A stretch of DNA of 64,000 bases from a virus (Duplodnaviria > Caudoviricetes): the IMG/VR virus record IMGVR_UViG_3300037781_000006, positions 1 to 64,000 of that record. One strand, 5' to 3'. A program made the position numbers and the translations under genes. Of this stretch, positions 1 through 64,000 are shown one piece after another; positions within the stretch are counted from its first letter, which is position 1, and the number at the start of each line of letters is the position of its first letter. The notes under the pieces were generated by a model. That model was given only the letters and a program-made list of their open reading frames with translations. It did not search any database and was not told the DNA's origin.

Positions 1-572
1 AGATCCATGAGAGCTTGCTGACCCTCCTGACGGACAGGCTGAATCAGAAGACTCTCGCTCTTGTTCAGAGCATACACCGGGGAGATGTTTTCCTTAACCG
101 GGGCAAGCTGATTTTTGTCACCGACGAAGAGAATCTTGCAGGTGCTGGTCGTACCCTTGTCGATGTAATCGTACAGGTTCCGATTCACCATGGAGGCTTC
201 ATCGACGATGATCAGAGTCCGATCATGAACCTCCCACTTGGGAGTCGGAATCACTCGCTGCTCACCAGTAGAGAAGTCGTTGTGAACCCGAAGGTTCATG
301 AAGCTGTAGATGGTCTGGATGTCAGACCGACGGTGCTGCATGGAGTTCTTGAGAACCGCTGCTGCTTTGTTGGTGGTGGCTGTGATGGCGACATACTGAA
401 GATCGGACTGAGGCCCTTTGTGCTTCAGGATGTCGTCTGCGACTTTGGAGATGAAGAAACTCTTGCCTGTACCAGCACCACCTGAAACCCGATGGAACTT
501 CCGTGCTGGGTCGTTGATGAAAGCCAGTACATCGGCAAAAGCATCTCGTTGTTCTTGGTTCAGGCTCGCCAT
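1..572 (-). CDS. SF1B (Dda/RecD-like) DNA helicase, N4 gp37-like; 5' part only, runs off left edge
   Basis: Manual translation from ATG at 572: MASLNQEQRDAF..., Walker A VSGGAGTGKS, Walker B IIVDEASM, LFVGDENQLAPV. No stop before the window edge. Confidence 0.9.
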   Translation of the reverse strand, partial: MASLNQEQRDAFADVLAFINDPARKFHRVSGGAGTGKSFFISKVADDILKHKGPQSDLQYVAITATTNKAAAVLKNSMQHRRSDIQTIYSFMNLRVHNDFSTGEQRVIPTPKWEVHDRTLIIVDEASMVNRNLYDYIDKGTTSTCKILFVGDKNQLAPVKENISPVYALNKSESLLIQPVRQEGQQALMD

Positions 573-919
573 TTTTCGAGATACCTTTCGTTGTTCATTG
601 AACATTCTCGGATGATGTCATGTTCAATGTCAGTTACATTATCAGGATGGATGTCAGGGTGGATCATGTAGATTCCACGAAAACCTTTGAGATTCTGATG
701 TGTCATTGTGTTCAAACCATGGCACTGAATCTGAAGTTTGTCTGGTCCATAGACCAAAGCAAGAGAGTGACGGCTTGATTGAGAAAAGTTCTCAACATGC
801 CAGAGGTCACATACACGACGAAACATCCACGCAGCTTGATCACGGTTCCAACAAATGAGTCTCATGTTAAGACCTTTGTTTAACCCGTTCATAACATTAG
901 GATAACTGATTTCGATCAT
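560..919 (-). CDS. Hypothetical protein (119 aa)
   Basis: SD GAGGGA before ATG; stop overlaps the helicase start. Confidence 0.7.
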   Translation of the reverse strand: MIEISYPNVMNGLNKGLNMRLICWNRDQAAWMFRRVCDLWHVENFSQSSRHSLALVYGPDKLQIQCHGLNTMTHQNLKGFRGIYMIHPDIHPDNVTDIEHDIIRECSMNNERYLEKWRA

Positions 920-934
920 GGTTCCCTCTTGAAG

Positions 935-967
935 AAAAACCCCTCACCTCCGGAGAGATGAGGGGTT
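935..967 (-). terminator. Intrinsic terminator downstream of nrdJ
   Basis: Minus strand AACCCCTCATCTC-TCCG-GAGGTGAGGGGTT followed by TTTCTTC. Confidence 0.75.
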
Positions 968-1050
968 GGAGCAGAGGACTGTGTTGATGAGGCAGGGCGT
1001 TCACACCTGCTGTCTACGTTCCGATGAGGAATTACCTCATCTGCTCTCGA

Positions 1051-3402
1051 TCAGCCACATTTGCTGTAGCCACAGTCCTGACACGTCGGGCATCCAGAGA
1101 GATCCACCATGCTGAAACCTTTGCAGCTTGGGCATTGATCCGGCACATGGCCAGTATCGGGCGACTGCTTGGCATCTTCCTCAACCTCGATGAGTGAGGA
1201 GGTCTCTTGTGGTAGGCTCTCAGGGGTCGATTGATACCCGATGTTGTCGAGGTGCTCCGACAGCTTTTGGCCTATCAGAGCAACCAGAGAAGGACAGTAC
1301 CGACCGTCCACCCACTGACCACCTTTGGGGTCGTGGATCTGCTTGAGTTCTTCAGCCACGAACCGAACGTCTCCGCCACGCTGGAACACTGCACTGACCA
1401 TTCGGGTCAGAGCCGCAGTCCATTGGTGGTGTTCGACGTTCTTGCTGTTGATGAAGATCTCGAACGGCATGAACCAGTCGTGCTCAGGATCGACGACGTT
1501 GTTGAAGGTGACGTAGTAGCTGTCCCCTCCCCAGCGACACTTGTAGGTCGTGCCCTCAACAGAATGAGGACGAGCAACCACTCGCATGTCACCGTCGTAC
1601 TCTTTGTTGACCACTTCCGGTTCTTTGGCCGGTTCTTCTTCTTTGGTTTCAACGGACAAGACGGATCCTGTCACGTCGTTTGGCCGGTAGGTTGTGCAAC
1701 CTTTGCAGCCAGTTTCGAAGGCGTGATCGTAGACTGCTTTGAAGTCCTCGAACGAGATGTCCTCGGGCAGATTGACAGTCTTCGAGATGGACGAGTCCAC
1801 CCACTTCTGAAGAACGGCCTGCATGACGATGTGGTCTTCAGGAGTGAGATCCTGAGCCGTGGCCATGTAGTTCTCCCACCACCAGATGGCGTCGGGGTTG
1901 TCGTTCTCACCGAAGTGCTCTTCGAATTTGAGCACAGCGTAGTCGTACACTGTCTCGGTTCGCTTGGTTCCGTCGTCATTGGTGACTTTCCGCTGATAGG
2001 ACGGAGCGAAGATCGGCTCACCACCGGAACTGACATTGCCAGCATACATGCTGATGGTCCCTGTGGGAGCCACCGACAGCAGGTGAGAGTTTCGGATACC
2101 GACCTCAAGGATGTCGTCCTTGATGTACTGAGGCATCCGCTGCATGAAGCCAGACTGAATGAACTTCTCACGGGCTTCGAGGGATTGGAGACAAGGTGCT
2201 GGACCCATCTCCCGTGCCATCTGAATGGACTCTTCGTAAGCCCAGATGGCGATGTTCATCATGATCGTGTCGGTGAAATCGACAGCTTGTTCGCTGCCGT
2301 ACCGATGACCAGTCATGAACAGAGCATCAGCCAGTCCGGTCACACCCAAGCCTTGGCGACGCTTGAAGCGTGCTTCGTCTCGTTGTGCTTCCAGAGGGAA
2401 CAGGCTGGTCTCCACCACGCTGTCCAGAATTCGAACCCCAGTCCGTACCGACTCTTCCAGCGCATTCATGTCGATCTCTGCCTGTCCTTTGACGAACGGG
2501 AAGACGACATGCTTTGCCAGATTCACCGAACCAAGCAGACAGGCACCATACGGAGGCAGAGGCTGCTCACCGCATGGATTCGTAGCTGCAATGGTTTCGA
2601 GGAACCAGAGGTTGTTCTCCTTGTTGATCCGGTCGATGAAGATCACGCCCGGTTCAGCGTAGTTGTAGGTGTTCCACAGGATTGCTTCCCACAGATCATT
2701 GGCCTTGATGGTTTCGTAGACCTGACCATTGAACATGAGATCCCAGTCAGAATCGTGAGCCACCGCTTCCATGAACTCATCGGTACAGAGCACCGACACG
2801 TTGAAGTTGCGGAGACGTGCAGGATCTTGCTTGGCTGTGACGAACTCCATGATGTCCGGATGGTCACACCGCATGGTGGCCATCATAGCACCCCGTCGGC
2901 TGCCTGCTGACATGATGGTCTTGCACATCGCATCCCAGACATCCATGAATGTGAGAGGACCGCTGGAGAAGCTCTCCACGCCCTTCACAGGTGCTCCCTT
3001 CGGACGAAGGGTCGAGAAATCGTAACCGATTCCACCACCTTGCTGCATGGTGAGTGCAGCTTCCTTCAGCATGTCGAAGATGCCGTCGAGACTGTCTGGG
3101 ATGGTTCCCATGACGTAGCAGTTGAACAGGGTCACGTTGCGTCCTGTACCTGCACCGGAATTGATCCGACCAGCGGGCAAGAACTTGAAGTCATACAGAG
3201 CACTGAAGAACCTCTGTTCGAGGGCCTCTCGTTCTGCATGGTTGTTGTGGAGATGCGGAAGATCTGAACAGGCAGATGCGATCCGATTCCACGTATCAAC
3301 CACATCCACGTCAGAGTCGAAACCTTCACGATCCGTTTTGAAACGGTACTTCTGGTTCCAGATCTGCTCGCTGATGGGTTGAGGGAAATGGGCTTCACTC
3401 AT
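1051..3402 (-). CDS. nrdJ: Class II (adenosylcobalamin-dependent) ribonucleotide reductase with C-terminal TSCPD/Zn-ribbon region
   Basis: Motifs FLPAGR, TLFNCYV, GGGIG, ATNPCGEQ, APTGTIS, KGCTTYRP; C-terminal CxxC...CxxC...C. No small-subunit gene nearby. Confidence 0.93.
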   Translation of the reverse strand: MSEAHFPQPISEQIWNQKYRFKTDREGFDSDVDVVDTWNRIASACSDLPHLHNNHAEREALEQRFFSALYDFKFLPAGRINSGAGTGRNVTLFNCYVMGTIPDSLDGIFDMLKEAALTMQQGGGIGYDFSTLRPKGAPVKGVESFSSGPLTFMDVWDAMCKTIMSAGSRRGAMMATMRCDHPDIMEFVTAKQDPARLRNFNVSVLCTDEFMEAVAHDSDWDLMFNGQVYETIKANDLWEAILWNTYNYAEPGVIFIDRINKENNLWFLETIAATNPCGEQPLPPYGACLLGSVNLAKHVVFPFVKGQAEIDMNALEESVRTGVRILDSVVETSLFPLEAQRDEARFKRRQGLGVTGLADALFMTGHRYGSEQAVDFTDTIMMNIAIWAYEESIQMAREMGPAPCLQSLEAREKFIQSGFMQRMPQYIKDDILEVGIRNSHLLSVAPTGTISMYAGNVSSGGEPIFAPSYQRKVTNDDGTKRTETVYDYAVLKFEEHFGENDNPDAIWWWENYMATAQDLTPEDHIVMQAVLQKWVDSSISKTVNLPEDISFEDFKAVYDHAFETGCKGCTTYRPNDVTGSVLSVETKEEEPAKEPEVVNKEYDGDMRVVARPHSVEGTTYKCRWGGDSYYVTFNNVVDPEHDWFMPFEIFINSKNVEHHQWTAALTRMVSAVFQRGGDVRFVAEELKQIHDPKGGQWVDGRYCPSLVALIGQKLSEHLDNIGYQSTPESLPQETSSLIEVEEDAKQSPDTGHVPDQCPSCKGFSMVDLSGCPTCQDCGYSKCG

Positions 3403-3473
3403 GGTGGACCTCTTGGGTTGTGATGAAACGGGATGTTCGGTGTACCAATGTCACTTCAGAGGAGCAAGCTCAT

Positions 3474-3830
3474 TTAGTTGTTGCGATGACCTCCACCACC
3501 ATGAGTGGTCTTTTTCTCCATCTCATCAAGGGCTTTGAACTCATCCTCGGTCAAGGCGGCTGTAGTACCACCCATCAAACCAACGCCGTAGCTCAGGCCC
3601 AGTTGGAAAGAGGCTCGCTCTTGAAGTGTGGGGAAGATCATCGGTTCGATGTCGTCGTCCAAGGAGGTTTTCACATTGAAGCTGAACTCCCCAAGAGGGT
3701 AGATCACAATGTCCCCAGTGCCTTCTGGTATATCCTGCATCGAGTCGATGTAGTTCACCAAGTTTTGGACTTCCGGAGGACCAAACCGATTGAAGATCCA
3801 CCACCGAATTCCCAATTTCGATTGGCTCAT
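3474..3830 (-). CDS. Hypothetical protein (118 aa)
   Basis: ATGA overlap with the upstream gene; co-directional. Confidence 0.7.
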   Translation of the reverse strand: MSQSKLGIRWWIFNRFGPPEVQNLVNYIDSMQDIPEGTGDIVIYPLGEFSFNVKTSLDDDIEPMIFPTLQERASFQLGLSYGVGLMGGTTAALTEDEFKALDEMEKKTTHGGGGHRNN

Positions 3831-4375
3831 GCTCGCATCCTTTCTGCTGTTGCGAAAATGTGATCACTGATGAAGTCATCATCATGACATCCAAAGTTGA
3901 GGATGGGAATCTGATGGTCTTCAGCAATTCGGAGTGCTTGTCCAGTACCTCCGACGATCTTTCCGTCTGGAGTCCAGCAGAGGACAAATGCTGAGGGTGT
4001 GGCCAGATCTCTTCCGAGAACTTGGTAGCAATTCCGTGCATGGAAATCGCGTCCAGAGCATGAGACGATCTCCCATCTTGGATGATACTGTTTGGCAAGC
4101 ATCCTTGCAGCTTTGTCTGAACCAAAGAGAGGAGATTGGTTTTTCCGGAAGCCCTTCCATGGGAGATATATCTCTTTGAGGGTTGAGGGATCGACATCAT
4201 GGCATTTCGCATATTCATCGACGCCTGATTCGAAACTTTCATCAGCCCCTTGAGCACCTCCAGATCGGAGGGTAAATCCCATTGCTGCGAGTGCCTTACC
4301 CGCTGCATACATCTTTCGGCGTATGTCTTCGGGCGTTTCTCTTGATCCGATTCCGGCATAGCTAATCGTGCTCAC
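3827..4375 (-). CDS. SLOG-superfamily (DprA/Smf-like Rossmannoid) protein
   Basis: YAGIGSRETP...LRSGGAQGAD and later GGTGQALRIA, the pattern typical of phage SLOG/DprA-like proteins. Confidence 0.75.
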   Translation of the reverse strand: MSTISYAGIGSRETPEDIRRKMYAAGKALAAMGFTLRSGGAQGADESFESGVDEYAKCHDVDPSTLKEIYLPWKGFRKNQSPLFGSDKAARMLAKQYHPRWEIVSCSGRDFHARNCYQVLGRDLATPSAFVLCWTPDGKIVGGTGQALRIAEDHQIPILNFGCHDDDFISDHIFATAERMRA

Positions 4376-4661
4376 GGAGCAAAGCCTCCTTGTGTGCAGG
4401 AAGGAGATCTTCCATCACATATTCAGGAGGATAGAAGAGTTCCTTCATTTCATTCAGGGTGCAGCGGATGAGGTTTCCCGCATCTGTTACCACCAAGAAA
4501 GTGGGGTCAGGATTCAGGGAGGTAACACCACCCACTGTGACAGCATTGCCGGTAGCACGGCCATCCCGTGTGGGAAGGGCTGCATTGGGCAGGGTGTAGT
4601 CCCCATGGGCCAGATCTTTGGCCCAATGAGGAAGAAGAACAGCGTCACGACGATCAGTCAT
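4362..4661 (-). CDS. Hypothetical protein (99 aa)
   Basis: Overlaps neighbouring genes at both ends in the operon. Confidence 0.7.
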   Translation of the reverse strand: MTDRRDAVLLPHWAKDLAHGDYTLPNAALPTRDGRATGNAVTVGGVTSLNPDPTFLVVTDAGNLIRCTLNEMKELFYPPEYVMEDLLPAHKEALLREHD

Positions 4662-5068
4662 CAGAACGTCCCCCAGTATTGGAAGCGATCACCGAGGATG
4701 TCTTTCCATGTGGTGTCGAAGTGGCAGTTGTCAGGTGCTGGTTCGAAGAGAGGTGCGATCTCTTCCTTGGTGAAACCACCAAGACCACAGCCAACCTGAG
4801 TGACTTTGAACTGTGCTCCTCGTCCATACCAGTATTCGGCAGTGGAGATGAAGCGAGTGACCGAATTCCTCACCTCTTCCAGAGGGATGAACTCAATCTT
4901 CCAGCCTTTGGTTGGCAGGGCATAGCACATGGGCTGAGTGGGAGAACCACCAGTCATCCCTTCACCGATGCCCCATTGAGCACCCAGTACCTTGTGAGCA
5001 TAGCGTGCTGCTCCGGCACCATGGATTCCTGCCTTGTTGGATCCGAAGACGAAAATCATGTCAGTCAT
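4661..5068 (-). CDS. Macrodomain-like protein (IFVFGSN...GxHGxGAA family)
   Basis: IFVFGSNKAGIHGAGAA and FKVTQVGCGLGG resemble the two Gly-rich ADP-ribose-binding loops of macrodomains. Confidence 0.6.
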   Translation of the reverse strand: MTDMIFVFGSNKAGIHGAGAARYAHKVLGAQWGIGEGMTGGSPTQPMCYALPTKGWKIEFIPLEEVRNSVTRFISTAEYWYGRGAQFKVTQVGCGLGGFTKEEIAPLFEPAPDNCHFDTTWKDILGDRFQYWGTF

Positions 5069-5357
5069 TTCTCATGTCCTTCATGAGTTTGTCGAAGTCT
5101 TCGTCAGACATGGGAGCCATGGTGGACCCTGCATGTTGGGTGAGGTCTCTCTGGATGAGATCTTCGAGAGTGGCAGGAGAACCATGGTATTCGATTTCCA
5201 TGGTATCAGCTTCAAGAAGCTGATCGAGCTTCTCGTTGATCCGTTTCTCGGTCTTGTGGATGGACTGAGCATGGATCACTTGCATGATCAGGCCCAGAAA
5301 CAAGCACCCCAGCATGATGGCTTGTGTCACCAGTATCGGTGTTGATGTGTCGAGCAT
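5061..5357 (-). CDS. Hypothetical membrane-anchored protein (98 aa; start reassigned to MLDTS)
   Basis: SD GGAGAAGAG before ATG at 5357; hydrophobic segment ILVTQAIMLGCLFLGLIMQV. Confidence 0.6.
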   Translation of the reverse strand: MLDTSTPILVTQAIMLGCLFLGLIMQVIHAQSIHKTEKRINEKLDQLLEADTMEIEYHGSPATLEDLIQRDLTQHAGSTMAPMSDEDFDKLMKDMRND

Positions 5358-5658
5358 CGTCTCTTCTCCGTTGGTTCTGTTTGTGTGTGACCATTTCGAG
5401 ATGATCAGGATTGACGCACATACGGTTGCGACACTTGTGGTCAATCTGTTTCTTCCCCGGAATGTATCCGTGGACTTGGGTGTACATCACTCGATGCACA
5501 GCGACAGTGTGACCTGAAAGACACATGCGAGGATACCCTCCTCCACGTCCATTCCCAGAGTCAGAGCCTTGCCAGATGTGACACTCAGTCTCGTAGCCAA
5601 GATCAACGATCTCCACGTTGGAATACACTTTTTCTTGGATCTCTGAGCGGCGACACAT
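5212..5658 (-). CDS. HNH endonuclease (start reassigned to MCRRSE)
   Basis: CHIWQG...GYP...VHRVMY...IDHKCRNRMCVNPDHLEMVTHKQN; SD GGAG before ATG at 5658. Confidence 0.85.
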   Translation of the reverse strand: MCRRSEIQEKVYSNVEIVDLGYETECHIWQGSDSGNGRGGGYPRMCLSGHTVAVHRVMYTQVHGYIPGKKQIDHKCRNRMCVNPDHLEMVTHKQNQRRRDDARHINTDTGDTSHHAGVLVSGPDHASDPCSVHPQDRETDQREARSAS

Positions 5659-5802
5659 CTGGAAAAACTCCTTCGATTTAATTTTCGCGGCGGAACTCGC
5701 GTCATGTAGAACAAAACGTGAACACCCACTAGTACCCAGATTCAGTCTTAAATCGGGGGATGAGAAGGCCAAAACAGGCACTAGTGGGGTCACTCACAGA
5801 TC

Positions 5803-7233
5803 TTAGCTGATTGCAGCGAGGATCTGCTTCTCTTCGGTACGGTTGAAGCCGAGAGCTTGGTAGCTCTTCTTCTTGCCACGCTTGAAGGCGGCCAGAGCTT
5901 CGAATGCACCTTGCTGGAAGTACAGGCGAGCCTGTTCAGCGACAGTCATGCTGGAGGACTTGAACTTGACGTAGCCGTCATAGTCGTACTTGTCCTGCCA
6001 GCGACCCATGGTCCGGGTCGAGGTGTTGTGAAGTGCAGCGATTGCCGACTTCGAGCCTTTCTCCAGACGGAGGTCTTCGAACACTGCGATGACTTCGCTG
6101 GGAGCGTCGTCCCACGCATTTGCACCAGTCGCAGCTTTCTGAGAGGTTTTTGCCATCTTCACGATGTCCTTCTTCTCACGCTGGACAGTCTCATCAGTGT
6201 TCAGAGACTCTCCAGAAGGTTGGATGTCAGGTTTGGATTCTTCCAAAGCCATGGCAGGAATCTCACGGCCTTTGATGGCCACTCGTTCCAGAATCTCCTT
6301 CTGACCCACCTTCACAGCTTCGAACGGCTTGATGGCACGTCCAGCAACTGCGTCAGCGATGACAGATTTGAAGGTCTGTTCCCCGGTCACGAAGGATCCG
6401 GAGTCCACCATCTGGTGTGCTCGTGCAGTCATCACACCGATGACATCATATGCACAAACACGGGCTTTGTTCGTCTCGCCATGAGGGACAGCGATGAAGT
6501 TCGCAGGATCCACCAGAACGATCAGAGTGTGAGTACCACCAAACCCACTGAGGTAGCCGAGATTGGCCACATGCAGGCCATGGGAGCAGGAACGGTTGCG
6601 GCTGGGATCGACCCCATCCACGTCCATCCACACATGGCTCCCGACCTGTTGTTCGATCTTGCCCGAATGGACATCGACGAACATCCCGTTGGGCCGTTGG
6701 TTCACCTTCTTGTACCCGATGATCAGACCGTCGTTGGTGAGCGGAAGCTCAGACCGTTCGATGAAGTCCATCAGATCTTCAGCACTGTGAAGGCGATCTT
6801 TGGCCACTGGGGCGAGGCGACGAAGGAAGTTGCGTACCGCAGGCGAATCTTCCGCAGCAGCACGGTTGGCGTGCTTCTGGAGCTTCTCCACCTTCGGGAT
6901 GACAACCTGTTCACCTTCGTGCTCAACGGCCACAGAGACTTTCTGGGGATAGAAGATCCCCTGAACCTGTTTGCCGTCGATTTCGTGTGTGACAATGATG
7001 CCACTGTTCTCGTAGCCATCAGGAATGATGGCTTTCGAGATTGTCATGAACTGGTTCAGGTCTGTCTCGATGACAGATTTCCCGTCCAGCTTGGGAGTCA
7101 GAAACTCCGCAAGTGCCGTCGTGTCATACGGGCCGTCGATCTTCATATCGAGCACTTCACCTTCAGCGGTGATGAGCATGATATTCGTCTCGGAAGCCAG
7201 CATGGACACGACGTTCTTCGTGTTGTTGGTCAT
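5803..7233 (-). CDS. rIIB: rIIB-like protein (N4 gp34-like)
   Basis: SCSHGLHVANLGYL and KARVCAYDV motifs; directly downstream of rIIA. Confidence 0.85.
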   Translation of the reverse strand: MTNNTKNVVSMLASETNIMLITAEGEVLDMKIDGPYDTTALAEFLTPKLDGKSVIETDLNQFMTISKAIIPDGYENSGIIVTHEIDGKQVQGIFYPQKVSVAVEHEGEQVVIPKVEKLQKHANRAAAEDSPAVRNFLRRLAPVAKDRLHSAEDLMDFIERSELPLTNDGLIIGYKKVNQRPNGMFVDVHSGKIEQQVGSHVWMDVDGVDPSRNRSCSHGLHVANLGYLSGFGGTHTLIVLVDPANFIAVPHGETNKARVCAYDVIGVMTARAHQMVDSGSFVTGEQTFKSVIADAVAGRAIKPFEAVKVGQKEILERVAIKGREIPAMALEESKPDIQPSGESLNTDETVQREKKDIVKMAKTSQKAATGANAWDDAPSEVIAVFEDLRLEKGSKSAIAALHNTSTRTMGRWQDKYDYDGYVKFKSSSMTVAEQARLYFQQGAFEALAAFKRGKKKSYQALGFNRTEEKQILAAIS

Positions 7234-7252
7234 GGTTTTCCTCTTGGTTTGA

Positions 7253-9796
7253 TCAAACAGTTCGCAGGAACCGCATGAGTTTCTCAGAGAACACTTTCAC
7301 TTCTCCCGGCTTCATCCCACGAACGTGGGCTTGCATCCGGTAGTCGTTGAAAAGGTCCAGTTTCTCGATCCTCTGACGAACCAGAGAAACAGCGTCGCTC
7401 TCAACGTGAGGACTCAGGGATTCACGGATCAGAACCTGAGTATCGGTCTTGGTGTACCGACAGTTCTTTGCCGTGTGAAGGATCGCCATGTCTTCCCAGA
7501 ACCTGTCTTTCTGCTTGGTTCGCAGATAGGGAAGACCGAAGAACTTCTGCACCTCTGGGAGTGCTCGAATCTCTTCCGGCAGCCCAGACTCTTTCTGCAA
7601 GAGGTAATGCAGACGCATTGTCTCGACCCGCTTGGGGTCTTCGAGGATCTTGCAGATCATCTGATGCAGCTTCTCTTCGTAGGTCGGGATCTTGTCGAAC
7701 TTCTTCGTCACACGCGATTTGTTGTGAATGACCACGAATCGAGGAGTGTTCTGATACACCCAAGCCATGAGCTTTCGATCAGGAAGATCCGAGCGATAGC
7801 CGGTCTTGATCTTGTGCTCTGTCAGAGTGATGTAGCAGGTCGGATTCTCCACTGCATTGTCCCAGTTACACCAGTCGTTCTCCGTAGGATCGTAGAGAGG
7901 ATAGGTGCTCGTAGGACGGGGCATGGAGGGCATGGACGACCTCACCTGCTTCTCTGGTTCATCGGCCTCATAGACCGTGTAACCAGCGTCCTCCAAGGCT
8001 TTGAGAGCCTTCTCGTAGTTCCCCTTTCGTTGGTGAACCACAAGAGCAGCCACAGGACGGTCATTCTGACTGTAGTAGGTGTCTCCGAACTCCGACCGAT
8101 GGAAGTTGTGATAGCTACTCACATTGGGGTAGTTCGAAGAGAACATGGCTTGGTACGAGAAGGTGGTTTCCTTCAAAGCACCAAGGGTCTTGGCCAGAAT
8201 GACAGTCTTGGTGAGCAGGACTTCTCCATACTCTTTGCCATCCTTCCGGAACCAGAGACGATCAGGATACCGACGATTCGGAGTTTTCAAGACTTTCTGT
8301 CTGTTGAGAGCCTCGATGATCGACTTCTGACGTTGAGAAACATCCCGGAACTTGCCAGCCCTACGGATGTTTTCTACGACCAGCCATTGATCTCCATCGG
8401 AGACACGAATGTCGTTGTCCTGACCAGTCGCATCGTCACAGATCTTCTTGGCGTCGATCAGTTCCTGCATGGACTTGGGGGTTTCGATCATCTTCACAGT
8501 CTTGAGGCTGTGACGAGAGGATCCCCGGTTCATGATGTAGTCCCGGTAGTGTTTGAACTCCGGAAACTTCTTGGCCCAGATGATGTACTTCATCTGATCG
8601 AACTTGTTGTCTCCCAAGAGACGTTCGATCTCTTTCGTGTTCTTGAGAACCAGAAGACAGATGCTGTTCCACATCGACTGATTCATCGTTGCAGGACACT
8701 GTTCCTGAGCAGCAGAGATCACAGGATGATGAGCATCTATGACTTTCTGAAGCTCACGACGATCACCAACCCGAACCCATGCTTCGATGAGATACTTGGG
8801 TTCTGCACCAGACTCACAGAGAGACTTGAAGCCCTCTTTCAGCATGGTTCGAGCACAGGGAACCAACATGGAACGGAAGTTTTCTTCCATGATTTCCAGT
8901 TGGTTACGGATGGTTTCCACCGTCTTTTCGTTCAGGTTCAGACCTTCACGGCTGGGAAGAGGCGACAGAGTGGAAGGTTTGAAGCCGATGTACATCGTAC
9001 CGAGGTGACGAGACATCTTGTGGACGAAGTTGAACTCCGACTCATAGGCTTCGTCAGCGACGATCTTGTAGCGAACTCCGCCGTAGACAGCGTAGAGTCC
9101 ACCACGATCATCATCGTTGACGATCCATTCACCGGGAGGCACTTCGTCAGCTTCGATGGTCTCTACCTCTTCATCAGCGTAATGGATATTCGCTTTGATT
9201 CCAGAGAGATAGAGAAGTTCCTTCACGTACTCATAGGCACGTTGCATGTCACTCTCAGACTTGAGAGGAATGGTGACAAGGAGTCCGGATTCGTCGGTGG
9301 GAACATCCTCAAAGATGATGGAACGTCCGGGTCCACCGTCGCTCTTGTCAGAGACACGATTCATCACGTACATACCCTTCGCTCCATTGTGGAACGAGGT
9401 CACAGTGAAGCTGTCCGTGTAGGCGTAGGGGGACTTGGAACCAAGACCGAAACCACCAGTGAGAGCATCGTTTTGGCGCTTCGTCGAGTTGCCATAGATG
9501 CAGTAGATCGGGTGGATCTCGCTCTTGTGAATGCCGGGGCCATAGTCTCGAATGATCAGGCCCGAGGTGTCGTTGATGTAGATGTCGATGGGTCGATCTT
9601 GGCAGTTGCCCATGCGGTGGGCATCCCAAGCGTTGAACATCGTCTCTTGGATCATGGTCCGCATTGGCTTCTGGTAGAGGCCAGTGGACAGCATGTTCAT
9701 CAGTACAGGGTCGTTCGTGACCCCGAATGCCTCAGTTTCGCCGCCTCCGATCAGAACATTCTTCTGCTCAAAGTCGCCGCCATTCAGGACTTGCAT
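7253..9796 (-). CDS. rIIA: rIIA-like protein (N4 gp33-like) with N-terminal GHKL ATPase domain
   Basis: NAWDAH, IRDYGPGI, GGFGLGSKS GHKL motifs; 847 aa; paired with rIIB. Confidence 0.87.
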   Translation of the reverse strand: MQVLNGGDFEQKNVLIGGGETEAFGVTNDPVLMNMLSTGLYQKPMRTMIQETMFNAWDAHRMGNCQDRPIDIYINDTSGLIIRDYGPGIHKSEIHPIYCIYGNSTKRQNDALTGGFGLGSKSPYAYTDSFTVTSFHNGAKGMYVMNRVSDKSDGGPGRSIIFEDVPTDESGLLVTIPLKSESDMQRAYEYVKELLYLSGIKANIHYADEEVETIEADEVPPGEWIVNDDDRGGLYAVYGGVRYKIVADEAYESEFNFVHKMSRHLGTMYIGFKPSTLSPLPSREGLNLNEKTVETIRNQLEIMEENFRSMLVPCARTMLKEGFKSLCESGAEPKYLIEAWVRVGDRRELQKVIDAHHPVISAAQEQCPATMNQSMWNSICLLVLKNTKEIERLLGDNKFDQMKYIIWAKKFPEFKHYRDYIMNRGSSRHSLKTVKMIETPKSMQELIDAKKICDDATGQDNDIRVSDGDQWLVVENIRRAGKFRDVSQRQKSIIEALNRQKVLKTPNRRYPDRLWFRKDGKEYGEVLLTKTVILAKTLGALKETTFSYQAMFSSNYPNVSSYHNFHRSEFGDTYYSQNDRPVAALVVHQRKGNYEKALKALEDAGYTVYEADEPEKQVRSSMPSMPRPTSTYPLYDPTENDWCNWDNAVENPTCYITLTEHKIKTGYRSDLPDRKLMAWVYQNTPRFVVIHNKSRVTKKFDKIPTYEEKLHQMICKILEDPKRVETMRLHYLLQKESGLPEEIRALPEVQKFFGLPYLRTKQKDRFWEDMAILHTAKNCRYTKTDTQVLIRESLSPHVESDAVSLVRQRIEKLDLFNDYRMQAHVRGMKPGEVKVFSEKLMRFLRTV

Positions 9797-9820
9797 GGCT
9801 GTATCTCCTTGGTTTGAATG

Positions 9821-9852
9821 AAAAAACCCCCTGCCGCACTACCAGCAGGGGG
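9821..9852 (-). terminator. Intrinsic terminator upstream of rIIA
   Basis: CCCCCTGC / GCAGGGGG 8-bp stem followed by T6 on the minus strand. Confidence 0.75.
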
Positions 9853-9966
9853 TCTCTATCCGGACATCTCAGGCTGCCCCGGTCTCACTTGGTCCACCAC
9901 ACCCCTGTCAGTGAAACAGGGCTATGATCTTCCTCACACGGGGGTCCGTCCAGCCTGAGAGCCGAA

Positions 9967-10389
9967 TCAGGGGTTGTCGATGTGATCGCGTTCGAGAGCT
10001 TCGTTCACGTCCACCCGAACGTCGATGTCCGGAATGAAGGTCTGGGGCTTCCAGACGATCTTGGTGTGGTACGTCGAGACATCAGCACCTTCGAGTTGGA
10101 TCATGAAGTACGTCATGTTGGCCGAGTCACCCAGTTGGTGACGTTTGAAGCCATCAGCGTCCTTGCACGTCACCCAGAAGCGGTTCGACTTGTCTTCGAT
10201 GGAACAGAAGCCAGTGAACGTGGCGACTTCGGTGTCCGTCCAGACGTTGTAGAACACGATGTTCCGAAGCAGCTTGAAGTTGTCAGCTTCGGTCGTGAGG
10301 TTCTGGTTGGCGATGGTTGCATCCTGCTGACAGGCAGCAGTGAAGAGAAGTGCAGCACCTGCCACACCAGCGAAAAGAAGACGTTTCAT
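9967..10389 (-). CDS. Phage lipoprotein (140 aa), function unknown
   Basis: Signal peptide MKRLLFAGVAGAALLFTAA|C with lipobox; NLTTEADNFKLLRNIVFYN resembles a widespread phage lipoprotein family. Confidence 0.75.
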   Translation of the reverse strand: MKRLLFAGVAGAALLFTAACQQDATIANQNLTTEADNFKLLRNIVFYNVWTDTEVATFTGFCSIEDKSNRFWVTCKDADGFKRHQLGDSANMTYFMIQLEGADVSTYHTKIVWKPQTFIPDIDVRVDVNEALERDHIDNP

Positions 10390-10400
10390 CCTCAGTCCTT

Positions 10401-10718
10401 TCAGATGTTTTCCTGAATCCAGAGACGGAGTTCAGTCTTGGTCATGGTTCCAGCGTGGATCTCACGGATCATACCGTCCGAGAACAACGCCACAGAAGGC
10501 ACAGAACGAATGCTCAGTTCGTTGGCAGTATTCTCTGCCTGTTCGATGTCCATCTCTGCGAAACGTACATCTCCGTCCATCGCTTGGGCCATCTCCTGAA
10601 CCACAGGCTTGAACCGCTTGCACGGTTGACACCACGAGCCGGTGAACATGATGACGATGGGATCGGTATTCTCACGGACTTCCGTGTGGAAGTCGGTGTC
10701 AGTGAGTGGTCGGAGCAT
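10401..10718 (-). CDS. trxA: Thioredoxin
   Basis: WCQPC active site; SIRSVPS cis-Pro motif; 105 aa. Confidence 0.92.
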   Translation of the reverse strand: MLRPLTDTDFHTEVRENTDPIVIMFTGSWCQPCKRFKPVVQEMAQAMDGDVRFAEMDIEQAENTANELSIRSVPSVALFSDGMIREIHAGTMTKTELRLWIQENI

Positions 10719-11247
10719 TGTTGGCCTCCTGAAGCTGCTGTTGGAAGTTCTTCCATTCGGTGACGATGGGCATCATGTCGGGGGCCACGTAGTTCGGGCC
10801 TTTCATGATCTTGCCATCTTCACGACGGATGGGCTGACCGTTCTCGTCGAGCTTGCTCATGTTGGAAGCATGAACCACTTCGAAGGCTGCAACGACGAGG
10901 GGCAGAGGGATCTGGAGCTTCTGGGTCACTTTCGAGACCACAGTCGCTGCTTCATCCAGAATGTCCTGAAGACGCTGGTTCATCTCAGCACTGATGAGTT
11001 CCGGAGCGTAGACCGGCATCGTGTTGTAGAAGCCAGCGACGACGTAGATCACGTCGGCCAGTTCCTTGAAGATGTCAGCCATGTTCTCATCACTGATCTC
11101 TTTCTTGCCATAGGCTTCGTCGAGTTCCTTGGTTTCCTCGACGATGAGCGTCTCAGCCCACCAGACGAAATCACGATTGGCATCCATCGCAGCGATGAAT
11201 TCCCGCTGGGTCTGGAAGAGCGCAGCAGGCAGTTGTTGGGTAAACAT
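10699..11247 (-). CDS. MazG-like NTP pyrophosphohydrolase (start reassigned to MFTQQ)
   Basis: EETKEL...KELADVIYV, VHASNMSK, DGKIMKGPNY motifs. Confidence 0.85.
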   Translation of the reverse strand: MFTQQLPAALFQTQREFIAAMDANRDFVWWAETLIVEETKELDEAYGKKEISDENMADIFKELADVIYVVAGFYNTMPVYAPELISAEMNQRLQDILDEAATVVSKVTQKLQIPLPLVVAAFEVVHASNMSKLDENGQPIRREDGKIMKGPNYVAPDMMPIVTEWKNFQQQLQEANNAPTTH

Positions 11248-11300
11248 TGGGGATCCTTTCCGGTTTGTGACAACCCACGAGAGACAAAGTGGTTTGTGTC

Positions 11301-11531
11301 TCATTTGGGCCGATTTATGAGCGACAACGCATCCCACTCATGAATCTTGCACAGAGTTCGAAACTGCTTCTTGGTGCCATACCAAGCGTAGTTCTTGTCT
11401 GTGGTCAGCTTCGTGCCAGAAAGGTGGAGATACCGCAAGGGGATGATCTGGGTATCGACTGCATAGTACAGATCGTGAGGCTGGATTCGATCCAGTCTGG
11501 TTACTGCTCGAATTGGACTGACTGGACCCAT
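11301..11531 (-). CDS. Hypothetical protein (76 aa)
   Basis: Co-directional ORF abutting the upstream stop codon. Confidence 0.55.
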   Translation of the reverse strand: MGPVSPIRAVTRLDRIQPHDLYYAVDTQIIPLRYLHLSGTKLTTDKNYAWYGTKKQFRTLCKIHEWDALSLINRPK

Positions 11532-13852
11532 TAGTACCTCATTTGAAAGGTTCGGGACTCAGAGGCAGACCATGTAGAATCATAGCCTCGACGGATGTTT
11601 TCCCGACTGTTCACGTTGAAGACTGTCTCCCAAGTGGTTCCACCATCAAGAGATTTCTGGAAGCTCATGGTACGAGGAGTCTGGTTTGCGAAGCTGTCTG
11701 CACGAGCAGATACGACGAATTCTTCGATACGTCGTGCAGTAGCAAAGTTCTGACCAACCCAGTGATTGGCACCAGTTGATACGGAAACACCCCAAGAGTT
11801 GTTTCCTGAGATTGTGTCATCGAATGCTTTGGTAGCTTCGAAACCAGAACGCTGATCTCCGGAAATGGCTTCTCCTGTGGTGGTGACATCTGCACCTCCA
11901 ACAGTTTCTCTCATCTCCAGTTCTGCAACATGCAGGTATGCAGAGTTGTCTCTGAAACCACCTTTCAAACGCCAGTGAGTGGCATCATCCTGAGAGATTG
12001 CAGACTCTGGTGCATTGAAGGTGCGAAGCTCATTCTGATCCCAGACAGGCTGGTTGTTGAAAGCCCACTTGGTATTCCAGAGCACGTTGTCATCGGAATA
12101 CTGAAGCAAGAAGTGGGATGGACTGTGAAAAAAGAAGCTATCATCCCGAGCACGCATCCGAATCTCAGCAATGGACTGAGGTGTTCCACCGAAGTCTTGT
12201 CCAGCCCATGTAGTTTCGTCCTGAGAGATTGGACTGTTATATTGGGCACTCCATTCAGTGGTAGAGAGTCCATCAAAGAGATGGGAGGCATCGAAACCAC
12301 TTCGCTGAGTTCCAAAGATGGTCTGTCCTGTGGTGCAGAGATCAGCCCCTCCGATAGAAGAAGCCATCTCCAGCATCTGGAGGCTCATGTACGAGTCATC
12401 GTAGGCATCTTGCATGAGGACACGCCAGTAGCGATGAGCGTCGTCAGGGCCTCCCGGAGCGGCTGCCAGCATGAGAGCTTGGATACCATCAGATGTAGGC
12501 ATGGAAAGTGTCACATCTGGTTCAGTACCAGAGGTCACTTGTTCTTTGTAGAATATCGCATGACCGATATCACCAGTTGAGAAAGCTGGGGCAGTCTTAG
12601 TCAGTCTTGTCCACCCAGCAGGGGTATCAGGCATAGCATCACCACCATCGGTAGCAGCGATGATGAAGAGAATGCAGTTGTCTTTGGTGGTCGTGACACC
12701 GGGAACAACCAGACTGTTGCTGATTGCTGTTGCAGCAGTTCCAAGAACATGGACTTCATCACAAGAAGGAATGGAGATCTGAGTGGCTGCAACCTCCAAA
12801 GTACCATTGTCGATGGTGTCAATGTAGGTACGTTTGGGGATGTGATTGCTGGAACGAGAAGATGCAATGAGCATCTCAGTATCGGTGCCTCCAGCATCTC
12901 GTCCTGTGTAGATGTTGCTGAATCCAAGAATGGATCGAATCTCATGAATAGTACCAGCAGCATCAGTGGTAACGACCATCAACTGAAGATCATTAACTTC
13001 AGGTTTGGGTACTGGATGGAGAACTTCCAGATGATTTCCCACAGCACTGGTGAAGTTGTTGTTCATAGTGGAGTAACTGGCCATAGGTTTTGAATATGGA
13101 TCTGTTGCTGCGGAGAAAGAACCAGAGGAACCGTTGGTAATGGTCCCTGCAAATGATCCATTGTTCACAGGTGTATTGATGTTTGCCAGAGTCTGATCAC
13201 CTCCAAACCAGATGTATGGAGTTGGAAGAGTGCTCAGATCTTTTGGTGCGAGAGTGTCTCGATCAATGAAGGCATCAATGCCATTGAATGTGGTAGGGGT
13301 ATCGAGCCAAAAGTCTGCGAAAAGACCTTGGTAGTCTTGGAAAGTGGTGCTGTTTCCGAAAAGTTCGATGTCTTCTCCGACAAAACGGATCTCAGTATCT
13401 GTATTGAATGCAGTGATCTCATTGCCTTTGTCATATTCGACTTCTTGGCCGTTGATCATGATTTCACGATCTCCAGACACACAGTCGAAAGAGACATAGA
13501 TGTGAGCAATACCTTCAAAGGGTACAGTTTCAAAGGTCTCGAATTGCCAGATGATATTCTCACCCGGTCCTTCGAAACGAATCTTCAGTCGATGGTTCTG
13601 AAGAATTTGGACATAGGTATCCAAGGAACCTACAGCAAACAGACAGTAGGTTCCTGTGTATGAAGGAAATGTGACAATCCAAGTCGAGAATTCGATCTTG
13701 GTTTGGCCAGTCAATCCGTGATCTGAAGAGGCAATCGAGTAGAAGTTTCCGCCAGAATCTCCATCGAACCATGTAAGAGAATACCCCCCCGGAGTCGGAG
13801 GGGCACCTGCGCCCATTGCTGCATAGGATACGGAAGCGAGAAGGCTCATCAT
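11531..13852 (-). CDS. Virion appendage/receptor-binding protein: LamG-like N-terminal region plus two C-terminal discoidin (F5/8C)-like repeats
   Basis: Beta-rich composition. Two homologous repeats YWRV..LEMAS..GGADLC..FDG..W.GQDF and HWRL..LEMRE..GGADV..FDD..WVGQNF. Confidence 0.6.
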   Translation of the reverse strand: MMSLLASVSYAAMGAGAPPTPGGYSLTWFDGDSGGNFYSIASSDHGLTGQTKIEFSTWIVTFPSYTGTYCLFAVGSLDTYVQILQNHRLKIRFEGPGENIIWQFETFETVPFEGIAHIYVSFDCVSGDREIMINGQEVEYDKGNEITAFNTDTEIRFVGEDIELFGNSTTFQDYQGLFADFWLDTPTTFNGIDAFIDRDTLAPKDLSTLPTPYIWFGGDQTLANINTPVNNGSFAGTITNGSSGSFSAATDPYSKPMASYSTMNNNFTSAVGNHLEVLHPVPKPEVNDLQLMVVTTDAAGTIHEIRSILGFSNIYTGRDAGGTDTEMLIASSRSSNHIPKRTYIDTIDNGTLEVAATQISIPSCDEVHVLGTAATAISNSLVVPGVTTTKDNCILFIIAATDGGDAMPDTPAGWTRLTKTAPAFSTGDIGHAIFYKEQVTSGTEPDVTLSMPTSDGIQALMLAAAPGGPDDAHRYWRVLMQDAYDDSYMSLQMLEMASSIGGADLCTTGQTIFGTQRSGFDASHLFDGLSTTEWSAQYNSPISQDETTWAGQDFGGTPQSIAEIRMRARDDSFFFHSPSHFLLQYSDDNVLWNTKWAFNNQPVWDQNELRTFNAPESAISQDDATHWRLKGGFRDNSAYLHVAELEMRETVGGADVTTTGEAISGDQRSGFEATKAFDDTISGNNSWGVSVSTGANHWVGQNFATARRIEEFVVSARADSFANQTPRTMSFQKSLDGGTTWETVFNVNSRENIRRGYDSTWSASESRTFQMRY

Positions 13853-15504
13853 GTGGTCAGGTTCCCGATCAGGTAGAACGTGTCAGCCACGTCTGTGTCT
13901 GGAATGAGAGTAGCAGAGCCGTACTGATCTGCAATGGTGAGATTGCCACCAGCACTGTGGATGGTCACTCCTGAACCAGCAACGAAGCTCACAGCCCCAG
14001 CACCAGTCTGAACGAAAGTACAGGGCTGTGGATCAGCAGGAGGGGAGTCCACAGTCACAGTGATTGCAGAAGCGTTGTTCATCTTCTTGACGACATTCCC
14101 GATCCAGTCATCATCGACAGTGCTGTACGTGGTTCCTGTCTCTTCTCCTTGGCTCATGCGGCTGCGATTGGCTTTCTCTTGGATATCCAAGAAGCGAGGA
14201 TCACCAACAGTCGCATTGGTATCCAGAGCGAATTCAGCACCAGAAAGACCAAGGATTTCAAGTTCTGCTGATTGTGCAGCAGCAGTGCTGGAGAAGATGT
14301 GAAGTTCCATACAGGAACCATTGAAGGGGCTACCAAGTCCGGGCCAATCACCCCAGTAGTATTTCTGGTTTGCATCGTAGCTGATTCCAGCACCACCATT
14401 GATGGTGACAAAACCATCATAGGAGTTGTTGAAATGCAGGTTCATGTTTCCGTTACGAACAGAGCCATCTTGAACAGCAGTCTGCCATGTACGGGCCACA
14501 TCAGAATTGATGTTCCAATCGGTATTGGGCCAGTCAGTGGCGTTACCACCATTGGCTCGAAGGTGAAGGTCTTGCCATTCCTGCCAAAGACCAAGGTTCA
14601 TGAAACCACCAGAATTGGTAGTACCATGAATGACCTTTAGAGTGCCTTCATCAATACGCTTGAAGGTACTGAGAACCAGAGGATACTCAGTTGCCCATGC
14701 AGCAGTGCTTTCGTCTTCTGTGGAGACAAGCCAGCCGTCTCCAACAGTGGTGCTGAAGTCAATTTGCCAGCAAGTGATACCAGCATTGTCGTCTTCTTCG
14801 AGAAGAGTGATGTTGGCTGCCAGAGTGGCAGTCATGTCGTCACTGCCCCACTGGTCATAGACCGTGATCAGACGAGTGTCTGCACCATAGGGACGAGTTC
14901 CTCGAACGACACCATCAGCATTGAAGTTCACGTCGGTCTGAGTGCCCGGATTGGCTGCGTCTTCGACTCGAATAGCAGGACCGACGTAGCTGGGGTTTCG
15001 AAGAATCATGCCACCACCCCAGACAGGAGTGATGTTGGTGAAGGTGGATGGACCCCATTTCGTGTAGGACACAGCATTCTGGAATGGATCTCGGTTGGTC
15101 CATTCACCGTTGTAAACTGCGAGAAGGTGGTTGTTTTCAGCAGCAGTGACAGCAGGAAGAGAAGCTCCACCACCACCAGACTGATCAACCCATTCGGTGT
15201 TGTAGTCGGTGCCATCGACCTTGGCCAATACCTGACCAGTGGTGCCTCCTACGGGGACACCTTGTCCGTCTGCACCATCAGCCCCCGGAGCACCGTCTTG
15301 TCCATCAGTAGGAGCGTCAATCCATTCCAGAGCATCTCCTGCTCCGTTTACCGCAGGAATTTGACCTGCTGTTCCCAGAGTTCCGGGAGTATCCGAAAGA
15401 CCAGTGAAGGCAGTTGCACCTCCACCAGAGCCGGGAGTGGTGTCCCCAGAGGGGAGTTCTTGTACTTGTCCGTCGATTACGACGAGAGGACGACGTTCAG
15501 CCAT
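13849..15504 (-). CDS. Fibre protein with collagen-like stretch (551 aa)
   Basis: GQDGAPGADGADGQG triplets, GGTTGQVLAK fibre motif, and a C-terminal domain typical of phage fibres. Confidence 0.65.
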   Translation of the reverse strand: MAERRPLVVIDGQVQELPSGDTTPGSGGGATAFTGLSDTPGTLGTAGQIPAVNGAGDALEWIDAPTDGQDGAPGADGADGQGVPVGGTTGQVLAKVDGTDYNTEWVDQSGGGGASLPAVTAAENNHLLAVYNGEWTNRDPFQNAVSYTKWGPSTFTNITPVWGGGMILRNPSYVGPAIRVEDAANPGTQTDVNFNADGVVRGTRPYGADTRLITVYDQWGSDDMTATLAANITLLEEDDNAGITCWQIDFSTTVGDGWLVSTEDESTAAWATEYPLVLSTFKRIDEGTLKVIHGTTNSGGFMNLGLWQEWQDLHLRANGGNATDWPNTDWNINSDVARTWQTAVQDGSVRNGNMNLHFNNSYDGFVTINGGAGISYDANQKYYWGDWPGLGSPFNGSCMELHIFSSTAAAQSAELEILGLSGAEFALDTNATVGDPRFLDIQEKANRSRMSQGEETGTTYSTVDDDWIGNVVKKMNNASAITVTVDSPPADPQPCTFVQTGAGAVSFVAGSGVTIHSAGGNLTIADQYGSATLIPDTDVADTFYLIGNLTT

Positions 15505-15519
15505 GGGGACACCTTTCGA

Positions 15520-16026
15520 TCAGACCAGCAGGATGGGATCCTGCGGTTGGAAGTTGATCACAGTCGAAGAGACTGCGAATCCAAGCCGCTGAACGATATT
15601 CCCGGTCGAAGAGGGGGCCACATGGTTCGAGAGACCCGGAGTGGTGGAGAGGAAGTGCATCCCCGGTGTGAGGCCCGTCACTTGGTTGTTCAGACCGCCC
15701 CAGTAGACAGTGGCGGTTTCGCCAGTCAGGAAGGCTGCAAGAACAAAACCATTGGCAGGAGCCACACCCGAAGAGGCATCTGCCTTCCGGACTTTGGCGA
15801 CGCCACCGTCATTGAAGACGTTGACGAAATCACCGGCTGCGAGAGCACCAAAGGCTTCAATGGCACTGGTTTCAGCGCCAATGCCAGTGGGCATCATGGT
15901 GGGGTCAAGACGGCCAGACAAGTCCAATGCAGGGATCTTGCTGGCCTGACCTGCACCACCCGTAGCAGTGGCTTCCACTTCGCGGAAACCTCCTGCTGCA
16001 TCGTGTTGTAGGAACTTATCGGGCAT
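15520..16026 (-). CDS. Virion structural protein (cement/head-fibre-like, 168 aa)
   Basis: GLTPGMHFLSTTPG...GNIVQRLGFAVS pattern seen in capsid-cement/fibre-base proteins. Confidence 0.5.
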   Translation of the reverse strand: MPDKFLQHDAAGGFREVEATATGGAGQASKIPALDLSGRLDPTMMPTGIGAETSAIEAFGALAAGDFVNVFNDGGVAKVRKADASSGVAPANGFVLAAFLTGETATVYWGGLNNQVTGLTPGMHFLSTTPGLSNHVAPSSTGNIVQRLGFAVSSTVINFQPQDPILLV

Positions 16027-16029
16027 CTG

Positions 16030-16533
16030 TTACACTCCTATGATGGGGTATGGATCGAGGTTGATCTGGGTAGCAGAAATTGCCCAGCCGATACGGCGAA
16101 TGGGGTTTCCGGCAGAAGGTACGGTCTGAGTTATCACACCGTTGGCTGAAATGAAAATGGGAGCATTGGGAGTCCAATTCCAACCACCTTCAGTTATGAG
16201 TCCGGAACGGACCACATTCACAGTATCACCGATGGGAGTCGCCATCCGAGTGACACCAGCATAGTTCGACAGGCTGTCTGCATCCATCTGAGTCAGGAGA
16301 CCATCATAACCCACAGCACGGTAGGCGTTGATGATCTCTTGGGCTGTGATGGCCACATCCAGAGTGCCAGTCGAAGCATTTTCGACGTTGTTGAAGCCAG
16401 TTCCGACATTCAGACGGAGAGGCTCACGCTGACTGAGAGTCAGGTTGAAGTTTTCGTCGATCCCGATCTCGTCATTCGCAATGACGATCTCATATCGAGG
16501 ACCGAAAACCGCAGTGAGGTTCACATCGCTCAT
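16030..16533 (-). CDS. Virion structural protein, paralogous C-terminus to 15520-16026
   Basis: PIFISANGVITQTVPS...IRRIGWAISATQI parallels ...STTPG..VAPS..IVQRLGFAVSSTVI. Confidence 0.5.
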   Translation of the reverse strand: MSDVNLTAVFGPRYEIVIANDEIGIDENFNLTLSQREPLRLNVGTGFNNVENASTGTLDVAITAQEIINAYRAVGYDGLLTQMDADSLSNYAGVTRMATPIGDTVNVVRSGLITEGGWNWTPNAPIFISANGVITQTVPSAGNPIRRIGWAISATQINLDPYPIIGV

Positions 16534-16859
16534 TGGGTCTGATCCTCCGTGCAGTCGATGATGAAGGTCTGAGACGAGACTCGACCCTCAACAGGACGGT
16601 CGAACTGGATGTCGCACTTGAGCTTGCGAACAGGCCAGAGAGCCGTTTGTTCCTTGGGGAGAGAGATGGTGAACTCACCAGCAGCAGCATCTGTGATGGT
16701 CACATCGAGGTCAGAGATGAGCTTGCGAGCGTAGCGGACCTGAGAAGCGATGGTCCAGCCGGTGATATCCACAGCCGAGCCATTGTTGTCAGGGTTGGTG
16801 AGAGTCATCGGGATGACGAAATCATCGCCCCGGACAAATTCGTATGTGACTTGGGCCAT
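16530..16859 (-). CDS. BppU-N-like adaptor of the appendage module (start reassigned to MAQVT)
   Basis: RGDDF...DITGWTIASQVR...ITDAAAGEFTISL...CDIQF pattern; SD AAGGA. Confidence 0.6.
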   Translation of the reverse strand: MAQVTYEFVRGDDFVIPMTLTNPDNNGSAVDITGWTIASQVRYARKLISDLDVTITDAAAGEFTISLPKEQTALWPVRKLKCDIQFDRPVEGRVSSQTFIIDCTEDQTQ

Positions 16860-16940
16860 GTCAGCATCCTTCGGTTTGAACTTGGTCTGTTTTGCTTTAC
16901 CAGAGTGAGGTTTGCATGACCATATCAAACTGAATGTCAA

Positions 16941-16968
16941 GAAAAACCCCCGCCCGAAGGCGAGGGTT
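16941..16968 (-). terminator. Intrinsic terminator ending the middle-gene unit before the appendage module
   Basis: ACCCTCGCC-TTCG-GGCGGGGGT-TTTT; UUCG tetraloop. Confidence 0.85.
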
Positions 16969-17010
16969 CATTTCGTACCGCTGGATCCGAAGATCTCAGG
17001 GAGATGTGGA

Positions 17011-17124
17011 TCACCTCCCTTCTTCGAACCAGCGGGAATAGAGTTTCTGGACCCATGACGGCTGGGGAAGGACGTTCCAGCCGATCACAAGACCGATCCC
17101 TACCCCTATGAGAAGTTCAAACAT
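17011..17124 (-). CDS. Small membrane protein (37 aa)
   Basis: MFELLIGVGIGLVIGWNVLPQP; 8-nt overlap with the upstream stop. Confidence 0.55.
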   Translation of the reverse strand: MFELLIGVGIGLVIGWNVLPQPSWVQKLYSRWFEEGR

Positions 17125-17329
17125 TCTGCACCTCCTTTGCTTCAACGGTTGCGAAGACTGCCAGATTCTTCGATTCCCAGAGGGAGCGAAGTGCAAGGGT
17201 CAGTTCTGCCGACGGGGGCAGCGTCTGGACCAGTTGCATGGCAAGGTCGTGGAACGGTTTCGAGGCTTCCTGAAGATGAGGCGGAAGGTGCTCGTACCGA
17301 AAAAGGCTTTTCACTTTGGTTTCATCCAT
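17117..17329 (-). CDS. Small helical-hairpin protein, Acb2/Tad1-hairpin-like (candidate nucleotide-signal sponge)
   Basis: FRYEHLPPHLQ...SAELTLALRSLWESKNLAV resembles the S-x-E-x-x-LA-x-T/R-K-L-x-E-A hairpin of Tad1/Acb2-like proteins. CDS confident, function inferred. Confidence 0.5.
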   Translation of the reverse strand: MDETKVKSLFRYEHLPPHLQEASKPFHDLAMQLVQTLPPSAELTLALRSLWESKNLAVFATVEAKEVQNV

Positions 17330-17555
17330 TGGAGACCATCTCCCAGTCTTCGGCCAACAGATCAGTCTGGCTTGCGAGCCATGGGACTTGATGTCCGTCA
17401 GCAGTTTTCATGTAGATGTACGGCAGGGTCATCTTGCTGTGTGCATCAGGAACCTGAAGCTCCAGCCACATACCCTTGCCATTCCATCCTTGACGAGCGA
17501 CTCGACCAGAGCCTGTCTTGAGGATCTCCAGTGCTCGTGAGAATGAAAAGGTCAT
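17322..17555 (-). CDS. DUF2829 / Tad2-like protein (Thoeris anti-defence sponge family)
   Basis: FSRALEILKTG..RVARQGWNGKGMWL...PWLASQTDLLAEDW is the DUF2829 signature. Confidence 0.85.
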   Translation of the reverse strand: MTFSFSRALEILKTGSGRVARQGWNGKGMWLELQVPDAHSKMTLPYIYMKTADGHQVPWLASQTDLLAEDWEMVSNG

Positions 17556-18718
17556 GAGGTTTCTCCAAATACTTGAGAGGCTTTCACCGTGAAACGGGAA
17601 GTCTCTCCTTCGAGTTCATCATAGATGACTGCCTGAGCCATCGCTGTCTCTCCGTAGGCTGAACCATAGAGGTCAGGCTCAGACCAGTTGGAGGCTTGTT
17701 CCCAGATCACACCGGGGAACTGCTCGACCTTACGGTGGTGCTTGTCTCCTGTCCAGACAGTGATGTGCTCGACATCAGCGATGTCCTTTCGATACCGCTG
17801 AAGGAATTGCATGACAAGGCGATCAGGCTTGATCTTGTCACCATGGTGTCCGAAGAGGGCCACCTTGCCGAAAATGTGTGCCCAGTAAGCATTGGGATCC
17901 ATCTCGACAGTCACATTGGACTGGTTGAAGTAGCGCCATTTGGCACCTTGCAGCAGACTGAGATAGCTGTCTCCGTCATGGTTTCCTCGCTTGATGACGA
18001 GGCGTACATCGGAGATTTGTGCAGCGATATCAGTGGTATGGATGATTTGTTCACCCGTGGTATCCACGACTTTGAAGTGACGAGAGTCAACGTCGAGGAT
18101 GTGGTCCGATCCGTGAGTGGCAGTCATCGGAACCTGTCCGTTGGCATGGAGAACATCACCGTTGTAGTACAGGATGATCTCTTGGACTTTCTCTTTCTCA
18201 ACGTGATCGAAGAGACGGCAGAGCCAGTCTTCGAGACGTTTCATGGCGATGGGAAGATCCCAGTCTCCGTATCCGGTTTCTGCTCCCCATGCGAGAGCAC
18301 CAGAATGCAAGTCATTGATGGAAATGAAGGCTTTCTTGACCCTGTTGGTCAGTAGAAGTGTGGGGGGTTTGAAGAGTACAGGAGGAGTTCCGATGAAGCG
18401 TTGAGCGATCTCTTCCATTCGCTGTTCTTCGGTCTTGGCCTGTTTGTCTTTCCGTGTGTTGAATTGGAAAGAGTAGGTGCGACCGTGCTTGTCTGGTTTC
18501 TGAGACTTGACCCATCCAAGTCCGGGGTCTCCGTCAAAACCAAGCTCATCCATTCCGTCGATGATTGCTTGGTCTAGTCCTTCTCGGGTTTCGAGTTTGG
18601 CTTCATAGGTCTGAATTGACCTTCGAGCAGTGGATTCATTGACTCCGAAATGAGCAGCCACAGACGAAAAGGATGGCTTGCCATTGGAGATCCAATAGTC
18701 GTGATACTTGTTGGCCAT
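17552..18718 (-). CDS. Calcineurin-like metallophosphoesterase with N-terminal HTH
   Basis: DLHSG, NGD(VLH), RGNHD, HHGD, TGDKHH metal-binding motifs; N-terminal FSSVAAHFGVNESTARR HTH. Confidence 0.8.
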   Translation of the reverse strand: MANKYHDYWISNGKPSFSSVAAHFGVNESTARRSIQTYEAKLETREGLDQAIIDGMDELGFDGDPGLGWVKSQKPDKHGRTYSFQFNTRKDKQAKTEEQRMEEIAQRFIGTPPVLFKPPTLLLTNRVKKAFISINDLHSGALAWGAETGYGDWDLPIAMKRLEDWLCRLFDHVEKEKVQEIILYYNGDVLHANGQVPMTATHGSDHILDVDSRHFKVVDTTGEQIIHTTDIAAQISDVRLVIKRGNHDGDSYLSLLQGAKWRYFNQSNVTVEMDPNAYWAHIFGKVALFGHHGDKIKPDRLVMQFLQRYRKDIADVEHITVWTGDKHHRKVEQFPGVIWEQASNWSEPDLYGSAYGETAMAQAVIYDELEGETSRFTVKASQVFGETS

Positions 18719-18765
18719 AGTGGGGATCCCTTCTTGGTGAGGTCAGGGATCCCCTATCATGCTGT

Positions 18766-19683
18766 CTACCCGTGGTAAACTTCATTTGGAATCAGCTTTC
18801 GATGCTGAATCCAGCCGGTGAGATTGCCATGCAGATGCTGAGAGTGCCATCCTTCCGGGTTTCCGGAAGTCGGACACTTGATCCGTTCATCAGGCTTGGC
18901 TTGATGCTCGAACGGTGAAGCATGGACACGCTCATCGTTCATCAGCAGATCTGCACGCTCCAGTTCAGCAGGGATCGAACCATCACCGTTGAACGGCTTG
19001 TAGGAGATCCGAGCACACCGAGCAGCAGACAGCTTCAGAAGGATGTTCGAGTGGTACTGTGTCATTTCTGCATCAGTGATGTACGGTAGATGCCATTCAC
19101 CGAGAGTCAGATTCTGAACATCAGCACGCTCAATGGCCATGGCCACGAGATTGGCCAGATCCTGAAGGTGAGGTTCTGCTGCATGGTGCTGACGAAGCCA
19201 GAGGAAGTTGTCCCACTGAGTCGCTGTGATCAGCGTGTCGATCCACGAGAAAGGCTCCAGCAGACGATTGGGGTTCTGCTTGTGGTAGCCAGCCTCCATG
19301 AAGGCTTCAGCCGTGTCAGCAGCCACGTCACGAGCGTAGAGCCATGCTTTCTCTCGATTGACGAACTCAGGAATCGTGGCTTCTTGGTTCTTCACGTAGG
19401 CTTCACACTCTTCGTCAGCCTGCATTCCTCGTTGGTTCTTGCCCCAGTGCCACGGCACATAGGGAGTGTTGCGAACCTCGTTCAGCATCGTTTTCACCGG
19501 CACAGCACGGGACGAACGAGCATTTCGACCAAAGACCCGGTGGGTCATGATCTCACCATGAATGGGACGCGGGTATCGCATCCGAATGGTGTAGAGATGT
19601 GGACACCCATTTGCGGCAGAGGCCAAGATGACCTCCACCTGCATCTGAGGTTGTCCGGGATGCGAATACACGACGTTATTCAT
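18766..19683 (-). CDS. thyX: FAD-dependent thymidylate synthase
   Basis: EIMTHRVFGRNARSSRA ThyX motif; SAARCARISY, HASPFEH. Confidence 0.88.
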   Translation of the reverse strand: MNNVVYSHPGQPQMQVEVILASAANGCPHLYTIRMRYPRPIHGEIMTHRVFGRNARSSRAVPVKTMLNEVRNTPYVPWHWGKNQRGMQADEECEAYVKNQEATIPEFVNREKAWLYARDVAADTAEAFMEAGYHKQNPNRLLEPFSWIDTLITATQWDNFLWLRQHHAAEPHLQDLANLVAMAIERADVQNLTLGEWHLPYITDAEMTQYHSNILLKLSAARCARISYKPFNGDGSIPAELERADLLMNDERVHASPFEHQAKPDERIKCPTSGNPEGWHSQHLHGNLTGWIQHRKLIPNEVYHG

Positions 19684-20227
19684 CGGGAAGCCTCCAGTGG
19701 AAACCATGGATCATGGTCAGTTGATGGTGGAATTCATCGACTTTCCTCTCCAGATCGGTGAGGGTTCCATCGTTCTTGATGCAGAAGTTCCAGAAGGAAC
19801 TGTCTTTGGTGATGTCCATGGATCCCGTCTCAGGAGGAAATCCGGGACGTTCAACCCAGACGATGAAGTCGAAGAGATTTGCCTGACGGCAAGCCTCAAG
19901 CTCATCCTGACGACGCATTCCGACGTACATATCCAGCCCACGAGAGAGCATGGTGGCAGCCGTCTTGGTCTTGTCAGGAGTGTTGTAGGCAGAGATCATC
20001 TCCATCCATGTCACTCGATGGTTGTGACGATCTTCGTACATCTCATCGAACGTGTCGTAGCGATCTTTGCCCCACTGCTCCCAGAGGCATTCTTCGGCTA
20101 CGAACTGGGAAGATGACTTGAATCTCAAGCCATAGTTGTCTCGGAGCATTTCTGCTACCGAGTCTTTCCCATGTCGTCCGTAGCCGAGAATGAGGAGCTT
20201 GGGTCTGCGCTCCTCATAATCAGCCAT
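19676..20227 (-). CDS. Deoxynucleoside monophosphate kinase-like protein
   Basis: N-terminal P-loop LILGYGRHGKDSVAE; located among nucleotide-metabolism genes. Confidence 0.72.
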   Translation of the reverse strand: MADYEERRPKLLILGYGRHGKDSVAEMLRDNYGLRFKSSSQFVAEECLWEQWGKDRYDTFDEMYEDRHNHRVTWMEMISAYNTPDKTKTAATMLSRGLDMYVGMRRQDELEACRQANLFDFIVWVERPGFPPETGSMDITKDSSFWNFCIKNDGTLTDLERKVDEFHHQLTMIHGFHWRLPDE

Positions 20228-20678
20228 TGAGAACACCCATCGCCCGCTTCACAGCGTCGAGGTCGCCTTCGACATTGCGTTTGGCAGAGTACATCTGCTG
20301 AAGCATGTTGGCTGTTTCAGCATGATCCATCCGTTCTTCCATGAGAGCGGAGGTCAGTTCACCGATGCGAACCTGCTGTTCCATGGTGGTTTCAGCAGCG
20401 ATCTCCATGACGCCAGCGAGGAATTGCCCCATCTGGTTGGTGAAAGCGATGTGCTGGGTGGCTTTGCGATGTCGCTGCTCCGACTTGGCGAGCAGATCTT
20501 GCAGAGCGATCATGGCACGAGGAATGTCGGTGCCTTCGAAGCCCATCTGGTCGATACGTTTGCCCTGCTTGTGAGCACGAGCAACCATCGTCCGGACTTC
20601 TTTCATCCGACGCTTCTTGAACTCCTTGGTTTCCTCAGTCGGAACCATGGCAGTCACGTTGGTATTGGCTTTGGTCAT
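20220..20678 (-). CDS. Hypothetical coiled-coil protein (152 aa)
   Basis: SD GGAGG; overlaps the kinase start. Confidence 0.7.
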   Translation of the reverse strand: MTKANTNVTAMVPTEETKEFKKRRMKEVRTMVARAHKQGKRIDQMGFEGTDIPRAMIALQDLLAKSEQRHRKATQHIAFTNQMGQFLAGVMEIAAETTMEQQVRIGELTSALMEERMDHAETANMLQQMYSAKRNVEGDLDAVKRAMGVLNG

Positions 20679-20708
20679 GGGATCCTCCTAGAACCAGTTG
20701 TAGCCGAG

Positions 20709-20858
20709 TCATGTGGCCCAGCCGTGAACTACGGCCACAGGGCCGAGAAGTGCTCCAACGATCATGAACACCCATTCCTGTGCTTGGATTGACACAACAA
20801 GATGGGTGATCCAGCCAGCGAAGGCTGCCAGACCGATGAAGGTGAACAGTACACGCAT
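20709..20858 (-). CDS. Small two-TM membrane protein (49 aa; possibly truncated by a TGA, see findings)
   Basis: Manual translation MRVLFTFIGLAAFAGWITHLVVSIQAQEWVFMIVGALLGPVAVVHGWAT*; SD AAGGAG. Confidence 0.6.
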   Translation of the reverse strand: MRVLFTFIGLAAFAGWITHLVVSIQAQEWVFMIVGALLGPVAVVHGWAT

Positions 20859-20876
20859 GATGTTCTCCTTGGTTGA

Positions 20877-21365
20877 TTATTGCAGTTTTGCCTCTTGTGG
20901 CTTGTCTGCTTGGTTCTGGTACTTCCCGTCGTACTGAGCGAGGTCAGTCGTCACATGGAAGACCACTTGAGCGATGCCAACTCCAGCAGGGATCTCAAGG
21001 AGACCCTGACCTTTGAAGGCAAGCTCCAGAGTCAGGAACCCATGCCAACCCGGTTCGATGACCGTGTTGAACACTGAGAGTCCCTGTCTTGCCCACGTAG
21101 ATTTGTCATGGACAATGCCGACAAGATTGGTGGGCATCTGGAACCGTTCGATGGCAGAAGCCAAGCAAAAGGTGCCAGAACTGAGGACATCTTCGACCCA
21201 GACCAAATTTCGGCCTTGGCGATTGTCGAAGATGATCTTCTGCTTGATGCGGATGTCGTATCCAGCTTCGGACATCCCATAGCTGTACCCAGCAAAAGTC
21301 TCTTTTGATGGGCACATATCTGCGATGGGGGAGAGCTTGAGAAGACTGTTTCTGTTGGCGATCAT
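20877..21365 (-). CDS. dcd: dCTP deaminase (N4 gp26-like)
   Basis: GMSEAGYDIR, VHDKSTWARQG, VIEPGWHGFLTLEL, YDGKYQNQ. Confidence 0.9.
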   Translation of the reverse strand: MIANRNSLLKLSPIADMCPSKETFAGYSYGMSEAGYDIRIKQKIIFDNRQGRNLVWVEDVLSSGTFCLASAIERFQMPTNLVGIVHDKSTWARQGLSVFNTVIEPGWHGFLTLELAFKGQGLLEIPAGVGIAQVVFHVTTDLAQYDGKYQNQADKPQEAKLQ

Positions 21366-21817
21366 TTGGCCCTCCAGTTTCTGATGCGGTGGCCAATGAG
21401 TCCCCACCACCATGCTTTGAGCAGACGATGGGGATAGATCACCTTGGTTACGCTTTCGACGTAATAGTCCACGTCGTCGTCAGTGGTCCAACCATCACCA
21501 CGGGTGAAGTGAGCAGTGATTCCTTGGACTTCGTAGGTCATCCCGATGTGGAGCTTGCCCACATCGAGAATGCCTTCGTTGACTGCGTACTCGATGCCCA
21601 GAGTTTCATCGAGACCACCGACACAACCAGAATAGTCATCCCAGTCGATCTCGTAGGGACAGTAGGTGCTGGTCGGATCATATGATACGACATGGAAGGT
21701 CAGATGACCTTCTCCAGCCCAGTAGTCTCGCTCTTCTTCTTCGGTGGGTCGATACAGATCGTCTTCCTCTGCTTCGATGAGGTGTTTGACGAATCCGTCA
21801 CCTGCTGCTTCGGTCAT
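21362..21817 (-). CDS. Hypothetical acidic protein (151 aa; start reassigned to MTEAA)
   Basis: SD GGAG before ATG at 21817; fills the gap between the vWA gene and dcd. Confidence 0.65.
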   Translation of the reverse strand: MTEAAGDGFVKHLIEAEEDDLYRPTEEEERDYWAGEGHLTFHVVSYDPTSTYCPYEIDWDDYSGCVGGLDETLGIEYAVNEGILDVGKLHIGMTYEVQGITAHFTRGDGWTTDDDVDYYVESVTKVIYPHRLLKAWWWGLIGHRIRNWRAK

Positions 21818-21818
21818 G

Positions 21819-23135
21819 TTATTTCTCCGGGATGAGGTAGACCTCACCGTATGTGACTGCATCGAGGTATCCATCGTAGACGTTCTCATCAGGAACGAAC
21901 CAGATGGTCTCCCAGTCAGGTTTGGGGGGAATTGATACACACAGATCGGTGAAGATGACAAGAGCTTCAGGATTGATCTCTGCCACACGCTTGTAAACTG
22001 GGTGCAGAGACGTACCACCACCAGACATCACATGGATGTTGTCGAGAGTCTCATCCTCACGGAAGACTTTCTCGAATTGGATCTGGGTGTCCCACAAGAT
22101 GACAGTCATCAGAGTGGGATTCAGCTTCTCTTTCAGTGTCTTAGCGGAAGCCAAGAACTGACGCTTCTGTGTGCTCGTGATGGAACCAGACACATCCAGT
22201 GCGTAAACCAGATGAGTCAGACGGTTCTTCCGGCCACGCTTCGGGTACTTACCCTTGAGCCGAAGTTCACCTTTCCGTTCACGACGAGAGGGACGCATGA
22301 AGGTACGTTTCCCACCACTCAGAGGATCGGTGAGGTAGTCTTCGAAGATCTCCTCGTAGCTGGCCTTCTTGATCCAGACAGTTTTCCCTTCGGTTCTCAG
22401 GATCTCCTGAGTTCCTCCGGGCTGATCACCAGCCAGCTTGCCATTCTTGACAGCTTCTTGGCGTTCTTGCTCGTTCTCTTGGATCTGCTGCTGAAGGTCT
22501 TTGCCAGTCCCTTCAAGGGCTTGCTTGACCAGATCTTCGATCTGATCGGTGCTGGGAGCACCACTGGAACCATGGGAATTGGGATCCTTCTTCCGTTCTT
22601 TGTGGACGATGGCGTAGATGGCATCGGTCCCCATTCCACGGAAGCGTTCGTCGATCTGCATACCCTTGCCACCGAAGTCAGTGGGAGCACCACCCCTTAG
22701 AGTGGTAACAAACCCATCTTCATCACAGGTCAGGTTGATCACATGATCACCTGCGATGTTGTAGGATTCAGGATCTTTCTCCTTGCCTCGTTCGAGGTGG
22801 TTCAGGATCAGGTGCCAGATCTCATGTGCGATCACGGTCTTCCGTTCTTCATGGGCCAGTTGGTCCCACCACTGAGGGTTGAAGAAGATGAAGCCGTGAC
22901 CAGCACAGGCTGTCGGTATTGCAGAGACCCAGTAGAAGGAGATGTCGAACACGTAACGACTCATGCCTTTGAAGCGTTTGTCTGTGATCAACATCTCCTC
23001 CACATAGCTCCTCAATGTGTCGTCAGCACTGAGAAGATCACCGCCAGAGGCCGTCGAGGTCATCCCCGTCGAGATCTGGGTCATGTCCGGTTGGTTGGAC
23101 GTATTTCCCCCAACCTGATTCGACGTGGTTTCCAT
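21819..23135 (-). CDS. HEXXH metallopeptidase-like + vWA protein (N4 gp25-like)
   Basis: IAHEIWH (HEXXH), YNIAGDHVIN, DVSGS MIDAS motif, SGGGT. Confidence 0.85.
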   Translation of the reverse strand: METTSNQVGGNTSNQPDMTQISTGMTSTASGGDLLSADDTLRSYVEEMLITDKRFKGMSRYVFDISFYWVSAIPTACAGHGFIFFNPQWWDQLAHEERKTVIAHEIWHLILNHLERGKEKDPESYNIAGDHVINLTCDEDGFVTTLRGGAPTDFGGKGMQIDERFRGMGTDAIYAIVHKERKKDPNSHGSSGAPSTDQIEDLVKQALEGTGKDLQQQIQENEQERQEAVKNGKLAGDQPGGTQEILRTEGKTVWIKKASYEEIFEDYLTDPLSGGKRTFMRPSRRERKGELRLKGKYPKRGRKNRLTHLVYALDVSGSITSTQKRQFLASAKTLKEKLNPTLMTVILWDTQIQFEKVFREDETLDNIHVMSGGGTSLHPVYKRVAEINPEALVIFTDLCVSIPPKPDWETIWFVPDENVYDGYLDAVTYGEVYLIPEK

Positions 23136-23197
23136 AGGATTTTCCTTTTCCAGTCAATGGGTTGCCCTTCTTCTTCCAGCGGTCTTTCGACTGCTTG

Positions 23198-24379
23198 TCA
23201 AAAGGGATTACTCCCGGAGGAGTCACCTCCTTTCGGAGCACTCCCGAGAAGAGGGTCGATGTTCAGACGTTCGGAGACATCCTGAACGAGACGTTTGTCG
23301 CTCGGAGTCTCTCCGGTCTTGCTCTTGATCTCACTCAGGAACAGTTCGCTGTACTCGCCACCGACACGGTTGACGTAGATCAGGCAGTTGTCACGGGTCT
23401 GGTTGTCAGACTCCATGAAATACTTGGCCAGATCGGTCATGAGACGTGCCTTTTGCACACCACCACCGGGGATCCGAGTCGATGCAGGACTCTGAGCGAT
23501 CTCCCACGGGTAGGGCAGTTGGATGTTCTCGTCGTACTCTTCCTTGAAGGAACGAGCAGCCATGGTGCCCACAGCAGCGGACATGAGGTTGAAGCACATG
23601 GCACTGATGGGCTGACCAGTCGTGACCATCTGACCAGTCGGAACACCAGCGTTGTCCACGCCTTCTTCTTCCTTCATGGTTTCACGCTCGTGCATGTTGA
23701 CGTGAGCGAACACCTTCTCCCAACCACGAGGGGTCGGATAGGTCTCCAGTTCCTCACGTTCCTTGGCCTTGGTCGGAGCGTAGAGCATCTTCGCGTTCTT
23801 CGTGATGAAGTCCACGACTGCATCATTCCGCTTCGGATGTTGCTTGGCCCAGCGGATCCAGTCCTTGGAAGAGACTTTCATCTCGCAGGGCAGCATCCGG
23901 GTGATCAGGGTGTCAGGCAGTTCCCGAGCGATGGCAGAGTCACTGGCACGGTTGCCAGCAGCCACGACCACACACTTCGGATGGAGCTTCTTGCCACCAA
24001 CCATGCGATCAAGGATGATCGAGTAGGCAGCAGCGAGCACCTCTTCGGTGGCACTGGAGAGTTCGTCGAGGAACAGCAGCCAGCCGGAGTATCCATCAGG
24101 GATGGGATCTCCTTCGAGGGGGAAAGTGTCGAACGGGAGATAGTAGGCTTTGCCACGCTTATCATCACGTTCGGGCAGGCCGGTCATGTCCTCACTGAGC
24201 ATCTGGCTCAGACGAAGGTCGATCATCAGAGCATTGGCATCTTCTGCCACCTGATGAATGACTTGGGACTTCCCGATTGCAGGAGGACCAGCCACATACG
24301 GAACCTGACGACAGGCGAGAGCAGCGGTCACGAATTCGTAGGTCTCCGCTGGAGACAGTTGCATAATTGACGACGACAT
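23198..24379 (-). CDS. MoxR-like AAA+ ATPase (N4 gp24-like)
   Basis: GPPAIGKS Walker A, LLFLDELS Walker B, VVAAGN sensor, TPRGWE. Confidence 0.88.
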   Translation of the reverse strand: MSSSIMQLSPAETYEFVTAALACRQVPYVAGPPAIGKSQVIHQVAEDANALMIDLRLSQMLSEDMTGLPERDDKRGKAYYLPFDTFPLEGDPIPDGYSGWLLFLDELSSATEEVLAAAYSIILDRMVGGKKLHPKCVVVAAGNRASDSAIARELPDTLITRMLPCEMKVSSKDWIRWAKQHPKRNDAVVDFITKNAKMLYAPTKAKEREELETYPTPRGWEKVFAHVNMHERETMKEEEGVDNAGVPTGQMVTTGQPISAMCFNLMSAAVGTMAARSFKEEYDENIQLPYPWEIAQSPASTRIPGGGVQKARLMTDLAKYFMESDNQTRDNCLIYVNRVGGEYSELFLSEIKSKTGETPSDKRLVQDVSERLNIDPLLGSAPKGGDSSGSNPF

Positions 24380-24421
24380 TTGGGTTTCCTCTTGGTTGAA
24401 TACAAAACCAAAGAGAAAGAG

Positions 24422-24622
24422 TCAGGGAAGTGGCTTGATCTTGTATCCGTAGACTTGATCCATATCCTTGGCCATGACAGCCACAGTCATCCGATGGTTG
24501 GGGTTCATAGACGATCCCATGAACATGAGGTCAGGTCTGTCTTCCACCAGTTCAGGTGAGTGAAAAACAGTCCTTGTCTCCTCTTGGAAGTAGTAGTAGG
24601 TCTCTGTCTGCGGCTTGGTCAT
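24422..24622 (-). CDS. Hypothetical protein (66 aa)
   Basis: SD GAGGAG before ATG at 24622. Confidence 0.65.
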   Translation of the reverse strand: MTKPQTETYYYFQEETRTVFHSPELVEDRPDLMFMGSSMNPNHRMTVAVMAKDMDQVYGYKIKPLP

Positions 24623-24644
24623 GACGCTCTCCTCTTGGTTGGTC

Positions 24645-24678
24645 AAAAAAGATTCCCCTCTCCATAGCTGGAGAGGGG
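24645..24678 (-). terminator. Intrinsic terminator after RNAP2
   Basis: CCCCTCTCCA / TGGAGAGGGG 10-bp stem, then AATC and T6. Confidence 0.75.
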
Positions 24679-24693
24679 TTTCTTGTCACTGTA

Positions 24694-25890
24694 TCAGGAC
24701 AGCGTGTAGTTCGCGTTGAGGATGACATCCCGAGGGATAACACCCACTTTGCGTGCCTTGATGTCCTGCTCTGCCACCTGAGATGCGATGAACTTCAGGA
24801 TGGTGCTTTCACACAGGTCAGCAAGGATGGTGTTGTACTGCCGACGCAGATCGTCACCGTAGTTCGGATGGCAGCGGAAGCAGTCATGCACACAGACCAG
24901 TTCGAAACTCTGGTTCGGCAGAGACTGGATGAGCTTGGCAATCACGAGAGGATCGACAAGTCCGATGGTATCTTCGAACAGGTAGTCGAGGATCCTCACA
25001 CTCAGGAAGCCACACTCTTCGTAGTGGCTCCAGAGAGTCTGAACCATGTCAGCAGACTTGCCATCCGTACCATTGGCACCTTCGATGATCAGGTTCGCCA
25101 CTCGTGCAGTCACACGCTGGTCGAACTGACAACGACGGTACATCTCACGGACGATCATGCCATCGACACTGTGGATCAGGTTCGGACCCAGACCCTTGTG
25201 GAACCGAGGACGTTCATTCACCTTCTGAACCACTTGGAACTCTTGATCCAAGAAGTGGAAGGGGATGATCTCCTTGTCGTGCGTCTCGATGCACGCATAG
25301 AAGTTGTCCGGAAGGATCCAGTCGTAGGTCGTACCGTCGATCTCGTCCCACAGTTCCTGAATGCCAAGATTCAGATCCCATGCTCCGGGTGCCAGCATCT
25401 CCATGGTTTCGTAGAACACGTCCACATCTTCACCGAAGACGGCTTTGGGTGTGGCAGTGGAACCATAGAGAGCAGTCATGATCGACTGCTTCACATCCTT
25501 CCGGTCGATGTTCAGACCAGTGTGCATGTGCTGGAAGATCTCTGCATAGGCGTCGAGGATGTTCTCGTCACCACCGCACAGCTTCCAGCTTGTCGGGCAG
25601 GAAACCAGCAGAGACAGCAGTTGCAGTCCCGACGATGCAGCGTCGAGGCTGATCATGTAGCCACTGGGTCGTCCCATCATGGCATCTTCCATGGCCAGAT
25701 AGGCTGCACGCAGTCCCACAGGGTTGGATGCTTCCTTGAAGGTCTGCTTGTCTTGGAAGTCGATTTCCGCGAAATGTGCGAGCCGTTCGTCCCAGCCTTT
25801 CTTCTCATAGGCTTTGTCGTGTTTGCACGCGATGTCAGCCATGAGGTATTCCTTGCCGGTCAGCGAGCGAAACTCTTGGACCTTCAGCAT
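24694..25890 (-). CDS. N4-type RNA polymerase II subunit 2 (gp16-like)
   Basis: Motif A ISLDAASSGLQ, motif B RKDVKQSIMTALYGS, IHSVDG, motif C VHDCF; SD GAAGGAG. Confidence 0.92.
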   Translation of the reverse strand: MLKVQEFRSLTGKEYLMADIACKHDKAYEKKGWDERLAHFAEIDFQDKQTFKEASNPVGLRAAYLAMEDAMMGRPSGYMISLDAASSGLQLLSLLVSCPTSWKLCGGDENILDAYAEIFQHMHTGLNIDRKDVKQSIMTALYGSTATPKAVFGEDVDVFYETMEMLAPGAWDLNLGIQELWDEIDGTTYDWILPDNFYACIETHDKEIIPFHFLDQEFQVVQKVNERPRFHKGLGPNLIHSVDGMIVREMYRRCQFDQRVTARVANLIIEGANGTDGKSADMVQTLWSHYEECGFLSVRILDYLFEDTIGLVDPLVIAKLIQSLPNQSFELVCVHDCFRCHPNYGDDLRRQYNTILADLCESTILKFIASQVAEQDIKARKVGVIPRDVILNANYTLS

Positions 25891-26096
25891 GATACTTCTC
25901 CTTCGGTTGCTTGAATGTGTTCTTGGACAGTGAGTGGAGCGATGACGCCGCATCTCCACCAGACGTTGAGCCAGTAGCCTTGATCGTCTTTGTGGATTTC
26001 AGCTTTGGTGGCGTACTCAGGTACGATCAGAAGTCTTGCGGCGTTGGCTTCTGCCCACCACAGGAAGGTTTCCCTGTTGTCTGATGGTCTTGGCAT
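25884..26096 (-). CDS. Hypothetical protein (~70 aa)
   Basis: Stop overlaps the RNAP2 start; start uncertain. Confidence 0.45.
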   Translation of the reverse strand: MPRPSDNRETFLWWAEANAARLLIVPEYATKAEIHKDDQGYWLNVWWRCGVIAPLTVQEHIQATEGEVSC

Positions 26097-26367
26097 AACG
26101 AGGGTTGCTCCTTCGTTTGTGAAGCTCACGTTCGATCAGACGCACCTGTTCGTTCCAGATGAGAGATTTCATCAGGTACTCTTCTTTGAGGATGGTTGAT
26201 CGGAGATTCTTGAGCTTCTTGGTTGTAGCCTTTGTGATGGGATGCGGTTTCGCATCACCATCAAGAAAGCAGTTGTTCGCCAAGGCTTCTGCGAACGCTT
26301 TGTATTCTGGGATGGTCAGGCACAGATAGTGCCTGTCCTCCAGAGCAGAGGTTGGAGCGTCAGTCAC
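26017..26367 (-). CDS. Hypothetical protein (probable GTG start)
   Basis: GTGA overlap with the upstream stop; the 3' end overlaps the next ORF. Confidence 0.45.
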   Translation of the reverse strand: MTDAPTSALEDRHYLCLTIPEYKAFAEALANNCFLDGDAKPHPITKATTKKLKNLRSTILKEEYLMKSLIWNEQVRLIERELHKRRSNPRYAKTIRQQGNLPVVGRSQRRKTSDRT

Positions 26368-26609
26368 GGATCCAGCCACGTCTCATTCACTTCGTCATAG
26401 GTCGTGCAGACACGATCAATCTGAAGGTCTGTGGTCTGGTTCAGGATGAGTGCTGCACATTCCGCACGACACTCAGCACTGTTGACGAACTCTTCGGGAT
26501 CCATGTCAGCAGGGATCTCGAACTCGAAGAACTGCATGGTGTCAACGACAACCAGCTTTCTGCCTTGCTTTTCGTCTTTGCAACGCTCGATGTCTTCACC
26601 CGTGATCAT
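26364..26609 (-). CDS. Hypothetical acidic protein (81 aa)
   Basis: SD GAGGAG upstream of ATG at 26609. Confidence 0.6.
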   Translation of the reverse strand: MITGEDIERCKDEKQGRKLVVVDTMQFFEFEIPADMDPEEFVNSAECRAECAALILNQTTDLQIDRVCTTYDEVNETWLDP

Positions 26610-26723
26610 TGGGAATTTCTCCTCTGAATTGAGCACCCAGAATGAGAACTTTCTGGGCGAAATGGTTGGCTGCCATTGGATCCACTTTGTCGGTGTAGAC
26701 CAAGAGCATCTTGTTCATGAAGA

Positions 26724-26993
26724 TCATTTGTATGCCCTCTGAACTGGTGTGATGAACTTCGCGTTCTCTGCGATGTCCCAGATCTTCAGGAGATCGTCAT
26801 AAGGAACGACAACATGGTCTTTGACAGGCAGACCTCTTCCGAGTTCTGCTTTCTTCATGTTCTCGTTGGCGATTCGCATGATGGCATTCATGCGAGTGTC
26901 GAATGCTGCTTGGTCTTCACGCTGATAGCGTTCGAACTGAGCACGACGACGTTGCTCTTTCTTCGAAATGAAGAGTTTCATGAATCCGTTCAT
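26724..26993 (-). CDS. Hypothetical protein (89 aa)
   Basis: ATGA overlap with the upstream gene. Confidence 0.6.
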   Translation of the reverse strand: MNGFMKLFISKKEQRRRAQFERYQREDQAAFDTRMNAIMRIANENMKKAELGRGLPVKDHVVVPYDDLLKIWDIAENAKFITPVQRAYK

Positions 26994-27172
26994 TTGGAAT
27001 CATCCTCCATGATGCTGTCACCGACGTAGAAAAGCATGAAGAGCCAGATCAGTTCATAGATTGCCTGACTGTAGTCTCCTGATTCTTTGGCAAGTCCTTC
27101 AGCATGGACCACCATGAAGAACTGATAGATGACACAGGCGATGAGAATGATGACTTTGATGAAAGTCCACAT
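26990..27172 (-). CDS. Small membrane protein (60 aa)
   Basis: Two hydrophobic segments; SD GAGG. Confidence 0.6.
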   Translation of the reverse strand: MWTFIKVIILIACVIYQFFMVVHAEGLAKESGDYSQAIYELIWLFMLFYVGDSIMEDDSK

Positions 27173-27276
27173 GGTTCAGTACCTCACTGTCGAGATGCGG
27201 ATGTAGTGGGATTTCATGTGGTCGCTTCCGAGGACTTTTTCCCAGAAGTCGTACCAGAGAGCACTCAGAGGGATTT

Positions 27277-27510
27277 TCATGACAGGGTATCCTTTCCTTG
27301 TCCCATTGCTGCGAGGATGTCGGTGAGATCCTTCTTGTAGAACTTCATCCGTGTCATCAGACGTTGCTGGATGTCATGGAGACGATCCATCTCAGCAACG
27401 ATGTCGTCAGCACTGAGGATCATGTCGTTCTGGAAGAGATCTCCCAGAGAGTCATCAATGGAGCGTGCCTTGAAGAAGGCATACTGCCTTTGTTCAGGAG
27501 TCAGTTTCAT
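27277..27510 (-). CDS. Hypothetical protein (77 aa)
   Basis: SD AAGGA; co-directional. Confidence 0.6.
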   Translation of the reverse strand: MKLTPEQRQYAFFKARSIDDSLGDLFQNDMILSADDIVAEMDRLHDIQQRLMTRMKFYKKDLTDILAAMGQGKDTLS

Positions 27511-27513
27511 GGT

Positions 27514-27843
27514 TCAGTCCTTTTCGGTGAAGATGGTTTTCGCACGAGTGCGATTCTGGTTGGAACGAAGGTCTTCCACTTCTTCGGTGAGTTTGGCCAC
27601 CTGACGCTGGAGTTCTTGGAACTCAGGACAGTCAGTGATGAGAGTCTCCACCTGTTTGGGTGGTTGTCTCTCACCGTTGACGAAATGGATCCACTCCTGT
27701 TCGAAGAAGTCTTTTGCCTCCTTCAGACCAAGACCTGTCATCGCACGGATGTGCTTGATGCAGTTGATCTTGCTCTTGTTGACGAACTCCACATCCATAA
27801 GTTCGCGGAGATCTTCGACAGGGAAGAACACACGTTCGGTCAT
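27514..27843 (-). CDS. Protein with ribosomal bL12 C-terminal-like domain
   Basis: KINCIKHIRAMTGLGLKEAKDFFE matches the bL12 consensus KI.vIK.vR..tGLGLKEAK.lVE. Confidence 0.75.
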   Translation of the reverse strand: MTERVFFPVEDLRELMDVEFVNKSKINCIKHIRAMTGLGLKEAKDFFEQEWIHFVNGERQPPKQVETLITDCPEFQELQRQVAKLTEEVEDLRSNQNRTRAKTIFTEKD

Positions 27844-28010
27844 TTCAGCACCAAATCAGCCGACGAGCGGCTGCCTCTTCTTGACGTGCAACATATCCTC
27901 CATCGAAGGGCTTACCTTGACGAAAGTCTCCGTTTGGGTCATCTCCTGTGAACATATACAGAAATCGACCAAGCATGGCTCCTTCAGCCACACGACGTTG
28001 GTACAATGGC

Positions 28011-28802
28011 CTAACCATTGATCAGTTCCTTCTTGCTGAGTTCGAGCACTGCCTTGTTGTAGTCAGTGCCTTGGCTGTTGACGTGATAGCCGACGCAGTA
28101 GGTGCGACCACGACGGTCATACTTGTGGGTCAGCCAGAACTCGTTTCCGAGAGTGAGCAGACCCTGCATGACATTCATGGAATTCTCGTAGAAGACTTTC
28201 GCCTGCTTCTGACGCTTCTGGAAGTCTTCGAACGGTTCACCCACCTTTCTCTTGGGAAGGATCATGTGACCTTCTTCAGAGGCGATGACGTTCATGTTGA
28301 GGGTGAGACCGACGCTGTTGGCTCGGTTGATGTGGTCGAGACACACGTCTTCTTCGTCGAAGACATCAGATCCGTTGAGGATGATTCTCCCACGACGGTC
28401 GATGTAGCCACTGCCCATGTGGTTGTTCTCCACCTTGCGAGGAGGAACGATCATTGGCAGAGGGAACTGGTAGTTGGCCAGTTGCTCTTCGACATCAGCA
28501 GTGATCTCGTACTTCAACACGAACTTCATGGATTCCATGTCGAAGTCGATGAGGTCATCCTCCACCACTTCCTTGAGCATCTCAGCCACTTCCTGTGGTG
28601 TTCCCCACTTCGGGCTGAACAGTCCCACCATGGTCGGAACATCAGCCTGCTTGTGCAGGTAGATCTGCACCACACAGTCGAGCTTGAACGGGTCATCGGT
28701 CAGTGGCTCGAACTGTTCACGCAGCACATCGAGAAGCTGATTGCGGTGGAAAAGCTCCTCAAGGTTACGCTGGGTTTCGACCATGTTTTTGTCCATTTCC
28801 AT
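28011..28802 (-). CDS. N4-type RNA polymerase II subunit 1 (gp15-like; start reassigned to MEMDK)
   Basis: FPLPMIVPP, YDRRGRTYCVGYHVNSQGTDYNKAVLEL; 263 aa; SD GGAG. Confidence 0.9.
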   Translation of the reverse strand: MEMDKNMVETQRNLEELFHRNQLLDVLREQFEPLTDDPFKLDCVVQIYLHKQADVPTMVGLFSPKWGTPQEVAEMLKEVVEDDLIDFDMESMKFVLKYEITADVEEQLANYQFPLPMIVPPRKVENNHMGSGYIDRRGRIILNGSDVFDEEDVCLDHINRANSVGLTLNMNVIASEEGHMILPKRKVGEPFEDFQKRQKQAKVFYENSMNVMQGLLTLGNEFWLTHKYDRRGRTYCVGYHVNSQGTDYNKAVLELSKKELING

Positions 28803-28911
28803 GGTGGTTTCTCCTGTGGTTAGGGTTGTGCTTGGTTTAGTCACTTTGGCTACAAAACCGAACTTTCAGTTTATAGAGGTTGAACTCGGCAGTTGAGCGC
28901 AAAGCGCAGGA

Positions 28912-28924
28912 GCGGCGGAGCCGC
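28912..28924 (-). promoter_or_regulatory. Virion-RNAP hairpin promoter (P3-like) upstream of RNAP1
   Basis: Template (+) strand GCGGC-GGA-GCCGC. With the loop-centre G as -11, +1 falls on template C 28907. Confidence 0.75.
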
Positions 28925-28989
28925 CCACAGGTCAATCTGTTGTGGGATGAAAGGTCTATCTGCCAAGGAAAAGCAAAAAAGAGAGTAGG

Positions 28990-29030
28990 AAAAAAAGAAC
29001 TGACCTCCCAACATGAAGTTGAGAGGCCAG
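28990..29030 (-). terminator. Intrinsic terminator after gp2-like gene
   Basis: CTGGCCTCTCAAC-TTCAT-GTTGGGAGGTCAG followed by TTC and T7. Confidence 0.8.
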
Positions 29031-29044
29031 TCTTTAGTCGGGAG

Positions 29045-29449
29045 TTACCCGAACAGGGAGTCGAGGTCCACGGCGACCTCCGGAGCAGCGACGGATTCGA
29101 CCTGCTCCTGACGACGGTAGAGTTGGACCGACAGATGGAGCGGCATCGACTCGCCTTCCTTCAGTTCAGCCGACTTCTCGCGGATCTTGTTGATCAGCGC
29201 GTTCACGATCTGAGCCTCTTCGGCCCATTCGGGATTCCGCTCATGCGAGTTGGCGTAGATCCGGTGCTCGGTCAGATCCGAGACAGCGATGCCACGCGGC
29301 AGCCGGTTGAACTTGGCAGTGGATTCGTCGTCCTCGTCAGCGGTGACGAGACCCACGTTGATCCACAGTCCAGCGAACTCGTCTTCGTCAGCCTTGACGG
29401 TACGCTTGGTGGTGGAGACGGTCTTCGAAGCGGCAGGTTTGAAAGCCAT
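29045..29449 (-). CDS. N4 gp2-like ssDNA-binding transcription activator for RNAP II
   Basis: LWINVG...FNRLPRGIAVSDL pattern, 134 aa, directly behind a vRNAP promoter as in N4. Confidence 0.75.
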   Translation of the reverse strand: MAFKPAASKTVSTTKRTVKADEDEFAGLWINVGLVTADEDDESTAKFNRLPRGIAVSDLTEHRIYANSHERNPEWAEEAQIVNALINKIREKSAELKEGESMPLHLSVQLYRRQEQVESVAAPEVAVDLDSLFG

Positions 29450-29502
29450 TGGAGTAGTTCCTTCGTTTGGTTTGGTTGATGATGTTTGGCGTTATCGCCA
29501 AG

Positions 29503-29517
29503 ACCGGCGGAGCCGGT
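29503..29517 (-). promoter_or_regulatory. Virion-RNAP hairpin promoter (P2-like)
   Basis: GCCAAG-ACCGGC-GGA-GCCGGT; +1/+2 fall on template CC (29499/29498), as in N4 P2 TCCAAAAGAAGC-GGA-GCTTC. Confidence 0.85.
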
Positions 29518-29625
29518 TTCTCAGGTTGATGGTGAATTGAATCCACCGGGAACGAAGAGTCATGGATGCGTTAGCATCTAGCTCTTCTTGGCTCACGAGA
29601 TCAGGGAAGAGATGAGCTTTGGACA

Positions 29626-29745
29626 TCAGCTTCTCCATCTCTCGATGAGATGCCAAATGGCAAAGATCAGTGCGATCCCTGCCAGTATGACGATGAGGTT
29701 GGAGTCACCATTGGTGACTGAGAATGCCACGTTCGAGGGATCCAT
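29626..29745 (-). CDS. Small early membrane peptide (39 aa)
   Basis: LIVILAGIALIFAIWHL TM segment; TGATG overlap with the upstream gene. Confidence 0.45.
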   Translation of the reverse strand: MDPSNVAFSVTNGDSNLIVILAGIALIFAIWHLIERWRS

Positions 29746-29882
29746 CAGCGCACACTCCAGTAGCACACGGCCATGAGGGTCATGACCATTGCGAAGTAGA
29801 ATGCGAGAGGATTGGCTTGTGCCCACAGTTGTGCTGTGGACATCAAGCAGTCGAGGCTTTGGTTGGTGCAGATGGTTTTCAT
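29745..29882 (-). CDS. Small early membrane peptide (45 aa)
   Basis: Manual translation MKTICTNQSLDCLMSTAQLWAQANPLAFYFAMVMTLMAVCYWSVR*. Confidence 0.45.
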   Translation of the reverse strand: MKTICTNQSLDCLMSTAQLWAQANPLAFYFAMVMTLMAVCYWSVR

Positions 29883-29883
29883 T

Positions 29884-30114
29884 TCAGTGAGTCCTTCCGG
29901 GATGTTCAGGGTAGTCGAAGCACATGCAGTAAACTGGGCTTTTCAGTTGCATGACTTCTTCCAGAGTGTCGAGTTCAGCACTCATGTCTTCGAGTTCAGA
30001 GATCAGTTCGTCCTGATCCTCCCAGTTGTCTGGGTCGATCATGTTGTCACAGACTGTGATGTCACGCATGAGGGTTGCATGACGCTCACGGAGGCTGGTG
30101 GAATCGGTCAACAT
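29884..30114 (-). CDS. Hypothetical early protein (76 aa, acidic)
   Basis: SD AGGAG before ATG. Confidence 0.6.
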   Translation of the reverse strand: MLTDSTSLRERHATLMRDITVCDNMIDPDNWEDQDELISELEDMSAELDTLEEVMQLKSPVYCMCFDYPEHPGRTH

Positions 30115-30271
30115 GAGAGTTCTCCTGTGGTTGTGGTGAGTTGAGGTAGAAGTACAGATCAGTTACCGAGGTAGACTTTAGGAAAACCTTAGTCAGATGA
30201 GAGGTCCATCTGTCTGTCTATCTGGGTAACGGTTCCGCTCTACCCCACGGTTGGTGAGGTAGAGCAGTTGG

Positions 30272-30559
30272 TCAGTTGCGAGGACGCTGGCGTTCGGCAC
30301 GGCGTTGTTCCATGCGAGCGATGAGGTCGTTGTAGATCTCGGTTGCATCCTCGTCGGCTTCCAGTTCACGCTTGAGTTCAGCTTGGCGTTTCGCAGAAGC
30401 AGTAGCAACGATGGCAGCATCTTCATCTTCGAAGACGAATGCCCTGTTGTCCACATAGGTGGTTGCCATTCCAACGGTTTTGCCTGCGGTATCGGCAACG
30501 TCGGTCACAGTGTCCAGCACTGCACAGATGGCGTCACGGGTCGAGCTAAAGATTCCCAT
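30272..30559 (-). CDS. First early gene product (N4 gp1-position protein, 95 aa)
   Basis: MGIFSSTRDAICAVLDTV...; SD GGAG; immediately downstream of the P1-like hairpin. Confidence 0.7.
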   Translation of the reverse strand: MGIFSSTRDAICAVLDTVTDVADTAGKTVGMATTYVDNRAFVFEDEDAAIVATASAKRQAELKRELEADEDATEIYNDLIARMEQRRAERQRPRN

Positions 30560-30603
30560 GGTAGTGGTACTCCGTATGATTGAGGTGAGGCAGAGATGCC
30601 AAG

Positions 30604-30618
30604 ACATGCGGAGCATGT
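30604..30618 (-). promoter_or_regulatory. Virion-RNAP hairpin promoter (P1-like)
   Basis: GCCAAG-ACATGC-GGA-GCATGT; same GCCAAGA flank as P2, +1/+2 on template CC (30600/30599). Confidence 0.85.
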
Positions 30619-30726
30619 GTGTAGTGTAATGGGTGGAGTGTAATGCGTGTGTAATTAAGGGGGGGATATCAAAGGGTGTAATATATTTGATGGGGGGGTG
30701 GGGTGGAGGTAGGGGTGTAGGTGTAG
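30619..30726. repeat. G-rich non-coding tract with four GTGTAAT repeats; probable genome terminus/terminal-repeat region
   Basis: GTGTAAT at 30624, 30638, 30649 and 30676; G7 runs at 30659 and 30692; lies where the N4 left end is expected. Confidence 0.55.
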
Positions 30727-30795
30727 AAAGAAACAACAAAAAAAGACCTTCAACCCTCGACAGAGATCTCAAAATTTACATATGAAATTTTCCCC

Positions 30796-30957
30796 TTATG
30801 GCGGATTTTCGAACAGATCTCCGGCCCTGAGTTTTGCAGCTTCGAGTCTGTCATGTAGACGAAGTTCAGCAGTAGCTCTTTCCCTCCATTCGTAGATCTG
30901 GTTCAGCAGATCTTCCATTGATGGACGAGTGGGTTTCTTCTTTGGTTCAGTGGACAT
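30796..30957 (-). CDS. Hypothetical protein (53 aa), not in ORF track
   Basis: MSTEPKKKPTRPSMEDLLNQIYEWRERATAELRLHDRLEAAKLRAGDLFENPP*; SD GAGGAG. Confidence 0.6.
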   Translation of the reverse strand: MSTEPKKKPTRPSMEDLLNQIYEWRERATAELRLHDRLEAAKLRAGDLFENPP

Positions 30958-31245
30958 GATTCATCTCCTCGATTTGGCCGGGGCCAAATCTCGTCGATAC
31001 CCGTTGGATATGGGTAGATCGGTTGCAGGAATGTGTAGGATGGGGAGAAGGCCCAGCTTATGGGCTACGGGTGAGCGCAGCGGGGCGGGTATGGTTGGAA
31101 CGTAAGTGAGAACGGATTGATCCCGGTACGGCCCCCAGAAGCCGCAGCTTCCGCCTTCGGAGTTAGATTTTCCGATGACCCCTGTCAAGATCTGCATTTC
31201 TGCACACAGAGGTCTGCACAGATGCACAACTCTGCTAACTACCTG

Positions 31246-31692
31246 TTAGGACAGAGGTTTCAGAAGGATCCATGTCTGAAACTCATCAGAATCCTCCAGC
31301 AACACACCACCCGGTTTCAGGAGGATGTGTGTGCTCTCAGGAACAGGTGAGACTGTGATTCGTTCGTGTGAATCAAACTCCCGGCCAAGGGTTTCGACCT
31401 GAAGCATGAGCATTCTGGTTCCCTGATACCAGATCCCGAGACCCTCAGTTGCGTTGGAGCATGAGGCTTCGTTGTTCAGGTACTGGAAGACGAGGATCCC
31501 CGGCCCATAGACAGCAAGCTCTTCTTCTGTTGGTTCACGCACACCCCAGCGGTCAGCGTTCTTGGGGTTCTCGCAGGATGTAGGCCATGTCATAGCCTCA
31601 TAATCATCGACATCCTGTTGGGTCCAGAGAGCATCAGCTTGGGTCTGTGCAGGGATGAACAGAAACCAGAGAAGAAGAGCAAGTCTGTGCAT
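31246..31692 (-). CDS. Putative exported protein (148 aa)
   Basis: Signal peptide-like MHRLALLLWFLFIPAQTQA|DA; two Cys. Confidence 0.6.
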   Translation of the reverse strand: MHRLALLLWFLFIPAQTQADALWTQQDVDDYEAMTWPTSCENPKNADRWGVREPTEEELAVYGPGILVFQYLNNEASCSNATEGLGIWYQGTRMLMLQVETLGREFDSHERITVSPVPESTHILLKPGGVLLEDSDEFQTWILLKPLS

Positions 31693-31704
31693 TGGTGCAG
31701 TCCT

Positions 31705-32040
31705 TCATTCGTACCAGATGGTGAGTCCCAGACACTTGGCCAGAGTCCATTCTGCCATGGCACCCTTCGAGTTCTCCCAGCCCTTGAGCATGTAGAGGTG
31801 GGTGGCGTGCTTGCAGATCCAGTCACAGTCGATGGCCATACACATCCGGTAGGCTTCCTGAGTGTCCCGGACGAGGCCCTCCTGAACCATGAGAGAAGCC
31901 TCGTGGTTGATCGGGTTGAAGATCTCCTTGTCTTCTCCCTGAAGCATGGACCGGACTTGGATCTCAGCTTCGATGAATGCAGGCTTGTTGTGGTCCGGAA
32001 TCCCGCTCATGGGACCGGCAATGTAAACCTTATATGACAT
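31705..32040 (-). CDS. DUF4406 / nucleoside deoxyribosyltransferase-like protein
   Basis: KVYIAGPMSGIPDHNKPAF...IFNP...YMLKGWENSKGAMAE. Confidence 0.8.
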   Translation of the reverse strand: MSYKVYIAGPMSGIPDHNKPAFIEAEIQVRSMLQGEDKEIFNPINHEASLMVQEGLVRDTQEAYRMCMAIDCDWICKHATHLYMLKGWENSKGAMAEWTLAKCLGLTIWYE

Positions 32041-32333
32041 GGGTGGTTTTCCTTTCTCTAGGAGTAGAACCATCGTATTGATGGCCCAGAAGCCACCAAA
32101 AAGGAAGGGTCATTCTGCCATGCTGGATCTTCTTGAACGACTCGGAATCGACTTCGATGGCCTCGATGGTGGCCTGTCTGTGAAACTGCATGGAATGCTG
32201 TTCAGGAACCACAAGCCCCAGTCCCTGTGTGCGTATCTGGTGCATACTGGTCAGAGACGGCTGGTGCGTCTGATTGGTATTCGTCACTGTCTTCGGTCGT
32301 ATGACAGATACTACTAAAGACACCCTAAATCCC

Positions 32334-32367
32334 AAAAAAGAAGGCGTCGCTTCGCAACGACGCCTCC
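32334..32367 (-). terminator. Intrinsic terminator after the second appendage locus
   Basis: AGGCGTCGTTGC-GAA-GCGACGCCT followed by TC and T6. Confidence 0.75.
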
Positions 32368-32394
32368 TCTCATCCTACCTGACACGGGGGAACG

Positions 32395-33369
32395 TCAGGC
32401 TTTGGATTTGAACCCAAATTCGACATTCACGAGATCGGTGGCAGCCCAAGGAAGGGACGTGGCCGGGTTCTCGTTCCAGTCGGTGATCTGGTAGTCCTTT
32501 TCGAACGGCACAGCGAAGGTCGGAGTGAGATAGTCCACACCAGACATCCGGATCAGGTGCTGAAGACCGGTCGGAGAGTTGATCCCGCGAACCGAAGTCG
32601 TGACCTGTACGATGTTCGAGATGTTGTTCACACCCGTGTAGGGCGTGAGAATCGTGGACTGGTTCTGTTCCGGAGAGACCGTGGTCATACCCGTGGTCGG
32701 ATCGTCGTCCGACAGCGAGATGACTGGACCCTGCCAGTTCCCGTAGGCACCCACAGCAACCGGACGAAGCAGATCGAGACGAGCGTTCCGTGTGTCGTCA
32801 TCAGCCACGATGATCTCGGAGAAGTATTGGTACTCCTCACCGCCACCGCCGTTGATCGAACGAGAAGCACCCAGACGGAAATACTTCGGATGGTTCCAGC
32901 CAGCAGCCGAATAGACCTGAGTGAGAATCAGGATCTCATCGACATAGACACGAGCTTCGACCGACAGACCACCAAACTTCAACTGCACGTCGTAGGTACG
33001 AAGAGCGTTTGCAGCTTTCGGAAGGAACCGAGCCAGTTCGTATTCGGTGTCATCGACGAACAACCGACCATGATACCCTTCGGTGTCACGGCTGTGATAC
33101 GACAGTTGAAAGATCCGAGCACCATCGGCGTCCACAACCTCAATGAGCGGGTTGTCGTTGTTGATGTACCAGAGATCCGAGCCATTCCGGAAATGGAACC
33201 AGTATTCATCAGTTCCAGACTGAGGAATCTCTGGAGAACCCACTGTCATCAAGGGGTCCACTTGGATCGAGTATGGGACTCGGTTGGAGTCGTAACTCCA
33301 CGCTGGGGCACCAATCGAGGATCCCGGAAAGTGGGATACCGAATTGGAAGCAAAGAGGATATTGGGCAT
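32395..33369 (-). CDS. Probable virion structural protein (324 aa)
   Basis: Beta-rich (LamG-like N-terminal part); downstream of the 769-aa appendage gene. Confidence 0.55.
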   Translation of the reverse strand: MPNILFASNSVSHFPGSSIGAPAWSYDSNRVPYSIQVDPLMTVGSPEIPQSGTDEYWFHFRNGSDLWYINNDNPLIEVVDADGARIFQLSYHSRDTEGYHGRLFVDDTEYELARFLPKAANALRTYDVQLKFGGLSVEARVYVDEILILTQVYSAAGWNHPKYFRLGASRSINGGGGEEYQYFSEIIVADDDTRNARLDLLRPVAVGAYGNWQGPVISLSDDDPTTGMTTVSPEQNQSTILTPYTGVNNISNIVQVTTSVRGINSPTGLQHLIRMSGVDYLTPTFAVPFEKDYQITDWNENPATSLPWAATDLVNVEFGFKSKA

Positions 33370-33399
33370 TGTGCTTTCCTTTCTGGGATCGAGACCTGT

Positions 33400-35709
33400 T
33401 TAGAACACTGAACCGTTGAAATCCACCGAATAGGTGAACCCCTCGCTGACACCCCCAGTAGAGATGTCACCAATGGCCATGGCAGATTTGGTTCCTGCCC
33501 ATGGAGAAATCCGTTCCACCACCCGACGGCAGAGCTTGTCAGGGAAATCGTTGACACTCGTGAGCACAACAGTTCGACCCTCACCGGCATGTTCAGGGTT
33601 CGTGGCTGCATCTTGATCGAAGAAGTAGATCAAGAAGAGATCATCCACTTCGAATTCGTAAGGACCATTCACCAGAGAGTGATCTACCCAAGTCAGACCA
33701 CCATTCAGACCAGCAGACGTGGCCGAGATGATCTCCAATGGTTCAGTGACCATACCAATCGACCGGAAGCCAGACTTTTGGGTGTTCAACCGACAAAGCT
33801 GAATGGTGTAGTCGAACTGGACATTCTGATCTTGGATCAGAACACTCAGATTCGAGATGTCCACCCGAGACAGACACTTGAAGACTGTACCTTTGCCAGC
33901 GAAGTTGTCTTCACCACCTCCAGTTCGACCCCAGACAGCATTGTAGTTCGGGGCGTCCCGGAAGTAAGGAATGTTGCCTTTCGGAACAAGAATGGCACGA
34001 CTCTCAGCCGAGTTGTAGTCACCACCGTGCATCTCCGAATCAACGAAGTGAACCGGAGTCCAGCGGATCCCATCATCAGAGCCTTCGATGTAGAATTCCT
34101 GTGGAACCTGAAGGGCATCCGAACCGGGACGAGCAGTGAGTTCGATCTCACCCGGATGTTGGGGTGCTCCGAAATTGTACCCCACCCACGACGTACCTTC
34201 TGAGATGCTGTTTTCAGCACCAGCCCAGTAGTTCGTGTTCTTGGCATCATCGAACAACGCATCAGCGTTGGAAGTCCCCAGACCAGCAGAACCGAAGATC
34301 GGAGATCCACCAGTACAGAGGTCAATGGTTCCGGGAGTGTTTCGCATCTCGATTTCAGACAGAGCACCACCAGTCCAAGTGTTCGCTCGAACGAAGCGAA
34401 GACGCCACTGTTCGAAATTCGGACCAAAGGAGCGATCCACATTCGGAAGACCCTTGGAGATCTTCATGCTCACAGAATCCACCAAGGTGTTGTTGTCTTC
34501 ACCCACTTGAAGATTCCATTCGATGTAGATCCGAACGTACCGAGTCCCAGCAGGGATGTTGTCGGTGAAAGTCCGATAGAAGTAGATTCCTTCAGGGGAG
34601 GAGAACAAACCGGGACCAGAATCGAAACCCAACTGAGTATCGTTCGCGGAGTAATACTCCACTCGGATGTTTGCTTGGTTTCCGATAGTCTGAACCCGCT
34701 GATGCCAGCTTACCGTAAGGAAGCAACCACCAGCATCAACATCGACTTCCCAGACCGGAAAGATTTCAACATCTTGCCAGATGTAGGAGTATGGGACGTT
34801 GGCCTGAGCAGGATCCACATCGTTCCCACCATCCCACCAAATTGCACCTGCCTGAGCAGGTTGGTTGAAGTCATTGAAGATGGAATAGGTTCCGCCATAG
34901 GTGGCAGCCCCAAAGACATCCCACCCAGCCATACCGATTTCAGCACCGGGGTTTTTCAGGTTCATGAGTTGAGGGACACCATCAACCAGAGGCTCACCAG
35001 TATCCCAACTGATGACACTGATTCCGATATCCCTGTCGTAGATCCCCAGAGTCTGGCTTTGACTGACACCAACAACGAAACCACAGTTCATGGCGTTGAT
35101 ATCAGAACGCTGATCGGCAGACGTGCCAGTTGTGAAGTAAGCAACGGCTCGCTGAGTATCGAAACGGTTCGGAGCACTGATCCCAGAAGTGATCATGTTG
35201 CTTTGATGACGGTTCGTCTGAGCTTTCTCGCCTTGGTGCAAACCAGTCAGGAAATAGTCTTCCTGTTCCCAGATTTCGATTGGTTCAGTCAGAGAGATTG
35301 CGATCTGGTTCGAAGTGAGAGCGTAGGCTTCACCCAGATAGTTCCAACCTCGGACTTCACAGGTGATCACGGTATTGTCGTATTCTTCCGTGCTCATCCA
35401 TGTGGATTCGTTGGCTCCGGGAATGTCTGCACCGTCTGCCATCCACTGATAGAAAAGGACCGCACTCGGAGAGGCATCCCACTGACCAGCGTTACAGGTC
35501 AGAAGGTTCGGAATTTGAGCATCCCCAGTGAGGTACGGGGGAAAGGTGTTGACGGGCGGATACCGATACAGAGGCGCTGAAGCCAGCGGTCCATAAAGGC
35601 TGGAAACCAGATGAACACCTTCCCGAATCGACGGTTCGATATGAACCAAGTCGATAGACCGAGTTTGGTCGTCATCCTGAGTTCCGTAATATACGATGGG
35701 ATGAGGCAT
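33400..35709 (-). CDS. Multidomain virion appendage protein: Ig-like, CBM-like and discoidin-like domains
   Basis: LTCNAGQW...YQWMADGADIPGA Ig-like; NPGAEIGMAGW CBM-like; QWRLRF...EIEMR...DLCTGG...WVGYNF discoidin-like repeat homologous to those in 11531-13852. Confidence 0.6.
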   Translation of the reverse strand: MPHPIVYYGTQDDDQTRSIDLVHIEPSIREGVHLVSSLYGPLASAPLYRYPPVNTFPPYLTGDAQIPNLLTCNAGQWDASPSAVLFYQWMADGADIPGANESTWMSTEEYDNTVITCEVRGWNYLGEAYALTSNQIAISLTEPIEIWEQEDYFLTGLHQGEKAQTNRHQSNMITSGISAPNRFDTQRAVAYFTTGTSADQRSDINAMNCGFVVGVSQSQTLGIYDRDIGISVISWDTGEPLVDGVPQLMNLKNPGAEIGMAGWDVFGAATYGGTYSIFNDFNQPAQAGAIWWDGGNDVDPAQANVPYSYIWQDVEIFPVWEVDVDAGGCFLTVSWHQRVQTIGNQANIRVEYYSANDTQLGFDSGPGLFSSPEGIYFYRTFTDNIPAGTRYVRIYIEWNLQVGEDNNTLVDSVSMKISKGLPNVDRSFGPNFEQWRLRFVRANTWTGGALSEIEMRNTPGTIDLCTGGSPIFGSAGLGTSNADALFDDAKNTNYWAGAENSISEGTSWVGYNFGAPQHPGEIELTARPGSDALQVPQEFYIEGSDDGIRWTPVHFVDSEMHGGDYNSAESRAILVPKGNIPYFRDAPNYNAVWGRTGGGEDNFAGKGTVFKCLSRVDISNLSVLIQDQNVQFDYTIQLCRLNTQKSGFRSIGMVTEPLEIISATSAGLNGGLTWVDHSLVNGPYEFEVDDLFLIYFFDQDAATNPEHAGEGRTVVLTSVNDFPDKLCRRVVERISPWAGTKSAMAIGDISTGGVSEGFTYSVDFNGSVF

Positions 35710-36029
35710 TACCGAAGCGGTCCTTCAACGTAGAAAGTGGCATCCGAAGTGGCGATGATCCGGATATCGGGCATGTTGGCACGCGGAAGACGAACGAGGT
35801 TCGAGTCGTTCACCGTGTACGAGGCTTCCGACGGAGTGAACCAGTTTCCCTGTTCGTCTTTCACCTGAAACTGGATGGTTCCGGTTTTGACGACACAGGT
35901 CACGTTCAGATCTTGGGCGTAGGGACCAGCAGCCTTGGCCACAACATCCTCGCCCCCGTTTTCAGTCATGTCAGCCGACGTGTACCAGATGGGGACGCAT
36001 TCATAATTCGTGGAGCATGTTTGAGGCAT
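35709..36029 (-). CDS. Hypothetical protein (106 aa)
   Basis: 1-nt overlap with the downstream gene. Confidence 0.65.
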   Translation of the reverse strand: MPQTCSTNYECVPIWYTSADMTENGGEDVVAKAAGPYAQDLNVTCVVKTGTIQFQVKDEQGNWFTPSEASYTVNDSNLVRLPRANMPDIRIIATSDATFYVEGPLR

Positions 36030-36101
36030 TTGCTTTCCAGTCTTGGTTCAGGTTATAGGGCGTGGTGTGACTGCATTACCACAACAACGGAGCCACGAGC
36101 A

Positions 36102-36794
36102 ATGCTTACACTGAAAGAGGTCCAAGACAGCCTGCCCGCTGGCCAAAAAGGTCACATCACGCAGGATATGGTCGATCAACTCAACAACCTGTCCAAAGAT
36201 CCCGAAGAGGCCCGGTACATCCGGGAAAACTTCATTTCGTTCAGTCAGGTACTGTCTGAGGGTCGGTTCAAGCTCGGAGACTACGTGCGTGCAGTCATGT
36301 ACGTGTCACACAAGGTCATGGGGAAGTCGAATCTGGAAGCCTACAAGGCGACGTTCCCGGATCGACATCAGCAGATGGTGGCTGACGGTCGTGCCCCGAA
36401 AGATATCGCCAGTTACGTTGCAGCCTACAACAAGGGCAAGCTGGTGAACCTCGTCTACGAACGAGCCATGATTCCGACATGGGTTCTGAATCAGGATATG
36501 TTCCAGTCTGCTCTGAACACCCAGTACGAGATCATGAACGACACGAGCGTGAGTGACAAAGTGCGTGTGGAAGCAGCGAACTCGATTCTGACTCACCTGA
36601 AGAAGCCGGAAGTGAACAAAGCTGAACTGAAGGTCGATATCGGACTCAATGACGGCATGAAAGCTCTGGAACAGCGACTGGCTGAGATGGCAGAGATGCA
36701 GATGAAAACCATCGAAGGAAACGCCATGTCTGTGCAAGATGTGGCTGCTCTGCCACTGAATGTTCCGGAAGCAGAGGTTGTCGAGGATGAGTAA
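36102..36794 (+). CDS. N4 gp69-like protein (putative terminase small subunit; start reassigned to MLTLK)
   Basis: SD GGAG; YVRAVMYVSHK...YNKGKLVN...SDKVRVEAANSILTHLKKPE; immediately upstream of terL. Confidence 0.8.
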   Translation: MLTLKEVQDSLPAGQKGHITQDMVDQLNNLSKDPEEARYIRENFISFSQVLSEGRFKLGDYVRAVMYVSHKVMGKSNLEAYKATFPDRHQQMVADGRAPKDIASYVAAYNKGKLVNLVYERAMIPTWVLNQDMFQSALNTQYEIMNDTSVSDKVRVEAANSILTHLKKPEVNKAELKVDIGLNDGMKALEQRLAEMAEMQMKTIEGNAMSVQDVAALPLNVPEAEVVEDE

Positions 36795-38400
36795 GTTCTT
36801 CGGAAACAAGACGGTAGACGACTACCTGAACGAAGTGGATTTCGACTGGCTGAACAACGGGGGGTACATTCCTTCGAAGTTCAGCCTCGAATTCATGAAC
36901 TTCATCAAGCTGTGCAACGATGGCCGGGGAGAAGACAACAAGACCCCGGTCATGCACTTGGCTATGCTCGACAAGCTGCCAACCAAGAAGAAGAAGATCA
37001 CCAACCTCTGTGCTCGTGGTACTGCGAAGACCACACTGATGGCTGAATACCTGACTCTGTATCTGGCGATGTTCAACAAGATTCCCGGATTCGGAAACGT
37101 CCCCGGAATGCTCTACATCTCGGATTCGATGGACAACGGTGTGAAGTCGATGCGGGAATCGGTGAAGTCTCGGTACTACTCGTCTGAGTTTCTTCAGCAC
37201 TGGCTTCCGGAAGAGGGAGTTCGATTCACCGAGAACTACATGGAATTCTTCAATCGAAATGGTGGTCGTTTCGGTGTGAAGATGTTCGGTGCAAAGTCTG
37301 GTATCCGGGGTACGAAGATTTTCAACCGTCGTCCTGTTCTGGCTGTGATGGACGACTTGATCTCTGATGCTGACTCGAAGTCACCCACTGCGATGGAAGC
37401 AATCAACGATACGGTCTACTCCGGTGTTCAGTACGCTCTGGATCCGACTCGTCACAAGATGATCCTCAACGGAACCCCGTTCAACAAAGACGACATCGTG
37501 TACCAAGCAATCGAGTCTGGTGCATGGGAAGTGAACGTCTGGCCGGTCTGCAAAGAGTTCCCTTGTGAACGGGAAGAGTTCTCTGGAGCTTGGGAAGACC
37601 GATTCACCTACGATTACGTCAAAGAGATGTACGATGCGGCTGTGATGGAAGGCAAAGAGAAGTCGTTCCGTCAGGAGCTTATGCTTCGGATCACCAGTGA
37701 TGAATCTCGCTTGGTTCAGGAGAATGAGATCGGATGGAGGTCTCGTCAGGAAATCCTTCAGAAGCGGAAGGACTACAACTTCTACATCACCACTGACTTT
37801 GCCACTTCGTCTAAGCAAACCGCTGATTACACTGTGATTTCTGTGTGGGCTTACGACAAGGATGGCCATTGGACATGGGTCGATGGTCTGTGCGAACGTC
37901 AACAGATGGGCAAAACTATCAATGATCTGTTCGCATTTGCACAGGAGTACCAGCCTCAAGGTGTGGGAATTGAGGTCACTGGTCAGCAGGGTGGTTTCAT
38001 CCCTTGGGTGATGGCGGAAATGGATCGTCGAGGTGTGTACTTCAATCTCGCTCACGACCCGAAAACGAAGAAACCGGGGATCCGTCCGATGACAGACAAA
38101 CTGTCACGGTTCAATCTCGTGGTTCCATTCTTCAAGGCTGGGAAGATTCATTTCGCTCGTGAGATGAAAGAGACCAAGACGGTCGGTCTGTTCATGGAGC
38201 AGATCAGTCTTGCAACTCGGGATGGTATTATGGGCAAAGACGACTGCCTAGATACGATCTCCATGCTGACGGTCATGAACCCTTGGAAACCAAACCCAGA
38301 AGAAGACCAAACACCGGAAGAGGTATCGACTGTTGACCCTATCTGGGGTACAGAGGCCGAGACCGACGAAGAAGTTGGAATTGATGCCTACGTGGTATGA
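36787..38400 (+). CDS. terL: Terminase large subunit (N4 gp68-like; start MSKFF)
   Basis: CARGTAKTT Walker A-like, LAVMDDL Walker B, NGTPF, ITTDFATS RNase H-like, KDDCLD. Confidence 0.92.
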   Translation: MSKFFGNKTVDDYLNEVDFDWLNNGGYIPSKFSLEFMNFIKLCNDGRGEDNKTPVMHLAMLDKLPTKKKKITNLCARGTAKTTLMAEYLTLYLAMFNKIPGFGNVPGMLYISDSMDNGVKSMRESVKSRYYSSEFLQHWLPEEGVRFTENYMEFFNRNGGRFGVKMFGAKSGIRGTKIFNRRPVLAVMDDLISDADSKSPTAMEAINDTVYSGVQYALDPTRHKMILNGTPFNKDDIVYQAIESGAWEVNVWPVCKEFPCEREEFSGAWEDRFTYDYVKEMYDAAVMEGKEKSFRQELMLRITSDESRLVQENEIGWRSRQEILQKRKDYNFYITTDFATSSKQTADYTVISVWAYDKDGHWTWVDGLCERQQMGKTINDLFAFAQEYQPQGVGIEVTGQQGGFIPWVMAEMDRRGVYFNLAHDPKTKKPGIRPMTDKLSRFNLVVPFFKAGKIHFAREMKETKTVGLFMEQISLATRDGIMGKDDCLDTISMLTVMNPWKPNPEEDQTPEEVSTVDPIWGTEAETDEEVGIDAYVV

Positions 38401-38410
38401 GGAGTGAGCC

Positions 38411-39079
38411 ATGCTATTCACAGATTTCACTGCCAAGCTGGCTCGGGGCCAACTCAAGAACACGGCAGCCGTGGATGATCAAGATCTTGGAGAACTGAAC
38501 CCCGGACACGAGGATCAGATTCTCGAACTGACGAATCAGGGGCTGGTGGATATCAGCACCAAGCTCAAGCTGTTCGAGACGACGTTCGCCCTGTCCTTTG
38601 TCCCCGGACAGAACATCTACACTCTCGACGACACGCTCGACCCGATTTTCACCGATTATGTACGGCTCTTGTCCGTACATGCTGTTCCGGTTGGCCAAGC
38701 TGTCATCCCGGAAAACGAGAAAACCTTCGTTCCGAAGAGCAACAACCAGATCACGTTGCCTTCGCCAAACACTGTCCGATTCACAGATGCCTTCATGCGA
38801 GACTATGGTCCAGCGGCAGATCTGAAGTTTCAGACTCGTCATCCGCAGATCACTCTCACAGATGCGATGCAACTTCCGTATCATCTGTATGAAGCTCTGG
38901 CATTGTACGTTTCGGGCCTGTATCTCAACCACATGGGTGGGGAAGAAAACACAGGACGCGGAAATGCTTACTACGGCCTTTATCTGAAGATGATGGGTGA
39001 AGATGTTCGAGAGAACAAATCCCAGACATCAGAGGTCGTGGACGAGGATACTCGCTTCCAAGATCGAGGATTCGTCTGA
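38411..39079 (+). CDS. Head-tail adaptor (N4 gp67-like)
   Basis: Synteny after terL; NQGLVDISTKLKL, YEALALYVSG motifs. Confidence 0.7.
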   Translation: MLFTDFTAKLARGQLKNTAAVDDQDLGELNPGHEDQILELTNQGLVDISTKLKLFETTFALSFVPGQNIYTLDDTLDPIFTDYVRLLSVHAVPVGQAVIPENEKTFVPKSNNQITLPSPNTVRFTDAFMRDYGPAADLKFQTRHPQITLTDAMQLPYHLYEALALYVSGLYLNHMGGEENTGRGNAYYGLYLKMMGEDVRENKSQTSEVVDEDTRFQDRGFV

Positions 39080-39453
39080 TGAGCAACCAAGATCCAAACC
39101 TTCTGACTGAGGTTTTCAACCAACGGGCTGCAATCCTGACGTTCTTCGGAGCGTTGGGCGGTTCTGTGCGTGCTGCTGTCCTAAAGACTTCTTGGAAGGA
39201 AGGGCTTCGTGTCGTATTCGTGGGGGGTGCCGTAGCGTTCGGCGTTGGCGTACTTGGACCTGTGATCATGAAACCTTGGATTGGAGATCTTCCTGACGAG
39301 ATGGCTGGAGCAATGGGAACACTCACTGCTGCATCCTTTCTTATTGGCTTGGTTGCCGTGACTCTGGTCGAGCGTTTCATTTCGGGGGAATCAATCGAAC
39401 CGACTGAACCAAAGCCTCGGGAATACGGTCCCGAACCGGAGGAAAACCAATGA
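39079..39453 (+). CDS. Putative holin
   Basis: Three hydrophobic segments, charged C-terminal tail; first gene of the lysis cassette. Confidence 0.6.
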   Translation: MSNQDPNLLTEVFNQRAAILTFFGALGGSVRAAVLKTSWKEGLRVVFVGGAVAFGVGVLGPVIMKPWIGDLPDEMAGAMGTLTAASFLIGLVAVTLVERFISGESIEPTEPKPREYGPEPEENQ

Positions 39454-40010
39454 CCAATCAGTATGTCCCGCAACTGCGTGTGGAGAAGACGACACGTAAT
39501 CGAGACGATCTTCGAGTGATGATCGCAGGGTCGGTTTTCTGCATCCTCATGATCATGGTTCAAGGTGCGTACACCAAGTTCCATGACGCTTTCATCGCTG
39601 AACGTCCATTCGTCAGTGCCACTGTGCAACTCATCTATGTGGATGAGGGTCTTCCGCCTATGGTTTTGTACGATGCCGATGCCAATCAGCCTGTGGCTGG
39701 AACGTGGACGGCTTCGATCTACACCGAAAATGATGTTCGTCTGAATTCCCGGAAAGGAAACGGGAACTACAACGACAACGAAGACGAATCCAAGCTCTGG
39801 AGTTGGAGTGGATGGTTCGACAATGAGCAATCAGATCCTCCTCCGATTCCTGCTGAACCGTTTTATGTATGTGTGCGGTACGATGTGGCCGCAAACGACT
39901 CCGGAGTAGACGACTCCACAGAGAAGTTCTGTTCTGAACCGTTCTATCCCGGAGAGCCAACGCGCAATATCCACATCGACACTCTCGTGAACAAGGAAAT
40001 GGTCGAATGA
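39450..40010 (+). CDS. Membrane-anchored periplasmic protein in the lysis cassette
   Basis: Single TM VMIAGSVFCILMIMV; soluble domain with Cys pair. Confidence 0.6.
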   Translation: MTNQYVPQLRVEKTTRNRDDLRVMIAGSVFCILMIMVQGAYTKFHDAFIAERPFVSATVQLIYVDEGLPPMVLYDADANQPVAGTWTASIYTENDVRLNSRKGNGNYNDNEDESKLWSWSGWFDNEQSDPPPIPAEPFYVCVRYDVAANDSGVDDSTEKFCSEPFYPGEPTRNIHIDTLVNKEMVE

Positions 40011-40666
40011 GCATCACAGTTCGAGACTACCAAGGTCGAGTGAACGGTATCCTACGGGGTGCCGTTCTTGAGGTTGATGGGATCATGGGTCCGAAGACCC
40101 GTGCAGGCATCGAAAAAGCCATGCGAAAGCGAGGTGTTCGCCGTCGTCAGGATCTCTTTGATCGAGGGGTTCGTGGCATCGTCTGGCACTGGACAGCAGG
40201 AGCCAAAGGTTTCATCGAGATGGAACGGGAAGCCTACAACTTCCTGCACTCTGTCGATGGTGACACCATCCAAGGCGAATCCACCGTGGCTGAACAGGTC
40301 ATGTACGACTGGCGTCGTGGTATCGGTGCTTCTCACTGCAAGTCGATGAACACTGGCTGGATCGGTCAATCGGTCGATGCGATGGCAGGATCGAAGCAAG
40401 CGAATCCCATGGTTTGGGGTCCGAATCCCATCACATGGAAAGGTATCGACGCGATGCTGGAACAGTCCGCTGAACTGGTCGAGGAATACAACATTCCTGT
40501 GTCCCGGTGGACGACTCTTACCCATGCTGAAGTCGAACCGACTCTGGGTGTGAAGCAACGCTGGAAGTGGGACTATACCTGTCTTCCGGGTGACACCAAT
40601 GGTTTCCAAGACCCTGTTGCTGTCGGCAACATTCTCCGGGAACGTCTGCTGGAGCGTTTCGTATGA
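40007..40666 (+). CDS. Endolysin: PG-binding motif + Zn N-acetylmuramoyl-L-alanine amidase
   Basis: LEVDGIMGPKT PG-binding motif; IVWHWTAG, SHC, LTHAEV, KWD amidase residues. Confidence 0.8.
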   Translation: MSITVRDYQGRVNGILRGAVLEVDGIMGPKTRAGIEKAMRKRGVRRRQDLFDRGVRGIVWHWTAGAKGFIEMEREAYNFLHSVDGDTIQGESTVAEQVMYDWRRGIGASHCKSMNTGWIGQSVDAMAGSKQANPMVWGPNPITWKGIDAMLEQSAELVEEYNIPVSRWTTLTHAEVEPTLGVKQRWKWDYTCLPGDTNGFQDPVAVGNILRERLLERFV

Positions 40667-40998
40667 TCGGTCAACGACAACTCATCGTTCTGGGTGTCAG
40701 CCTCTCCCTAATGGGAGGGGCTTTCGCCTATGGTGTCCACAAAGGAACCGTCTGGGAAGTCCAGCGGAATGTGGAAAAGAAGCAGGAGCTTCAAGAAGAA
40801 ATCCTTGATCTGAACCTCACTCTCAACGAAAAGAACGCTGAGATTCTGAGGCTCAATCGTGAGAGGGAAGGACTGATCCATGAACTCGAAACTCAAGCTG
40901 TTGAAGCTGACGGTGCTGGGAATCCCGGCGTTGCTGCTACTGGGGGGTTGCGCCGGTTGGAGCAGCGATGGGGTCCAAGTCCAACCTCTTCCGACTAA
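40663..40998 (+). CDS. i-spanin (Rz-like)
   Basis: N-terminal TM followed by coiled coil; follows the endolysin. Confidence 0.75.
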   Translation: MIGQRQLIVLGVSLSLMGGAFAYGVHKGTVWEVQRNVEKKQELQEEILDLNLTLNEKNAEILRLNREREGLIHELETQAVEADGAGNPGVAATGGLRRLEQRWGPSPTSSD

Positions 40999-41170
40999 CG
41001 TCTCGGAACCCTGTGATCATCCTCTGGATGTCATCAGTACCGTCCGTGGTACTTCCGTTGGTTCAGATGAAATCCGGATGGGCCGTCTTGGTGATGCTCT
41101 GATCGAGTGTGGCCAAGAAAAAGATATTGCTGTACAGGGTTACGAAGCATTGACCGAAATCCTGAAGTAA
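40880..41170 (+). CDS. o-spanin (Rz1-like lipoprotein), overlapping the i-spanin
   Basis: Lipobox LLLGG|C; Pro-rich mature part; partially embedded in +1 frame. Confidence 0.78.
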   Translation: MNSKLKLLKLTVLGIPALLLLGGCAGWSSDGVQVQPLPTNVSEPCDHPLDVISTVRGTSVGSDEIRMGRLGDALIECGQEKDIAVQGYEALTEILK

Positions 41171-41180
41171 GGGTCCACAC

Positions 41181-43556
41181 ATGGAAATGAATGACGAATA
41201 CAAGGACCAGTCTGGGAACCGGAATGAAATGTCCGGTTCTCAGGATGTGGACCCCGAAAAACTCGACACGGTTCAAGCAAAGCCCAAGCTGACCGAGTGG
41301 AAGAAAGAACCTGACCTTGCAGATCTGCGTCAGGATCTCGAATTTGCACGTCAGGAGACTGACGACCAGAAGAGCAACGTCGAGGGATGGCTGGACCTCC
41401 GGAACGCAACCGGGGCAGAAGCCCCGAAGAAAGCGAAACCGGGTCGATCCGCTGTCCAACCGAAGCTCATTCGCAAGCACAACGAATGGCGGTATCCGGC
41501 TCTGAGTGAGCCGTTCCTGAACACCGACCGGATGTTCCAAGTGCTGCCTCGTACCCACGAAGATGCAGCCAAAGCCAAGCAGAACCAGATTCTGCTGAAC
41601 TGGCAATTCGACACGAAGATCAACAAGGTGGACTTCATTGACCGCTATGTTCGGACTGCTGTCGATGAAGGTTCTGTGGTGGTTCGTGTCGGCTGGGAAC
41701 AGGAATACCGGACGGAGAAAGTCGAAACCACGAACTTCAACTTCTACCCGGTGAGTGATGAGCAGGAAGCTCAGTTGATCATGCAAGCTGTGCAGATGAT
41801 GCAAGCTGGTGTGCCTGACTGGGAGTCTCTGCCTGAGTCTCTCAAGGCTTCTGCGGAGAAGAGCTTGGAACTCAATCAGCTTGTCACTGCTGAACCTGAT
41901 GGTGTGATCGAAACCGTTGAAGAACGGATGGTGAAGAACTGCCCGTCTGTTCGGATCATCAACGTGGCCAACCTGTTCGTCGATCCGTCGTGTGATGGTG
42001 ACTGGGAGAATGCCCAGTACATGATCCACACATACGAAGCCACTCCGTCGGAACTGAAAGCTCGGAAGGGTCAGTACCAGAATCTCGAACAGGTGAACTG
42101 GGAATCTGCCAAGATCCAGTCTCAGCACGGAAATCCGGACCATGAGTCCAGCACTCCGAACAACGACATGCGTACTGGCTCTGGTTCAGGGTCTGCTGAC
42201 AAGCAGAAGGTTCTGGTCTACGAATACTGGGGTTTCTACGACATCTACGAAACTGGTGTCATGGTTCCCATCGTCGTGACATGGGTGGGTGAAACCATCA
42301 TCGAAATGCGGGAAAACCCGTTCCCGGACAGCAAGCCTCCGTTCGTCATCGTTCCGTATATGCCCATTCTCAAGTCGGTCTTTGGTGAGGCCGACGCATC
42401 GCTGCTCCAAGACAACCAGCGGATCATTGGTGCTGTCACTCGTGGGGTCATTGACCTCATGGGTCGCTCTGCCAATGCTCAGACTGGTTACGCCAAAGGC
42501 TTCCTCGATCCGATCAACAAGCGTCGGTTCGTGAACGGGGAAGACTTCGAATTCAACCCGAATGGGGATCCGAAAGCCAACATCCGTCAAATGGAATACC
42601 CGGAGATTCCTCGGAGTGCTCATGAAACGATTCAGATGCAGAATGCGGAAGCTGAAGCTCTTACCGGAGTCAAGAGCTTCTCGGGTGGTATTTCTGGCGA
42701 CGCTTACGGTAGTGTTGCTACCGGCATCCGTGGTGCTCTGGACAGTGCTGCTACTCGTGAGATGAGCATCCTCCGTCGTCTTGCCAAAGGTATGCAGGAC
42801 ATCGGAACCAAGATCATCGCCATGAACGCCAAGTTTCTGTCGGAGAAGGAAATTGTCCGAGTCACGAACGAAGAGTTCGTTGAGGTTTCTCGTGATGAAC
42901 TGGAAGGTCAGTTCGATCTGAAAGTGGACATCTCGACTGCTTCTGTCGATGAACAGAAAGCGAATGATCTCGGTATGGTTCTCCAGACTGTTGGTCCGGA
43001 TATGGATCCGAGTCTTCGTCAGATCGTTCTCGGAAAGATCGCAGATCTCAAGCGGATGCCTGATCTCGCTGAACAGATCCGTTCCTACCAGCCGCAGCCT
43101 GATCCGATTGCAGTGGAAACTGCGAAGATGGAACTTCAGAAGCTCAAGAGTGATATCGCTCTCGACGATGCTCGTGCAGAAGAAGCCCGTGCTCGTGCTG
43201 CGAAACTGCTGGAAGAAGTCACCAACGATGTGTCTGGTGTCACTCATCAGCGTGAAGTCGAGAAGATGGGTGCTCAAGCTGCTGGGAACCGGAGTCTGGA
43301 AGTCACCAAAGCCCTGTTGGGTGGTGAATCTCCTCTTCCGAATATCGAAGCTGCTGTCGGGTACAATGCTCTGGCCGATGCCAAGGATGACGTGAAGGCG
43401 AATGCAAACATCATCCCGCCTGTGGCCACTGGTCCTGCACCGGGTCAGCCTTCAGGTGCTCCTTCACTTGGTTCAGGGTTTTCAGACCCTTCCATGGTTC
43501 CGGAGTTCAGTGGGGGTGGACAAAGAGTCCCGATTGGTCCATTGAGCAGCCAGTAA
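41181..43556 (+). CDS. Portal protein (N4 gp59-like)
   Basis: PKLIRKHNEWRYPALSEPFL, EAEALTGVKSFSGG; 791 aa; synteny. Confidence 0.92.
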   Translation: MEMNDEYKDQSGNRNEMSGSQDVDPEKLDTVQAKPKLTEWKKEPDLADLRQDLEFARQETDDQKSNVEGWLDLRNATGAEAPKKAKPGRSAVQPKLIRKHNEWRYPALSEPFLNTDRMFQVLPRTHEDAAKAKQNQILLNWQFDTKINKVDFIDRYVRTAVDEGSVVVRVGWEQEYRTEKVETTNFNFYPVSDEQEAQLIMQAVQMMQAGVPDWESLPESLKASAEKSLELNQLVTAEPDGVIETVEERMVKNCPSVRIINVANLFVDPSCDGDWENAQYMIHTYEATPSELKARKGQYQNLEQVNWESAKIQSQHGNPDHESSTPNNDMRTGSGSGSADKQKVLVYEYWGFYDIYETGVMVPIVVTWVGETIIEMRENPFPDSKPPFVIVPYMPILKSVFGEADASLLQDNQRIIGAVTRGVIDLMGRSANAQTGYAKGFLDPINKRRFVNGEDFEFNPNGDPKANIRQMEYPEIPRSAHETIQMQNAEAEALTGVKSFSGGISGDAYGSVATGIRGALDSAATREMSILRRLAKGMQDIGTKIIAMNAKFLSEKEIVRVTNEEFVEVSRDELEGQFDLKVDISTASVDEQKANDLGMVLQTVGPDMDPSLRQIVLGKIADLKRMPDLAEQIRSYQPQPDPIAVETAKMELQKLKSDIALDDARAEEARARAAKLLEEVTNDVSGVTHQREVEKMGAQAAGNRSLEVTKALLGGESPLPNIEAAVGYNALADAKDDVKANANIIPPVATGPAPGQPSGAPSLGSGFSDPSMVPEFSGGGQRVPIGPLSSQ

Positions 43557-43609
43557 GACTGAAGGGGGACTGAAACCTCGGTCCCCCGGTCCAATACTGG
43601 AGACTGTGA

Positions 43610-43999
43610 ATGGATCTGTACAACGCATCCATGGGGAACGAAGAAGAGTCCCCAATCGAACTCACCCTCGAACAATACGAAGAAGCCAAAGCGCATTACG
43701 GCACGATCATCGAACGTGCTGATGCTGCCCGTCGTCTGGCCGACAATGACGACTTCAAGGCTCTCGTGATGTCTGGGTATCTCACCGACGAACCCCAACG
43801 ACTGGCAGAACTCATTGCCTCTGGTCGGCTGAATGAGAAAGTCCGTGAAGACTGTTCTCGTCAGTTGGTTTCCATCGGTGACTTCCGTGGCTACATGAAG
43901 AACATCATCGAACAGGGTCAGATGGCCCGTGATGAACTGGCCTCGCTGGAAGAAGCTCGTGACGAAGCAATCAAGAATGAAGAAGCGGCAGCCGGGTAA
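43610..43999 (+). CDS. N4 gp58-like protein
   Basis: Synteny between portal and gp57; helical. Confidence 0.75.
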   Translation: MDLYNASMGNEEESPIELTLEQYEEAKAHYGTIIERADAARRLADNDDFKALVMSGYLTDEPQRLAELIASGRLNEKVREDCSRQLVSIGDFRGYMKNIIEQGQMARDELASLEEARDEAIKNEEAAAG

Positions 44000-44045
44000 T
44001 CCCGGCTTTCGCCATTTCCCCTAAGCCCAATGATGGAGAAGAATC

Positions 44046-45416
44046 ATGGCTGATACCCCCAAGACCCGAAGCGATTTCGAGAACATGAGTGATGAGGACT
44101 TTCTCGCACTGGATCCTGAAGACTATTCCGGAGATGTTCCGGAAGGAGAAACTTCACTGACCAGCGAGGAAGACGATCATGCAGTACAAGGTTCGAACGA
44201 CCCGGAAGACGGAAACCAAGAAGAAGGCAATGATGGCGACGATCCTGACGGGTCTGACACATCTGCTGACGGTGGTGAGTCTGGCGAGTCCGACGATGGT
44301 TCTGCTTCCGGCTCCGATGACGAAGGCGAAGAAGGTTCGGAAGGTTCCGAAAACCAAGCTGACCCCATGGCCGGTGAAGGAACGGACACTTCCGGAGAGG
44401 AAGATCCGTCGAAAGGTGAGCAATCCGAAGCAGACGCCGGGGAAGAAGGGAAGACTCCCGATGCCGAAACCGGAGACGGAAAAGATCTGAAGGGGAAGGA
44501 AACCCCAGCGAAAGCTGGGTACTACAAGCTCCCCGACGGCATGGACACTGCTCAGGTGGATGCTGCTCTTGGTTTCTATTCCAAGATCACTGCTCCGTTC
44601 AAAGCTGACGGTCGGGACTTCACTGTCCGGTCTCCGGAAGACGCCATTCGTCTCATGCAGCAAGGCGTGAACTACTCTCGCCGGATGCAAGAGATCAAGC
44701 CGATGAAGCAACTGAATCGGATGCTTTCGGACCAAGGTCTGGACGATCCGAACAAGCTGAACTTCCTCATCGACTTGGCGAAAGGCGACAAGGGTGCGAT
44801 CACACAGTTGCTGAAAAGCCACAAAATCGACCCGATGGACCTTGATCCGGAAAATCATTCGGGTTATCAGGCCAATAACTACGCTGGGAACCCCCAGTCG
44901 AACGAGTTTCGAGAAGCACTGGATGTGGCTGTAGCATCTCCCGAAGGGGCAGCACTGGTCACTCACATCCACGAATCTTGGGATGACGTTTCGAAGCGGA
45001 AACTTCGTGAAAACCCCGGTATTCTGGGCAATTTGACCGAAATGAAAGCAGCGGGGGTTTACGACAAGGTAGTCGAGGAGTTGAACTACCAACGCTCGAT
45101 TGGCTACTTGCAAGGGATTCCATTCCTGCAAGCCTTCGATCAAGTCGGAGAAGCCATGAAGAACGCTGGAGTGTTCAATCAACCTCAACCGAATCCCTCG
45201 CAAGGTGGTTCTATGGCTCCGCTTCAGTCGGGCCAACCTCAGAATCAGCCAGTTGCACAGGGGGCGAGGAAGCAGACGGGTACGAAGAAGCCTGTTGCCA
45301 ATCCACATCTTTCTTCGACACCTCCCTCGAAGCAGACCGGGAACACGACCCCGAAAGAACCTGACTTCGATAAAATGTCGGATGAGGAATTCCTGAAGAT
45401 GGCTCCTCCCGAGTGA
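44046..45416 (+). CDS. N4 gp57-like acidic protein (often called tape measure; probably scaffold)
   Basis: Very acidic N-terminal third; LMQQGVNYSRRMQ motif; directly upstream of the major capsid gene. Confidence 0.8.
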   Translation: MADTPKTRSDFENMSDEDFLALDPEDYSGDVPEGETSLTSEEDDHAVQGSNDPEDGNQEEGNDGDDPDGSDTSADGGESGESDDGSASGSDDEGEEGSEGSENQADPMAGEGTDTSGEEDPSKGEQSEADAGEEGKTPDAETGDGKDLKGKETPAKAGYYKLPDGMDTAQVDAALGFYSKITAPFKADGRDFTVRSPEDAIRLMQQGVNYSRRMQEIKPMKQLNRMLSDQGLDDPNKLNFLIDLAKGDKGAITQLLKSHKIDPMDLDPENHSGYQANNYAGNPQSNEFREALDVAVASPEGAALVTHIHESWDDVSKRKLRENPGILGNLTEMKAAGVYDKVVEELNYQRSIGYLQGIPFLQAFDQVGEAMKNAGVFNQPQPNPSQGGSMAPLQSGQPQNQPVAQGARKQTGTKKPVANPHLSSTPPSKQTGNTTPKEPDFDKMSDEEFLKMAPPE

Positions 45417-45444
45417 AACTCTGAGACACTGAAAGGAACACACC

Positions 45445-46887
45445 ATGGCTCAGATCTACAATGCACCCGAGGTCAACAAGGCTGGCAACCAGTCGTCTGT
45501 TGGTCCTCAGTTCAACACCCACTACTGGGATCGCAAATCGCTGATCGACGCCGCCGAAGAGATGTATTTCTCGCCGCTGGCTGATGCGAAGTCCATGCCG
45601 AAGCACTACGGCAAAGAACTGCGCGTGTACTACTACGTGCCGCTTCTGGACGAACTGAACGTCAACGACCAAGGCATCGACGCCAATGGTGTGGCCCGTG
45701 TCCCCGGCACGTTCACTGTGACGTTCCCCAACCCGCTGACTGTCGCCAACGCTGGCTCGGCTGCTGCCGTGACTGCGATCAACGACAACGTGAACTCGGC
45801 CACTGGCACGGCAGAAACGGTTGCGACCGATGCTGCTGACGACACTGGTGGTACTGGTCTGACCCTCATCGGCATGACCGACTACGTGGTTCACTACGCG
45901 AACGAAACCGATGCTGACGCTGCCATCACTGCGGCTGGCGCTGGTGTGAAGATGGAGAACGCTGGTTCTCTGTACGGTGGTTCGCGTGACGTGGGTACGA
46001 TCCTCGGCAAGATGCCGACCCTGACGGAACAAGGTGGTCGCGTGAACCGCGTCGGCTTCACCCGTCTGGAGCGGAAGGGTGAAATCCAAGAGCACGGTTT
46101 CTTCATGGAATGGACCGAAGACTCGCTGATGTTCGACACCGACTCGGATCTCTACGGCCACCTGAGCCGTGAGATGCTGCGTGGTGCGAACGAGATCTAC
46201 GAAGATCTGCTTCAGGCTGACCTCCTGTCGGCTGCTGACGTGAAGATCTTCCCCGGTGCCGCAACTGCGGTGGCGGAGATCTCTGGTGAGTCTGGCTCTG
46301 TCACGGCCCTCGATGTCGGTGATCTGAAGCGTCTGAGCGTCATCCTCGATGACAACCGCACGCCGAAGAAGACCCGCATCATCAAGGGTTCGCGGATGAC
46401 CGACACTCGCGTCATCTCGGCCTCGCGCATCGCTTACATCGGTTCCGAACTCCAGATCATGATCAGTGACTGGGCTGACTTCGTGCCCGTTGAGAAGTAT
46501 GCGGATGCTGCGACGATCATGAACGGTGAGATCGGTGCGATTCCGACTGCTCACCTCCGGATCATCGTGGTTCCGCAGATGATGCGCTGGCAGGGTGTCG
46601 GTGCTGCTGAGTCGAGCAATGGTGGCTACCAAGCCACTGGTGGTCGCTACGACGTGGCTCCGCTGCTGGTCATCGGTGACGAAGCGTTCGCAACCATCGG
46701 CCTTCAGGGCATGGGCGGAAAGGGCAAGTCCAAGTTCCGCATCATCGTCAAGAAGCCGGGTGAGAAGACCGCTGACCGGACTGACCCCTACGGCAAGATC
46801 GGGTTCTCCTCGATCAAGTTCTTCTACGGCTTCATCAAGCTGCGTGGGGAACGGATGGCCGTGGCCTACAGCCCCATCCCTGAGTAA
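45445..46887 (+). CDS. Major capsid protein (N4 gp56-like) with ~85-aa insertion
   Basis: MPKHYGK, NDQGIDA, PTLTEQGGRVNRVGFTR, DPYGKIGFSSIKFFYG; strongly biased codon use. Confidence 0.94.
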   Translation: MAQIYNAPEVNKAGNQSSVGPQFNTHYWDRKSLIDAAEEMYFSPLADAKSMPKHYGKELRVYYYVPLLDELNVNDQGIDANGVARVPGTFTVTFPNPLTVANAGSAAAVTAINDNVNSATGTAETVATDAADDTGGTGLTLIGMTDYVVHYANETDADAAITAAGAGVKMENAGSLYGGSRDVGTILGKMPTLTEQGGRVNRVGFTRLERKGEIQEHGFFMEWTEDSLMFDTDSDLYGHLSREMLRGANEIYEDLLQADLLSAADVKIFPGAATAVAEISGESGSVTALDVGDLKRLSVILDDNRTPKKTRIIKGSRMTDTRVISASRIAYIGSELQIMISDWADFVPVEKYADAATIMNGEIGAIPTAHLRIIVVPQMMRWQGVGAAESSNGGYQATGGRYDVAPLLVIGDEAFATIGLQGMGGKGKSKFRIIVKKPGEKTADRTDPYGKIGFSSIKFFYGFIKLRGERMAVAYSPIPE

Positions 46888-46909
46888 TCTCAGGCACATA
46901 CCACTGATT

Positions 46910-46932
46910 GAGGCACCTTCGGGTGCCTCTTT
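46910..46932 (+). terminator. Intrinsic terminator after the major capsid gene
   Basis: GAGGCACC-TTCG-GGTGCCTC followed by TTTCATTT. Confidence 0.85.
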
Positions 46933-47000
46933 CATTTCTTGCTCTGGTTTTTAGGCTGTGTTAAGCGACACGCACCATGGTAACTCAAAGGATCAACCCA

Positions 47001-47726
47001 ATGGATGATATCTCCAACAAAACCACCGAAGAGCTTCTGGAAATCGTGGACAACACGGATGACAAGGAAGTGCTCCGGTACATCGCCAATGAACTCGAAG
47101 TCTCGTTCTCCGGCAACACGGGTGTAGGAACTCTGAAGGAGAAGATTCTCCCCGTCCTTCTGGAACGACAAGCTGCTGAAAACGAACCCAGCACCGAAGT
47201 CGATGAAGACCTGATGGGAGCACTGACGAACAAGACCACGACAGAGACTGCCGAAGTCCTGAAGAAGAAGTCCGTCATGGATCTTCCCCGGACTGCTCAG
47301 GCTCTGCTGAATCCCCACACTCCCGGACTGACCCATGCTGAACAGCGTGCCATCGTTCGTGCGAAGGCAATGCGTCTTCATCGTGTGCGGATCACGAATC
47401 TCGACCCGAACGATGCAGCCCTGCCGGGTGCCATCAAGACCGTCTACAACAAGTTCTGTGGCAAGGTCTCGAAGTACATCCCCTTCGGTGAAGAGAACGA
47501 ACTGGGCTACCACGTCCCCGAGATCCTTCTCAACTCGATGCGTGAAGAACGCTATCCGATGCGGAAGGAGATCAAGCAGCGTGGTCAGAGCTTCGGTGTG
47601 AAGCAGTACAAGACCGTGCTGATGCCTCGTTTCGCCATCGAAGAACTTCCTCCGCTGTCGAAGGAAGAAGTCGAATCGCTGGCCAAAGACCAGAAGGCTC
47701 GTGGAGCCGTGGACGCTCACGACTAA
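47001..47726 (+). CDS. N4 gp55-like protein (start reassigned to MDDIS)
   Basis: SD AAGGA; RVRITNLDPN, KYIPFG, LPPLSKEE motifs; synteny. Confidence 0.8.
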   Translation: MDDISNKTTEELLEIVDNTDDKEVLRYIANELEVSFSGNTGVGTLKEKILPVLLERQAAENEPSTEVDEDLMGALTNKTTTETAEVLKKKSVMDLPRTAQALLNPHTPGLTHAEQRAIVRAKAMRLHRVRITNLDPNDAALPGAIKTVYNKFCGKVSKYIPFGEENELGYHVPEILLNSMREERYPMRKEIKQRGQSFGVKQYKTVLMPRFAIEELPPLSKEEVESLAKDQKARGAVDAHD

Positions 47727-47765
47727 ACCCGCTATATCGGGTGAGAAAGCAAGGAGATCGGTGCA

Positions 47766-49118
47766 ATGAGCAATACCTTCGAAAACACTGACAACTCGTC
47801 CACGTTGGCGAATGGTCTGTTCACTGCACTTACGGCGGGGGTTACGATCCCCGCCTCTCCTGACTTCAGTGATTCCAAGTATGATTTCACTGCGGATCCA
47901 ACATCTGATCTCTACAAAGACATCGTTGGAGCCACCGTTTCAGAGGTGACGGCTGGTGAAGGCACTCTGGAAGGTCCGGGTGCTTTTGACGTGTTCATGA
48001 CTGCCATGGACAAACACCTCGAACGAGAATTCAAAGGCAATCGCATCACTGGTTCACAGTACGCAGAGGTCTATACCGCTGTGGCAAACCAAGTGATGGG
48101 ACAGGCCGTCTCCTTCACTCTCCAGAAGGACCAAGCGAAATGGGCTGCCGTCACCGCACAGATGCAGGCCCGTATCACTGAGATTCAGGCAACTCAGGCT
48201 CTGGTGGAGCTTGAACGAGCCAAGATCGAAGCTGCGAATGCGAACTTCCAACTGAACCTGACTGCTGCTCAGTATGGTTTGACGAAGATGCAGATCGCCA
48301 CCGAAGAAGCAAAGCATGACTCTGTGACTGCTGATGTGGCCATCAAGCAATTCCAGCGGAACTACCAGCAACCGGCTGATCTTTCTGTCACGCACTACGA
48401 GCGTACTGCTGTGATGCCTTCCACTGTGGCCATGAATGAGATGCAGACGGATCGGATCCTTCCTGCACAGGCTGCGATTGCTGAGTACCAGAACCAAGTG
48501 CTTCAGCCTCTGGAAGCTGATCTTCAGAAGCTGCAACGGGATCGTATCGTTCCTGTGGCTGCTGATATCGAAGAGTTCCGTCGTGACAACATGCTGCCTG
48601 TGGAACTGGCACAGCAACAGCACATCCTGAACCAACGTCAGCCTGCTGAAACCAAGCTGGTGGAAGAACAGGTCGAGACGCAACGTGCCAACACTCTGGA
48701 CACTCGTCAGGATGGTCTCACTCCGATCTCTGGTGTCATCGGTCTCCAGAAACGGAACCTCGTCTCTGATGCAGACATCAAGGACTACAACCTTGGGAAC
48801 ACGCTGCCTCGTCAGGTCGAGTTGGTTGGTGAACAGATCAAGCTCACCGAAGAACAGACCGAAGCAGAACGGGCCAAGACTCTGGATACCCGGAGCGATG
48901 GTGCGACTGTCGAAGGTTCTGTTGGGAAGCAGAAAGATCTCTACGATCAGCAGATCGACTCGTTCATCAAGGATGCACAGCACAAGACTGCGAAGATGTA
49001 TCTGGACTCGTGGATCACTCGGAAAACTCTGGATATCGGTGTTCCGGTTCCGGCTGAGTTCTCTGAAGCCAATGTCTCCAGCGTCTTTGGGAACGTGAAG
49101 ACGAACAACAACCTGTAA
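47766..49118 (+). CDS. N4 gp54-like tail protein with internal ~15-16 aa repeats
   Basis: GAFDVFMTAMDKHLEREF..NRITGSQYA, GSVGKQKDLYDQQIDSF. Confidence 0.8.
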   Translation: MSNTFENTDNSSTLANGLFTALTAGVTIPASPDFSDSKYDFTADPTSDLYKDIVGATVSEVTAGEGTLEGPGAFDVFMTAMDKHLEREFKGNRITGSQYAEVYTAVANQVMGQAVSFTLQKDQAKWAAVTAQMQARITEIQATQALVELERAKIEAANANFQLNLTAAQYGLTKMQIATEEAKHDSVTADVAIKQFQRNYQQPADLSVTHYERTAVMPSTVAMNEMQTDRILPAQAAIAEYQNQVLQPLEADLQKLQRDRIVPVAADIEEFRRDNMLPVELAQQQHILNQRQPAETKLVEEQVETQRANTLDTRQDGLTPISGVIGLQKRNLVSDADIKDYNLGNTLPRQVELVGEQIKLTEEQTEAERAKTLDTRSDGATVEGSVGKQKDLYDQQIDSFIKDAQHKTAKMYLDSWITRKTLDIGVPVPAEFSEANVSSVFGNVKTNNNL

Positions 49119-49130
49119 GGAGACTACCAT

Positions 49131-51857
49131 ATGGGTCTGTTCTCCTCGAAGAAGATCATCACCGTCTCCAGTACCTTGTACAACATGGCTGGGGACGAGG
49201 ATGATCGCCCAGACTTTCTGAAGGGCACGATGTTCGGTGCAGTGATGGCGGATGCTCCATCTCTGGCCGATGAAATCACTGGTGCTTACTTCAATGGTCC
49301 GGGACAGAAACAGCTTCAGTTCTTCCGATACTGTCAGCAGGTGGATTACTCCATCATGCCGACGGCTTCTATCGTCAACTCTGCTTCTGTGGATGCCACA
49401 GTGGTGGCTGGAGAGATCCCTCTGACTTCTGTTCCTCCTGCTCCTGCTGGTTTGGAGATCGCAGTCTTTGAAGCGTTCGTGAGTGATGGTGATTTCGAAC
49501 CATGGATTGAGAAGTACATTCTTGCCAACATGCCTGAACGGATGGGTGAAGAATACCTTGGGGAATACGAACCCAACACTGACGAGTTCTCAATCGAGTT
49601 CCCGAACAATGACTTCTTCTCGTTTGCGAACGATGGAACCTATGGTCCTATCTTCAATTCCGGAAACCGATACATCATCGCAAAGTACATCGAGTTTTCG
49701 GAAAGTTCTGAAGGGGATCTGGTTGAAGGAACTCCGGTCACAGTGAACACTCTTCCGGATGTCACTGACTTCGATCTGCAATCGAATACTCCGGGTTTTG
49801 CTCCTGCGACTCTTCAGCGGACTCGAACGACGACGTACAGCTACAACAACGGTGATCCGGATGAGATCATTGAAGATGCAGTGGATGCTGACGTTGCTGT
49901 GGAATTGAACCGTGATGTGGATGTCTACCAGCGAGAAGTGACGGTTGCTCAGAATGGTTTGTCTGTCGAAGGTGAACGTCAGACCTATACCTTCACTGGG
50001 GCAGATGCAGTCATTGGTGGGTACTCTGACACCGTGGTGACGACCACAGATATGGGTGGTGGTGTGATCCGTACAGAAACCTCTGTTACCACTGGTGAGC
50101 AGGTGGATGTTCTCTGGGACAGCAAGTACGACACACAGGCTCTCTACATCGGTGAGCAGTATGGTCCTGAGCAGATCTTTATCTATGAGGTGGGGACTGG
50201 GAATGCGACTCTGGATGATTTGGTAGGAGAGGTTGATGCTTCTGGTTTTCAGGAGTTTTTCCCCTTCGTTCCGGTACGAATCAACAACGTATCCATCGAA
50301 GAACCTCAGTATTCGGATCTGCTGGCTGAAAACGAAGCCATCTATCGTCGAGCATTCCCCGGCAAACGATTTGGAGAACTGGTTGAGACTGTCGAGGAAA
50401 ACCCATCCATCGACGACATCGACTATGCGTACCTGTGCTGGGGTGCTTCTCTGAATGCGAAAGACAATTCAGCGAAGATCTATGCCTATGACTTCTTCAA
50501 GAAGATGATCCCATTCCAGAATTCTGGTTCTGGTTCAGCCATGTCTGATCATGAGGCTCGAATTGCTGCCTATGATCAAGCTGTGGCAGATCTTGCTGCA
50601 TGGGAAGCTCAGTACGGAGACAATGACGGGAACGGGTTCAACTTCAATTTTGGAGAGATTCCTCCTCGTCCTGTGGTTCCTTCTTTGGCTCCTCCTCCGA
50701 CGACAACCATCAAGCTGAAAGACAGCAGCATTGGTATCGACTACCGTCTGACATGGGTTCACATCGAAGAAGAGCAGTTCACTGGGACGTTCGAAGTCGT
50801 CACTGGGATTCAGTCGAAGATCAAAGACTGCAAGATGGAAGTCGGTCCTGATGTGAATTGGGAAACCAAGCAATCCTTCAATGACAGGGAAGATTGGGAC
50901 TGGAACCGTGTGAATCAGAACTCGATTCCGTCGATGAAGATCTATCGTCAGATCGACGAGAACACATATCGAGTGCTGACAATCTGGGGACTGGTTTCTC
51001 AGAACTACATCTATGGTGGTAAGGCAGTAACGATCACTTCCAAGCAAGCTCTTCAGGACGATGAAGAGTCTGGTTTCTTGGTTCCGCTGCACTACCCGAC
51101 CATGCTCGAAATGAACATCATCGACTACACTCAACTGTGTACGTCAAACTCTCACATCCTTTTCAACTCGTATGAGGTGACGAAACAGAAATGGTGGCAA
51201 CGAGGGATCTTCAAGATCCTTCTGGTCATCGCAATCATCATCGTAGCAGTAGTGGTGTTTCCGGGTGCATTCGCAGCCGGGGGCGGGATTCTGGGAGGGA
51301 ATCTGGCCATTGGCACTGCTCTGGGCCTCACAGGTACAGCCGCCATTGTGGCGGGCGTTGTGGCCAACTACATCGCGTCGATCATCATCGCAGAGGTGCT
51401 CAAGATCGTTGGCACTGAACTGTTTGGTGAGAAGTGGGGTGCTCTCTTTGCAGCACTGGCCACCTTCGCCATCGGTATGGCCATCTCTGGTACATCTCTC
51501 TTCAGTGCAGAGGGTCTTCTTGGTTTGGGGAATGCTCTGGCAAACGGCTATGCTGGCTGGGTGCAGGGTGACATTGCCGAGATGCAAGCTGATCTGGAAG
51601 ATGACCGAAGTGAGTATGAGGATCGTATGGAGTACATTCAGAATCTCATCGACGATCTGGACGGTGAAAGTAATTTGAATTTCAATCCGATGTCCCTTAC
51701 AAGGGCCAAAGAACGTGGCAATTCTCGTGGATACCTCCCGGAAACCGCAGAACAGTACATCCGTCGAACCACAATGACGGGCACGCAGATCGTAGAACTC
51801 ACCCATGACATGGTGTATGAATACGTGACCATCGCCCGTACACTGCCGAGGAATTGA
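49131..51857 (+). CDS. N4 gp53-like structural protein with hydrophobic C-terminal region
   Basis: MGLFSSKKIITVSSTLYNMAG N-terminus; FLVPLHYP; hydrophobic stretch after KWWQRG. Confidence 0.8.
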   Translation: MGLFSSKKIITVSSTLYNMAGDEDDRPDFLKGTMFGAVMADAPSLADEITGAYFNGPGQKQLQFFRYCQQVDYSIMPTASIVNSASVDATVVAGEIPLTSVPPAPAGLEIAVFEAFVSDGDFEPWIEKYILANMPERMGEEYLGEYEPNTDEFSIEFPNNDFFSFANDGTYGPIFNSGNRYIIAKYIEFSESSEGDLVEGTPVTVNTLPDVTDFDLQSNTPGFAPATLQRTRTTTYSYNNGDPDEIIEDAVDADVAVELNRDVDVYQREVTVAQNGLSVEGERQTYTFTGADAVIGGYSDTVVTTTDMGGGVIRTETSVTTGEQVDVLWDSKYDTQALYIGEQYGPEQIFIYEVGTGNATLDDLVGEVDASGFQEFFPFVPVRINNVSIEEPQYSDLLAENEAIYRRAFPGKRFGELVETVEENPSIDDIDYAYLCWGASLNAKDNSAKIYAYDFFKKMIPFQNSGSGSAMSDHEARIAAYDQAVADLAAWEAQYGDNDGNGFNFNFGEIPPRPVVPSLAPPPTTTIKLKDSSIGIDYRLTWVHIEEEQFTGTFEVVTGIQSKIKDCKMEVGPDVNWETKQSFNDREDWDWNRVNQNSIPSMKIYRQIDENTYRVLTIWGLVSQNYIYGGKAVTITSKQALQDDEESGFLVPLHYPTMLEMNIIDYTQLCTSNSHILFNSYEVTKQKWWQRGIFKILLVIAIIIVAVVVFPGAFAAGGGILGGNLAIGTALGLTGTAAIVAGVVANYIASIIIAEVLKIVGTELFGEKWGALFAALATFAIGMAISGTSLFSAEGLLGLGNALANGYAGWVQGDIAEMQADLEDDRSEYEDRMEYIQNLIDDLDGESNLNFNPMSLTRAKERGNSRGYLPETAEQYIRRTTMTGTQIVELTHDMVYEYVTIARTLPRN

Positions 51858-52306
51858 CCATGCAATTCAACAACTACAACAACGCGACGACCAACGGTGC
51901 TCAACTGAACACCACTCAGATGGGTATGAACCAAGTGGCAACTGGTGGTGCTCCCATGGGACAAGTGGGTGGCGCTGGAATCTCTGATGTCACAGTTCAG
52001 TCTCCCCAAGTCCCACAAGTCGGTGGGATGCAAGGACAGCAAGGATCCGGCTTCTTCTCTCCGCAGGGTGGTGCTGGTCTGATTCTGGGTGGGATTCAGG
52101 TTCTGGGGAACCTGTGGTCCAGCTTCCAAGCTCACAAGATGGCAAAGGAACAGATGGCCTTTGCTCGTGAGCAGTGGGACACAAACCTCGCAAACCAGAC
52201 TCAAACCTACAACACCGCTCTGGAAGATCGGATCCGTGGTCGGTATGCGACTGGGACACGCTCTGAAGAACAGCTTCAGGGTGAGATCGACCAGCACAGC
52301 CTGTAA
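51854..52306 (+). CDS. N4 gp52-like ejection protein
   Basis: 150 aa, no Cys; AKEQMAFAREQWDTNLANQTQTYNTALEDR; synteny. Confidence 0.75.
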   Translation: MTMQFNNYNNATTNGAQLNTTQMGMNQVATGGAPMGQVGGAGISDVTVQSPQVPQVGGMQGQQGSGFFSPQGGAGLILGGIQVLGNLWSSFQAHKMAKEQMAFAREQWDTNLANQTQTYNTALEDRIRGRYATGTRSEEQLQGEIDQHSL

Positions 52307-52316
52307 GGAATAGATC

Positions 52317-52979
52317 ATGGCATATGGACCCGGATGGAAATCCCTACAGGTTGCAAACCCCAACGTGAGTGGACTGATGTCTCTCACCCAAGAGGGGTTC
52401 AACAACGCTGGGGAAGCAGGACAGAATGTTCTAGCAAACTACGACGCAGGACAGAAGCTCAAGAATGATGCTGCTGTCGCTCAGGAACTGGCTGGGATCG
52501 AAACCCCGGAACAGTTGGATGCGTGGTTGAAACAGGGTGGTCTGAACGGACGAAACGTCTCTGGAGCCTCCATCGAAGCCATGATGGGACACCAACAGCG
52601 TGTTCGAGCGGCTGCTGCTGCACTGGCCTCAGAAGAACGGGCTGCTGCTCGTTCTGCAAGCTCTGGTGCATCCCGTTCTCGCTCTGGCGCTTCTCGGAGT
52701 CGTTCTGGTTCAGGGACTGGAACCACGACTGAAGAGGGTGTTTCGACTGATGCTCTGCTTCGTCTGGCTCTGGGTGAACCTGCTACGGCTCCTGCACCTG
52801 TTGCTGGGGAAACCACTGCTGTGGTTCGTCCTCAAGCTCGACCGACACAAACTGCACCTGTACCGTCTGGACCTGCTCCGTTCGTTCCGGGAGCAACATC
52901 TACGGCTGATTCTCCGGACCTCACCAGTCTGAGTGATGCAGATCTTGCGGCTGAAATCGCTGCACTCCAAGGAGGTTGA
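52317..52979 (+). CDS. Ejection protein, N-terminal part of the gp51-position locus
   Basis: No Cys; Ala/Ser/Pro-rich; in the same frame as the next ORF. Confidence 0.7.
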   Translation: MAYGPGWKSLQVANPNVSGLMSLTQEGFNNAGEAGQNVLANYDAGQKLKNDAAVAQELAGIETPEQLDAWLKQGGLNGRNVSGASIEAMMGHQQRVRAAAAALASEERAAARSASSGASRSRSGASRSRSGSGTGTTTEEGVSTDALLRLALGEPATAPAPVAGETTAVVRPQARPTQTAPVPSGPAPFVPGATSTADSPDLTSLSDADLAAEIAALQGG

Positions 52980-52982
52980 ACC

Positions 52983-54302
52983 ATGACCGAAGAAGAGAAA
53001 CAGGCTCGCCTCCAAGCTCTGCTGGCAGAACAGGCACGTCGTCAGCAAGCTGCACCCGCTGCTGCCCCTCAAGCGGCTCCTGCTGCTGCACCTTCTGCAT
53101 CGGTGGCTCCTCCGCCCCAACGTGACATTGGTGCTGTGGTTTCGGCACTGGTGGCCAATGGTGGTATGGATACCGACCAGAACCGTGCAGTGAACTTCGC
53201 TTTCGAGCTTCAGGATCGTGATCGTGAAGCACAAGAACGTGCTCGTCGGGAACAGGAACGTCTGGCTGAAGAAGCTCAGTCTGAAGGCGTGGCTGATCTT
53301 GCTCTTGGTTTGGCTCTGAACCCGGAAGCTGATCCTGACAATCGTGCTGCTCTTTTGACTGATCCTGCTCTGGCGAACATGAGCGCGAATGATCGTCTGA
53401 ATGCTCTGATCCGGACTGGTGAGATCTTTGATGGTCCTCTGGCTGATGTGGTCAATCCTGAAGTCGAACCTGATGCAATCTCTCGTTCTGCTGCTGAAGC
53501 GTATCGAGCACGGGAGAGTGCTCGTATCGAGAACTCTCTGCAAGCACGTCTGCTTGAGCAAGCACAGGAATTCCAAGGGGATCCGGTGAATGCACTGATC
53601 CGTGATCTGGAAATCGGTCGTGATGGGGAAACCCGTGACGACTTTGATCGTCTGGATCTAGAACGTCGGATCGAAGCCATCTCCACGGAGTATGGTATTC
53701 CGCCTGAGCGAGTTGCTGTGGCAATGCACCAGAACTTCATTCGGGATCCAGACAATGACTGGGTGCCCTTCTTCGACATGACGCGGAACACCATCGAAAA
53801 CCGTTTCCCGGAAGACAAGGTTCGAGACTTCATTGAGACGAACCTGAGTCCTGAAGCGATTGATGCTCATTACAATCGTGTCCGTTCGAATCAAGAGAAC
53901 TCTCGTCGTCTGGGTCAGCTTGAGACTGAACTGACAGATCTTCGTGTCACTGCTGAACGGTATCGTCAGATTGGTCAGGAAATTCCTCCTGAACTCGAAG
54001 TGGCGATTGCTGACACCCAGTCTCGCATTCGGACTTTCGGACAACTTCCTCCGGAACCAGAGCCAGAACCTGAACGTGATCCGAACCCGAGTGCTGAAGT
54101 CAGTGATGACCGTATTCGGGAAGCGATCATCTTCGGGAACAACTACTTCACGCAAGCTGGGATCATGCCTCATGTCATTCACATGCGTCAGAACCCTGAT
54201 CAGCGTGCTGCGACTCTGGAACGGATCCAAGCCCACATCCAGAATGACCAGAATCTGACGGCAGACCAGAAGAACATCCTCTGGGCAGTTGCCAACCAGT
54301 GA
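52983..54302 (+). CDS. Ejection protein, C-terminal part of the gp51-position locus
   Basis: No Cys; SD GGAGG; directly upstream of vRNAP. Confidence 0.7.
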   Translation: MTEEEKQARLQALLAEQARRQQAAPAAAPQAAPAAAPSASVAPPPQRDIGAVVSALVANGGMDTDQNRAVNFAFELQDRDREAQERARREQERLAEEAQSEGVADLALGLALNPEADPDNRAALLTDPALANMSANDRLNALIRTGEIFDGPLADVVNPEVEPDAISRSAAEAYRARESARIENSLQARLLEQAQEFQGDPVNALIRDLEIGRDGETRDDFDRLDLERRIEAISTEYGIPPERVAVAMHQNFIRDPDNDWVPFFDMTRNTIENRFPEDKVRDFIETNLSPEAIDAHYNRVRSNQENSRRLGQLETELTDLRVTAERYRQIGQEIPPELEVAIADTQSRIRTFGQLPPEPEPEPERDPNPSAEVSDDRIREAIIFGNNYFTQAGIMPHVIHMRQNPDQRAATLERIQAHIQNDQNLTADQKNILWAVANQ

Positions 54303-54312
54303 TACGAAGAGT

Positions 54313-54349
54313 AAACAGTCCTTCAGAACCTCACACTGAAGGACTGTTT
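54313..54349 (+). promoter_or_regulatory. Perfect 14-bp hairpin covering the vRNAP Shine-Dalgarno
   Basis: AAACAGTCCTTCAG-AACCTCACA-CTGAAGGACTGTTT, then C-ATG at 54351. Confidence 0.65.
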
Positions 54350-54350
54350 C

Positions 54351-57300
54351 ATGACAGACTCCCTTAAAAAAGTGTTGGCGTCGGTTCCAGAGAATGCTCT
54401 GAATCCGAATGCTACTCCTGCTGCTCCCTCAGTTGAGGAGGTTCTGACGTATCAGCAGAATGCTCCCACTCCAGTGGAGATGGAACTTCAAGGGATCCGG
54501 GATCGGTATCGTTCGGAAGTGGACGATACTGTGGTCAATCCGGAACTGGTGGAACGTCTTCGAGATCCTGATTTCGTCGAAGCTCTTGCTGTCTCTCGTC
54601 GAGAAGGCAACGATCTGACCAATGAAGGTTTCGGTCGTGACCTCTTCGAGATGGACTATGCTGGTTTGTATGATCGGTATGGTCGAGATGTGGCCAATGA
54701 AGCATGGCGAGTCCAACAGGGTCGTGCATCTGACTATGATGCACGGACTGGTGAACGAACCACTGGTCAGAAAATCGGAGATACTGCTCTCGATTTCATC
54801 TCTGGTTTCACTTCGATGTCTGGCAACACATTTGGTCAGGCATTCTCTGCTGGTATCTCTGCACTGGATCCCAATCGAACTGTTCGTGAAGGTGCTGTGG
54901 CAACTGCTCAGACCACTCAGGATTTGTCGGACTGGATCACCAGTTTCCAGTCTGATGAGCGTCAGGCTTTCGACCGGATCATGAACATTGAGTCTGGTCT
55001 GGACAGCAACGACAACGATGATCGGTTTCAGCAAGACATTGAGAACGGTGACTCTGTGTTCGCTGCTTCTCTGAAGAACATTGGTCGGGACATCCTCAGT
55101 ACGACTGAACGTCTGATCGACAACCCATCGACGATTGCACCTTTGGTGGCTGAGAGCCTTGGTTCACTTGGACCTTCTGCCAAGATCGCTTCTGGTGGTT
55201 CCCGTCTGCTCAGTGGTGCTACGGCTCGTGCTGGAGGCAGTCAGACTGCCCAGCGTACTGCTGGGACTCTCGGTGCTGTAAGTGGTATCGGTCTTTCTGA
55301 AGCCTCTGGGGCCTATTCTCAGACCGTGAATGAAGTCATGGCAATGCCATTCGACTCTCTGGCTGAGAACTCTGATACCTATCGTCAACTTGTGGCAGAT
55401 GGGATGTCTCCTGAAGATGCTCGAACTCAGGTAGCCGGTATGGCTGGTGAACGGACGTTTGTCCGTCAACTTCCCACTGCTGCTCTCATTGGTTTGGTTT
55501 CGTCGAAGTTTGAAACTGGACCGATGCGTTCGTTCCAAGGTGTTCCTGTCACTCAGAACCTTCGGACCATGGCATCTCAAGCTCTCGAAGAATCTCTTCA
55601 GGGTGGCACTGGGACTTTCAACACCAACGTGGGTGTTCGAGACTTTGCTGATGAGAACCGGAACCTGAGCCAAGGTGTCGGATCTGACATGGTGACTGGT
55701 GCCATCGCAGGTGCTGGTATGGCTGGTGTCACTGGTGCTCCGAGCACGACTGTGAATGCTCTCCGTGGTTTGCTGGGTGAGACCCAGTACAACGATCCTC
55801 TGCGTCAGGACATCGTTGGTGCATCCCCTGCTCGTAGGGCTGTACAGACGGCAGGAGAGGCTCTCTCGCCCATCGTGGATGCTGCTGCACCTGTGGTGAA
55901 TGCTGCTCGTGAGCGGACCTCTGCTCTTGCTGGACGGGTATCTGAAGGTGTTCAGGAATATGCAGCCCGTCCGTCGTCCAAGGAAGTCACCCAGTCTGTG
56001 GAAGCTGCGGTGAACATTACCGAGGGTTTGCGTGAAGCGGTGGCAACAGGACAGCTTGAGGATACGGTTGCACAGATCGTATCACAGCCTGATACAGACG
56101 TTCCGTCTGCCAGCTTCACTGATGTGGCTGGTGGAAACCGGAGCCTGATGGACAACATCACTGGGATCACTGCGAAACTGGGATCGAAGAAGTTCCGTCC
56201 TTCGACTGCTGACACTGCATATGCTGCTGCTCAGTATCAGAAGCTGCGTTCTGTGGTGGGTGCTCTTCCGAAAGATCTCCAGACTGAAGCTGGTCGTATC
56301 CTGTCTTCCAAACTGGTTCAGGAACTCTCTGCCAAGGCTGAGAAGCTCGATCTGAACCGGAACCCGGAAGATGCAGATCCGATCACGACTCTGAATGTGG
56401 CAAAGACGAACCCTGCTAACGTCAATCCTGATGTGGCTGACAAGATCCTTGAGGAGTCTGGTGAAAACCTCACTCCGGAAGAAGCACGGTATGTTCGTGT
56501 GGCTTCGAAGATCGGTCGTATCGTCAACCGGAACGTCGAAAAGCAGGTTGAGATCCGGACCAATGAGAACATCAATCTCACTCAGGCGTCCCGTCCGAAG
56601 AAACAGGATCTGACCGTGGAAGGAGTATCACGGCAGATCCATGCTGAAGGGAAGACCGATGCCAATCTTCGGGCAAAGTATCGTTCCATCAACGACTTCG
56701 CACGGGACATCCTGAGTGCTGTGCAATCCGGAGAACAGACCGGGGCCTATCCTCCGGACGCTACAGTCATCAACCAAAAAGGACAGGTAGTGCCTGTTCG
56801 TCAGGTCATCCAAGAGATGGCCAACTTTGCCCAGCACATGAAGAACAAGGTGCAGGCACTGAACGAGTCTATCGCTGATGGTTACACCACTCAGGGTGGA
56901 CTTCGTGGTGGTAAGCTCAAGGACTTCGATGGTTTGGTGAACGGGAAGTTCCAGAACTCTTCGTTGTCTTCCAATGGTTTGCGTGGTGTTCGGTATTCCC
57001 CGGACAACGCCAACAGTGTTGCATTTGCGCAACAGGTTGCTCAGGACCAGAACGATCTGATCGAGGTCTACAATACCCTGCTGCAAGAGTTCCCTGAGAC
57101 CTTCGAAGGTTTTGAAGCTATCGAGCCTGTTGTTCTCACTCCAGCAACAGTTTCTGGGGAAACTACCCAAAATGACACTGATTCGTCCGTGGAAACAGAC
57201 GAGCAACCAACGGGTGTCGAGGAGTCTTCCGACGCCCCGGCGGAGGAAGCGACGAGCACCAGCGAGGATCTTCAAAACCCAACGGCTGACGAAGAGGTGA

Positions 57301-60300
57301 GCAGTTCCGAAGACGGAGTAGACGAGACCGGAGCGCAAGCGACGGACGAGACTACGACGGGTGAGGAAGTGGGAACCGATGAGTTGGCTGATGCCACTCA
57401 GGAAGACCGTGACCTGTTCAACCTGCTGAGTGATTCCAAGAACTGGGATCCGATTGAACGTGTTCGTGTGAAGGCTATCACGAACCAAGGACGTACTCAG
57501 ACCCGTGATCTCATCGAGAAGAACTTCGGACCCAAGCTGCTGAAGCGTGTCCGTCAGGTGACGATCTATCCGAAGTCTGTGGATGATGGATGGGGTTACG
57601 CATGGACTCCTGAAGGTCAAAGGACAGGTCAGATCTTCCTGTCTGAAGCCATGTTCGATGCTGAAGGCAATCTGACCAAGGAAGGTCGGAATGTGGTGAT
57701 CCATGAGATGGGTCACATCGTTGACTTCACCAATCGTTTCTACAGTGACGATCCGGGATCCATCTCGGAACGCAATGCTTTCCAGATCGGTGGAGTCATC
57801 GACCAAGAATGGCAGGCGATGGATCACAACGGGAATGAATTCCGTCAGAAACGGTACGAATACGTGGAGAGTTTTGGTCAGGAAGGTGATACTGATCAAC
57901 GTGCAGCGGAACTGTTCGCTGTTCTGGGTGAATACTTCTTCGCCCCGAACTCTCCGATGCTGGATAATGCACCGGAAACCCTTGCTCTGATGGAGGAACT
58001 ATATGGCCCGCGCCCCCAAGCAACTCGAACTCCCGCTGAGTCCACCAGTACCGAAGACGCCAGTACCTCCGACGGAGGAGATACCAGCATCGAAGGACAA
58101 TCCGACGAAGTAACGGAAGCTGGTCTGGGTGAGACCACTGGAGCAACTCCGGTGGTTACTCATCCCATGCTGGATGAGCACTTCGAACGTGGACAAGAAG
58201 CACCTCTGGACAGCATTACTGATCTGGAGAATGCTGAATTCAATCAGGAACATGCTTCGATCATTCGTGAACTGCTGCCTGAAGTGGCAGAAACCATGAA
58301 CCAACGCCTTCAGAAGAAGGTACGTGATGGTGGAATGGTGAAGAAGATCGTCGATCACATCCGTGATGGACGTGTCATGTTCAAGCGTTTCAAAGCTGGT
58401 GTCTTTGTGAACCCAGAGACTGGCACATACGATGCTCGTGTGCTGGATATGGCTGCCGTCGTACTGACGGATTTCATCGCCACTGCGGCTCCCAAAGATC
58501 CCAACAAGCTGGAAGACACTCTGGAAGCACTGGGGGTTACGATCAACGAGATCTCCGATGGTTCCCTGAATGCTGCTCTGAACGGCATTCCTCCGAGCCA
58601 ACTGAAGGATCAACTGGCTTCGGACTTCATGCGTCTCATGAACCTGCGTGAGAAAGAAACCTCTGGTGTGGGTGATCTGGAAGGGATCGCACAAGGTTTC
58701 GCTGCTGAGATGATCACTGTGATGGATCAGATGGGTATCGTGGATGTCACGACTCTGGATCTGAACCGTGATGCTGTGGAATCCGAGGCCACCACTGTTC
58801 TGGTGAATACGGATCGTCTGAAGACTTTTCAGAAGCGGATCCGGTCTGGAACTCGTCAGGGTGTTCCCAACACTGTCCGGGAAGGGATCTTCCAAGACAA
58901 ACGTGAGACCTACTCCATCGGTGAGAAGATCAAGGGTGTCTCCTCTCGTCAGTCTCGTGGCAACGTGGCTCTCTCTGAGCTTGAGCAACGTGCTCTGAAG
59001 AAGATGCAGGATACCCCGCATTACGTGAACGAAGCTCGTCTCCGCCTTCTGGAAGCTCTGGGAGATGGTCCTCTGATGCGGATGCTGGGATGGACTGATG
59101 GTGTGGAAGAGATGGGTCATCCTGTCCTGCGTCGCTCTGCACTGGGCAAGAACGCCTCCATCGACAAGAACATCCGGGAAGTCATCGAGATGATCGGTGC
59201 TCTGGCTGGAGATGTGTCTCAGGCCATCTACTATCCTGTGGGGATCACGAAGGTGGGTCGTCACCAGTATCAGGGACCGAACCCCCAATCGAACAAGCTG
59301 CTGCGTTTCCTCGCCACTCCGACGTGGAGTAACCTGAACATGGAATCCAAGGAAGACATGGATGCCTTCTGGCTCGGTGTTGCTCAGGCTTCTGGTTTGG
59401 CGAAGGTGGAGAAGGTGGATCAGGCTGCACTGCTTGAAACCATCAAGGAAGACTTTGCAGAGGATTTCGGTCCTGCTGTGGTCATGATGAAGGAACTCTT
59501 GGAAGGAGGTGCTTTCGATGCAGATGCTTTCGCAACTGCTGTGGGAACTGTCGGCCCTGAAGTCTTGGGTGCAATCGAGGCTGTTGCCTCTATGGAGATT
59601 GCTCAGGAAAACGGCCAGACGGAATTCAGTACATCTCTCAGCTTTGAACTGGATGGTTTGACCAACGGTGCAGCCAACATGATGGTCAACTTCGGCCATG
59701 GTCTGTTCACTCCTGATGAGTGGCAGAACCTGCGTCGTGTGGGTCTGTACCTTGGTGAGAAGGGGATGACCGTCAACCAGTTCTTCAAGGACAAAACCAA
59801 CCTCGATCTTTACGAAACCGTGGGTAAGGTCGGTGATCGGATGCTGGCTTTGGGTGGTAATCGCCTGAAACCATGGCAGAAAGAACAGCGTGCTGCTGCA
59901 CAACGTCTGGCTGCATCCATCGGTAACTTCGAGATGGTGAAGAACTCCGACGGAACCTACGACTACAAGATGACCCGGAACACGGCCAAGAACCCGATGA
60001 CGAAAGTCAACTATGGTTCTGGTGTGCTGGGTGTTGCTGTCGGTGTGGCAGATGACATGCTGCTGGCCTTCTATGAGAAGCTCCAGACTCTGGGTGAAGA
60101 GACCACCATGGACGATGTGTTCTATGCTGGTTTCGAGGCAGACATGAAAACCATGGGTCTGGAACTGCCTGCCAATTTCGATCAGAACTTCGTCTTCCCG
60201 AACGATCAGGTGGAGGCTTTCCGGAAGTCCATCATGTTCACGATTGGTCGTGTACTGACTGACTCGACTCGTGAAGTGCTGGGGAACCGGATCCAAGAAC

Positions 60301-63300
60301 TGAATGACATGCTGGTTCTCTCGACCAACATCCAGAACAACTACCTTCAGAAACTCTTCGACAAGAAAGTCGATGAGATGGCAGAACGTCTGGCTCGTGA
60401 AGGTGTCATCAAGCGGAACAAGAAAGGTGTCCCGAACAAGGGTGAGATCCCTCGTGCAGAGTGGAAGAAGCTGGAAGATGAACTGGGTCAACTGGGACCG
60501 ATCTTCCGGTCAGATGACCAGACTCTGGCAATCGGTGGCTTCGAGAAGAAGCTGACTGATTTGTTCCTGTCGTCGAACTATGACGAAGAACTCCGCCAGC
60601 CTGCAAGGATGCGTCGTCCTGATGAGGTGGGTGTGAAAGCCATTCCGTTCTCTGTGATCGGTACTGGCGACGCCATGATGATGAACCTCATCTTCGGTTC
60701 TGAAGGAGCACCCAACGATGTGCTGGGTATTTTCGATGGTTTGGATGTCCCAGTCGGGAAGGTGAAGGAATACGCTCCCTTCGTGAACCAGCAGGTTCTG
60801 AAGTCGTGGGATCGTGATGTCCTCTCGATGCCGATTGCGAACTTCCAAGGTTTCCTGAATTCTGTGGAAGATCAGGCACTTCTGAAAGAAGCTGAAGCTG
60901 AAGTGATCGGGAACTTCAAGAAAGAGACCGTTCAGACTTCCAGTGCAGCAGATCTCCTGAGCCAGATGGAACGTCGTCTGCGTGAGAACCGTGCTCGGAA
61001 GAAAGTCATGAAGCAGATGGCTGTGTCTGTCGATCAGATGGGTGGTTCTGACGTTGGTTTCACTCGTGATGGTGAGACTTGGGACTTCCATACTGTGAAC
61101 CAGCGGATCGACCGTGAGATGGAAGGCCGGGATCCTGATGCCCAAGAGCAAGTGACTGCTCCTGTCCGTGTTCTGTCTGGTAAAGCTGTGTTGGAAAACA
61201 CTCGTTGGACTCAGGCTCAGAAGAAGGTGGTGGAGATCCTGAAGCCTCTCATGGGTGATACCCGTGTGGTCTTCGGTACTCTGGACCAACTGAACCAGTG
61301 GCGTGCAGATCATGTCGCTCAGGATGGTGTCGTCCTGAAAGCCAAGGGTCAGTACGATGCAGCGAACGATATCGTCTTCATGACGAAATCCTCTGGTGAA
61401 ACCCTGCTTCACGAGATGGTTCACGCTGCCACGTACAACAAGGTTCTGGCTCACTACCAAGGTCAGCCCAACGATGCTGTGGCACGTCTGGAAGATCTTA
61501 TGGCTCAGTTCTTGGAACTGGATGGTGGTCAGAAGATCCGGGAAGCACAAGCTGCCATCAACCGTCGTCTGGTGAAGAATACTCCTGTGGCAAATGCCAA
61601 TGCTCTCAATGAGTTCATGGCCTATGCTCTGTCGTCTTCTCAGGTCCGTCAGAAGCTGGAAGGGACGCAAGCGAATATGCTTGCAAACCTGAAAAGCAAG
61701 GTAATTCGCTTGCTGCGTCGGATGATGGGTGGCGTTCCGGAGGATATGTTCTCTCATGTGGTCTTCAACACTCGGGTTCTTGGTGGACCTCCGAGTGATG
61801 GTGGAGGCAATGGTTCTGGTGGAGATGATGGAGGGGACGGTGGTCCGTCTGAGTCTTCGGATCCGTTCGGTGAATTCACCAACTACTGGATCCAGAACAT
61901 CCGGGAGTACATGGAGGGTCTTGGTCAGACTGGTGATCCGAAACTGATGAAAACCTCGCTCGATCTGTCTCGTGCGAAGAAGGTTATGGAAAACCTCCGT
62001 CAAGCTGGGATGCTTCGGAACAACAAGGACAAGGCCACGTTCAAGGCGATCTACGGTATCGTGCTGTCTGACATGAAGCTGGACAGCAATGCTCTGATCG
62101 GTCTGACGAAGGTCTTTGGTCATGTGGAAGAGAATCTGACTGCTGAGATGTTCGGTGACGGCTCTGAAGCTGGTAACACCTACTCTGCTGTGCTGAATGC
62201 TCTGCGTGAGTCCAAGGAACCGAGCCATGCTGTGGCTGTCCTGTTTGCTCTGAGCCAGACCTCTCAGAAATTCCGGGATGCTCTGGAGCAGATCCCTGCA
62301 CCGGAAGGTGGTCCTGTTGGTGATGGTTCCATCAATGACTTCCTGACCAAAGCTGCTGCATTCTCGATGCAGAAGCTCACTGGTTCGATGGACACGAACA
62401 AGGTTCCGGCAGATGTTTTGGCCACGGTTGCTGGTACGATCATCGACCATGATGTCGAGCGTGAATTCCGAGTGCTGAAAGGTGCTACGGAAACTCTCAC
62501 TGCCATGGATGATTACGTCTCTGGGAAGTTCACCCAGACGGCAGAGATGATGCGTGCAAAGAACCGTGAGGTTCAGGCTTCGACCCGTTCGGATACTCGG
62601 AAATACCTCGTGGCTGCTGCTACGTTTGCCACGAACTATCTGGACAAGCCGGGTACGGATCTGACGAACCAAGCCATCAAGAAGGTCACTCACATGGGGA
62701 TTCCGTTCCTCTCCATGGTTCCTGTCCGGGAATTGGTGGCTGAGATGATCGGTACGGATGCTCAGAACAAGAATGTGGTGGCTCTGCTGGACCGTGTGAA
62801 CGCCTCTGTGTCTGGTATGCGTCAGGCTTTCCGGGAAGATCTTCCGGGAATCTTGGATCGTTCGTTCAAGGAGTCTCCGACCAAGGAACAGTGGACTTCC
62901 ATGTTCAGGACTCTGGCGAAGACTGATTTCACCAGCATCGTGGATCTGGAGAACATGCAGGGTTCCATGAAGTATCTGGAAGAGTCGGGTACTCGTCAGG
63001 CTGAGATGCAGCGGATCGAGACCCAGCTTCAACAGTCTCTCACTGGTTCGAACTTCCAAGATGCCATCGAGAAAGGTCGTCAACTGGCTGCCTTCATGAA
63101 CGGAAAGTCTGTCGGTAAGCTCTTGGTTCGGAACGCATATGCGATTGGGAAGAACCTCGAAGGTGATGTCGATCAGGCAACGATTGATCTGCTGGATCGG
63201 TGGATCACTCTGGAAGCTGTGAATCAGATGGATCCTCAGACTCGGGAAGAGACTGTCCGTCTGTGGCAGGAAGATCCTGTGGGCATCCTCGGTATTGTGG

Positions 63301-64000
63301 CATATCTGCAACAGTTGAACGAGGCTGAAGAGGCCAAGACCATCTCGGAGCAAGCCCGACTGAACGGCTACAAGGGGTATATCCCCAACGAAGGAGCCAA
63401 GAACGTCCACATCACTGTGGCGATGGATGAAGCTGAAGGTGACATGGAGCGGAAGGGCTACAAGAAGCTCAACGTGCCGTACACTGGGGAGACTGACTCG
63501 ATCTTCCCCCGGTCCTACTACGTGTCCACTGTACGTCGTCAGGGGATCTATTCTCAGGGTGTGGTGCAGAACGTGGCCATGACCTATCGCGGTGTGGACA
63601 TGAACACGGGTCTGACCGTGAAGAATGACACTGCTGGTTTCATCTCTGGTGAAGATGGTTCGGTTCAGCGGATCATGGAGAACCAACTGGATGACTCTGT
63701 GGAACTGGAGAACGATCAGGAAGCCCTGATGCCTGTCTTTGGTCCTGATGGTGACATCATTGGTTTCGAGCGGTCCATCTCTCAGGAGATGATCGACACT
63801 CATCTGGGTCGTGAAGAGAACCTTGCTGTGATGCTGGGTGCTTGGCAGGGTCGTCAGATCGAAGAAGGTCTGGCTGACCAGTACAACAAGCAGTTGTCTG
63901 ATGAACTGAAGCGGATCTGGGACAACCGGGAAGCTGGTGATGAGGCAACCTTCATCGACCTGAGCAAGTCGGATGATCCGATCTACAAGGACTCGTGGAA
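54351..64000 (+). CDS. Virion-encapsidated RNA polymerase (N4 gp50-like, >3200 aa; runs off right edge)
   Basis: ATG at 54351. In-frame motif A FELDGLTNG (~59643), motif B TRNTAKNPMTKVNYGSG (~59973) and motif C GIFDG (~60726). The ORF track lists no closed ORF in this frame, consistent with no internal stop. Confidence 0.93.
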   Translation, partial: MTDSLKKVLASVPENALNPNATPAAPSVEEVLTYQQNAPTPVEMELQGIRDRYRSEVDDTVVNPELVERLRDPDFVEALAVSRREGNDLTNEGFGRDLFEMDYAGLYDRYGRDVANEAWRVQQGRASDYDARTGERTTGQKIGDTALDFISGFTSMSGNTFGQAFSAGISALDPNRTVREGAVATAQTTQDLSDWITSFQSDERQAFDRIMNIESGLDSNDNDDRFQQDIENGDSVFAASLKNIGRDILSTTERLIDNPSTIAPLVAESLGSLGPSAKIASGGSRLLSGATARAGGSQTAQRTAGTLGAVSGIGLSEASGAYSQTVNEVMAMPFDSLAENSDTYRQLVADGMSPEDARTQVAGMAGERTFVRQLPTAALIGLVSSKFETGPMRSFQGVPVTQNLRTMASQALEESLQGGTGTFNTNVGVRDFADENRNLSQGVGSDMVTGAIAGAGMAGVTGAPSTTVNALRGLLGETQYNDPLRQDIVGASPARRAVQTAGEALSPIVDAAAPVVNAARERTSALAGRVSEGVQEYAARPSSKEVTQSVEAAVNITEGLREAVATGQLEDTVAQIVSQPDTDVPSASFTDVAGGNRSLMDNITGITAKLGSKKFRPSTADTAYAAAQYQKLRSVVGALPKDLQTEAGRILSSKLVQELSAKAEKLDLNRNPEDADPITTLNVAKTNPANVNPDVADKILEESGENLTPEEARYVRVASKIGRIVNRNVEKQVEIRTNENINLTQASRPKKQDLTVEGVSRQIHAEGKTDANLRAKYRSINDFARDILSAVQSGEQTGAYPPDATVINQKGQVVPVRQVIQEMANFAQHMKNKVQALNESIADGYTTQGGLRGGKLKDFDGLVNGKFQNSSLSSNGLRGVRYSPDNANSVAFAQQVAQDQNDLIEVYNTLLQEFPETFEGFEAIEPVVLTPATVSGETTQNDTDSSVETDEQPTGVEESSDAPAEEATSTSEDLQNPTADEEVSSSEDGVDETGAQATDETTTGEEVGTDELADATQEDRDLFNLLSDSKNWDPIERVRVKAITNQGRTQTRDLIEKNFGPKLLKRVRQVTIYPKSVDDGWGYAWTPEGQRTGQIFLSEAMFDAEGNLTKEGRNVVIHEMGHIVDFTNRFYSDDPGSISERNAFQIGGVIDQEWQAMDHNGNEFRQKRYEYVESFGQEGDTDQRAAELFAVLGEYFFAPNSPMLDNAPETLALMEELYGPRPQATRTPAESTSTEDASTSDGGDTSIEGQSDEVTEAGLGETTGATPVVTHPMLDEHFERGQEAPLDSITDLENAEFNQEHASIIRELLPEVAETMNQRLQKKVRDGGMVKKIVDHIRDGRVMFKRFKAGVFVNPETGTYDARVLDMAAVVLTDFIATAAPKDPNKLEDTLEALGVTINEISDGSLNAALNGIPPSQLKDQLASDFMRLMNLREKETSGVGDLEGIAQGFAAEMITVMDQMGIVDVTTLDLNRDAVESEATTVLVNTDRLKTFQKRIRSGTRQGVPNTVREGIFQDKRETYSIGEKIKGVSSRQSRGNVALSELEQRALKKMQDTPHYVNEARLRLLEALGDGPLMRMLGWTDGVEEMGHPVLRRSALGKNASIDKNIREVIEMIGALAGDVSQAIYYPVGITKVGRHQYQGPNPQSNKLLRFLATPTWSNLNMESKEDMDAFWLGVAQASGLAKVEKVDQAALLETIKEDFAEDFGPAVVMMKELLEGGAFDADAFATAVGTVGPEVLGAIEAVASMEIAQENGQTEFSTSLSFELDGLTNGAANMMVNFGHGLFTPDEWQNLRRVGLYLGEKGMTVNQFFKDKTNLDLYETVGKVGDRMLALGGNRLKPWQKEQRAAAQRLAASIGNFEMVKNSDGTYDYKMTRNTAKNPMTKVNYGSGVLGVAVGVADDMLLAFYEKLQTLGEETTMDDVFYAGFEADMKTMGLELPANFDQNFVFPNDQVEAFRKSIMFTIGRVLTDSTREVLGNRIQELNDMLVLSTNIQNNYLQKLFDKKVDEMAERLAREGVIKRNKKGVPNKGEIPRAEWKKLEDELGQLGPIFRSDDQTLAIGGFEKKLTDLFLSSNYDEELRQPARMRRPDEVGVKAIPFSVIGTGDAMMMNLIFGSEGAPNDVLGIFDGLDVPVGKVKEYAPFVNQQVLKSWDRDVLSMPIANFQGFLNSVEDQALLKEAEAEVIGNFKKETVQTSSAADLLSQMERRLRENRARKKVMKQMAVSVDQMGGSDVGFTRDGETWDFHTVNQRIDREMEGRDPDAQEQVTAPVRVLSGKAVLENTRWTQAQKKVVEILKPLMGDTRVVFGTLDQLNQWRADHVAQDGVVLKAKGQYDAANDIVFMTKSSGETLLHEMVHAATYNKVLAHYQGQPNDAVARLEDLMAQFLELDGGQKIREAQAAINRRLVKNTPVANANALNEFMAYALSSSQVRQKLEGTQANMLANLKSKVIRLLRRMMGGVPEDMFSHVVFNTRVLGGPPSDGGGNGSGGDDGGDGGPSESSDPFGEFTNYWIQNIREYMEGLGQTGDPKLMKTSLDLSRAKKVMENLRQAGMLRNNKDKATFKAIYGIVLSDMKLDSNALIGLTKVFGHVEENLTAEMFGDGSEAGNTYSAVLNALRESKEPSHAVAVLFALSQTSQKFRDALEQIPAPEGGPVGDGSINDFLTKAAAFSMQKLTGSMDTNKVPADVLATVAGTIIDHDVEREFRVLKGATETLTAMDDYVSGKFTQTAEMMRAKNREVQASTRSDTRKYLVAAATFATNYLDKPGTDLTNQAIKKVTHMGIPFLSMVPVRELVAEMIGTDAQNKNVVALLDRVNASVSGMRQAFREDLPGILDRSFKESPTKEQWTSMFRTLAKTDFTSIVDLENMQGSMKYLEESGTRQAEMQRIETQLQQSLTGSNFQDAIEKGRQLAAFMNGKSVGKLLVRNAYAIGKNLEGDVDQATIDLLDRWITLEAVNQMDPQTREETVRLWQEDPVGILGIVAYLQQLNEAEEAKTISEQARLNGYKGYIPNEGAKNVHITVAMDEAEGDMERKGYKKLNVPYTGETDSIFPRSYYVSTVRRQGIYSQGVVQNVAMTYRGVDMNTGLTVKNDTAGFISGEDGSVQRIMENQLDDSVELENDQEALMPVFGPDGDIIGFERSISQEMIDTHLGREENLAVMLGAWQGRQIEEGLADQYNKQLSDELKRIWDNREAGDEATFIDLSKSDDPIYKDSW

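What the first reader, a model, noticed from the sequence alone, without database searches (positions are those of the whole stretch)
17011..18718. Coupled four-gene anti-immune-signalling cassette: phosphoesterase + Tad2-like + Acb2/Tad1-hairpin-like + membrane peptide
Seen: four genes chained by 4-8 nt start/stop overlaps (ATGA, ATGGATGA, ATGTTTGA), ending at a UUCG terminator. The second gene has a clear DUF2829 signature. Established: DUF2829 includes Tad2, which sequesters Thoeris gcADPR and some cyclic dinucleotides, and Tad1/Acb2 are helical sponges for Thoeris/CBASS signals. Inference: two different sponges co-translated with a calcineurin-like hydrolase may form a 'bind and destroy' module against nucleotide second messengers, with the phosphoesterase as an uncharacterised signal-degrading enzyme. 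The known anti-defence nucleases Acb1 (2H) and Apyc1 (MBL) have other folds.
Basis: partly seen in the sequence, partly recalled or inferred. Interest (0 to 1): 0.8.

Follow-up and report, generated by a model that had tools for sequence, protein, structure and literature searches.

The report
Tad2-like sponge inserted in roseophage operon
In this N4-like marine roseophage, a real Tad2-type immune-signal sponge gene has been dropped into an older, conserved three-gene block (a DNA-binding phosphoesterase, a small helical protein and a membrane peptide), so the proposed four-gene 'bind and destroy' machine is not supported.

Summary
Four minus-strand genes are chained by ATGA, ATGGATGA and ATGTTTGA overlaps and end at a UUCG hairpin with a U-run.

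The window is an N4-like roseophage (Schitoviridae, Rhodovirinae).

- **Gene 2** is a true Tad2-like protein (PF11195, E 5e-25). It keeps 8 of 10 gcADPR-contact residues of SPO1 Tad2. It is a ~230-nt accessory insertion, absent from all listed isolate roseophages and from the closest relative (92% identical phosphoesterase).
- **Gene 1**, the phosphoesterase, has an N-terminal HTH and Mre11/PolD-DP1-like motifs. Its family occurs in about 2000 phage records. Sponge genes lay beside it only in these roseophages. A role in degrading immune signals is therefore unsupported.
- **Gene 3** belongs to a very large unannotated phage family. It fails the Acb2/Tad1 Pfam and profile tests, but weak structural and language-model signals point toward that family.
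  - Published homologues were predicted to be hexamers.
  - They did not inhibit Thoeris I/II, cGAMP-CBASS or Pycsar.
  - The domain occurs fused to Sequestin.
  - A roseophage homologue was found in virions.

Tad2 genes in N4-like phages are already published, at a different hotspot. This scan also noted the 70-aa hairpin before, on this same genome. Moderate interest.

The parts
18719..18756 (-). Conserved 10-bp RNA hairpin immediately upstream of the phosphoesterase start. Its 3' arm covers the Shine-Dalgarno region.
   Evidence: Fold energy -22.7 kcal/mol, z -2.4 in the window. The same hairpin occurs in three relatives (z -3.3 to -5.4) with two compensatory pair changes, GGGGAUCCC/GGGAUCCCC versus GGGAGUCCC/GGGACUCCC.
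17552..18718 (-). g1: 388-aa protein with an N-terminal helix-turn-helix, a linker and a C-terminal calcineurin-like metallophosphoesterase (phrog_704, annotated 'DNA repair exonuclease').
   Evidence: phrog_704 E 1e-92. Weak Pfam HTH_28/HTH_23 and Metallophos hits. Invariant D136, H138, D188, H191, N246, H247, H291/H292 and H327. AF2 pLDDT 83.6. VIA Z 15.5 to PolD DP1, about 14 to Mre11 and MJ0936, about 13 to SbcD and LpxH.
17322..17555 (-). g2: 77-aa Tad2-like (DUF2829) protein, a short form lacking the alpha2 loop. It is an accessory insertion.
   Evidence: PF11195 E 5e-25. PDB hits to SptTad2, SPO1 Tad2, ModTad2 and AcrIIA7 at E 1e-12 to 6e-14. Absent from relatives.
17117..17329 (-). g3: 70-aa three-helix hairpin protein (phrog_1761) from a very large unannotated phage family.
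   Evidence: AF2 pLDDT 97.1. 4973 representative clusters at E<=1e-3. No Pfam family. The homologue RLP1 orf28 / RPP1 gp28 was found in virions.
17011..17124 (-). g4: 37-aa single-pass membrane peptide (phrog_20849), seen only in the roseophage loci among those surveyed.
   Evidence: phrog_20849 E 1.2e-24. Found next to g3 only in the N4-like roseophage loci. Has a hydrophobic stretch FELLIGVGIGLVIGWNVL.
16944..16968 (-). Intrinsic-terminator-like hairpin with a UUCG loop and U-run that closes the gene block.

Best explanation
This is a middle-gene block of an N4-like roseophage. The ancestral unit has three genes: an HTH-tethered metallophosphoesterase with nuclease-type motifs, a small helical-hairpin protein, and a 37-aa membrane peptide. 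It lies between thyX and a second structural module.

A ~230-nt cassette carrying a short Tad2-like gene was inserted at the junction between the phosphoesterase and the hairpin gene. The insert brings its own ribosome-binding site. It also recreates the same TCCAATGGATGA stop/start junction, so the new gene is co-translated with its neighbours.

Inferred: the Tad2-like protein forms an oligomer that sequesters a TIR-derived or related nucleotide immune signal (gcADPR-type is most likely). The exact ligand cannot be read from the sequence.

Inferred: the phosphoesterase acts on DNA or another nucleic-acid substrate (replication, repair or host-DNA processing), not on immune signals.

The hairpin protein's role is open. 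It may be a divergent Acb2-like oligomeric binder of an untested ligand, or a virion-associated protein.
For: Identity of the phage:
- 75-80% nucleotide identity to DFL12phi1, R2C, EE36phi1 and DSS3phi2.

Tad2-like gene:
- PF11195 matches over its full length.
- Mapping onto the residues listed in bioRxiv 10.1101/2023.05.01.538930: W24, N25, T51, D53, W59, S62, T64 and D65 equal SPO1 W25, N26, T65, D67, W73, S76, T78 and D79. I63 becomes M and H71 becomes V.

Insertion:
- Every listed roseophage record aligns in two pieces that skip g2.
- DFL12phi1 goes directly from the phosphoesterase to the hairpin gene.
- The closest relative (92% identical phosphoesterase) also lacks g2.
- A more distant relative (81% identical, IMGVR_UViG_3300027082_000001) has it at the same site.
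- The nearest Tad2-like homologues are in unrelated phages: Acinetobacter XC38 71%, Mycobacterium Curiosium 68%.

Phosphoesterase:
- All metallophosphoesterase (MPE) motifs are invariant, with GDxxH and GNHD as in Mre11.
- HTH Pfam hits occur in the query and in many homologues.
- The family occurs in 2006 phage records, including T1-like, Jersey-like and Webervirus phages.
- In a T1-like phage (Hanrivervirus) it lies between replication and lysis genes.
- In 81 loci, g3 and g4 occur only in 7 roseophage loci and g2 in 1.
Against: - No biochemical test exists for any of the four proteins.
- The Tad2-like protein lacks the alpha2 loop that forms the V-shaped dimer in SPO1 Tad2, so its oligomer may differ. 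I could not fold it.
- MPE-fold enzymes can hydrolyse cyclic nucleotides (Rv0805 and GpdQ score only slightly lower). Chemistry therefore does not exclude signal cleavage.
- Nuclease-fold proteins next to sponges (Bes1) do help N4-like phages evade signalling defences by an unknown route.
Confidence: 0.7

Rival explanations
1. One reading: the four genes form one functional 'bind and destroy' unit, in which two sponges capture immune nucleotides and the phosphoesterase hydrolyses them.
For: The genes are tightly coupled in translation. The MPE fold includes cyclic-nucleotide phosphodiesterases such as Rv0805 among its structural neighbours.
Against: The phosphoesterase-hairpin-peptide block exists without the Tad2 gene in all listed isolates and in the closest relative. 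One roseophage keeps the hairpin gene with a different 405-aa protein in place of the phosphoesterase. 74 of 81 phosphoesterase loci have no g2 or g3 nearby. The protein has an N-terminal HTH and Mre11-like motifs.
Confidence: 0.07
2. Two-sponge island without the enzyme: the hairpin protein g3 is itself a divergent Acb2-like hexameric sponge for a signal not yet tested. The Tad2-like gene landed beside it because this site is a small anti-signalling locus.
For: - The nearest ESM Atlas clusters carry PF24729 on 14-18% of members.
- 12 of the top 50 BFVD structural hits are 'Acb2/Tad1 hairpin domain' proteins, at E 0.05-2 and TM 0.5-0.7.
- Sub-threshold PF24729 hits occur in family members.
- At least three family members were predicted as hexamers and passed a positive-pocket filter (Table S2 of bioRxiv 10.1101/2025.07.12.664507).
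- The same domain is fused to the verified 3'cADPR sponge Sequestin in at least 12 listed proteins. The C-terminal part matches PF21825 at E 4e-15 and the N-terminal part matches the g3 profile at 99.4% probability.
- Gene neighbourhoods are highly variable.
Against: - PF24729 finds nothing in this genome.
- hhalign against the T4 Vs.4 clade gives probability 0.4%.
- No PDB match by profile or by fold.
- The tested homologues gave no culture collapse with Thoeris I, Thoeris II, cGAMP-CBASS or Pycsar wherever transformation worked.
- The protein is net acidic.
Confidence: 0.3
3. g3, possibly together with g4, is a virion- or morphogenesis-associated protein that belongs with the adjacent second structural module, and has no role against host defence.
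For: The RPP1/RLP1 homologue gp28 was identified by mass spectrometry in CsCl-purified virions (PMC4193335; record annotation). Homologues lie inside head and packaging modules in Gordonia phage DumpsterDude (between the connector and adaptor genes) and in Vibrio phage martha (between the small and large terminase genes).
Against: The same study also found a nucleotide-metabolism-region protein (gp25) in virions, so abundant non-structural proteins may have been carried over. Family members also lie among early genes, for example Mycobacterium phage Nazo. No neighbour is conserved across 80 loci.
Confidence: 0.2
4. The DUF2829 protein acts as an anti-CRISPR (AcrIIA7-like) rather than as a signal sponge.
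For: PDB hits include AcrIIA7 and an 'Inhibitor of Type II CRISPR-Cas system' at E about 1e-12 to 4e-13.
Against: The gcADPR-pocket residues are conserved. The Tad2 authors argue that DUF2829 proteins are anti-Thoeris sponges rather than anti-CRISPRs. Tested Tad2 homologues inhibit Thoeris, CBASS or Pycsar.
Confidence: 0.08

Closest known systems
Tad2 (Thoeris anti-defence 2, DUF2829/PF11195; SPO1 gp34.65, PDB 8SME/8SMG)
   Same: Full-length Pfam match. The GWNGK and SQTDxLAEDW motifs are present. 8 of 10 ligand or water-coordinating residues are identical.
   Different: 77 aa instead of 89 aa. The beta2-beta3 loop with helix alpha2, which forms the dimer interface, is replaced by about 6 residues. 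The ligand is unknown: Tad2 homologues bind 3'cADPR, His-ADPR, N7-cADPR, cGAMP or cUMP.
Anti-signalling hotspot of N4-like phages (Fedorova et al., bioRxiv 10.64898/2026.06.04.730250)
   Same: A Schitoviridae genome has acquired a Tad2-type gene within a run of small middle genes.
   Different: The published hotspot lies between the primase-polymerase and the virion RNA polymerase. This insertion lies next to thyX, upstream of the rIIA-like gene. No Acb4, Sequestin or Acb2 Pfam match exists in this genome.
Acb2 / Tad1 hairpin domain (PF24729; T4 Vs.4, PaMx33 Acb2)
   Same: g3 has two long antiparallel helices after a short N-terminal segment. Its helix-2 motif ALRxLWEsKNxAV resembles AKxRLKEASMWACRAV. 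Homologues are predicted to be hexamers. Structural and language-model neighbours are enriched for this domain.
   Different: No Pfam hit at E<=10 in this genome. Profile-profile probability is 0.4%. No PDB Acb2 or Tad1 hit. Homologues did not inhibit cGAMP-CBASS or Thoeris I.
Mre11/SbcD and PolD DP1 nuclease-type metallophosphoesterases
   Same: g1 has the same fold (Z 13-15.5) and all five metal-binding motifs, including GDxxH and GNHD.
   Different: No capping domain and no adjacent Rad50/SbcC partner. It has an N-terminal HTH domain instead. Small-molecule phosphodiesterases (MJ0936, LpxH, GpdQ) score almost as high.
Mycobacteriophage cluster-A phosphoesterase Gp48 (EMBO Rep 2025, PMC12287305)
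   Same: A phage MPE with phosphodiesterase activity, reported to damage host DNA and thereby blunt host defences.
   Different: A different architecture: motif I starts at residue 10 and there is no HTH. No sequence relationship was shown here.

Membership tests
Tad2 / DUF2829 (PF11195) | Pfam match above the gathering score over the full domain | tested here: met
   88.3 bits against a cut-off of 25, profile positions 2-73 of 73; 87.2 bits in the genome search.
Tad2 / DUF2829 (PF11195) | Conserved gcADPR pocket residues of SPO1 Tad2 (W25, N26, I63, T65, D67, H71, W73, S76, T78, D79) | tested here: met
   8 of 10 identical, I63 to M49, H71 to V57. Based on the alignment and the residue list.
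Tad2 / DUF2829 (PF11195) | Homotetramer with pockets between protomers | not testable with these tools
   No multimer prediction was available. The alpha2 dimerisation loop is shortened.
Tad2 / DUF2829 (PF11195) | Binds an immune nucleotide and rescues the phage on a signalling defence | not testable with these tools
   Needs a bench assay.
Acb2/Tad1 hairpin (PF24729) | Pfam match at or above 27 bits | tested here: not met
   No candidate in the whole genome at E<=10. 5 of 148 family representatives hit, best E 0.0058. The positive control, T4 Vs.4, scored 71 bits.
Acb2/Tad1 hairpin (PF24729) | Profile-profile similarity to an established Acb2 clade | tested here: not met
   hhalign of A4 against the T4 Vs.4 alignment A5: probability 0.4%, E 0.17, 25 columns in helix 2 only. 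The Vs.4 alignment is narrow.
Acb2/Tad1 hairpin (PF24729) | Two long antiparallel helices; structural neighbours are Acb2/Tad1 proteins | tested here: inconclusive
   Hairpin model at pLDDT 97. Nothing specific in the PDB searches. In BFVD, 12 of the top 50 hits are annotated Acb2/Tad1 hairpin, but at E 0.05-2.
Acb2/Tad1 hairpin (PF24729) | Homohexamer that sequesters cyclic nucleotides | not testable with these tools
   Homologues were predicted as hexamers and were negative against five systems in Table S2 of bioRxiv 10.1101/2025.07.12.664507.
Sequestin (PF21825) | Pfam match | tested here: not met
   No candidate in the genome. However, the g3 domain occurs fused to PF21825 in other phages.
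Calcineurin-like metallophosphoesterase superfamily | Five metal-binding motifs and the alpha/beta sandwich fold | tested here: met
   Invariant DxH, GDxxH, GNHD, HH and GDKH. Z 12-15.5 to many MPEs. The PF00149 score of 15.6 bits is below its 21.5-bit cut-off.
Mre11/SbcD DNA nucleases | Adjacent Rad50/SbcC ATPase partner and a capping domain | tested here: not met
   The neighbours are thyX and the small genes. The model has no capping domain after residue 388.
Known signal-degrading anti-defence enzymes (Acb1, Apyc1, Acb5) | 2H, MBL or Acb5 tetramer fold, with shown cleavage of an immune nucleotide | tested here: not met
   g1 has the MPE fold. Acb5 is a small, unrelated tetramer. Activity is not testable here.
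Published N4-like anti-signalling hotspot | Located between the primase-polymerase and the virion RNA polymerase | tested here: not met
   The cassette lies between thyX / the N4 gp25-like gene and the rIIA-like gene, against the definition.

The most novel reading that the evidence does not exclude
The 70-aa hairpin protein (g3) represents a very large family of phage immune-signal binders that has not been functionally assigned. It has about 5000 representative clusters and no Pfam model. It may be a divergent Acb2-like hexamer whose ligand lies outside the five signals tested so far. It is fixed in one roseophage lineage, is sometimes packaged in virions, and is fused to Sequestin in other phages.
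Probability: 0.3. Interest if true: 0.7.

Novelty: new member of a known kind. Interest (0 to 1): 0.4.

Why it matters
The finding gives a clean natural example of how a sponge gene is gained. A ~230-nt cassette slots into an existing translationally coupled junction, and its presence or absence differs between phages whose neighbouring gene is 81-92% identical.

It marks a second acquisition site in N4-like phages, separate from the published hotspot.

It removes a tempting but unsupported idea, that an HTH-phosphoesterase found in about 2000 phage records is a signal-degrading enzyme.

It points to the hairpin family as a worthwhile target. That family passed a published sponge-prediction pipeline, failed five assays, and yet is fused to a verified sponge.

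Tried and rejected
- **PDB sequence and profile searches for g3** found nothing.
- **Foldseek PDB and VIA wide search for g3** returned only generic helical hairpins. Acb2, Tad1 and Sequestin did not appear among the listed rows.
- **hhalign of g3 against T4 Vs.3/TadIV-1** gave probability 0.1%.
- **NCBIfam** had nothing for any of the four proteins.
- **ESM Atlas on the N-terminal part of g1** was uninformative.
- **Acinetobacter phage XC38:** I considered that its 'exonuclease' next to a Tad2-like gene might be a second MPE-Tad2 pairing. It is not an MPE.
- **Escape-mutant literature:** I searched for links to this phosphoesterase family. Only unrelated bacterial Calcineurin-CE defence systems came up.
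- **Supplements of the Acb2/Tad1/Tad2 diversity paper:** I searched for g3-type motifs and found none in the stored text. This is inconclusive because the stored files may not hold all the sequences.
Full report
**What is there**

The window is a 64-kb part of a 75,106-bp virus record with direct terminal repeats. The region shares 75-80% nucleotide identity with N4-like roseophages of the Schitoviridae subfamily Rhodovirinae: DFL12phi1, vBDshPR2C, EE36phi1, DSS3phi2 and the RPP1/RLP1 phages.

The four genes of the finding lie on the minus strand:
- g1 at 17552-18718, 388 aa
- g2 at 17322-17555, 77 aa
- g3 at 17117-17329, 70 aa
- g4 at 17011-17124, 37 aa

The overlaps ATGA, ATGGATGA and ATGTTTGA are as described. 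A UUCG hairpin followed by a U-run lies at about 16944-16968. Such overlaps are common in phage operons and do not by themselves prove a common function.

**Gene 2 is a real Tad2-like protein**

- It matches PF11195 over the whole domain (E 5.1e-25; 7.2e-26 in the genome search).
- It matches solved Tad2 proteins (SptTad2, SPO1 gp34.65, ModTad2) and AcrIIA7 at E 1e-12 to 6e-14.
- I mapped the HMMER alignment onto the ligand-contact residues reported for SPO1 Tad2 (bioRxiv 10.1101/2023.05.01.538930). Eight of ten residues are identical (W24, N25, T51, D53, W59, S62, T64, D65). I63 becomes M and H71 becomes V.
- The protein is a short form. About 19 residues, including helix alpha2 that forms the V-shaped dimer in SPO1 Tad2, are replaced by about six.
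- Tad2 homologues bind very different signals: 3'cADPR, His-ADPR, N7-cADPR, cGAMP and cUMP (bioRxiv 10.1101/2025.08.24.671296). The ligand therefore cannot be named from sequence.

**Gene 2 is an accessory insertion**

- Every listed roseophage record aligns to the region in two pieces that skip g2. The only DNA matches to g2 come from unrelated phages.
- DFL12phi1 goes directly from the phosphoesterase to the g3 homologue and the g4 homologue.
- The closest relative I found has a phosphoesterase 92% identical (GCA_002754915 contig). It also lacks g2: its phosphoesterase stop overlaps the g3 start at TCCAATGGATGA.
- In the window the same junction is used by the Tad2-like stop. The ~230-nt insert carries its own GGAG and ATG.
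- A more distant relative (81% identical phosphoesterase, IMGVR_UViG_3300027082_000001) has the insert at the same site.
- The nearest protein homologues are in Acinetobacter phage XC38 (71%), Mycobacterium phage Curiosium (68%) and Aeromonas phage Ahp1 (65%).
- In XC38, also a Schitoviridae member, the Tad2-like gene follows the RNR beta gene. The next gene, annotated 'exonuclease', is not an MPE.

**Gene 1, the phosphoesterase**

- The family alignment keeps all metallophosphoesterase motifs invariant: D136xH138, G187D188xxH191, G245N246H247D, H291/H292 and H327.
- The N-terminus gives weak HTH hits (HTH_28 E 0.003, HTH_23). Many homologues carry precomputed HTH or sigma-70 region 4 Pfam hits.
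- The AF2 model (pLDDT 83.6) shows a helical N-terminal domain, a less confident linker and an MPE domain.
- Structural neighbours are PolD DP1 exonuclease (Z 15.5, rmsd 3.6, 228 aligned), MJ0936 phosphodiesterase (14.1), Mre11 (14.0), LpxH and SbcD (about 13). The fold is certain but the substrate is not.
- The family (phrog_704, E 1e-92) occurs in 2006 phage records, mostly T1-like, Jersey-like, Webervirus and Vibrio phages.
  - In a T1-like phage (Hanrivervirus) it lies between replication genes and the lysis cassette.
  - In a Jerseyvirus it lies in a small island with an HNH endonuclease and Ant.
- In 81 loci around homologues, g3 and g4 homologues occur only in seven N4-like roseophage loci, and a DUF2829 gene in one.
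- One roseophage, RD-1410W1-01, keeps g3 but has an unrelated 405-aa protein in place of the phosphoesterase.
- I found no paper that assigns this family a role in signal degradation. A different mycobacteriophage MPE was reported to damage host DNA (PMC12287305).

**Gene 3, the hairpin protein**

The AF2 model is very confident (pLDDT 97.1): a short helix followed by a long two-helix hairpin. A profile search found 4973 representative clusters at E<=1e-3. No Pfam family covers them.

Tests against Acb2/Tad1:
- PF24729 finds nothing in this genome at E<=10, while T4 Vs.4 scores 71 bits.
- hhalign against a T4 Vs.4 alignment gives probability 0.4%, aligning only the helix-2 motif.
- Profile searches of the PDB and two PDB fold searches give nothing specific.

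Weak signals that point the other way:
- The nearest ESM Atlas clusters carry PF24729 on 14-18% of members.
- 5 of 148 representatives and two further homologues have sub-threshold PF24729 hits.
- 12 of the top 50 BFVD structural hits are annotated as Acb2/Tad1 hairpin domain proteins, at E 0.05-2.

I therefore call the resemblance real but unproven, and membership not met.

**Published data bearing on gene 3**

- In the structure-guided sponge screen of Tal et al. (bioRxiv 10.1101/2025.07.12.664507), Table S2 contains at least three proteins of this family (61, 66 and 74 aa). They were predicted as hexamers and had been selected for positively charged inter-protomer pockets. [quoted passage not shown]
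- Table S1 of the same paper lists Sequestin homologues. It contains at least 12 entries whose N-terminal half carries the family motif. For one of them I checked both halves: the C-terminal part matches PF21825 (E 4.1e-15) and the N-terminal part matches the g3 profile (probability 99.4%, E 1.8e-21). Fusion to known sponges is the same logic that led to the discovery of Sequestin.
- In 80 loci around family members no neighbour is conserved. Ten of 147 representatives are tandem duplications.
- The homologue in RPP1/RLP1 (gp28/orf28) was detected by mass spectrometry in purified virions (PMC4193335).
- Some homologues lie inside head or packaging modules.

The function stays open between a binder of an untested ligand and a virion-associated role.

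**Gene 4**

g4 is a 37-aa single-pass membrane peptide (phrog_20849, E 1.2e-24). In the surveys here it was found only in these roseophage loci and always after g3. I have no evidence for its role.

**Comparison with what is known**

Tad2, Tad3, Acb4, Sequestin and the Bes1/Bes2 proteins have been described in an acquisition hotspot of N4-like phages, between the primase-polymerase and the virion RNA polymerase (bioRxiv 10.64898/2026.06.04.730250). The present site is a different one, between thyX / the N4 gp25-like gene and the rIIA-like gene. This genome has no Pfam-detectable Acb4, Sequestin or Acb2.

The finding is thus a new member of a known kind (a Tad2-like gene in a roseophage) at a new site. 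It sits beside an uncharacterised but intriguing small-protein family.

**Verdict**

  - Tad2-like: yes.
  - Acb2-like: weak.
  - 'Bind and destroy': no.
- Interest is moderate, carried mainly by the clean insertion event and by the hairpin family.

Noticed in passing
window 18719-18756 (minus strand); also L167:2449-2509, L001:7498-7558, L004:3950-4010: A 10-bp hairpin just upstream of the phosphoesterase start is conserved in three relatives, with two compensatory base-pair changes (G-C/A-U swapped to A-U/G-C). Its 3' arm covers the Shine-Dalgarno region. It is likely a translational or RNA-stability element.
   Followed up: partly
Table S1 of bioRxiv 10.1101/2025.07.12.664507 (not in the window): At least 12 listed Sequestin homologues carry an N-terminal domain of the g3 family. 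This natural fusion is not discussed in the sections of that paper that I read.
   Followed up: partly
L087:2562-4409 (Roseobacter phage RD-1410W1-01): This N4-like roseophage keeps the g3 homologue but has an unrelated 405-aa lysine-rich protein where the phosphoesterase sits. A different 67-aa ORF replaces g4. The slot is therefore variable.
   Followed up: no
L166:3492-3716 (Acinetobacter phage VB_ApiP_XC38): Another Schitoviridae phage carries a 74-aa Tad2-like gene, 71% identical to g2. It overlaps the end of the RNR beta-subunit gene, again outside the published hotspot.
   Followed up: partly
L170:1468-1683 and L171:1474-1680: g3-family genes lie between head-tail connector and adaptor genes in Gordonia phage DumpsterDude. 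In Vibrio phage martha one lies between the small and large terminase genes.
   Followed up: no
window 19676-20236 and 18766-19707 (minus strand): Upstream of the cassette lie thyX and, by homology to DFL12phi1 gp57 and to PF18909 in the relative, a dGTP/dATP pyrophosphohydrolase-like gene. The RPP1 homologue of the latter was also reported in virions.
   Followed up: no
whole record: The assembly appears to be circularly permuted relative to the N4 map. Middle genes run leftward from about 36.8 kb to position 1, and late genes plus the virion RNA polymerase (54351 onward) run rightward.
   Followed up: no
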